Assembly: GCA_033442325.1 (NCBI GenBank)
Contig: JAWQFM010000002.1
Coordinates: forward strand, 2,631,144 to 2,695,143
Direction of reading: 5' to 3'
Length of the DNA: 64,000 nucleotides
Source: Salpingoeca rosetta
Lineage: Eukaryota; Protista; Choanoflagellata
The position numbers were made by a program, and so were the translations under genes. Shown piece by piece: positions 1 to 64,000 of the stretch. Numbering within the stretch: position 1 is the first letter of the stretch; every line of letters starts with the position of its first letter. Under the pieces are notes generated by a model. That model was not told where the DNA came from. It saw nothing but the letters and a program-made list of their open reading frames with translations, and searched no databases.

Positions 1-28
1 ATACGCACACATACATACAGGCACGCAC

Positions 29-709
29 CTGATATGCGGTCACCACTTGCTGTGCCCTGGACTCGCTGAAGCTGAGGTCTTCCAACAGTGAACTGTGGTA
101 GTAGAGACAGACATGTTCACAGCAAGGAAAACGGGAGAAATCAACAAAACGTACGAGCAAACAACCCAGATGAGCAAGCATCAAGGGTGTGTCAAGACAG
201 GCTTCCATTGCGGCAATCGCGCTGCAAGCACAGAACACACAACCACAAACACAAACAACATGTGAAACACAACAATCGCATGAAACAGGTGTCATCGCAC
301 CTCAGGGATTCGGCTGTGGCTTGTTGTTTGCATGCCTCTGCCAGAAGGGTCACGACACCTGCGTGTGCCTGCTTTGCAGGGCGGTCCAAGTCGTCCACAT
401 CTAGTTCCATAGCACAGTCACATTCCAAATACGTGTGAACACTATCGTCAATTGCACAACGCAATACACACAAACAACACAAGCCAAGATAAGATGTGCA
501 CATGAAAACGACTCGTGTACACCAACACAGCCCCAACACACGCCTCTCGCAACAGTTGAACACAAAATGCGGTGTGTACCTTCGTCGCTGCTTTGTTGTG
601 TCAACGCGCTGGCTGCATGCCTGAGCACCTTGCTGAACGTTGGGTCTGGCACCTGGCTGCTGTCTGCTGCCACCCTCAACTCCTCCTCCACTCTGTGCGC
701 AAGCTCCAT
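29..709 (-). CDS. COMMD3: COMM domain-containing protein 3 (5' part; continues beyond window start)
   Basis: Exons 709-580, 400-301 and 92-29 with GT-AG sites splice in frame to MELAHRVEEELRVAADSSQVPDPTFSKVLRHAASALTQQSSDEDVDDLDRPAKQAHAGVVTLLAEACKQQATAESLSSLLEDLSFSESRAQQVVTAYQ. This matches the recalled COMMD3 N-terminus (MELSESVQ...KHCHAA...LEAGK...STYLED...EYQ). An alternative upstream ATG lies at 754. Confidence 0.75.
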
Positions 710-779
710 CGTCGTCTTTGCGGTTGCGGAAATTTGTTGCTTTTCTTTCGCCATTTCTCTTCAATCGCAGCAGTCAGCG

Positions 780-1291
780 ATGTCGGACGTGCACACCCAG
801 GTTTGGTTCAGTGCCTTGCCTGACTGAGCACGGTTGAGCGTGGTGTTTGTCTTGCTTGGTACTACTTGTTCTTAGTTGCTGTGGGCTGAGTCTTGCTGGT
901 TGCTGGTTGAGTGCTACTTCTTGCTGGTTGGCTGCTGCCTGTTTGTTGTTGTTGCTGCTGTTGCCGCTATCGCCGTGTTGCTGTTGTTCACAGCGCGGTC
1001 ACTGATGCCGCCTTTGTGGCTTTGGTTCTTGCTCAGGTGGTTGCGCTCTTGAACGAGCTGCACGCCAGCACACGAAAGGTTGATAAAGTCAACCGCCTGC
1101 GCGATGTGGAGGAGTTTGTCGTGCGAAAGGACCCGGGCCTCTTGGACAGCTTCTTCGACGAGCTGATCCAGACCCAAACAGATGCAGAGCCAGCCGTCAG
1201 AGTTCAACTCATCAGTTTGCTCGAAGCAGCCTGGTCAGTGACGTATGCGTATGCGTGTCTGAGTTCTTGTGTGTGCGTGCGTGTGTGTGTG

Positions 1292-1336
<45 letters not shown>

Positions 1337-3739
1337 TTTTATCCTTTTTATCCTTTTGTGTGTCTGTCTTTCTATCCGCTTGTGTCAGTGTCGCCCTTCC
1401 GCCAAACCTTACCACGCTTGCCTCGCCCGCCACGCTGAAACCCATCCATAGTCTCCAAGATACGGCCATCATTGCACGGGCCCTGCCGACCCTTGAGTAC
1501 TTGCTTGCAGACGAGACACCTGTGGTCGTGAAGCGGGCCGTGCGCTGCTGCGCCAACATCACCCGCCAATGCTTTGCCCAAGCTGCGCCCCACGGCATCA
1601 ACCGGCATCCAAGTCACGAGGTGTGTGTGTGTGTGTGTGTGTGTGTGCGTATATGCCTGCGTATATGCCTGCGTCTGTGTTTTGCCTGGTCTGTCTGTCT
1701 CTCTGTCTCCCTGTCTCTCCGTCTCCCTGTCTCTCTGTGTGTTGACACGTTTGTGTGCTGCTCTTTGCTTCGCCTCACCTATTCCTCCATTCCATGGACC
1801 CCCCGCCCCCCGCTCACCTCACCACCACCACTATGGCAGGCGGCGTGGGCTGCTTGCATCAAGCTCAAGGCACAGGTGCTGGCGCTGCGTGCAGACAAGA
1901 ACCCGGGCGTGAGCAGTCACGTGTTTCACTTTATGGAGACACTTGTGCTGCTGTTCTCCTATCGCACGCGCGGCAGTGTGGGCACCCAGCAGACGGATGC
2001 CTCGCTTGATTTGGTTGCGCCCGAACACCCATTTCTCAACACAGCCAAGCTGCGCAAGCAAGGCCGCATCCTGTTCAGCACGCTGGTTACGAGCCTGCTT
2101 GCATCGCACGACATCTCGAGCGTGCTTGCAGGCACCATCACCACCAGCCTGACCTCCATTGCTGAGCGGCGCCCCGTGTTCATGGGCCCCGTCCTGGCCA
2201 CCCTTGTCCGCATCTTGGACGAGCCGCCAATCCACTTCTCAGTCAGTCAATCGTGACAGGGGAGACGTGTATGTGTGTCTGTCTGTCTGTTTGTGTCTGT
2301 GTTTGTGTGTCTATGTCTGTGTCTGTCTGTCTGTTTGTGTGTCTGTGTACTGTCTGCCTGCCTGTCTGTCTGTCTGTTTGTGTGTCTGTGTACTGTCTGC
2401 CTGCCTGTCTGTCTGTCTGTATCTGCATGTGTATGTGTGCCTGGGTATGTCCCCACTCGTTCCCTCACGTCACCATGCGTGCGCAGATGAGTGCCGTTCG
2501 CAGCATGCGCAGGACACTGCGGGCGCAGCTGCTGATTCTCTTCAAACACGAGGCATCTGCGGAATTCCACGACGAGGTACGGTAACCGAGATTACTGGCG
2601 CACTGTATGTGCTCCATGCAACAGTGCAACATGCTTACAAAGTGCACGCACACACGCACGCACACACATGCACATCATCATCATCACTCTCCTCCTCACG
2701 TTGGTACACTCCATCGTCATCATCATCGCCACCGTGGTAGCTTGTGCCGCGGCTGGAGGGCCTGGGCGTTGCACAGCGTGACATCAACGACTACGACAAG
2801 CGGTCGGAGGTGCGGGCGCGACCACTGGACGGGTTTCTGCCGAAGGACATTGAGACAGCGGTGGCGGCTGACGAGGCAGTGGTGGATGAGGATGAGAAGA
2901 TGCAGGGGGAAGAGACGAAGGAGCAAGAGGGTGGAGGTGAGGGTGAAGGTGAAGGTGGGGGTGAAGGTGAAGGTGAAGAGAAGAAAGAAGAAGAGAAGAA
3001 AGAAGAAGAGGGGGAAGAGCAGTTGTCGGCACTGGAAAAGGCGGCACAGGAGCAAATGGTCGGGACAGCTTATGTTTGTTGTCGTGTGTCTGTTGTGTGT
3101 GTCGTGTTTGTCGTGTTTGTTGTGTGTGTGTGTGTGTGTGCATGTCTCGTCTGTTGTGTGTATTTGTTTATGCGCCAATGTCTTCACCCATAGGCGTACA
3201 GCTGTCGTGTGCTTGAGTGCCGTACCCACCTCCATCTCCTACCCTTCATGCCACACTCATTCACTCCCTTTCCATATTCGTCGCCGTCGCCATCAGGCAA
3301 AGTATCCGTTTGAAAAGCTCAAAGCGACACTGTCGCTCGATTCGCTCGTCGACCTCGTCATCACCAGGTGCCCGCATGTGTGTGTGTGTGTGTGTGGGTG
3401 GGTGTGTGCGTGTGTGTGCGTGTGTGTGCGTGCGTGTGTGTGTGTGTGTGTGTCAGCAGCTGTCAACACTGTCGTCACCTGCCTCACCACCGTCTCCTAT
3501 TTGTCTGCATATGTACATGCGCTTGTTGTGTTGTGCGTTTGTGTGCCGCCGCCACCAATAACAGTCTGCTTGCGCTGCCCGACGAGCTGCCGACGGGCGA
3601 CGCAGAACTCACAGCGCGCGCACACAGAGGTGACACTGCTGCTGCTGTTATGACCGCGCCAATGTGTAATGTGTGTGTGTGCCACAGCATTACCATGTGC
3701 CCTCATTCTGTATTCCTGTCGGATGCACGCACACACACA

Positions 3740-3775
<36 letters not shown>

Positions 3776-3779
3776 ATCA

Positions 3780-3816
<37 letters not shown>

Positions 3817-5183
3817 ACACACACACACAATCACACACATGTCCACTCTGCTTTGCAGCGCCCAAGCACGAGACGCGACAAACGGAGCGGCAGCGTGGAG
3901 ATGTGCGGGAGGCGATTCGCAAGGACGAAGTCGAGACGTCCCTCGCCCCAGCCCTCCCCATGGCCCCAAGGCCAGACAATAAGGTGAGGTGTGCGTGGCT
4001 GCTCTGTGTCTGTGTGTCTGTGTCTGTGTTGTGTCTGTCTGTTTGTCTCTCTGTCTGTGTATGTGCCTGTCTGTGTGCGTATGTGTTTGTGTGCGCGCGG
4101 GAATTGTAGTGACCACTTCCCTCTCCGTCATTGAATCCCTGTGTGCTACCACTCAACGTACACGTGTGCATACCCTCACACAACACTCGCACGCCAACAG
4201 CCCAAGAAGACCAAACCTGTGGTGACGCCATCACGACCGGGAGCAAAACGCTTTGCCCTCCGCCCCGTTACACTCAGCGCAGCGGCCAAGCAACGGTTGT
4301 GCATGGCTGCATTTCGTCGCATACTCAACAGCGCGTGCAATGGCGGTCGAAGGGGTGTGCGTGCGCGTATGTCCACGTTCGCCACCGTCGCCTGCCAGAT
4401 GCTGTCGGGACAGGCCGTGGATGGTGCAGCGGTCAAGGGCACGGACCCCATGACCAAGGAAACGCTGGAAGTAGTCGGTTCGAATCCCGTTGCGCGGGCG
4501 GACTTTATCAACACGTGGCTGTTCCACGAGTGGTGGCAGGCTGTGCAGCGGCAACAACAGGGCGATGGCAACAGTGACGTTGGCGCTGGTGGCGTTGGTG
4601 ACAGTCGTGAGAAGGAAACTGCACGTGTCAAGGAAGAGGAGGAGGTGGGAGATCAAGCTTCGCAGCAAGCCAGTGGTGGTGGTGGTGGTGGTGGTGGTGG
4701 TGATGGTGGCGAGAGTGTGGTGGCAAAGGAAGAGGCGCCTGTTCACATGGACACATCCACGGACGCGACGACAACAACCACCGCAGCTGCTGCTTCGTCG
4801 GCGCTAGGAAAGCAGAACAGTGGTGGCAGTGGACAAAGTGATGGCGTGTTTGGGCGGTATGACGCGTGTGCAATGGCGTGCCTGCAAGCACTCCTGACGC
4901 AATTACCGATGAGCGAGGCGGCGGTCACGCGCTTGCTGTCTGATTGCCCGCGTGTGAGCAGTGCCATGGTTGCCAACGTGACAGCGATCATCCCCACAGA
5001 TGAGAGTGATGAGGATGACCCACAGTTACGGTTTGCGCTGTTGACACTGCGGTCGCTTGCTCTCAAGCGCGAGGATTGCAGAGAGGCGTGCTTGCAGGCA
5101 TTGTTGTCGTCGTGCACGTCTCGCTCCGAAACGCTCGGCACCGCCGCAACCTCAACCAGCTTGCAGCTCTTCGAGGTTTGTGT

Positions 5184-5222
<39 letters not shown>

Positions 5223-6362
5223 TGTTATTGATGATTTCATGGGTGCATATTCCTTTGTGTGTGCAAGGACAAGCTCGTAACCATTCACAATGCACCTCCT
5301 CTCCGGCCGGGTCGTGATTGTGCCGCTGTTCCCCCTTTGCTTGTGCCCACGAACAGACGGCGCCAGAGGCAATGCGAGACAGCATCCTCTCCTTTGCTGA
5401 GAACGCAATGCTCGCCGCGCTGAGAACGAGTAAGGCAATTGGCTCATCGTGTGTGCGTGTGTGTGTGTGTGTGTGTTTATGTGTGTGTGTGTCTGTCTGT
5501 CTGCCCGTCTGTCTGTCTGCCTGTGTTTGTGTCAGTGTGTGTGTGTGTGTGTGTGTGTCTGTGTCTGTGTCTGTGTCTGTGTTTGTGCATGTGTCTGTGT
5601 GTGTCTGTGTGTCTTGTGCTCACTCATGTCGTGTTTGCGCACGCCTTTTTCCATCCTTACCATTCTTCCCTCACCCCCTGTCTCTCTGCCACCACCATCC
5701 CACCTGAAGCTGAAGTTGATCAGGCAGCGAAGACCGCTGTTGCCGCGCAGTGCCGCCTCTTCTTCCAGCTCGTCCTCACTCGCGTCCACAAGTTCAACAG
5801 CCTTGTGCAAGTACGTGTACACGTTGCATATGTGTGTGTGCATGTGTGTGCGGGCACTGGTGGTTATGTCGAGAACTCTCTCCCGTGCTTGCTCTCTCCA
5901 ATTCCTATCCCCTCCCCTCTCATCATCATCATCATCATCATCATCGCCTTCATTGTCGATTGTGTGATCAGGGGTACGCCACCGCCACACCCTCTGCCAA
6001 GCGCGCTCTCCTCTCCATCCTTCAGCACCCGGTACAAACACGAACTCTGTTGATGTCGCTGTTGGTGTTGCTGCTGTTGCTCGTTTGGTTTTGCTTGTTG
6101 TATGCACACAGACAGACACGCACGCACACAGACACGCTCGCACGCATGTCGCACAATGTTCCCAGCCCAGTGTCTCACTGTACACCACCATCATTATCAA
6201 CGATGCCATCATCGTCACCACCGCCGTCATCACCGCCAGGTGTCTGAGATGCGACGGCGCGAGCCCACCGCCTTCTTTGAAGCGCTGCTCCACTTCCCCC
6301 ACAACGCCGAATCCCTCGTCCTCCGCGCCCTCCACACAATCTGCGACGCAGAAGGTGTGTTT

Positions 6363-6398
<36 letters not shown>

Positions 6399-7569
6399 GT
6401 GTCTGTGTGTGGGTGTGTCTTCGTCTCTCATCTGCAACCTTGTGTCTCGAAAGCTCATGCTATTTCATTACTTCTTCAAACCCCCTTCTCATTCACTCTC
6501 ACTCACACACACGCACGCACGCACGCACACACACAATCACTACCGACCATCAGAAGCGAAGCGGAAAGTGAGCGCTGAAGCGCGCGCGTGTGCAATGGCG
6601 CTGTACGAGAAGACACATGACGTTCGGTTTCTCATTCCAATCATCTCAGCACTCACACAGGTCTGTGGCTGCGTGCTGTTGTTGTCCCTCCATCTCAGTT
6701 CCCCATCACCTTCACATGGCCAACCTCCTCGTGCGTGCGCATTCACTCACTCACTCACTCACTCACTCACCCTGCTTTGTGTCCGCTTCGCATTGTCCAC
6801 CACCCGCGTGCGTTGCCTGTCCAGACGCAACTTGAGGACCACCTGGCCGAGTTTCTCAGTCTGCCCGCACGCGTCGTCAAGCAAGTCATGCAGCGTCTAC
6901 TCAAGCCAACATGTACGCGCGATTGCACCTGCCCCCCCTCCCCCACCCCCACCCCCATTAAGCCGTGTCGGGCTGTGAATGGATGGTCCCCCCCCCTTCT
7001 TTTTTTTTTTTTTTGTTTCAGCCACGTCTTGCTATATTGCTCCGTGCACTCGTGCATACCCCTGTGCCTGTGCTCACATTGCACACCACCACCAACTGCA
7101 CGTGGTTACACCACCACCACCACCATCACTACTGTCGCCTGTGTGCCGTTGCACTTCAGGCCGTCTTGATCCGCCAACGCTGCTTCTCCAACTCCACAAG
7201 CTCGAGCCAGCAGGAGCGCTCAAAATTTCGGTCAGTACACATGCACATGCACATGCACACGCATATATTCACACACACACACATACACACCACACATTCA
7301 CACACACACACACATACACACCACACACACACACTCACACATCATCATCACTCGTCGCTTTTGACGTCCCAGCATCACCCTCACACATGTCCATCACCGC
7401 TGCCCAGAACATCATTGTTGCTGTGGACGCGTGCTTCCAGCGACGGGATGTGTACACGCAGCCACTGCTGTCGACTGTTCTTGAGCAGTTGGCCGAGCTC
7501 TCCCCGCCACCGCGTCTTCTCATGCGCACCGTTATCCAGACACTCCACTCCTACCAGGGCCTCAAACGT

Positions 7570-7658
<89 letters not shown>

Positions 7659-7834
7659 TGTGTGTGTGTGTCCTTTGTCTGCCTCTTTGGTCATCTGCTT
7701 TGTCTCACGACACCATCATCACCACCACCACCATCACCGCCCGTTGTTCAGGCATCGCCGGACCTTGCTGCCCAGCTCAAGACGTACTGTGGCGAACACA
7801 CGGACAGCCCACTGGCGAAGCTGGTCCAAGCGTA

Positions 7835-7835
<1 letters not shown>
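780..7835 (+). CDS. SYMPK: Symplekin (mRNA 3'-end processing scaffold), multi-exon
   Basis: N-terminal VVALLNELH...EEFVVRKDPGLLDSFFDELIQTQTD...VRVQLISLLEAA; IAERRPVFMGPVL; DVRFLIPIISAL; C-terminal PRLLMRTVIQTL. All are symplekin hallmarks. ATG at 780 (MSDVHTQ then intron), stop at 7835. Confidence 0.9.
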
Positions 7836-7895
<60 letters not shown>

Positions 7896-8296
7896 CATAC
7901 GCTCTCGCGTGACACTGCACGACACCATGCGACAGTGGTTGTGTCCTTGTTCTGTGCCCTCCCCCAAGTCTTCAGTTTCCAGCACTCTTGTCACGCGCTG
8001 TGTTTGATGTACGTTGGATGGTGTGTGATGTGATGTGTGATGTGACGACCGTTGCCAAGACACACGTGTGCGGTGCTGAGAGTGGTTCGCCCTTGGATGC
8101 AGATGGTGGCATGACTACTTGTCACGTCAGCTTGCTTGCCTATTGTCTGTATCTTGTGTTTGTGTATACAATAAAGGTCAGCTAACTCAGCGACACAGCC
8201 CCCGAGCCAAACGCGTGATGCTGTTGCTTATGGAGATGCAAGAGGAACACGCACCTCTGTTGCATGAATGTGCTCCCTCTCCATATCACCCAACAC

Positions 8297-8353
<57 letters not shown>

Positions 8354-8385
8354 ATACACATACACACACAACATGATGCTGCACG

Positions 8386-9809
8386 TCATTGCTCGTGTTT
8401 TGCTGCAGCGGCGGGGAGATAGAGATCAAAGAGCCTGTTCTTGTGCACGACAGATGGCAGGGTACGCATGGTCATATCACAGGCGAGCGTGGTGGCGGGG
8501 TGAAACGGCTGCGGCTGCTGCTCTGCCTCTGCCGCCACCATCCGTGCGATGCGTGCATTCATGTCGGTTGTCTGTGCAGCGTAGTCGTGGATGGGCATCC
8601 AGCGTGCCTCGGCAATCTCCGTTGGGCACGCCTCGATATCCGTGGTCACGGGGGTGCAGCGGCACACAATGTACAGGTCCGACACCCCATATGCGGCCTT
8701 GTGCTGCTGTCGCATGGAGAGGATGGAGTGAAACTTGCACTGCACGCCCGTCTCCTCAAGCACTTCGCGCTCGGCAGTGGTGTGTATGTCCTCGCCCGGA
8801 TCACTGAGACCGCCGGGGAGCTTGAAGCCTGACACACGCGCGTTGCGCTCCTTGATCACCAGCACGTTCATGTCTTTGTCCAGCACCAACCCAGCAACGC
8901 CAACCTGTGGATGTATGAGGGAGAGCCAGGGGACAGGTGTGGTGGTGGTGACAGGATGAGGAAGTGCACGCACTAATGAGGAAGACTCACATGACTAGAA
9001 CACACATGTGTACATGCACGCGCACACAGAGTGCACACACACACACACGCGCGCAGACACACACACACACACACATACACACACATACACATACACACAT
9101 ACACATACACACACCTGGTGTGTCGCGTACGGGGGTACGCGGCATGATGTATCTGCCTCCAGCCACTTCATGAGGTAGATGTGATCATCGCGAACGTGGT
9201 GCAGTTGGAAGCCGCACTCCGTTGCCGGATATACCGCCCATGACAGCGACGGCGGCACCTGTGCATGCCCACACATGCAGAAGGACCAGGGACAGTGATT
9301 GATTGCACTGCACTGAGCACGACAACGGTGTGTATGTGCAGCAGCAGTTGTAGCAAGAGCAGAACAACGGTGCGCCATGTGGTGGGTGATACATAGAACA
9401 TATGCATATGCAGGCATGCACACATGTGCAGTGCAACCGACCACAATCCAGGCGGCAGTCTTCTGCTGCTCCTGCCACTGCACGAGACTCTGTTCCAGGT
9501 CCGCCTTGAAGTCTGGGTTCGGCTACAGGGAGGCAAGCATGGGAGTGTGAGGGCACTCACTGGCCAAGGGAGGGTACTCTGCCCCAAAGGAGATACAGCA
9601 CAGTGGACACGCACACTCACTTGGGCGGTGAGCCAGTCGGCCTGCGGCAGCTTGATGGAGACGCTGTTGTACCGGCCAGCCTCAGCAATGTCCCGCAGCG
9701 AGCTTGCTGCACGCCGCACACCAACACCGCCGCCAAGTCCAACGCACCCGCCCTTTGACGTCAGTGCTCGCACACGCATCAATGCGCCACAACATCTCCT
9801 CATCAACAT
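8386..9809 (-). CDS. NUDT6: Nudix hydrolase, NUDT6-like, with a probable mitochondrial presequence
   Basis: GFQLHH...LMKWL...[15 protein letters not shown]...VLVIKE...[27 protein letters not shown] (Nudix box) and RQQH...SDLYIVCR. The N-terminus is Arg-rich and acid-poor. Confidence 0.85.
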
Positions 9810-9969
9810 CGCTGTGTGTCAGTCTGTGTGTGTCTGTGTCTGGGTGCGTGTCTCTGTGTGTGTGTGTGTCTGTCTGTCTGTCTGTCTGTGTGTGTGTGTG
9901 TGTGTGTCTGGGTGTGTGTGTGTGTGTGTGTGTGTGTCTGGGTGTGTGTGTGTGTGTGTGTGTGTGTCT

Positions 9970-10002
<33 letters not shown>

Positions 10003-10369
10003 TGGGTGTGTGTGTGTGTGTGTGTGTGTGTGTCTGTTTGTGTGAGGAAAGTCCTTCTTGCACCCACGTTGCACGTTGGACTGCGACTGCTGTGTGATGT
10101 GACCGGCTGTGTATTCCAAGTCAAGCCGGCAACAAAGCAAGCACGAAGAGGGGCAAGAAGGAGAAAGGGGGCAGTTAAACATAAGGGAGGAGGGTCACGC
10201 GTACAGTACGCGGGCCATCTCTGCTGCTGTTACATTGCAGGTTACTTTAACACAAGGCACATAACCATGAGCACAGCACATCACACGAGGTCGCGTGAAA
10301 TGCTGCTCGCATCAAGACAAAGGTCCAATATGGCTGCCAGGCCATGCATGCACACACAGACACACACGA

Positions 10370-10411
10370 CTACATCCGCTGTTGCCGCGGTGGCTGCCGT
10401 CGTCGTCGTCG

Positions 10412-10470
<59 letters not shown>

Positions 10471-10741
10471 GCTGCTGCTGTCTGCGCTGGAGGCGGAGGA
10501 GATGGAGTTGCTTCAGCTGCTGGTTGCCCGCGGTCGGTGCAGCCGCGGGCGTGGGCGTAAACTGCAGGTGGATGAACGCACGCATGGAGGACGACAAATG
10601 GAACGTGAGACGCAACAGAGGGGAATCAATGGACGGGGGGGGGTTTAACACACACTTGCACACTCACACTCACACTCATCACACACACTCACACTCATCA
10701 CACACTCACACTCACACTCACACTCACACTCACACACACAC

Positions 10742-10776
<35 letters not shown>

Positions 10777-11773
10777 CACACACACACACACTCACACACA
10801 CACTCACACTCACACTCACACTCACACTCACACACACTTGCATACTCACACACTCACACACACACACACTCACACACATGTTGACACGTACCCAGAGAGC
10901 CGACGAGGAGGATGAGCGTGATGGCGCCGATGACGAGCGATGCAATGGCACACTGAGTCCTTCGCCGGGACTTGGACCATACCCACGCATGCCAGCTGCC
11001 GTGCCGTCGCGTACTCCGCTGTGCCGCGTCATGTCTTCCGTGCTGCTCGTGCTGGATGATCGGATATCCACTGCCGAGTCCCACGCAGAATCGTCGTCGT
11101 CACCATCCCCATTCCCGTCCCCATTACCGTCGTCATCATCGTCGACAAGAACAATGGGGTCTGTGGACGAGCGAAGCGCAGAGGCGCCAAGCGCGTCCTC
11201 GCCATCCACGACAATCACGCTCCCTCTGCGTATCGCTGGCCTGCGTGGCGTGTCGACATCAACGACACATACGTCGTCCGTTTCCCCTTCCTCGTCACTG
11301 TTGCACGCGCGCGCCCGCGGGTCGTGCTGCTGGCTGTCATCGATGATGTGGACGGGTGTGTCTTCCTCTGTGGCCATGGACAGTGTGGGGCGCTTGCATG
11401 GCGGCTGCTCGTCGTCCTCATCCATCAGGTCAATTGGAGATGCGCGCGTAAACCGTGTGCCTGTCAACCGTGTGCCCGACGCACGGTGCGCGCGGGAGAA
11501 TGTGTTGGTCATACTGCTGCTGGTGTGGGTGGCGGTGGTGCCCGTGTTGCTGGTGCTGTCGCTGTCGACATCGATGTTGTGTCTGCGTTTTGCGGTGGGT
11601 GGATGTGGTCGACGCACACCAATTGGCGCCAACGGCGCGCTTCTGCGCTGCTGCGCCACATCACGGTGCAGCCCGCACGAGACAGCAGGGGCGACGGCTG
11701 CACGTAACATGCTGCCTGAATCAGGCTGTGTCTCCATGGCCAGGAACTTGGCGCGCTTCGCCGCGGGATACAT
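10370..11773 (-). CDS. Hypothetical disordered nuclear protein with tandem SUMO-interacting-like motifs and a polyQ tail
   Basis: ORF from MYPAAKRAKF. A donor GTACGT near 10890 and acceptor CAG near 10562 join in frame to FTPTP...polyQ...RQQRM-stop. Repeated V/I-x-V/I-V/I plus acidic motifs. Confidence 0.6.
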
Positions 11774-12284
11774 GGCGTCGCGTCGCGTCGCGTCGATCAC
11801 GCGCGCCGTGTGTGTGGGTGGTGATGTGTGTGGAACTGGGGAAAGACAATGCCGTGATGTGACAATCAATGTGAGGATGATATTGACCGTGCACGACGGC
11901 AACTCTGAGAGGATCCCCTGGGTGTCAGTGTCATAGACGACACAGTCGTGAAGCAGCAGTTGGGGACGTGATTGGTGGTGGTGGGTGATGGGTGGCGTGA
12001 TGTGAATGGAGGCTTGGAAGCGAGCAAGGGAAAGTCGTCAACTGCTTGCTTGCTTCTTGCTTGCTTGCTGTGTCGGCGTTGCCGTTGTTTGTGTGTGTGT
12101 GTTGGCTGCTGGTGCGTAAGCAAGCAGGTATTGTGCTACTGTTTATGCTGTTGGGCGCCGTCTTAGAAACCGCGCTGTTCGCGACGAGCAAGACGCACAA
12201 CACACAACACAACACCCTCTTCCTCCCTTGTCCTCAAGCGAGCACATCATCACGCTGACGCTGACGCTGACGACGACGAGGAGC

Positions 12285-12800
12285 ATGGCGACGCTGGCCA
12301 AGGCCAAGAAGGAGAATGCCCGGCTGCGGGCATCCACGAAGAAGGCCGTCCAAGACCGGCGGGCCAAATTCAAAGGGTACGCTGCGTGTGGGGTTGGTTT
12401 GTGTGTTGTAGTGTTTTGTGTTGCATGTGCGTGTGTGTTATGTGTCGTGTGTTGTGTGTCGTGTGTTGTGTGTTGTGTGTTTTGTGTTGTGCTGCAGCGC
12501 CGTGCAGTGCGTGCACCGATGTACACACATACACACACACACACGTGTTGCAAGCACGCAAAGCACTCACCTATTGCACTGTGTGTGTTGTGGTGTTCAT
12601 GTCATTCGTCCTTTATCATTTCACCGCCAACAGTGAAACTGTGCCGGATGTGAGCAACGACTTGGCGCCATACACACAGCTGCCAGTTCAGGAGGAAGTG
12701 ATTGCCTCGAAGGAAGTCACTTACGATGAAGGCTGGACGTACAAGACACGCCGCACCAGCTTCGCTCCCATCGGTGTGTATGTATGTGTGTGTGTATTTG

Positions 12801-12832
<32 letters not shown>

Positions 12833-13813
12833 TGTATATACACTCATGTGTGTGTGAGTGTGTGCGTGTGTGCGTGTGTGCGTATGTATGTATGTTTGTA
12901 TGTATGTATGTTTGTATGTATGTATGCATGTATGTTTGTATGTATGTATGCATGTATGTATGTATGTATGTATGTATGTATGTTTGTATGTATGTGTGCA
13001 TGCATGTATGTATGTATGTATGCATGCGAGTATGTATGTATGTATGTATGTCTCTCTAAGTATGTCACACGCACACACACACATGCGTTTTCGTTGGTGC
13101 GAGTGATTCATCACCAACTCACCCACGGTGCGTTTCTTCTCGATGACTGGGACAACAACAGAGCCGCACCAGGCACTGCAGCTGGAAGAAGATAACCCAG
13201 ATACATACTCGTAAGCGTGCATGCTGATGTTTGCCGCGTACATTCTTGACCCAAACACTCTGCTGGGCTTCAACAGAACGACAGGCTCATCCCGTTTGCA
13301 AACCGCGTTTGCATGCTTATGCACGACTTTGTGCTGCATTGTGTTGCATTGCAGGCCGCCAGTGGCACGGCGTCGAGCGTCCATGCGACGAATGTCCATG
13401 CAACGCACCACCAGCCCGGCACACCGAAGTGCGTTCTCGTCACTGCCTCATCTAGTTTGCGTGAACATCACAAAACACGCACACGCACACTCACACTCAC
13501 ACGCGCACACGCACACGCAAACACCCGCGCGACACACGCGTCATCATCTCATGTGTGCCTGGTGTCTTGTAGGCCGCAGCCAATCACCACGAAGGCCACC
13601 AGCGCAGACTATATTGGAGAATGAGTCATTCCCAGTTGAGTCGAGGTTTGCCGTGTGGTGCAAGGCCAACCTCAAACCCGTCCTGGACTCCCTCACGCTC
13701 GAAGACAAACACACGTCCGGGCAGCTGCCGGTCGACAAGGTCGTCACCACCATCCTCGCCCTCAGCCCGCCGCTCACAGAAGGTGTGCACATATGTGTGT
13801 GTGTGTGTCTGCC

Positions 13814-13848
<35 letters not shown>

Positions 13849-14167
13849 GTCTGTCTGAAAGCTGAAACAACACAACGCCGAAGGTGTACGTATCATCACC
13901 TCACACGTGCATACATGCACGCATGCATGCATACACCACCACGCGCATGCAACAGCGGAGGTGCGGAGTTGCGTTGATGGGGAGCACGCGGCGGAGGGCA
14001 GCGTTGTCCGTGAAGGTGTCCTCGACTACGACAAGTGGATTCACCGTACGTGGCACGCGTCCGTCTGTGTGTGTCTGTGTGTGTGTGTGTGTGTCTGTCT
14101 GTGTCTGTGTCTGACTGTGTGTCTGTGTTTCTGTGTCTGTGTTTCTGTGTTTCTGTGTCTGTGTGTG

Positions 14168-14199
<32 letters not shown>

Positions 14200-14653
14200 T
14201 CTGTGTGTGTTTGTATGTGTCTGCGCCTGTATCTGTGTACGTGCGTGTGAATGTGCGAACACAACAGGAAAGGAACATCGCGCCTCTATTTGCTGTCTCA
14301 CAGCTGTCAACTCAAACACAACCGCGTGCATATCTTCCTGCACTCACCCTCCTTTGCTTGTCTCGTCATCCTATACACCCCCCCCCCCCTTTCACACCTT
14401 CATTCAGACCAAAAAGTACTTGCTGTGAAAGAGGAGAACCGCGTTCGTCGCACGTCCCTCCCCACCATCCCCATCCACCTCCCAAACCTTCCCAAGCACG
14501 CGCCAACAGTCGTGGACTTTGTCACCCTGCCGAAAGTCAGGTGCGTTGTGTGTGTGTGTGTGTGTCTGTGTCTGTGTCTGTGTCTGTGTCTGTGTCGGTG
14601 TCTCTGTGTGTGTGTGTCTGTGTCTGTGTCTGTGTCTGTGTCGGTGTCTGTGC

Positions 14654-14693
<40 letters not shown>

Positions 14694-15710
14694 GTGTCTG
14701 TATCTGTGCGTCTGTGTGTGTCCGTGTGTCCGTGTGTGTCCGTGTATTTGTGTGTCAGTGTCCGTGTGTCTGTGTCCATGTGTCTGTGCCCGTGTGTTTG
14801 TGTGTCAGTGCGTACATGTGTCTGTGTGCTATGTCTGTGTCTGTATCCGTCCATCCATTCATCTACCTGTCTGCGTGTGCCCAGAAGAACCTGATGTCCT
14901 GTCACTCACTCGCTTCTTTCTCCTCATCCCACCATCGTTTGTCCCCTGTCGTGTGCGTGTGTTAGGGAGCAAGTCAAGTCGACACAGCAGAAGATGGAGG
15001 AGAAGAAAGCAAAGGAAGAGATGAAGCGAACAATCGCTCAACTCGAACGCGTCGCTTTCCACAAGGTATACATGCGTCTGTGTGCGTGTGTGTGTGTGTG
15101 TGTGTGTCTGTGTGTGTGTGTGTCTGTGTGCGTGTGTGTGTGTCTGTGTGTCTGTGTGTCTGTGTGTCTGTGTGTGTGTGTGTGTGTGTCTGTGTGTGTC
15201 CGTCCTCATTTCCTCCCTTCCTCTCCCCGTTTTCCCATCCACTTCTCTTGCCCATCCACTCTCAATCACGCTCAACCCTCACCACACCACACCCTACCAC
15301 CCCCATCCCCCTTCCCTGCATCGTAGGTCAAGTCAAAGCCAAGCCGAGAGAAGCTTGAGCAAGCGTACGTCACATACAGCGGCAACCCACGCAAGGCGCG
15401 CAGAGCCCTGCAGAAGTACAAGCAAACGCGCACATCCCCAAAGAAATCGCCGAGCAAGTCGCCGACAAAGAGCAGAACACGCAACGGCACCAGCACCAAC
15501 GGTGATGGTGGTGGTACCAACGTGAACGGAAGCCACTCCCCTTTGGCGAACACCCGCGGGCGATCAGGGCAGCGGGACCAAGACTTGCAGCAGGAGCATG
15601 GTGATGATGCCAGTGGTCGTGCGGGGGATGATGCAAAGGTAGTGACTGAAAACGGTGCTGGTGGGAAGGATGGCGGAGATGCACAAGCGCAAGCATCTCA
15701 GGAGCAGTGA
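12285..15710 (+). CDS. Hypothetical multi-exon protein (coiled-coil, possible degenerate EF-hand pair)
   Basis: Coding-like exons between TG-repeat introns: [17 protein letters not shown]...; [22 protein letters not shown]; GVLDYDKWI; [19 protein letters not shown]; stop at 15710. No family recognised. Confidence 0.6.
12775..13050. repeat. (TATG)n intronic microsatellite
   Basis: Direct inspection. Confidence 0.9.
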
Positions 15711-16205
15711 GTTCAACCGATGGTGTCTGTGCCTGTGTTTGTGTGTGTGTCTGTGTGTCTGTGTGTCTGTGTCTGTGTCTGTGTCTGTCTGTCTATGTCT
15801 CGTACATTTTCTCTGTTCCCTTCTTTTCTTCTTCTCCTCTTGTCCTCTTCTCTCTTCTAAGTTACCTGCATCGCTTTGAATGTGTGTGTGCGTTCTGTGT
15901 GCTTGTGTGGCGTCCGGCTTGGCTGTTGCGTGACACTTGCTGTGATACTTGGCTTTGACAGTGTGTGCGAAGCGTGTATTGTCGTGTACGCAAATTGGAG
16001 CCCAGTGTCGTGTGTGGTGATGACAACAAAGCAGAAGGAGCAACACCCTCTTGTGCAATGAACGAAAACAACGTGCAGTAACGATTCGGGGGAAACCAAA
16101 CACGTGGCACATGGTCGTAGGCGACAAACAAACAACAACACAACACCTTACTATGTGAAATGACAACCAACAACAACAACAACCACGGCAGACACTGGTG
16201 ACAAT

Positions 16206-16573
16206 TCACAGAAACTCGTTGCGGTACAGTCTGCGCGCGCGTTTTGCAATGGTGCCGTGTGGATCCCACGTGGTGATGGCGTCCACATCCGCTTGAGGGA
16301 TTGCATCATAGCCGTAAATGGCGCCGGCAAGCTGGCCCGTGATTGCCCCGACCGTGTCGGCGTCACCCCGAAGGTTCACGGCTTTGAGGACAGCAGCGAT
16401 GTACGAGTCTGTTGTCCACACGCAATGCAGCGCCATCGCCAGTCCATCCATGCTGTAGCTGTTGTTATGGAGAAAGGATTGTATGTGTGTGTATGTGTGT
16501 GTGTGTGTTGTGTGTGTGTTGTGTATATGTACGTGTGTGTGTGCGTGTATGTGATGTGTGTGTGTGTGTGTGT

Positions 16574-16608
<35 letters not shown>

Positions 16609-17199
16609 GTGCATGTGTGTGTATGTGTGTGAGCAGAAAATCAGAGTCCTTCTTGACAAGCGTCCATGGCCGCCAACAAAGCCATGCAACCAACGCATAG
16701 GCATCCGCACACGACACACAACGCACACAACGCACACAACGCACACAACGCACACACAACACACACACACGCGGGACTCTCAAGGGGTGCGCACCTGCCA
16801 ATATATCCCGGCTGTGATGATGCGCGTGATTCACAGAATCTGTAGTCTTTGCTCTTCCAGTTCCACCTGCAATGGGCGGGGGAGGTGTGGTGGTGCATTG
16901 GTGGAGGTGCATTTGGTGGAGGTGCATTGGTGGAGTGCGGCGGTGATGTGCTAGTCATACATGCAGTTCAGCAGTGCAGGTCGCCGTGTACATGGGCTGC
17001 GTTTGCTTTGCTGCCCACAGAGGTGCTAACTCCCAGCAACTTGATCGACCACCAACACTCACTTTCGATCGTTCAGGTCGAGGTGCCTGTTCTCTGCGTG
17101 CTCCTCCTCGTCCATGCTCTTCGCAAGACACGTGATGCTGTACGACTCAGGCCCGCTCGGCGTAAACTGAACAGCACAAGGCCAGGATGGGGATGATGC

Positions 17200-17257
<58 letters not shown>

Positions 17258-18810
17258 TGTGTGTGTGTGTGTATCCAGCAGGAAGCAAGTCGCCTCTCTC
17301 CTCCACTTCCTGCCTCTCCCTGCCTCCTCCTCTTCTTTTCACCGCCCCCCTCCCCTCCTCACGTCGATGTTGCCGAGTGCCAGCTGTTTCACGTCTTCGG
17401 GCGTCGCGTCTGCCGGCGCCGAGATTGCGCTCATCATGATGTGCGTCAGCAGACATGCGCAGTGCGCTGCCTCGTGGCCTGTGAACGTGGCGTGGCGTTG
17501 GAGTGTGAGAATTCATGTATGTGTTGGAGGGCAGCGCATCAATCACATGTGCAATTGCACACAGAGACACACAAGAAAACACACACATGCACACATGCAC
17601 ACATGCACACATGCACACATGCACAACAGCAGCGAGCGAGTGACCTTGGTGGGTTGTCTTGCTCTGCTGCCAGGCGACGGCCTGGGCGGTTGCGGTGTCG
17701 TTGGCGCGAGCGAAACGAATGGGGACAGGGGCAAGGCGCATGATCGAGCCATTGCCTACAGCAGACGGGGGAGGTGAGGGGGACAAGGAGGAAGGACGAA
17801 GAGAGGAGTGACGGGGGAGGGGTGGCGTGTAGAAGAGATGGGTGTGTGGGTTACGGAGATAGAAGGTCACAGCTAAGGTTGAGAAGATGAAGGGGAAGAG
17901 GGTAAACACGACAACGAACGCAGGACACGTCATATGATGCGCTTCTCGCAAGAGCACACGAGTTCCCATAATTGCACAGCGCACCTGATGTGGATGTGTC
18001 CCCCGCGGTGGTTGCTTGCCGGTCCGCGTAATCGATAAAGGGGCGCGGACGCACAAACTCGTCAAGCGACTGCAAGCGGGGAGGTATGAGGGGATGAGGG
18101 GATGAATTCGATGGCGTGAGCGCAGGCTTTCGACACACACACACACACACGCATAGCACACACACACACACACACACACGCATAGCACACACACACACGC
18201 ATAGCACACACACGCACAGACACACACAACGTACGGCGCCAATGTTTCCACCAAGGCCGACGGAATGGCGAACGGGATCGTCGTGGCCAAAGGCGTTGTT
18301 GTATCCATGGCTCCACCAATACAGGAAGCGAAGGCGAAGGTCTGTTGCAGAATGGCAGTAGAAGCGTGTGGCGGAGGTTGGGGAAGAGCAAGAGGTGATG
18401 TTCAGGAAGAGGTGGGCTGTGACACATGCATCCACCACAGCACACGCAACAGAGATGCTGGCGTACCATCCATCACATGAGGCTGACTCCCCAGCTGCTC
18501 GTACCGCATGGGTCAAATCCCTGGTGGGTGAGGAGGGAGTCTGCAAGACAGAGCGCCATGCTTGCGTCGTCTGTCCACTGGCCAGGCTTGAGCCTGAAGC
18601 GATTGTAGTGCGACGTGTCCTTCCACAGGCCAGATGACTTCTCCATGCCCTTGTGCTCTGTCGACCCGTAACGCACAGCACTAAACTCCAGCGGCGCCCC
18701 CAACGCATCGCCATCCTGCAGGGATATGTGTGTGCGTGTGTGTGTGTGGGGGGGGGGGTTGTGTGTGTGTATGTATGTATGTGTGTGCGTGTGTGTTTGC
18801 ATGTATGTGC

Positions 18811-18848
<38 letters not shown>

Positions 18849-19507
18849 ATGTATGTGCGTATGTGTGTGTATGTGTGTGTGTATGTGTGTAGAGAGAGGC
18901 ACCCTGACATTTGCATGATGCATATGCATGTGCAGGATGATGATGTGATGTGACTGAGTGTGACATCCACCGGGACGCACCACCAGGCCCATCAGGGCGC
19001 CCATCGCACGCGCTTCCTGCACAGACTCTGGACGAACGTGCTGCACGCGCCATTGGTGCGCCAAATGGTCATGTGATGGTGTGACATGAATGCGAGCGAG
19101 TCGTGTGGGCGACAAAACGCAAACATACACACACACACACACATACACACACATACACACATACACACACGTACCACGCACATACAAATTCACACCTCTG
19201 CCTGCAACTCCTCTTGTGGGAGGATGGAGTACTTGCACAGAGCGACGGGGCTGAGTCCCTTCGTCACTTGCTCCTTCAGCGCATCTGGATACACAAACAG
19301 CTGTGTTGTTGCACACGAAGCAAACAAGTCGTTATGGGTGCTGTCATGCCATGTCATGTCGACTTGGTCAATACCACCACAACAGATAGCCAACCGCCAC
19401 ACCCTCACTGCCCGCTCTCTTTTCCTTCTCCTGCGTGTTTCCTTCCTTGACTCTCGATCACTCACATTGGCTGGGATCTCCCGGTCTGGCTGAGGGTGAT
19501 GAGACAT
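16206..19507 (-). CDS. ADP-ribosylglycohydrolase (DraG/ARH family), multi-exon
   Basis: Motifs [45 protein letters not shown] and [24 protein letters not shown]. Start codon uncertain. Confidence 0.9.
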
Positions 19508-19659
19508 GGTGCCGTGTGCGATGATGAGGGTGCGATGATGAGGCAGTGCCGCTGTGGGAGGTGTTGCGGAGCGGAAATGAATGCGATTGTGTGCAAACAG
19601 TGGACAAGACCCGCCGATGTGACTGTGCAGTTTATTTTTGGCATTCGGACGACACATCA

Positions 19660-21396
<1,737 letters not shown>

Positions 21397-21601
21397 CCTC
21401 GGGCGTGTGTCGGAGCGGATGGCAGACCACTCGATGATGAAGGAGACAAGCGAGGAGCTGTTTGCTTGTTGTTGTACTTTTCGTTTCGCTGGCAGCGGTT
21501 ACGGAACAATGCAAGAAGATTTCACATAATTTTCGGCAGGTTGTGGAAGCTGCTGAACGAGCAAGCAAGAAGCAAGAAGCAAGACGATGTGCAGTGGTGG
21601 T

Positions 21602-22182
21602 GGTTCGTTGGACAAGAGCTAAGTTATGAAGTATTTCTGACACGCCCCTGATGGTGTGATTGGTGGTTCCTGCAAGGCACTACGTAAGGACCTTCCCAAG
21701 CTAGACCGGCTGCAAAAAGTATATTCAACATGATCAAGGTTCCAGCCGCTCCTGCGTCGCGCTGCAGCGAACCCGTGTGTGTCCCGTCTGGCTCTAGCGA
21801 CGGTAAGGTAGCATTCCGGAAAGAGCAATGAACGTCGGTCGCTGAGACAGGCTACCCCCAACCCAAGGGCACTTTTCTCCGTGCTTGACTCCAGGAGATC
21901 CTGAGCATCCATATATGGTTCAACGGGCGCGAAAAGCACGCCCCACATTAGAATGTCAAACGACGATTCAGGCTAGCACAATCCGTAATAAAGACAAATC
22001 ACACCATGAAGCATGGGGGCGGCAGGATGTAGCAAGATACAGGAGAGAGCGATTAGGACATCTAGTGGGGTGCCGTCCTTGCTCCTTTTATTGGTACGGA
22101 AGGCTCACGAAACACGTCCTCCGTTCTCTGCAATCTAGAGGCGTCAGACTTGACGATCCGTGGTCATGGTAAATTCTCGACC
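21602..22182. mobile_element. ~580-bp non-coding insertion flanked by a 22-bp direct repeat (putative target-site duplication)
   Basis: CAAGACGATGTGCAGTGGTGGT occurs exactly at 21580-21601 and 22183-22204. The sequence between lacks the host microsatellites and has no recognisable ORF. Confidence 0.7.
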
Positions 22183-22189
22183 CAAGACG

Positions 22190-24986
<2,797 letters not shown>

Positions 24987-25267
24987 CGTAGCCCATGCGC
25001 GTGAGTTTGTGGTTGTAGTAGAGTAGATGGAAACCTGGAAACAGCACGCGACCGAGGGTTGCGGCTGGCTGTGTTGTTTCAGTTGCGTTCTTTTGTCCCT
25101 CTGGTCAGTAAGAAGTACAAAACCAGAACGCAATGAAAGAAGAAGCAGCATGTGGTTGATGTGAACTTGCAGCACCTGCGCGTATATGTGTGTGGTGGTG
25201 GAAGCAACTCGCATTGCACTCGCGACGACAACACAAGCACAACAGGCGTCAAAAGGAGAAAAATTAA

Positions 25268-25355
25268 TCTCACCGACTGGAATCGAACCAGTGACCGTAG
25301 GAATTCTGAATTAACCGTCTACAATCCCACGCTCTGCCAACTGAGCTACGGTGAG
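25268..25355 (-). tRNA. tRNA-Tyr(GTA) with a 15-nt intron
   Basis: Reverse complement reads CTCACCG TA GCTCAGTTGGCAGAGC G TGGGA TTGTAG [ACGGTTAATTCAGAA] T TCCTA CGGTC ACTGG TTCGATT CCAGT CGGTGAG A. C1:G72 and A73 are eukaryotic Tyr identity elements. Confidence 0.95.
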
Positions 25356-25485
25356 AACGTTGATGAAAGAAAATGTGGAAATTGCACTCATCAAAAGTAG
25401 TCAGCAAGCAGAAGTGAATGTGTGTGCGTTTTTGTGTATGCGCGCGCGCGTGTGTGTGTGCGTGTGTGTGTGTGTGTGTGGGGTG

Positions 25486-25585
25486 NNNNNNNNNNNNNNN
25501 NNNNNNNNNNNNNNNNNNNNNNNNNNNNNNNNNNNNNNNNNNNNNNNNNNNNNNNNNNNNNNNNNNNNNNNNNNNNNNNNNNNNN
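25486..25585. other. Assembly gap (100 N)
   Basis: Run of N. Confidence 1.
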
Positions 25586-25719
25586 TGAGAAAGACAAAGG
25601 GAAAATTCCCCTCATCAAAATAGTACACAACCAATAAAGAGATTTTGTTGTGCTTTTTTTGTAATGCGCCCCCGCGTGCATAATGCCCAGCATCATATAT
25701 GCTAGGCGTACGACTAAAA

Positions 25720-25784
<65 letters not shown>

Positions 25785-26031
25785 CGCGCGCGCGTGTGTG
25801 TCTGTGTCTGTGTGCCTCTGTCTCCGTATCACTGCGTCTGTGTCTCCGTGTCTCCGTATCACTGCGTCTGTGTCTGTGTGCCATCGTCACCGCCCTGCCG
25901 TCGCCTTCCCTCCTCTCTCCTCCCTTCCTCCCTTCCTCCTCCTCCCTCACAATCACTCACCAAGCAAGCAGCTCACCACCCCGCCCCAACCAACGCCCAT
26001 TTCTCCACGTGCCACACGAAGACACCAGGTC

Positions 26032-28290
26032 ATGGAATCCACCGCGTCCCTGTCCTGCTGGACGCAGGTTGCGCAGTACTTGGTGTCGTCTTTCTCCCCC
26101 ACCTCCGCCGCCACTTTCGACTATGCTCTGGGGGATGTGCCTTACTCGATGCATATGGTGCTCCCAAACTTGAGCCGGCGTGGCAACACCCGCGCCTTCT
26201 TCAACCTGATGCTGACGTGTCGACAGCTGTACCACGACTTGCCGTGGGCCGTGCCAAAGTGGTGCCTCGTCGACATGCTTGAAATCCAAGGAAGTGCAGG
26301 GACGTGGCACTGGCTCGACACATTCCGCAAAGGAGGAGTGCCCTCCCTGCCCTTGCCTTCCTCGCGCGGCGATGCTGACGCTGCTGATGGCTCCGCGCAG
26401 TCGACGTGGCTGGAGGGGCGCTTCCTGGCATACTGCTGGCTCGGTGTGACTTGGGACAGCAGATGCCCCTTTCTCCTGAAAAAGATGGCTTCGCCTCCAA
26501 CCACATCACACTTCTGGCACACGTTCGCCCATTGCGGCCGCTTGTACTTTGATGGACTGGACAAGGTGGAGGAATGGGCTGCCCGCACCCTAGAACTAGA
26601 ACAACCGGGCGACGACGCGCATGGATGGCTCGGCAAAGACACCAAGGATTGCGTCGCGCCTCGTCCAGAGGTCGATGCAGACACGGCAAGGTCGGTCGCG
26701 GCAACGCACCAGCCTCTCGAACAACAACAACAACAACAACAACAACAGCAGCAGCAGCAGCAGCAGCAGCAACAACCCTGTCGCCCGGCGCTCTTCAAGA
26801 TGCATACGGATGTAACGGATGAGCGTGGTGCAGATCGCTTTGATCGAGTGCGTACGACGCTCCTGGCTGGGGTGCGCGGTGGCACTGTGGTTGTGGGGGT
26901 TTCAAAATACGAACTACCCCCAGCTGGTCACCGTCCGGTGACGCTCGTAGCATCGAACATCGACAGGCTCCACGTCGTCGGAGACTTCGCCACGGTGATC
27001 AAAAAGCTATCGCTTCGTGACGTGCGCCACGTGCTGGTGTCTTCAAGCGTGACGCTCCATGATGTGCAACGTGTGCAGAGCGTTTGGCTACCTCTTAGTC
27101 CTGCTTCAAGCAGTGATGTCAGCTCCGTGGTGGGCATCCCAAATGTGAACGTTGAATGGCAATGTGGCTGGCGTACGCGGTTTCCTTCTGACGCCCTCAC
27201 CAGCTCTGTCAATACCTTGATTGCGGCTGCAACGGACAGCGTGAAGCTCACCGACCTGTTCTTGTTAGCCGACACCGCCATCCACGCGAGGCGCGTTCGC
27301 CTCGACCACATGCAGAGCGTTCCAGACCAGCTGCACCTGCCAAATACCACGTACATTGAGCTGCTGGCTGGCTCCGGTGTGAAGCAGTTCACGTGTCCTG
27401 CTCGACTACAGCGCCTGGTGATCGACGAAGTCATGGGCAGCCCCCCTGCCATCCCAGACTTTGAGCACGCCGCAGAAGTGCGGCTCAACCTGCGCCACGC
27501 GCTCACGCGGGACCAGCTCTCCTCCCTTGGCCGTCGCGTCGACATGCTCGTGCTTGCTGGCAACACTGTGTCGAGCATGCAGCACGTGGCAGCCATCCCA
27601 CGCTCCGTGTACGTGTGCTTGGAGGATGTCCACGTTGAGGGAATGGTGCCACCGTGTGTGCGGGAGCTGAAGGTGGAGATGCGGGGTGACATATCCGCCA
27701 GCGCTGTGGCCTCTGTGCCACGTCTGCACGTGATTGGCCGAAAGGATCCAGCGCCCACATGGTGCATCCACGACTGCCACCTGCTCTCGGAGAGAAAGGG
27801 GGGCGCGACCTGCCTTGAGCATCTGGCCATTGACGGGGAAATCAGCAATTGCGACCACCTCGCGCTTCAGGAGTGTCGCGGATCCGTTGCCGTTGCATCA
27901 ATCGGCTCATTCACTGCCATCGCAGCGTTTGTGGGGGTGGACATGGTGGACGAGACGGGGGTGGAATACGGACCGAGGGCATTTGGAGATTGGAGGGCGC
28001 GGCCGCGCAAGCGGCTTCTCCAGCGGCCGCGCAAGCGGCTTCTCCACTTGACGTGCGTGCGGGACGTTGCCAGCTGCGAGCTTATCGACTGCACGATCCG
28101 CGACTTTTCTCGTTTCCGGGGCGTGCAGCGGCTTGTTCTGGATGAGTGTAGGTTCGACAGCCTCGACAATCTCCCGCCAATCCCTTGTCTCGTCGTGCGT
28201 GCATGCTACACCAGCGACAACGTCCAATGGCCAGACGCAGTCTTTGTCCAGCGACCAGTTGACGACATGCGACGGCGGCTGGGTGGCTAA
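26032..28290 (+). CDS. Intronless hypothetical protein (~750 aa) with a possible degenerate F-box-like N-terminus and LRR-like solenoid C-terminus
   Basis: Long uninterrupted ORF from MESTASL; VLPNL...FFNLMLTCRQLY; repeated LxxL/V-x-L segments ending RDFSRFRGVQRLVLDECRFDSLDNLPPIPCLVVRAC; polyQ tract. Confidence 0.75.
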   Translation: MESTASLSCWTQVAQYLVSSFSPTSAATFDYALGDVPYSMHMVLPNLSRRGNTRAFFNLMLTCRQLYHDLPWAVPKWCLVDMLEIQGSAGTWHWLDTFRKGGVPSLPLPSSRGDADAADGSAQSTWLEGRFLAYCWLGVTWDSRCPFLLKKMASPPTTSHFWHTFAHCGRLYFDGLDKVEEWAARTLELEQPGDDAHGWLGKDTKDCVAPRPEVDADTARSVAATHQPLEQQQQQQQQQQQQQQQQQQPCRPALFKMHTDVTDERGADRFDRVRTTLLAGVRGGTVVVGVSKYELPPAGHRPVTLVASNIDRLHVVGDFATVIKKLSLRDVRHVLVSSSVTLHDVQRVQSVWLPLSPASSSDVSSVVGIPNVNVEWQCGWRTRFPSDALTSSVNTLIAAATDSVKLTDLFLLADTAIHARRVRLDHMQSVPDQLHLPNTTYIELLAGSGVKQFTCPARLQRLVIDEVMGSPPAIPDFEHAAEVRLNLRHALTRDQLSSLGRRVDMLVLAGNTVSSMQHVAAIPRSVYVCLEDVHVEGMVPPCVRELKVEMRGDISASAVASVPRLHVIGRKDPAPTWCIHDCHLLSERKGGATCLEHLAIDGEISNCDHLALQECRGSVAVASIGSFTAIAAFVGVDMVDETGVEYGPRAFGDWRARPRKRLLQRPRKRLLHLTCVRDVASCELIDCTIRDFSRFRGVQRLVLDECRFDSLDNLPPIPCLVVRACYTSDNVQWPDAVFVQRPVDDMRRRLGG

Positions 28291-28332
28291 CTGTGTAAGC
28301 TGTGTATGTAGTTTGTGTGTGTGTGGTGTGTG

Positions 28333-28432
28333 NNNNNNNNNNNNNNNNNNNNNNNNNNNNNNNNNNNNNNNNNNNNNNNNNNNNNNNNNNNNNNNNNNNN
28401 NNNNNNNNNNNNNNNNNNNNNNNNNNNNNNNN
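28333..28432. other. Assembly gap (100 N)
   Basis: Run of N. Confidence 1.
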
Positions 28433-28498
28433 CTGTATTTTGAAATCATAGATATATAAAAAGGTGCTCTTAGCTTTGTTCTCTCTTCTTTTACTTTC

Positions 28499-28630
<132 letters not shown>

Positions 28631-28946
28631 GTGGGTGTGTGGGTGGGTGGGTGGGTGTGTGTGTGAAGCAGAGGTGAGCCCAGTATTGGCTCAGTTCTGC
28701 TACTATTTCGGTTCTGCTGTTGGTTAGTGTTGTTCTTATTGTTGTGGGACAGTCAAGAAGAGTGAAATGGCCGTCAAGAGTACTGGAGAAGGAAAACGGA
28801 AGAAGGGACAGCGGTCAATGAAAGGAGGAACGAAAGCGATGCAGGAAGCGCGAAAAGAATGCGGCACGGGCACACACACACACACACACAACACACACAC
28901 AGGCACACATGCACACATAACACACATAACACACACAACACACATG

Positions 28947-30203
28947 TCAGCATCCCGGGTCAATGGCGAGGACAGACTCTGCGTCATTTGGGATGCCATA
29001 GATGAGGCCGTTTGGAGCGAGGACGCCGTCGTACCACTTGGCACTCCCGTCAAGTTCGGTTATGGTCGTGGTGTCGGTATTGTTTGTGGCTGGATCGAAA
29101 ATGAGGACTGATGGTGAACTGAATGGGATGCCGACAATGTTGCCGTTGGGTGCGAGTGCGCCGCCGACCCATTTGCCAAAGCTTGTTGCCTCCGCGACGG
29201 GCAGCTGCGCGGTGGCATTGGTGGCTGGGTTGATAACAAGTGTGGTTGCGGTGAGGTACGGGATGGTGTAGATGAGACCGCTGCCTGCAAGCACGCCCCC
29301 ACGCCAATTGTCGTTTGTACCGAGGCCACTGATGGTGGTGAAGTCCATCGTGAGGGACTCTGGATTGATGATGAGAATAGAAGAAGCCAACCTTGGAATA
29401 CAGTAGTAGATGAGGCCGTTGTCTGCCTGCACACCGCCATCCCATTTGTACCTTTCGGTCGGCAGCCCCGCCAGGGTGGTGATGTCGGACGTGTTGGTCT
29501 CCGGATCAATGATCAAAACAGATGTTGCAGAGAATGGAATGCCGACGACGAGGCCGTTGGTGGCTGCAACGCCCCTGCGCCATTTGAAGGTGCCGGACCC
29601 AAGTGAGTCGATGCTTGTGGTGTCAATGGTGTTCGTCTCTGGGTCAACGATGAGCATCGTCTCGCTGACTGATGCAAACATGTAAATGAGGCCGTTGTGC
29701 GCGAGCACAGCACCGGCCCACTTGCCGTTGTCCGCTCCAAGGCCGGATATTGTAGTTGTGTCGACGGTGTTGGCGTCCGGGTCGATGATGAGCACTGCAG
29801 GCGAGTTGTACGGTGCAGCGTAGATCAGGCCGTTGTTCGCCAGCGCGCCTCCAAGCCACTTGTGTGTCGTTGAGGCGACTTGACCAAAGGTCCTGGTATT
29901 TGGAGTGCACACTTTCCCATAGACGCGATCGATGGTGCTCTGCTGCGCCTTAATTGTCCTCTGCTGTGTTGGGACTGTCCGCAACAACGTGTCCATTGTT
30001 TTGAACAGCCCATCCACGCTCATGCCGTTCACAAACACAAATTGGCTTGATGGATCGCTGGTGTTGATGTGGAAGGCACCCGTACCGTCCTCTCCCACCA
30101 CCGCCGCTCCCAGGCAGCCGTTCTGCTGCTCATTCAGCAAGAGCATCCCCACGGCAAACACGGACAAGACAGCCAGCATAGTCACAGTCACGTTCACGGT
30201 CAT
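28947..30203 (-). CDS. Intronless secreted or membrane-anchored 7-bladed beta-propeller protein
   Basis: Hydrophobic N-terminus (MLAVLSVFAVGMLLL), a short coiled coil, then seven ~46-aa repeats KWxGGVLAxNGLIYxIPxxxxxVLIIDP. Confidence 0.85.
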   Translation of the reverse strand: MTVNVTVTMLAVLSVFAVGMLLLNEQQNGCLGAAVVGEDGTGAFHINTSDPSSQFVFVNGMSVDGLFKTMDTLLRTVPTQQRTIKAQQSTIDRVYGKVCTPNTRTFGQVASTTHKWLGGALANNGLIYAAPYNSPAVLIIDPDANTVDTTTISGLGADNGKWAGAVLAHNGLIYMFASVSETMLIVDPETNTIDTTSIDSLGSGTFKWRRGVAATNGLVVGIPFSATSVLIIDPETNTSDITTLAGLPTERYKWDGGVQADNGLIYYCIPRLASSILIINPESLTMDFTTISGLGTNDNWRGGVLAGSGLIYTIPYLTATTLVINPATNATAQLPVAEATSFGKWVGGALAPNGNIVGIPFSSPSVLIFDPATNNTDTTTITELDGSAKWYDGVLAPNGLIYGIPNDAESVLAIDPGC

Positions 30204-30291
30204 CTTGCTCTTGTTTCTGTGCTGTGGCCTTCTCCGCAAGACGCGTGAGTGGACTTGTTTTGTTACGACGAAAATTAGCCATTTACCACAG

Positions 30292-30382
30292 CTCACCGTA
30301 GCTCAGTTGGCAGAGCGTGGGATTGTAGACGGTTAACAACTCAAGTTTCCTACGGTCACTGGTTCGATTCCAGTCGGTGAGA
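30292..30382 (+). tRNA. tRNA-Tyr(GTA) with an 18-nt intron
   Basis: Exons identical to the 25268-25355 copy; intron ACGGTTAACAACTCAAGT; full cloverleaf. Confidence 0.95.
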
Positions 30383-30387
30383 TGTTC

Positions 30388-30398
30388 TTTTTTTTTTT
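30388..30398 (+). terminator. Pol III oligo-T terminator
   Basis: T-run beginning 6 nt after the tRNA 3' end. Confidence 0.75.
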
Positions 30399-30438
30399 GC
30401 TTCATTTCCCGGACGCAATCCAACAACAACACCACACG

Positions 30439-33340
30439 ATGCTGGCGCTGGGCTTTGCGAGGAAGGCGTGCTGTTCTGCTGCGGCTTCTGCTGCAGCTGC
30501 GGCTGCTTCGGGACGGGTGCGACTGCGACTGCTGTCGGCTGCAGCGGCTGGGGTAGGCGGTGGAACAGCCAACATCGGGCCCACAAGTGCGGCAACGGCA
30601 CCGATCCGGCCCTCGCTCAACTTCAAGGGTTGGCGCGACAACCTAGAGTACCACCGGGCCAACATCCGCAACAGAAACGTCGAGGCGAACGTCGACGCCG
30701 CGGTGCGTGTGTGGGAACGCTTGTGTGGGGGGAGATGCTTGGTGCAAACCGAATTGGCTGAAAGGATAGGGTGTGTGATGTTGTTGCTTGGCTCTGCGTC
30801 TTGTTTTGTGTGTGGTGTTTCGTGCCACTCTCGCGTGCCACCCGTTTCGTGCCACTCGTGCGTGCCACTACTACGTGTTCAGTGGACCTCACTTGACACG
30901 CATGGCGCATTGGTAGGTGGAAGCATATGAACAGTACGTGGCACAGCTGCAGCGTGTGGAGCAGCTGAGGCACGAGCGGAATCGTCTCACCGACAGTATC
31001 AAGGTACACAATCACGTCGAAGTGCTCTGTGCGCGTGTATCCCTTGCACCAACTGTTGACCTCACGCTGCATGTCGTTCTTGTTCTTGCTCTCGTTCTTG
31101 TTCTTGTTGTTGCTGCATGCAGAAGATGAAGGACAAGAAAGGGTCAGAGTTCCAGGAGCTGCTGCGGCAGTCCAAACAGAACAAGACAATCTTGCAAGAA
31201 GTTGAGGTGTGATGGCGTTGCATGTGGCCTTTGCTGTTGTCTGTGTAACCTGCCTTGTTCTCCCTGGAAATGTGACGCTTCCGCTGACACACACACACAC
31301 ACGCACGCACTCGCTGGTGCCCCGCTCACACAACACGCACTCACTTCCACACGCACAACACATACTTGCCTCCACATCCGCACACACGCACAGAGCCAAA
31401 TGCCCTGGGTGGAAGAAGCCATGCTGATTGAGGGCCTCGCCATTCCAAACGAGACACACCCAGACGTGGTGCGTTTGCGAACGATACATGAACCCCCATA
31501 TGGTGCTTGTGTGCCACAACCCATGTACACAGCTCACCTGTCGCTGCCCTTTTTCTCTCCCCGTGTGTGTGTGTGTGTGTGTCTGTGTGTGTCTGTCTCT
31601 GTGTGTGTGTGTGTGTATCAGCCCGTTGGGTCAGAGGAGCAAGCGACGGTGCTGCAAACAGTGAACGAAGCACCGTCCTTCTGTTTTGAGCCCAGAGACC
31701 ACCTTGCCATTGCGCAGCCCAACAACCTCATCAACTTCAGGTACGTGTGCTGTGTGATTGAGTGAGTGCGCGTGTGCGTGCGTGCGTGCGTGTGTGTGTG
31801 TGTGTGAGTGCGCATTTGCGTTTGTGGCATTAGCCTCTGCACAACGTGCTGTTCACACCACACACGTACCCGATTGCATGCGTGCAACCTCGCATTCCTT
31901 TCACCTCCTCCGCCCACTCATCCCGTCCCCACCATCACCACCAAAAGGTCTGGTGCTGCGGTCACCGGCAGTCGCTTCTATTTTCTTCATGGCAAAGTCG
32001 CCCTGCTCGAGTTTGCTCTCGTCCACTACGCAATCAACTTCATGACGCAGCGGGTACCATATGCGCGCGCGTGTGTGTGTGTGTCTGTGTGTCCGTGTGT
32101 CTGTGTGTATGTGTGTGTGTGTCTGTGTCGGTGTGTGTCTCTCTCTCTCTCTCTCTGTGTCTGTGTGAGTGTGTGTGTCTCTCTCTCTCTGTGTCTGTGT
32201 GTGTGTGTGTCTCTCTCTCTGTGTTTTGACAGAAAACTCCCTGGTGATGTCGTGATGAGTTTACACCCACTCGGTTCAGCTCCTCCTTCCATGCCTCCAC
32301 ACCTTACCAACCATCTAATCAACCTGCCGCCCGCCACTCGCCGCCATGTAGGGATATGAGCCTGTCACTGTACCCGATATTGTCAAGACGCGCGTTGCTG
32401 AGAGCTGCGGTTTCCAACCAAGAGACGACGCATCACAGGTAAGTTGTGTCTGTCTGTGTGCGTGCGTGTGTGTGTGTGTGTCTGTCTGTCTGTCTCTGTG
32501 TGTGTGTCTGTCTGTCTGTGTGTGTCTGTGTGTGCGTGCCTGTGTGTTTCCGGTGTGCACTGTCACAATTTCCACAACTTTCCTCCCTGCACATCATTGC
32601 TGCCATCCACACCTCAATACATCTTCACCCCATGCAACCCCACCTGCACACCTGTCTCTTTATCACACCTCAGATCTATCACCTTGACCAACAGCACTCT
32701 GTTGGCCAGGCTGAGCTCTGTCTTGCTGGAACGGCCGAAATCCCCCTTGCAGGTGTGTGTGTGTGTGCGTGTGTGCGTGTGTGTCTGTAGGTGCGCGTGT
32801 GCGTGTGCGTGTGCGTGCGTGTGTGTGTGTGTGTGTGTGTGTGTATAAGTACGCTCGTTTGCTGCTGTCTGCTTTTGCGGTGTTGATTTGTGTGCCCATT
32901 GTACCCGCATCACCACACCTGCAGGCATGTGGATGGGACACACATTTGATGACAGCGAGTTGACAAAGAAATACATCGCTGTCGGCCACGCCTTCCGCTG
33001 TGAAGCAGGTGCGGCTCTGCGAACACGTGTGTGTTCGCGGTTGTGTGTCTATGTGTGTGTGTGTGTGTGCGTGTTGACATGGTATGCAGCTGCGTGCGTA
33101 TGTTGCGGCTGCGCACCGTCCACCATCGTGCTCACTTTCCTCATGCAAATCATTGGACCACAATCATTACCGCCGTCATTGTCGTCGCCATCATGACCAT
33201 CACTGCTCATCAGGCGGTGCCGGCGCCACGAATCGCGGTCTTTATCGCGTCCACCAGTTCACAAAGGTGCCGCATGCAAAGTGGGATTTATGAGCCCTCC
33301 AACACACACACACACACATTCACACACATTCACACACGCA

Positions 33341-33372
<32 letters not shown>

Positions 33373-34444
33373 CACACACGCACGCACGCACACACTCACA
33401 CCGACTCACACTCACACTCAAACTCACTCACTCACACTCACACCGACACACATTCACACACATTCACACACGTGCCAGGCTGAGCTGTTTGTGATTTCGC
33501 CTGGCGACCTGGAAACGTCGTGTGGCCTTCACGATGAGATGCTGCAAGACCAAATCGACCTCTTTGCTTCCCTCGGCCTCCACTTTAAGGTGGCATGCTA
33601 CCGTTGATGGTGGTGTCTCGCCTGTGGCTGTGCTTACGTACTGTTGCATACACCTGTGCAGTTGTGTCGATGCTCATGTCTGTGGTCGCGGTGCGTTCTT
33701 CACTGACCCACTGACCCCATGTGTCCATGTGTCCATGTGTTTCTCCACTCCAACATCCCCACTCAAACAGGTGTTGGACATGCCGACAGAGGACCTTGGC
33801 GCACCAGGTACGCACACGCTCGTAGCCAAATGGCTTGCGGAGAGGCAGAGCAAGGGCGGAAGGGAGAGAGTGACCGAGGGACCGAGGGACGGAAGCAGCA
33901 TGCTCACACATGACACCCACAACACACACATACACACATTCACATACACACATACATACACATACGCCTACACACATTCACACGCACACATACATACACG
34001 CCACACACGACTGCAGCGTATCGAAAATACGACATTGAGGCGTGGATGCCGGGGCGACAGGAGTTTGGCGAGGTGAGTACATGCATACCGCCATTCCAAC
34101 ATGAAACCTCGTTTGTGACTGCACACTACACACTGCACACTGCACACTGCACACTGGACATGTGACCACCACCGCCACCACCGCCACCACTCACTCTTAC
34201 CATCATAATCATCACTGCTGTCAGATTTCGAGCACGAGCAACTGCACGGACTACCAGAGCCGCCGCCTAAACATCCGCTCCCGTCCAACGCAGGCCGCAC
34301 CGTCATCGTTCGTCCACACCGTACGTCGCCACACATCCACGCACGCACACACGCGCACACATGCATGCATGCAGGCAGGCAATGTGGATGGTGTTTGAGC
34401 ATGCACACAAGCCTTACACTAACACTGCAACCTCCCTTCTCTCG

Positions 34445-34521
<77 letters not shown>

Positions 34522-34664
34522 CTCAGCTGAATGGCACGGCGTGCGCTGTGCCGCGGATGATCGTTGCCATTATGGAAACGTTTCAACGCGAAGACGGAGA
34601 CTTTGACATTCCCGCTGTTCTCGAACCGTACATGCCCCATGGCGAAGGAAGAAAGCCGACGTAA
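30439..34664 (+). CDS. SARS2: Seryl-tRNA synthetase, mitochondrial type
   Basis: Ala/Arg-rich presequence; [34 protein letters not shown]...[61 protein letters not shown]. Confidence 0.95.
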
Positions 34665-35105
34665 GATAGAAGCTTGCAGGCATTTTGATGGCCAAACCGC
34701 ATGCGCTTTGTACGCGCATGTGGATGGTCTTACGAAGGTCTTGTGAAAGTGGGCGGCGCACTTGTTGCGCGTTGATTGTTTACTTTTGTTGTTTCTATAC
34801 ACGATCAGCTATTGTACTTCACATAAAAACAGACAAGAACGGCCACTGAATCAACGACATGACATGACATCACACAATCAATCAACAAACACACAAACAA
34901 ACAAAGAAAAAAACAAACAAACAAACAAACAAACGAATAAACAAACAAACAAACAAACAAACAAACAAACAAACAAACAAAACACACACACAACCTCACA
35001 CACACACACACACACACATTCTCTCTCTCACTCTCTCACTCTCACAACCTCTTCCCCCCCCCCCAATCCAAATCGACATCACCACCATCACCATCACCAT
35101 CGTCA

Positions 35106-38100
35106 TCACAGCGCTGACTGGGATGGGCGAAGCGATGAGGGGAGGGACGACGCTGCTGCTGCTGCTGCTGCTGTTGTTGTTGATGTTGTTGTCGATGTTG
35201 TTGTTGTTGCTGTTGTTGCTGCTGTTATTAATGTTGTTGTTGATGCTCTTGTCGGGTGCCTGCTTGCAGTCCAGTCGAGAATGTATGCGGGCAGGAAGCC
35301 ATCACGACTCGCAGCAATGCACACCCCGTCAATGGTCGTCACCATGTGGTCGTTGTCCCACGCATCCGTGAACTGTGCTGCGGGATCATGTGTGAGCGGC
35401 TTTTCATCAAAGATGATGCCCTCGATATCAACACGACCGCCCTCATCGTCGTTGTCGTTGACGGGTGCACGGCCCCAGTCTGCTCGCCGCAGATTCTGCA
35501 CACGCGCTGTTGACGAGGAAGCGAAGAGAAGATAGTGGGGCCGGGGCGGGGGTGACAACGTGAGTGGCACAGACGCACGCGTGGAGTGAGAGGTTGAAGG
35601 GCAGAGTATCAGGATGTGCGCATGCATACGAAGGGCAGACATACGCACATGATCAACTGCATTCAAACAAGCAAACCACAGGCAAACGAAAGGTCAACAA
35701 AACAAGCGGTAAAAGCTATAAAACAGTGGCCCTCACCGCGTCGCTTGCGTTGAGTCGGCGGTACAGAAGCAGCTTGTGAAACTGTGGGCAGCACATCTGC
35801 TGGCCGCTCAAACACATCCTCGTCGTCATCATCATCATCACCACGATCATCACCACGATCATCTCCACGATCGTCACTATCGATGCGTGGTTCGTCGTCT
35901 CTCATGGCAGTGCTGGCACCAACTCTGGGCCCATCCTTCTCACCTTCACCACCACTCGCACCAGTGCCGCTCGCTGTGCTCTCACGCCTGTTTGCAGACG
36001 TCCTTCCACCTCTTGCTCTTGCTCTTGCTCTTCCCCTCCCCCTTCCTCTCCCTCCCCCTCTCCCTCGTCCACGGCCACGCCCGCGCCTTGCAACACCACC
36101 AGTGCTGCCACTGCCACTGCTGCGCAGTGTGGCTGCGTCCGCTGGGAACAATCGCGCAAAGCACCGTCGCGAGCACACGTCCTTACACGTCTCAAACTGC
36201 TCGTTGACGATCATGGGATCGGCCCCGTGTAGCATGAGCACATGCGCCACATCCACCAGCCCAAGCGACGCCGCAATGTGCAGGGGCGTGTCGCCTTTTG
36301 GTCCAGAGAGGTTCACGTCGGCCCCGTGCTCCACCAAGTACTCCACAACAGCGCGCTGGTTGCTGCGGACTGCGGTATACAGGGCCGTTCGTCCGCGTCG
36401 ATCGCGCGCATCAACATCTGTTGTCCCGCTCTCAATCAGCACGCGGAGCTGCTCCAGCTGCCCACGCCGTGCGAGCACGTGCACGGAGTGGCCCGCGTTA
36501 TTGCCTGCAGGCATCTTTGCTGATGGCGCCGACAACGACGATGACGACGATATAGACGGTATCCTACTTTGTCGTTGTTGATGATGATGTGATGGTGAAG
36601 AGGGTGTGGCGGCGGTGGATGTTGTGGACAACAGTTGTGCAGGCGAAGCTGTGGATATGTTGACCACGTGCCCGCTTGCCGTTGTTGGTGCTGCTGCTGA
36701 TAATGATGCTGTTGCAGGTGGTGACATTGCTGGTGTTGACGATGACGTACGCCGCTTTGCGCTACTTGCACGCGGTGACAGCGCTGGTTGCGCTGGCCTG
36801 CACAGGCAAGCAATGAGGCACAAACGTGAATGCATTCAAAGCAAGCGGCAACATGGTGTCAGCACGTCTTGCAATTGTGTGCAGAGGGGTATACAGAGGG
36901 GTAGACAGAGGGGTATACAGAGGGGCAGACAAAACGACACACACACACACAACACACACACGCGCGCAAACAAACAAACATACAAACATACACACACACA
37001 TACAAACCTCGTGGCTTCTACCCATCTCGAGCAATTGCATACCTGAGCGAGACTGACCGGCGCTTGACGTGGGGCAGCGGCTGCGTTGCCATCATCGCCA
37101 CGCGGTGCAGGACTGCAAACTGCCGGTTTGTCGGCTGCTCGCGTCGCGCCTGCCCGAGCAAGTCAAACGGCGTGTTGCCGTCGTTGTTGATGGTGAGCTT
37201 GTTTGCACCGGCCGTCAGCAGCCGCCACACCAACAGCGGCTCGCCAGAGACAACGGCCACGTGCAGCGGGGTGTTGCCCATTCGCGTCTGCGGGTCGAGC
37301 TTGGCGCCTGCACGCAGCAGGTCGCCAGTGATGCCGAGATGGCGCACAGCAATGGCGGCGTGCAGCGGGTAGATACGCTCCCCACGATGCAGCGGGGTGT
37401 TGATCACGCGGGAAAGCTCTTTCGCCGTCTGGCCGCTGAGGATGTGACGCACGTGCGCCCACGCGCCTCGACCAATGGCCTGATACAGAGCAAGCAGCAC
37501 CCGCTGTCTGTGGCCTACCGCCTGCTGCTCAGCGGTGGTGGTGGCGGCGTCTGCGGGGAGTGACGGCTCCGGCGCTAGTAGCTGCTGCGCGCACAGGGAG
37601 GCGGTGGGCAGCAGCTGCATCGGGGTGTCGCCCTGGTCGGTTTGCTGGCGGCGATCCGCACCGCAGGCCACCAGCAGTTCCATCAGGAGCTCCCCGCCCT
37701 GCAGCGCGGCCACGTGCAGCGGCGTGTGGCCGCCGGGCCCGCGCGCATTTGGGTCTGCGCCGCTCTGCAGCAGCAACGCAGTCATGGCGGCGTCGCCGGC
37801 AGCCACCGCATCGTGGAGGGGTGTCCACCCAGCTGCATCTCGCGCGTCAACCGCACGGTTCTTGCCTTGGCGCTGAGTGTCACCTGTGCACTGCTGGTGT
37901 TGCTGGTGTTGCTGATGCGGTTGCTGGTGCTGGTGCTGGTGCGAGAGTACAGCGCTAGCGTCTTTCTGTGTTGTGGCCAAGCGAAACGCAGCATCGACGA
38001 GTCTTCCTTTGGAAGCATAAATATGCAGTGACGTCAGTCGATTCTCGTCTCTGGAGTTGCTTGTCCGCCTGTGCCTTGGGTTGCCGCCATTGCTGTGACC

Positions 38101-38607
38101 ATGTCCGTTGCCACTCGCACGTTTCATGTTGTTACTATTGTTGTTGTTGCTGTTGTTGTTGTTGTTGTTGTTGTGGCCCCTCTCTGCATCCATGCTCTCC
38201 TCCTCAGGTGTGCAATCCATGTCGTCGCTGCTTGCATGGCGCTGACGACTCTGAGCAAGCTGCTGATATGCATACAGGCTGAGCAGTCGAGCGTGCTCCT
38301 TTGTGCGCCCTCGTTGCCCTTGTTGAAGATTGCGCGCCAAACGCTGGTCGACGCTGTCGCCCTTCTCCATCGCTATGCTGCTTCTGGAGCTGCCTCCACC
38401 GTCATGGCTTCCACCCGCACGCCTGACAGCTGCACTACCATCACTACCACTCTCCCGACGACCACTGCTGTTGCTGCTGCTGCTGCGGCTGCTCCCACCA
38501 CCTCCTGCTCTCACAGCAGCACCACCACTGATCCTGGGCTGCTGCACATTCCCTTCAGCATCAACCAGTTGCGCCAGCGCCAGCCACAACCCGCCGTCGC
38601 GCGGCAT
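35106..38607 (-). CDS. Ankyrin-repeat protein (3 exons: 38607-37043, 36797-35737, 35506-35106)
   Basis: ANK motifs GWTPLHDAVAAG, GHTPLHVAALQG, GNTPLHVAVVSG, GRTALYTAV and GDTPLHIAASLG. Splice phases are consistent. Contains an RG-rich tract. Confidence 0.88.
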
Positions 38608-39146
38608 TGTCGAGGACGCACACAACACCACAAAATGCAGTGGTGACTCACACCGCTGACGTGAAAAAAATAAAAAAAGTTGTCTGGGTGTGCTGTGTTG
38701 TACGGGCCCAATTCGCCGCGACACAAACAACAACAACAAAGAAGCCCAAGCAAGACGCTGCTGCAGGACACTCAAAGACTTGACTTGAGGTGGGCTGTTG
38801 GGTGTGCGCGGACATTGCGTTGGTTGGTCTTGGAGGAGGGGGTGATTCGACGAGAGGGAGCCACAAAGAGTGACACACACACACACACACACTCTCTCTC
38901 TCTCACAGACTGCAAGAGCGTTGGTGGGTGGGTTCCCTTGCGTGGATGGCGTGTTGTGGCTGTGCATGAACCAACATCACCATCACCATCACCATCATCA
39001 TCATCACCATCACCATCAAACGCAGCCAATATTGATGTTGACCACTGCTTACCACATCACTGGGTTTTGTTTGGGCTGTGCGGTGTATCCCAGGCAGTCA
39101 GTGGCTTGTGGCTTGTGGCCCACTCGAAGTTGGTCCACCCGCCATC

Positions 39147-51916
<12,770 letters not shown>

Positions 51917-52553
51917 AGATTGTAGCTCTTTCATCACCCTGCGCGCGCGCGCGTGTGTGTGTCTGTGTGTGTCTGTGTGTGTCTGTGTGTGTGTGTCTGT
52001 GTGTGTCTGTGTGTGTGTGTGTGTCTGTGTGTGTGTGTGCGTGTGCGTGTGCATGTGTGTCTGTGTGTGTGTCTGTGTGTGTGTCTGTGTGTGTATGTCT
52101 GTGTTGGTTGCATGTGCGGCACCCTGAAGCGCTGCTTGGACCGGTTTGAATCAAGCCCCCATCCTGTGCATTTGGCTGTCTGCCTTGCCCGTTGTTGTGG
52201 CTGCAGTGTTATGCTTGTCTTGTGTTGCCCTTTAGCCCGCCTGCTTTGCCTTTTTGCCTGCTTGCCTTCCTTGCCTCGTTGCTTCGCTCGTTATTCCTCC
52301 TTGCTCTCACTTTCTCTCTATTCCATGCTTCTCTTACCTCAGCCCCTCCCTTCCCCAGTTGTTTGCTGTTCCCCTCCTTCATCCCGTGTTGCTTGGTGGG
52401 GGGCACGCCTTAAACGCTCACCCGTCAACAGAAAGAGAAGACGAGCCATGTGTGTATGCATGTGTGTGTGTGTGTGCATGGGTGCATGGGTGCGTGTGTG
52501 TGCGTGTGTGTACGTGTGTGTACGTGGGATAGCAGTGGAAGGTACAACTTGGC

Positions 52554-52598
<45 letters not shown>

Positions 52599-52757
52599 AA
52601 CAATAACAATAACAACACGCAGCGTCGCGATCCAAAAAAAAAAAAAAAAAACTTGTCGGTTCACTGACAATCGAAAAACCAAAACAACAACCAGAACAAC
52701 AACAACGGATATCAACACCACCACGAAAGCGAGCAACAAGCAACCCGTCAGCCAACG

Positions 52758-54842
52758 ATGGAAGGACACGTCACCGTGAAGGACGTCGGTGTGCTCGGCA
52801 CTCGCGTGCGATGCTACATCAGCCCTGGCGCAGGCCCCGAGGTAATGCGAGCATAGGAACAACCCCCCCCCATTCTTTTTGCATACACGCACAGGGGAAC
52901 ACACAAACGCATGTGATGTACAAGCGTGCTTTCGATGGATGCAACAACCACACATCATTCCCCCCCCCCCCACACAAACAAACAAACAAACAAGCACATC
53001 CGTGCAATGCCTGCCATCTCAGCACCTCACACATGCCTCCCATCCCTATGCCAACACACCACGTATGTGATAGGTGGTGCTGTTGCATGACGCGTTCAGC
53101 AAGTCGCTGCAGTTCCGTGCGCAGCTCAACGGAAACCTTGGTCGCCAGCTGCGCCTCATCGCCATCGACCTACCTGGGCACGGTGCCTCTCAACCACCGG
53201 CCGACGTGCACGTAAGTGGAACTCACACATGCACCTGCTTCACCAGCATGGACCTCCACAGCGTCCCAGTCTTCCTCTGTCTGCCACATTTTTTTCATCA
53301 AACTCTGCCCACTGCGCCGCGCCGCTCACACAACATGATGTCCGCGGTCGAACACACATGCGTGCATGCGTGCATGCAGCGGTACTACACAGTCACGGGC
53401 ATGGCAAAGATCGTCGGTGGCTGTCTGGAAGAGCTTGGTGTTCGCTCCGCTTATGTTGTCGGCAGCGGGCTTGGCGCCCGTGTTGGCCTCAAGTTGAACG
53501 GCGCAATCAAAGGTCTGTGGTTGTCCGTGTGTGCGTGTGTGTGTGCTTGTGCGTGTGTGCGTGCGTGCGTGCGTTGGATATTTGTTTGTGCATGCGAGTG
53601 GACTGGATCGAGAGGCCTGCCCATGTCACCAGCGACGAAATAGCGCGCCTGCAATGCAGTCGCAGCACACACACGCACACACACGCCCTCATCAACCCTG
53701 TGCTGTTTTGTGTTGTAGTGGAAAGCATCATGATGGTTGGCACAGCCCCGCTGCGGAAGAACGCCTGGCAGTCATCGGGAGAGGTACGGTTCATGCGTTG
53801 TCAGCAGCACAAGGCCGTTCAAATCCTACCCTGCTCGTGCCGTGTTCTGCTGCTAGTGACACCACAAACACGTTCGCACACACACACACACATGCACACA
53901 CACGCACACTCTTCTGCGTTGCTCCTATTCCTTTTGCTCCATTCCCGTGGTCTAGCTGCTTGCACGTGCGCCGGCTGTGGCCAAGATGGCCGACACCGTC
54001 AACCTCACGGCCGAGGTAAGGGGGATGGTGTCGCGTGTGCCGCGTGGTGTCGCGTGCGGAAAACGCACGATGTTGTGGCTTGCATGCTCACGCTCAGCTG
54101 TCACGGATGCCTCATCCTGCTTGCACGCTCATCCGACACATTGCATCAGGATGTGCATGAGCTGCTTCGGCACTTTGTGTCCCCGGAAGAACTGAAACAG
54201 GACGCGTTTGCTTGGGTGTCACACGCCATCAAGCACACCGACGCTCGCCACAGAAACGCAAGTGGAACGCATGCTCTGTTCACTATGCATGCGTATGTGT
54301 TCGCGTGTGTGCGTGCGTGTGGTACGTGCGTGTTCATGTGTGCATGTGTGTGTGTGCAATGTTGTTCTAACGGCTGCGTGGTGTTGCTGTTTGGACAATG
54401 ACAGGTTGTTCGCCACGAATTGCAGCTCGACACCTTCGATGAGCTGAAGGTGACTCGGAGATGAAAGTCTAAACATTCGAACACACACACACACACACAT
54501 TCGCTTTGTGATACTCGCAGTGCAATTTTGTTTCCACTTTCACTGACTCACCCATGTCTCTGTCCCTCGCTTTGCATCCTCACCACCTCCACTTCATCAT
54601 CATCACTAGAGCCTCTCTGAGCTTTCTTCCCGCGCAAAGCTCGGCCTCGTTGTTGGCGCACACGACCACCTCGTCTCCTACGATTACATCTCATCTGTAC
54701 GATTTCGCACACGCCCACATGTGTGCATGTAACACACACCGTGGTGCCCTGCTTCTCTTGTGCCTCATCAGTCCACCCACTCGCACACACACACTCTCTC
54801 TGTCTCTCTAATCCTCTCTCACTTGCCCTGTCTCTTGTTCGT

Positions 54843-54930
<88 letters not shown>

Positions 54931-55277
54931 CTCGCAAGTGCAGCTGCGTTTGCCAAACTTGTGGCGGCAGTGTGTGCAGGTGGTGCCGGGTGCGTTCCAT
55001 TTCGTCGGCGCGTCGCGCCCGCACGCATTTGATGCTCTCATCCGGGACCTCATCAAGGACACGCGCGGATCAATCACCCCAATCCAACGCAAGGTCGCCC
55101 CCGCGCTGGTGCATGTGCTCATGGTCGTGTGTGTGTGTGTGTGTGTGTGTGTCTGCCTGTCTGTGCCTGCGTGTGTGTGTGTGGATGTGACTTTGTGTGT
55201 GTCACGCAGATTACACGTGACCGTGTCTGTGCGAACACAAGCCTCCTTTGTTCCTGCGCGTTCCTTACATTGTCGCG

Positions 55278-55311
<34 letters not shown>

Positions 55312-55428
55312 CTGGATGTGTTCAGGTTGATCCGGCCACAGCAGAGACGCCAGCAGGGAAATCAGGCGCCCTCGTGCCACCAGCTGCCAGGTAAACACGT
55401 TGACTTGCCTGCTGACTTGAAAACAGCG

Positions 55429-55462
<34 letters not shown>

Positions 55463-56524
55463 ATGATTGTTGGTTTGCTCTTCCCTCTGCTATGAACGTG
55501 GGTCGCGTGTATGAACCACGCACACGTACACACCCTCCCTCCCTCACATGTATTGGCATATGTGTGTCTGCGAATGCGTGTGCCCTGGGCTGCGCGTGAC
55601 AGGTTTGAGCCGCCTGTTGTGGAGGGCGAATCGCAAGCAAAGCCAGCAAGTGCCGCCAACACACCGGTGCGTCAACATGTGACGCCGTTGCTGAGGTCAC
55701 TCATGTCACGTCAGCCACACTACCATGTGTGCTCTATCAACCATACCCAGTCTTCACGATCAACAAAACAAACACACACACATACACAACACGCACACAC
55801 ATACAACACACACACACATAACACGCACATAACACAACACACACATAACACAACACACACATAACACAACACACACATACACACACACGACATGTATGAC
55901 GAGCAGATGGCGAAGAACCCTTATGCGCGCGGCAAGGTGCCTGGCGGGACAATGCCCCATCCGTCAATGCGCTTTGAAATTGGCGCTGACGAGCAGCCGT
56001 ACGCAAAGGAGCCTGTCGTGCACAACCCAGAGATGGCCGCAAACCCGCACGCTCGCGGGCGCATCAAGGTGCTGGTGGTGTGATGTGACGTTGTGGTGTG
56101 CATGTCATGTTGTTTGTGTGCGGATGTGTGTGTGTGTATGCGTGTCATGTTTTGTGTGTGTGTGTGTGTGTGTGCGTGCGTGTGCGTGTGTCATTGATCT
56201 CAGTATTCGTTGTTTTGCTTGCGTTCACAATCCACGCCTTCTCATCCACATGCTCATCACGTCCCATCGTCCCTGGTATCGTTGTCAGGGTGGCGTGATG
56301 CCACACCCTGGCGCGCGCTTCGAGGTGACGGCGACAACACTCGCAGGCGAGCGCAACGGACAGAACGAAGTTGCTCGCAAGAACCCATACGCACGCGGCC
56401 GTGTTCCCGTGAGTTGTTGTGCTGATTGTGTGGTGTTGCTGCAGCAGTCGTGGCGGTAGCAATTTATTGTCATGCGCTGCTTTATGCGGAGGAACAGACT
56501 TGCTGGTGCTCATCGTTCCTCTGT

Positions 56525-56618
<94 letters not shown>

Positions 56619-57069
56619 TGCATCACAGGCTGGCAAGATGCCACACCCCAGCTCGCGATTCGAGGGCCAACCAGAGGATGACACCAACGGTGCTGCAAAC
56701 AACACGTCTGCAAACGCAACGCCGTCCAAGGTGCAGAACCCATACGCACGTGGCCGCATTCCTGGTGGTGAGATGCCCCACCCTGGTGCTCGCTTCGAAG
56801 GACACTGGATCGATCGTCCAAGCAGCAGGTGTGACACCATCACTGCACCTGCTACTTGCTCTGCATCCGTGCGTGTGCGTGTGTGTGTGTGTTGTAGGAA
56901 GAATCTTGGCAGGGCAAGTCTCGCGTTGCATGCCCTCTTTGCTGAATTGTGTCACACTTGCTTTGCTGCTCCTCACCTTTTCGTGTTTTTTTTTGTGTGT
57001 GTGTGTGTGTGTTGCCACAGGGCACGCCAACCCCCTGGTGGGCACACCCACAGCAACATCTTTGGCTGA
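52758..57069 (+). CDS. Alpha/beta-hydrolase-fold protein (nucleophile absent) fused to C-terminal NPYARG-PGG-MPHP repeats
   Basis: VVLLHDAF, LRLIAIDLPGHGAS, VVGSGLGA, VGAHDHLV and GAFHF exons splice in frame into repeat-encoding exons ending RARQPPGGHTHSNIFG-stop. Confidence 0.8.
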
Positions 57070-57782
57070 CTTTATCGCAATCCCCATGCCATCGTCATAT
57101 CACAGAACCTCCACCATCATTGTTGATCAGTTCACTGTCATCAAATCATCACAACCACACCTCTGTCTGCCAACCTCTTCCCATCTTTGTTTCTGTTGTT
57201 TGCTTTCGTCTGTCAGTGTCAATTCACGCAAATACACCATACACAACACTCAACACACAACACAAAGATCGCAGTAGCTGTCAGGATGGGGTTCTATATG
57301 ATACGAAAACCAGCGGGGAGTGACATGACATCAGGGCATTGTCGCCACACAACAACCGACAACCGAAAGCTATGAGTGTGTGCGTGTGACAAAGCAAGGG
57401 GTGCATTTGGGTTCTAGAGATACGCTATGAGAGGAATATCAGATGCAAGGTGGGTAAAGAAAGAAACAAATGAGCAAAAGGGATCAAGTATTGGGGGGGG
57501 CAAAGAGGCGCTGTTGCTGCAACATGTCGGTGCAGCACTATCATTGCGTTCATGTGCAATCGAAGCAGCAGTAGGAGCAATTGTGGTCAGAGAAGGAATC
57601 AGACACAGGTGATGGCTGTCAACGTATGCGAGGAGCGAGAGAAACCAAAACAAAGACATGAGGGAGAAGCAAGGAAAGGAAGAAAGCAGTAATCTGATCG
57701 ACAGCACACAAAACAGCGAGCACACAGCACTCGTGGTTGCAATGCAACACCGTGGCAGCAGCGTGCAGTCTAACGAAAGACA

Positions 57783-57860
<78 letters not shown>

Positions 57861-57873
57861 CACACACACACAC

Positions 57874-57923
<50 letters not shown>

Positions 57924-57977
57924 GTGTGGCTGATTTCAGTGCACCACACACGGCAATGCGACAGGACAAAGCGCAGG

Positions 57978-60412
57978 CTAGCGAAGGAACAGCTCGACAA
58001 ACTCCATGCTCTCATCGCCATCGGGACCATCACCGCCACCCGTCTTCTCCGTCAGTGTCGCAACAACGCCACTCCGGACAGCTGTGCCGAGCGGCTGGCA
58101 CAGCAGCAGCATCTTCCCGCGGGCCTCGTCCGCAAACACGCTCAGTCGCGTCGCCGGCAGCCTGCAACAGAGGGGAGGGGGAGGACAATGGGAAAGGTGG
58201 TGTGACACATGGCAACACAACTGTCAGTGTTGGAGAGAACCTTGTTCAGAGAATGCAGCAACTCATGACAAACGCACCATCGCCACAACATAACAACAAC
58301 AGGCAGCAACAACAACAAGTGTCAACAAGCAACAAGTCACAACAAGTAACAACAAGCAACAAGTGAGCACAAAGATGTCGACGCACCCGAGCTCCTGCAT
58401 TGCGGTTGCGGCGACGTCACCAAGCGTCATCGACTCCTGGACACCGAGAAGGGTTGTCGTCTCGCCATGCCGTGCCTGCACCCGCACCATGTACATCACA
58501 GGCTCGGCTGTACACGTGCACACACGATGACGGATGAGAGATGGGCGGTGGTAGTGGTGATGGCAGCATCGATTGTAAGGAGATGAAGCAATTGCAACCA
58601 TGGAAATGGTTAGGTGATGTGTACGTTGATGTGCCCGCACCAAGACAAGCGCAAACAAACAAACGAACAAACAAACAAATAAACACAAGTGAGTGAGCAC
58701 ACGAACGAAAACCCATCCGAAGACTCACGTGGTGACTGCGGGTGTTGCGGCTGCAGCATCTGCAATGCGAGCGGCAGCGCGATGCTGTCTCGTCGCGGGG
58801 CCGACGACGAAACGGAGTGTGTATCTGCACCATTGCTCATCGACAACAGTGCCTCCTTCCCGCCTGACGCGACAATCTTCTTACCGACGCCCACCTCGTC
58901 ATCTGGCGGCAGCAGCAGCGGGTCAACCTTCTCCATGCCAACAAGGATGAACGTCTGCATGAGACCGCGGCCTTTCAACTCGACCTCGCCGCGCGGGCGG
59001 GACTGCACCGTCGCATTGCCGGCACGCAGCTCGCTCATCATCGACGCGCTGATCTGGATGCACGACGGTACGCCAGCGCTCTCCATCTGCGCCGCAACAG
59101 CAACCTGGAGGCAAGGCGGCACGCATTGGGTGAGTGTATTCATATGTGTGCATTTGGGTGTGTGTGTGTGTGTGTGTGTGAGCGGGAGAAGGGAGTGCAG
59201 TGTGTGAATGGGGCGGGCGCTTTGGTGTGATGAAAGCACGCTCATGCTTGGCATCAGTTGCGCATGAGAGCTTACCGCATCGCCAAAGAGACAGTAGCGA
59301 GGACGCGTCTGTCCGACTGCATGAACAACAGATTTGGTGAGGCGTGAAAGAACCGGTGAGATGAATGTTAAGCAAGTGTACACGAACTTTCTAACTAACA
59401 CAACACAACACAACACAGACACACAGAGACACAACACACACACACACACAAACAAACAAACAAACAAACAAGCAAACAAACAAACAAACAAACAAACAAA
59501 CAACAGGCTTCTTGCGGACTGACCGACTCCCGCCATGACAGAGCCGCTGTGCATGCCAATGCGCATCCTTATTGGGGCGCCATCAACGGGCGACAGCACC
59601 TCCCGGCTCGCACGTAGCATGTCAATCGCAAACCCTTGGTGCAGTCAGTCACGACGGTGGTGAAGGGGGGGGGGGGTGATGATGGAGGCAGGTGAGAAAG
59701 GGGGTGGAGTGTTATGTCAAGTGCAAGTGGCAGTAAATGGCTGATGGCATTGTATTGGCGTTGTGTGGACAGCACGTTTGCATCGGGTGCAATGAACGTA
59801 CGGCAGAGGCGCTCTGCGTGGTCGGGAGTCGTTTCTGGAAGACCAGACGCAACCATGTCTGTGAAATGGCGAAGTCAAGGGCATATGCAGGGAAGGAATA
59901 TCAGTGGTGGAGAACATCAGCGCCACACATGTAGATATTTACATAAACACACACATTTACACACATTTACACACAGACACACAGAGGACTCACACACACA
60001 CACACACAGAGGACTCACTCACACACACACAGACACACAGACACACACACACACACAGAGGACTCACAGGCGTCGCCGATGGTCTCGACTTTGTAGACGC
60101 CGTGCTTGTCGCAGAGCTGGTCGAAGCGGAGGAAGAGGCTGTTGAGCATGTCCATGACCTGCGTTGGGCGCACGGCACTGGAGATCTTGGTGAAGCCGAC
60201 AATGTCGGAGAAAAGGATGCTGACGTTTCCAAACCGCTCAGCGGGGGCCTCCTCGCCGTTTGCAAGGTACTGAATCACAGTCTGCGTGATTACAGCCAGG
60301 CATAGGGCACATTGCGTGTCAGCGAGCATGTGGAGTTGTGTATGCAGGGGAAAGAGATGATGGGAGAGAAAGCATCAGAAGCACGAAACCACTAACGAAA
60401 GCCAACCCTCTC

Positions 60413-60476
<64 letters not shown>

Positions 60477-62512
60477 CGACACGAACCTGCGGGAGGATGC
60501 TTGAGAGGAGCTCGTGGACCTTCTTCTTCTCGAGGCCAAGCTCGCGTTTCGCCTTCTCCAGGTCCTGCGTCACCTGCTCCAGTTGCGCAGCGACCCCAAC
60601 CGTGGCCGACTGGTGGACGTTGTTGAACAGCATCTCGCGTCCGTTGGAGTGGATGGGGATGTCGGGCAGACCGAGTCCGCACTTGTACAGCTCCTCCGGT
60701 GTCTGCGCAGAGGGCACGCCCACAAACAGCAGCGTGTTGTCGCGTGGGTTGTACCTAAACTCGCCCTGCAGGTAAAGAAAGTCTGCCGTTGCAGAGATGA
60801 ACTGGTCGTTGAGAAACGCGGCCGACATGGCGCTCCCTGTCGAGAAGATGCTGTCACTGCGGAACCGAACCTTTCCCTGCTGGCCATCATCTCCACCGCC
60901 GCCACCACCATTGACAGAGAGGAGGTTTGGGTTGGTGGCACCTGCACGTGCCCGCCCGCCCTTTGCAGGCGACGACAGGGACGACGACGACGCGTTCATA
61001 GCGTTGCCCATGTTGGCTGTGCTGCTGCTGCTGCGGTGGAAGGGGCACCCGCTGGGACCGGCGGGTGTGTTGGCGTGCGCATCGACGTTGAAGAGGCTGC
61101 TGCCTGCGCGCATGAGCTGGGCCTTCTTCTTCTCGTCGAGCTTCTGCTCCTTGATCTGGGAGTACCACTCGTCCCGCACCATCAGCATCACTGCGGTGCG
61201 GTCAAACTGCTTCAGGTGCTCAAAGTCGTTGAGCACGTGGTTTGGGCGGGTCACGGTGACCACGTCCATGAGCCGCTTCTGCTTCTTCAGCTCCTCCTCG
61301 TTGAAGCGGAGAGCGAGCGAGCTGCCCATGCTGATCACACGCAGGTCCGAGTCGACCTGCAGGTGCCAGGGGAAGAGCTCGTCAAACTCCGTTGTGGTTG
61401 CGTCGCAGGTGAGCAGCTCCTTGCTCGCCGTCTCGTGCTTGGTCTGTGGCCGCTCGACGCCCGTCGCGGACACCACCTCGAAGATGTCGTGGTCGTGGCC
61501 CTGCTCCTTCTTCTGCACGTGCTCAAAGTGCACTGTCTGCCCGTAGATCTCGTGGCCGATGCGTGAGAGGAGCGCGGTTGCATATGGCCACAGGCCCGGG
61601 CGGCTCGAGTAGTAGTGCAGCAGCACGCGCCCGTCTGGCAGGCGCTCGGGGCGGAAGCTGGGCGCCTTCATGTTCGGATACGAGTGGACCAGGTTCAGGT
61701 GCAGGCTGTCGAGGTGCTCCAGAAACTCAAACATGGTCGACCCGAGGCCTGGCGCGCGGAGGTAGGGCAAGATGGGAAGAGGGGGGGGGGAAGGGGTGAA
61801 AGGTCGGAGGAGATGAGATCATATTGTGGAGGGGAAGCAGTGTCGCAAGTTGTGCTGGGCTGACGGTTGTGCTGATAGTGTGCTGCTGCCAGTGTCGTGT
61901 GGGTGTACGAATCAAAATCTAGGGACAAGGGAACGAAGGGTACTTGAAGCTAGCACGTGCAACAAGCAAGGTCCATATAGTGACATGAATAACATCAACC
62001 AATCACGCAGTTGTTTACTCACTTCTGATCAAGGGTCCATAGCCCTTCTCCTCAAACTGCTCGAGCTGAACCGTGCCCATGTTGGCCAGCAGGTCTTCCA
62101 ACGACAGGTTGGTGACCGCAGCCACCGTGTTGAGAACCAGGAGCGTCTCTTTGTCGTCATACCTGGTGGTGTGGTGTGTGGGGGCGGGGGAAGGGAAGGC
62201 AGAGGGACGTTAGTCTGCTGTGGTTTGCCATTGAAGGCATACGCACCCGACAAGAGCGCGCGTACTGATGCACAAGCAGATAGACATACATACACACACA
62301 GACACACACACACACATACACACACACACAGAAACACATACACACACAGACACAGACACACACACGGCTGTGCCTTTGTGGTGGACGCACTGGGTGTAGA
62401 AGTTTGTGTTGATGTTGCCGTCGAGGCGGCGGCTGATTTTGTCCAGGAGATCTTCGCTGTTGGGCAGCTGCTTGACAAACGCCAGCGCTGCCGCTGGGAT
62501 GAAACCATACAT
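57978..62512 (-). CDS. Soluble guanylate cyclase (H-NOX, PAS/HNOBA, coiled coil, cyclase) with a predicted C-terminal ubiquitin-like domain
   Basis: MYGFI start; LDSLH heme-ligand His; APSFR; HYYSSR (YxSxR); FPWHL; DIPIHS; LLSSILP; SILFSDIVGFT; VYKVETIGDA; RIGMHSG; PRYCLFGD. The last two exons (about 58507-58388 and 58161-57978) join by compatible splice phases. Confidence 0.92.
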
Positions 62513-63558
62513 GCTGGCGTAGCAGTCCTTTGTCGTTTTGAGGGAGAGAGAGAGTGTGCGTGTGTTTGTGCGTGTGTGCGTGTGACGTAGCACGAGCTGG
62601 TACTATGTACGAGTGTGGAGATGAAGAAGAGAAGAGCAGCGTGAGTGCTCGCTGAGAAAAGACACGACTGTTGGGCGACAATGACGACGTTCGTGTGGCC
62701 CGCTCGAGCTTTGCTTGCTCACTCCGCTTACTCCCTCGCTCGCTTGCTGCAACTTGGATGACATTACCACTCATTCACCCGCGCCCGCACCTGTCTTCCA
62801 AGCAAGGCGAAGTTGGCGAGTCGTTGTAGCTCCGGTTCTGGGAAATGATGACACAGGACTGACACGACACCGCAAGGGCTTGAATGATTGAATGGCGTGC
62901 CACAAAGTTCCAAACGGTTGCTTGCACCACAACAATCGAAGACTGCGCACAAGTTTGTTGGGTGTACCCCGTGCCACGACACCCCACGATGCAATGGAGA
63001 TGAACAAGGGTTTTCGATATGTGAGCTCGTGGTGATGGATGGATGGGCAGGGAGGAAATGCTTGCTTGCCTGCCTGCCTGCTTGCTTGGGGGATGCCTTT
63101 GTGGTGATCGTTACCACGTTGCTTGCAACCAACTCACCTTCAATCAACCACAAGGCACACAACTTTGGTGGTTGCCACAGCGGCTGCGCTGGATGTGGCA
63201 AGGCTGACAAATATGGCAGTTCGTGACATGATGGCAATCACCTTCGAGGCCCCGAATCACGTCAGCCTACAGCTGCCCACTACGCAACATAGAATAATGG
63301 CGAATATCTTCACGGAAAATCGCAACACTTTAATGGTGGCCGGTGGCGAACGATGACGCGAAGGAAAGGGAAAAGCCTCGCAACACCAAGCAACCAAGCG
63401 ACACACGAAAGCAAAAAGAACACAGCAGTGCAACGAAAGCCAAAGCAGTCAACGCGCAAGGCAAGCAAAGAGGGGGGGGGGGGAGGAAAGCAGAGAACAC
63501 AGCACACAGGCACCACACGGTGTGTGCAGAGTGCTTTTTGGGAGAGGGCGCCCACTCT

Positions 63559-63610
63559 CTAGTAGGAGAAGTAGTGGCCGAAGTAGCCCTCAGGCTGTAC
63601 GGTGGCAAAG

Positions 63611-63642
<32 letters not shown>

Positions 63643-64000
63643 GAACAATTGTGTGAGTAGGGTGGCGATGATGATGTGATGATGGGTAACGATGTATGTG
63701 GCGGGGGTGCAACGGGGTTGGGGAAGCGAAACATGATGTGGGTGAGGGTGGTTGGTTGGTTGGTTGGTTGGGATGTGTTGTGAGGATAAACGGTGGTCGC
63801 AACAGGGATGGGCACAGGAACATACCACAACAGAGGAACAGACAACGGAAGCACAACGAAGCAACATCACAAGACAACGCTGGCACCAAGGGGTACGCAC
63901 CTCCTTGACAAACTTGGTGAGGACGTTCCTGAGGCTGACGACGCGGAGGGGGCGGCCATCGTCATCCACAACGTAGATGCGGTGGATGCGCGAGCGCACA
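63559..64000 (-). CDS. CBS-domain protein, 3' end
   Basis: RSRIHRIYVVDDDGRPLRVVSLRNVL is a CBS signature. It splices to a last exon PEGYFGHYFSY-stop. Confidence 0.8.

What the first reader, a model, noticed from the sequence alone, without database searches (positions are those of the whole stretch)
55908..57069. Novel NPYARGxxPGGxMPHPxxRFE repeat tail ending in a Jupiter/SPIRAL1-like PPGG motif
Four copies of a ~21-aa motif occur (about 55916, 56042, 56381 and 56737; two are split by introns), plus a partial PPAARFE upstream, separated by variable spacers. The protein ends RARQPPGGHTHSNIFG, which resembles the PPGG-xS-xFG microtubule-binding termini of Jupiter/HN1 and plant SPIRAL1. Inference: a multivalent microtubule- or flagellum-binding tail on an inactive hydrolase, possibly a small-molecule sensor tethered to the cytoskeleton.
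Basis: partly seen in the sequence, partly recalled or inferred. Interest (0 to 1): 0.7.

Follow-up and report, generated by a model that had tools for sequence, protein, structure and literature searches.

The report
Pseudo-lactonase with Jupiter-like repeat tail
A choanoflagellate gene of likely bacterial origin encodes a catalytically dead lactonase-like protein whose disordered tail has four evenly spaced copies of an undescribed 21-residue motif and ends in the peptide that makes animal Jupiter/JPT proteins bind microtubules, so it is probably moored to the cytoskeleton, though this is untested.

Summary
Window 52758-57069 (+) is the 15-exon Salpingoeca rosetta gene PTSG_01544 (509 aa, annotated only as hypothetical / AB hydrolase-1). 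The head (aa 1-287) is an AidH-type alpha/beta hydrolase with Gly in place of the nucleophile Ser in all 11 aligned relatives. The tail (aa 288-509) is predicted disordered. It holds a half repeat, four NPYARGxxPGGxMPHPxxRFE repeats, and the end SSRARQPPGGHTHSNIFG.

Transcript-derived single ORFs in four other choanoflagellates show the same fusion. The repeat matches no Pfam family, no solved chain and no paper found. Its motifs are the best conserved part of the protein, and the repeat period is held near 41 residues while the spacers diverge.

The last 18 residues are 14/18 identical to the C-terminus of S. rosetta's own Jupiter/HN1-like protein. PPGG lies 11-12 residues from the C-terminus, 11 as in the minimal microtubule-binding peptide of human JPT2.

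The same end caps S. rosetta cystathionine gamma-lyase and proline iminopeptidase; this scan had already noted both on other DNA of this genome. In environmental relatives the lyase also carries two of the repeats.

Microtubule binding is a well-founded inference, not shown. The small-molecule sensor idea is weak.

The parts
52758..57069 (+). Whole gene PTSG_01544: 15 exons, 14 introns, 1530 nt of coding sequence, 509 aa
   Evidence: Each exon translation is a consecutive substring of P0030. Exon count and lengths agree with the supplement of PMC7971027.
52758..55093 (+). Exons 1-9: AidH-like alpha/beta-hydrolase head (aa 1-290). The nucleophile elbow reads G102-S103-G104-L105-G106, with Gly in place of Ser.
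   Evidence: Pfam Abhydrolase_6/1. PDB phmmer with the M. roanoka ortholog gives AidH at E about 1e-27. AF2 pLDDT is above 80 for residues 1-287. The top 8 Foldseek hits are AidH, TM 0.87-0.91. Gly104 is invariant.
54258..54404 (+). GC-AG intron 6 (donor GCAAGT)
   Evidence: Only this donor gives RHRN|VVRHELQ as in P0030 and its ortholog P0007.
55326..55666 (+). Exons 10-11 with the intron between them: linker and degenerate half repeat 0 (..GALVPPAARFE; coding bases 55377-55390 plus 55603-55609)
   Evidence: Aligns with G-x-MPHPxxRFE half repeats of the orthologs, about 43 aa before repeat 1.
55916..55978 (+). Repeat 1: NPYARGKVPGGTMPHPSMRFE
56042..56324 (+). Repeat 2: NPHARGRIK | GGVMPHPGARFE (56042-56068 and 56289-56324), split by a phase-0 intron
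56382..56664 (+). Repeat 3: NPYARGRVP | AGKMPHPSSRFE (56382-56408 and 56629-56664), split by a phase-0 intron at the same motif position
56289..56408 (+). Exon 13: 120 nt, 40 codons, phase 0 at both ends. It equals exactly one repeat period, from the second half of repeat 2 to the first half of repeat 3.
   Evidence: The same exon structure is seen in the Tara relative L008/L009.
56737..56799 (+). Repeat 4: NPYARGRIPGGEMPHPGARFE
56821..57069 (+). C-terminal Jupiter/JPT-type peptide SSRARQPPGGHTHSNIFG plus stop (56821-56828 and 57021-57069; the last intron lies between)
   Evidence: It is 14/18 identical to the C-terminus of the S. rosetta Jupiter-like protein. The PPGG-to-C-terminus distance was measured. 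The DNA pattern for this end hits only 4 genes in the genome and 0 in the control.

Best explanation
PTSG_01544 is a two-part cytosolic protein. The head is an alpha/beta-hydrolase of the bacterial AidH (N-acyl-homoserine-lactonase) type. It is listed in the literature as a horizontal-transfer candidate acquired in the choanoflagellate ancestor, and it has lost its nucleophile Ser (Gly in every relative), so it is a pseudoenzyme. The tail is about 220 disordered residues. It carries one half copy and four full copies of a basic 21-residue motif (N-P-x-x-R-G-[RK]-x-x-[PGA]-G-x-M-P-H-P-x-x-R-F-E) at a fixed period of about 41 residues, separated by unconserved spacers. It ends in a Jupiter/JPT-type peptide (S-[ST]-R-x-x-x-P-P-G-G-x5-6-[FL]-G-COOH). 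Most likely mechanism (inferred): the terminal PPGG peptide docks on tubulin as it does in JPT2, Jupiter and SPIRAL1, and the periodic PGG-containing repeats add multivalent contacts along a protofilament. A 41-residue period is long enough to span the 8 nm tubulin dimer, in the manner of the PGGG repeats of tau. The result would be the head held on microtubules. The same end, and in other species the same repeats, sit on active enzymes (cystathionine gamma-lyase, proline iminopeptidase). The tail therefore behaves as a portable anchoring module rather than as part of any one enzyme's chemistry. Shown here: gene structure, fusion, loss of the nucleophile, repeat conservation and fixed period, identity of the end with the organism's own Jupiter-like protein. 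Inferred: microtubule binding and its geometry.
For: - Gene and fusion. Complete single transcript ORFs exist in Microstomoeca roanoka, Salpingoeca infusionum, Hartaetosiga gracilis and Choanoeca perplexa.
- The first tail exon of the Tara relative has no ATG and the intron positions are the same.
- Head: AidH at phmmer E 1e-27 and Foldseek TM 0.87-0.91. AidH S102G is inactive but still binds C6-HSL (PMC3532132).
- Gly104 is invariant. 32 of 37 invariant columns lie in the tail. Mean column conservation is 0.77 for motifs, 0.33 for spacers and 0.41 for the head.
- Repeat period: n=52, median 41, and 47 of 52 fall within 38-47 aa.
- PPGG starts 11 residues before the C-terminus in 18 of the 19 proteins measured (12 in S. 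rosetta), the same as JPT2 LNPPGGKSSISFY, which is sufficient for microtubule localisation.
- The tail end versus the S. rosetta Jupiter-like protein (L021) is 14/18 identical, pairwise E 7e-5. The top Pfam hit of that protein is JUPITER.
- The same end caps the lyase and the proline iminopeptidase of S. rosetta.
- Lyase with two repeats and an NPPGGK end occurs in environmental sequences.
- The tail is predicted disordered.
- Horizontal-transfer listing.
Against: - No experiment on this protein or on any relative; no localisation or proteomic data were found.
- The 21-residue repeat resembles no known microtubule-binding module beyond its PGG core. It matches no solved chain (the PDB sequence set also holds axonemal inner proteins solved by cryo-EM).
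- Pfam JUPITER does not match the tail.
- The two serines reported as critical in the JPT2 peptide (S186, S188) are not both conserved in the hydrolase-type end.
- The binding site proposed for the JPT2 peptide rests largely on an AlphaFold3 model in one paper.
- A fixed period could equally serve binding to another periodic or multivalent partner.
Confidence: 0.55

Rival explanations
1. The tail is a multivalent docking or condensate-forming region for a partner other than tubulin, for example a shared adaptor, actin of the collar, or a membrane-associated complex. On this reading the PPGG end is a general C-terminal recognition peptide that Jupiter-like proteins also use.
For: The repeat has no detectable relative among known microtubule binders. 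The tail is disordered and rich in P, A and G. JPT2 also has non-microtubule roles (NAADP binding, phase separation) according to abstracts listed.
Against: The terminal peptide is, in the only tested cases, sufficient for microtubule localisation. SPIRAL1 and Jupiter are microtubule proteins. The basic motif, acidic spacer and fixed period fit lattice binding.
Confidence: 0.25
2. The head is a ligand sensor. A dead AidH-like pocket binds acyl-homoserine lactones or similar bacterial lactones without hydrolysing them, as AidH S102G does. The tail stations this sensor on the cytoskeleton or flagellum.
For: The natural Ser-to-Gly change is the same one that traps C6-HSL in the AidH crystal. The Tyr160 equivalent is Tyr in M. 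roanoka (alignment). The gene has a bacterial origin. Choanoflagellates respond to bacterial cues (my own knowledge).
Against: The cap domain that builds the AidH substrate tunnel is largely deleted in Choanoeca and in P0008, P0032, P0011 and P0012. The His259 column is kept in only 4 of 11. The tunnel residues M188, F189 and F192 are replaced. The head is far less conserved than the tail.
Confidence: 0.1
3. The tail is a separate small gene that starts at the ATG at 55907, and the fusion is an annotation artefact.
For: Exon 12 begins with ATG directly after its acceptor AG.
Against: Four other species give complete single ORFs from transcript assemblies that join head and tail. The orthologous exon in the Tara relative starts AAG CTG AAC with no ATG. 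Reading phase is continuous across all 14 introns. A half repeat lies upstream, in exons 10-11.
Confidence: 0.02

Closest known systems
Jupiter / JPT1 (HN1) / JPT2 (HN1L) microtubule-associated proteins
   Same: The C-terminal peptide S-[ST]-R-x-x-x-PPGG-x5-6-[FL]-G-COOH, with PPGG starting 11 residues from the C-terminus in 18 of the 19 relatives measured (12 in S. rosetta), 11 as in the JPT2 minimal microtubule-binding peptide LNPPGGKSSISFY. The end is 14/18 identical to the C-terminus of S. rosetta's own Jupiter-like protein. Both contain several PGG motifs in a disordered chain.
   Different: This is a 509-aa fusion to a folded pseudoenzyme, not a small standalone protein. It lacks the N-terminal SSRVLxPPGGxSNFS motif. 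Pfam JUPITER does not match. Its internal repeats (NPYARG..MPHP..RFE, 41-aa period) are unrelated to the internal regions of JPT.
Plant SPIRAL1 / SP1L
   Same: A short disordered microtubule-binding protein whose conserved terminal motif PGGG-x-SSL-x-YLFG resembles PPGG-HTHSN-IFG (PMC9959322).
   Different: SPIRAL1 has the motif at both ends, has no internal 21-residue repeats, is plant-specific, and is not fused to enzymes.
Tau / MAP2 / MAP4 microtubule-binding repeats
   Same: Tandem imperfect repeats in a disordered region, each containing a PGG(G) turn at a fixed period, thought to follow the tubulin lattice (as cited in PMC12773733).
   Different: The period is 31-32 aa against about 41 aa here. 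There is no sequence similarity outside PGG, and no homology was detected.
AidH, the metal-independent N-acyl-homoserine lactonase of Ochrobactrum (PDB 4G5X, 4G8B)
   Same: The head has the same fold including the cap domain (TM 0.87-0.91; E 1e-27 by sequence with the M. roanoka ortholog). The acid (Asp230) and His259 align with Glu219 and His248.
   Different: Nucleophile Ser102 is Gly104 here and in all relatives. The tunnel residues are changed. A eukaryotic tail and 14 introns have been added.
S. rosetta cystathionine gamma-lyase and proline iminopeptidase with PPGG ends (earlier notes s1-433468 and s1-436496)
   Same: The same C-terminal peptide on a spliced, disordered extension of a metabolic enzyme. 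In environmental relatives the lyase also carries two NPYARG..RFE repeats.
   Different: Those heads are apparently active enzymes (the PLP lysine motif SVTKYYNGHSD is kept in P0033 and P0034). In S. rosetta their tails lack intact repeats.

Membership tests
Jupiter/JPT (Pfam PF17054 JUPITER) | Significant match to the family profile | tested here: not met
   No PF17054 hit at E<=10 for the tail exons, for P0001-P0005, or for the full-length relatives. Even the S. rosetta Jupiter-like protein reaches only 14.3 bits against a cut-off of 27.
Jupiter/JPT (Pfam PF17054 JUPITER) | C-terminal PPGG peptide ending the protein (PPGG plus 7 residues) | tested here: met
   PPGG to C-terminus is 11 residues in 18 of the 19 proteins measured and 12 in S. 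rosetta. JPT2 LNPPGGKSSISFY has the same spacing. 14/18 identity to the S. rosetta Jupiter-like C-terminus.
Jupiter/JPT (Pfam PF17054 JUPITER) | Small standalone disordered protein with an N-terminal SSRVLxPPGGxSNFS motif | tested here: not met
   This is a 509-aa fusion with a folded N-terminal hydrolase. The N-terminal motif is present only in the separate gene L021.
Jupiter/JPT (Pfam PF17054 JUPITER) | Binds microtubules | not testable with these tools
   Needs localisation or co-sedimentation experiments.
Alpha/beta-hydrolase fold, AidH-like | Fold with cap domain | tested here: met
   Pfam Abhydrolase_6/1, PDB phmmer E 1e-27, AF2 pLDDT above 80, Foldseek TM 0.87-0.91.
Alpha/beta-hydrolase fold, AidH-like | Nucleophile Ser in the G-x-S-x-G elbow | tested here: not met
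   The elbow reads G102-S103-G104-L105-G106. Gly is at the nucleophile column in 11 of 11 sequences. AidH S102G is inactive.
Alpha/beta-hydrolase fold, AidH-like | Catalytic His and acid | tested here: inconclusive
   His259 and Asp230 are present in S. rosetta and align with AidH His248 and Glu219, but the His column is kept in only 4 of 11 relatives.
Alpha/beta-hydrolase fold, AidH-like | Hydrolyses or binds acyl-homoserine lactones | not testable with these tools
   Needs a biochemical assay.
SPIRAL1/SP1L | Direct repeat GG(G/H)QSSLxYLFG at both termini | tested here: not met
   Only a C-terminal PPGG..IFG is present and there is no N-terminal copy. This is a resemblance, not membership.
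Tau/MAP2/MAP4 repeats | 31-32-residue repeats ending in PGGG (Pfam Tubulin-binding) | tested here: not met
   The period is 41 aa. No Pfam tau-repeat hit was found.
NPYARG-PGG-MPHP-RFE repeat tail (family defined here) | Two or more copies of the 21-residue motif at a 38-47 aa period, followed by a PPGG end | tested here: met
   28 hits at E<=1e-3 among 1.84 billion representatives. The full-length ones are hydrolase+tail and the rest are tail fragments or partial products, some traced to lyase genes.

The most novel reading that the evidence does not exclude
Choanoflagellates and some unnamed marine protists use a portable anchoring module made of periodic 41-residue repeats plus a Jupiter-type C-terminal peptide. 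The module would station metabolic enzymes (cystathionine gamma-lyase, proline iminopeptidase) and a domesticated bacterial pseudo-lactonase at regular 8 nm intervals on microtubules, possibly inside the lumen or on flagellar microtubules. The repeats would then be a new class of lattice-reading microtubule-binding motif, and the animal Jupiter/JPT peptide would be the remnant of an older, wider enzyme-tethering system.
Probability: 0.3. Interest if true: 0.85.

Novelty: new variant of a known kind. Interest (0 to 1): 0.66.

Why it matters
[quoted passage not shown] It would use the peptide recently shown to target human JPT2 to microtubules. It would also give the poorly understood Jupiter/HN1 motif a pre-animal history and a set of natural fusion partners. 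The strictly spaced 21-residue repeat would be a new candidate lattice-binding motif that is easy to test in vitro. Finally, the gene illustrates how a horizontally acquired bacterial enzyme can be stripped of catalysis, given introns and equipped with a eukaryotic localisation module. S. rosetta has genome editing, so the prediction can be tested directly.

Tried and rejected
- Pfam on each exon and on the environmental tails found nothing for the repeat. There were only weak Abhydrolase hits on exon 2 and chance low-complexity hits on intron read-through.
- PDB sequence searches with P0003 and with the tail profile A2 gave no hit at E<=10.
- An own-genome protein search with exon 14 found no paralogue of the repeat outside this locus.
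- An own-genome search with Pfam JUPITER returned nothing, but the control was silent too, so it is uninformative. The Jupiter-like gene was found instead with a DNA pattern for the C-terminal peptide.
- The first gene model used a GT donor after exon 6 and broke the frame. It was corrected to a GC-AG intron using the ortholog and the public protein.
- Literature searches for PTSG_01544, for the motif strings, and for JPT together with choanoflagellates gave nothing relevant beyond the horizontal-transfer supplement.
- An Ndr/NDRG relationship of the head was considered. Pfam Ndr hits are partial and mostly below cut-off, whereas AidH matches along the full length, so NDRG is at most an analogy.
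- The joined spliced protein was never typed or submitted. Searches were made exon by exon by reference, and after with the stored public protein P0030.
- No contig looked human.

Full report
**What is there.** The window is choanoflagellate DNA with short introns rich in CA/GT. On the plus strand, 52758-57069 is a 15-exon gene. My first model broke frame after exon 6. The Microstomoeca ortholog and the public protein show that intron 6 is GC-AG, with donor GCAAGT at 54258. With that correction, every exon translation is a consecutive substring of PTSG_01544 (XP_004997521.1, UniRef F2U0N2, 509 aa). That protein is annotated only as 'hypothetical protein' or 'AB hydrolase-1 domain-containing'. 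After I used the stored public protein P0030. No contig looked human.

**The observation.**
  - NPYARGKVPGGTMPHPSMRFE at 55916-55978
  - NPHARGRIK|GGVMPHPGARFE at 56042-56068 plus 56289-56324
  - NPYARGRVP|AGKMPHPSSRFE at 56382-56408 plus 56629-56664
  - NPYARGRIPGGEMPHPGARFE at 56737-56799
- Degenerate DNA patterns for each half of the motif hit exactly those four places. None is expected in 100 dinucleotide shuffles.
- The partial PPAARFE spans the exon 10/11 junction.
- The protein ends SSRARQPPGGHTHSNIFG.
- Repeats 2 and 3 are cut by phase-0 introns at the same motif position. Exon 13 is 120 nt, exactly one repeat period with phase 0 at both ends. That layout is what exon duplication would produce.

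**Is it one gene?** Four lines of evidence say yes.
- The public annotation already joins head and tail.
- Complete single ORFs from transcript assemblies of Microstomoeca roanoka, Salpingoeca infusionum, Hartaetosiga gracilis and Choanoeca perplexa have the same architecture.
- In a Tara Oceans relative, the orthologous first tail exon starts AAG CTG AAC, with no ATG. Its intron positions inside the repeats are the same.
- The half repeat upstream lies in exons 10-11.

**The head.**
- Pfam gives Abhydrolase_6/1.
- By sequence the nearest solved structure is AidH, the metal-independent N-acyl-homoserine lactonase of Ochrobactrum, at E about 1e-27 with the M. roanoka ortholog.
- An AlphaFold2 model built on the family alignment is confident for residues 1-287. 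Its eight best Foldseek hits are all AidH entries, with target TM 0.87-0.91. The next hit is at about 0.66-0.78.
- The AidH triad is Ser102/His248/Glu219. The S102G mutant is inactive but still binds C6-HSL in the crystal (PMC3532132).
- Here the elbow reads G102-S103-G104-L105-G106. Gly occupies the nucleophile column in all 11 aligned relatives.
- Asp230 and His259 are present in S. rosetta, but the His column is kept in only 4 of 11 relatives. The cap region is largely deleted in several.
- The supplement of PMC7971027 lists PTSG_01544 as a horizontal-transfer candidate. Its best hit is a Rhizobiales alpha/beta hydrolase at 34% identity, its alien index is 55, and it has 14 introns. Acquisition is placed in the choanoflagellate ancestor.
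- The head is therefore a domesticated bacterial enzyme that became a pseudoenzyme.

**The tail as a family.**
- The repeat matches no Pfam family, no solved chain and no paper. It has no paralogue elsewhere in this genome.
- A word search found environmental fragments with two repeats and an NPPGGK end.
- A profile of these plus the window exons was searched against 1.84 billion representatives. It gave 28 hits at E<=1e-3 and nothing from animals, fungi or plants.
- The full-length hits in that list are alpha/beta hydrolases with four to six repeat or half-repeat copies and the end S-T-R-V-x-Q-P-P-G-G-x-T-x-N-I-F-G. The short hits are tail fragments or partial products.
- A second architecture came from the contigs of the fragments and from a further word search. 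It is a Cys_Met_Meta_PP enzyme (cystathionine gamma-lyase type, PLP-lysine motif intact) followed by two repeats and R-G-K-N-P-P-G-G-K-x-x-x-V-[FL]-G.
- On three environmental contigs, the tail follows the last lyase exon after an intron at a conserved position, with a conserved linker SPNPVEFL.
- In the 11-sequence alignment, 32 of 37 invariant columns lie in the tail. Mean column conservation is 0.77 for the motifs, 0.72 for the end, 0.33 for the spacers and 0.41 for the head.
- The spacing between successive motifs is held tightly. Of 52 intervals the median is 41 residues, and 47 lie between 38 and 47, although the spacer sequences are not conserved.
- AlphaFold gives pLDDT below 50 throughout the tail.

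**The end is Jupiter-like.**
- A genome-wide DNA pattern for 'PPGG, five or six codons, [FL]G, stop' hits exactly four places in the 55 Mb genome. The reversed-pattern control hits none.
- The first place is this gene.
- The second is a standalone 144-aa protein, MSHVQTFSGHSGQNSSRVLAPPGGRSNFSF...SSRVLAPPGGHTHNIFG. Its best Pfam family is JUPITER, at E 0.029 and below the cut-off. Its N- and C-terminal motifs are those I recall from HN1/JPT1.
- The third is the last exon of the S. rosetta cystathionine gamma-lyase gene, reading ..LAESPARYEGSRPPSRHPPGGQSTITFG with one decayed half repeat.
- The fourth is the last exon of a proline iminopeptidase gene, reading ..LHKRPLQPPGGYSHNIFG. Its preceding exon matches the C-terminal 50 residues of solved prolyl aminopeptidases.
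- The last 18 residues of PTSG_01544 are 14/18 identical to the C-terminus of the Jupiter-like protein, aligned end to end, with pairwise E 7e-5. The Microstomoeca ortholog gives 12/17.
- In 18 of the 19 tail-bearing proteins measured, PPGG begins exactly 11 residues before the C-terminus; in S. rosetta it is 12.
- That is the geometry of human JPT2 LNPPGGKSSISFY. PMC12773733 reports this 13-residue peptide as the minimal microtubule-localising element. It is displaced by taxane-site ligands and is part of a PPGGK*S repeat system likened to the PGGG of tau.
- The plant SPIRAL1 consensus, GG(G/H)QSSLxYLFG preceded by P at the C-terminal copy, is similar as well (PMC9959322).
- After I had found the lyase and iminopeptidase cases by pattern search, a look-up showed that this scan had already noted both on other DNA of the same genome.

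**How it most likely works.** The terminal peptide is the element with experimental precedent, so I take it to be a tubulin-docking peptide. The repeats are basic, each contains a PGG turn, and they are separated by acidic or neutral spacers of fixed length. That is the signature of a chain that follows a periodic surface. Forty-one residues have about 13 nm of contour length, which comfortably spans the 8 nm tubulin dimer. I therefore read the tail as a multivalent microtubule anchor that holds the head on the lattice. Whether the site is cytoplasmic, flagellar, luminal or on the outer surface cannot be said. Everything about binding is inference, and I put it at about 0.55.

**Rival readings.**
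- A non-tubulin partner of the tail (0.25).
- A tethered lactone sensor (0.1). The variable cap, the lost His and the weak head conservation argue against it.
- Two separate genes (0.02).

**Comparison and novelty.** The protein works like a Jupiter/SPIRAL1/tau-type microtubule binder but is not a member of those families. It has no JUPITER profile match, no N-terminal motif and a different repeat. [quoted passage not shown] The gene itself is publicly annotated and listed as a horizontal-transfer candidate. I found no paper describing its tail, the repeat family, the fixed period, the link to the organism's own Jupiter-like protein, or the sharing of the module with active enzymes. I class it as a new variant of a known kind and score its interest at 0.66.

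Noticed in passing
window 54258-54404: Intron 6 of PTSG_01544 is a GC-AG intron (donor GCAAGT). A GT-only gene model breaks the reading frame here.
   Followed up: yes
L021:1102-1536 (G000:C34:484775-485209, +): An intronless 144-aa Jupiter/HN1-like gene of S. rosetta, with SSRVLAPPGG motifs at both ends and a polyQ middle. Its top Pfam hit is JUPITER but below cut-off. I found no paper linking JPT proteins to choanoflagellates.
   Followed up: partly
L019:304-1536 (G000:C10, +): A proline iminopeptidase gene whose C-terminal extension (low-complexity exons, polyQ) ends in LQPPGGYSHNIFG then stop. It has no NPYARG repeats.
   Followed up: partly
L020:441-1536 (G000:C29, +): The S. rosetta cystathionine gamma-lyase has three extra 3' exons after a donor placed right at the end of the enzyme domain. 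The tail ends PPGGQSTITFG and keeps one decayed half repeat (SPARYEG).
   Followed up: partly
L005, L006, L007; P0033-P0035: Environmental and SRA sequences carry cystathionine gamma-lyase with two intact NPYARG..RFE repeats and an NPPGGK end. The intron between enzyme and tail is at the same position in all three contigs; in L005 it is only 33 nt long and contains an in-frame TAG.
   Followed up: partly
L014:1224-2672: A hydrolase+tail homologue (P0011) lies on a 61-67% GC, apparently intron-poor Tara Oceans contig, 200 nt from a convergent 1143-aa UCH gene. This suggests the family may extend beyond the intron-rich choanoflagellates. The taxon is unknown.
   Followed up: no
window 58610-59620 (-): An ORF with a class III nucleotidyl-cyclase signature (..RMRIGMHSGSVMAGV..) lies downstream on the opposite strand. 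Other notes of the scan already cover it.
   Followed up: no
window 54820-54930, 56520-56615, 57790-57920 and many others: Long (CA)n/(GT)n microsatellites fill most introns and flanks of this gene. They create long spurious ORFs rich in His-Thr or Cys-Val.
   Followed up: no
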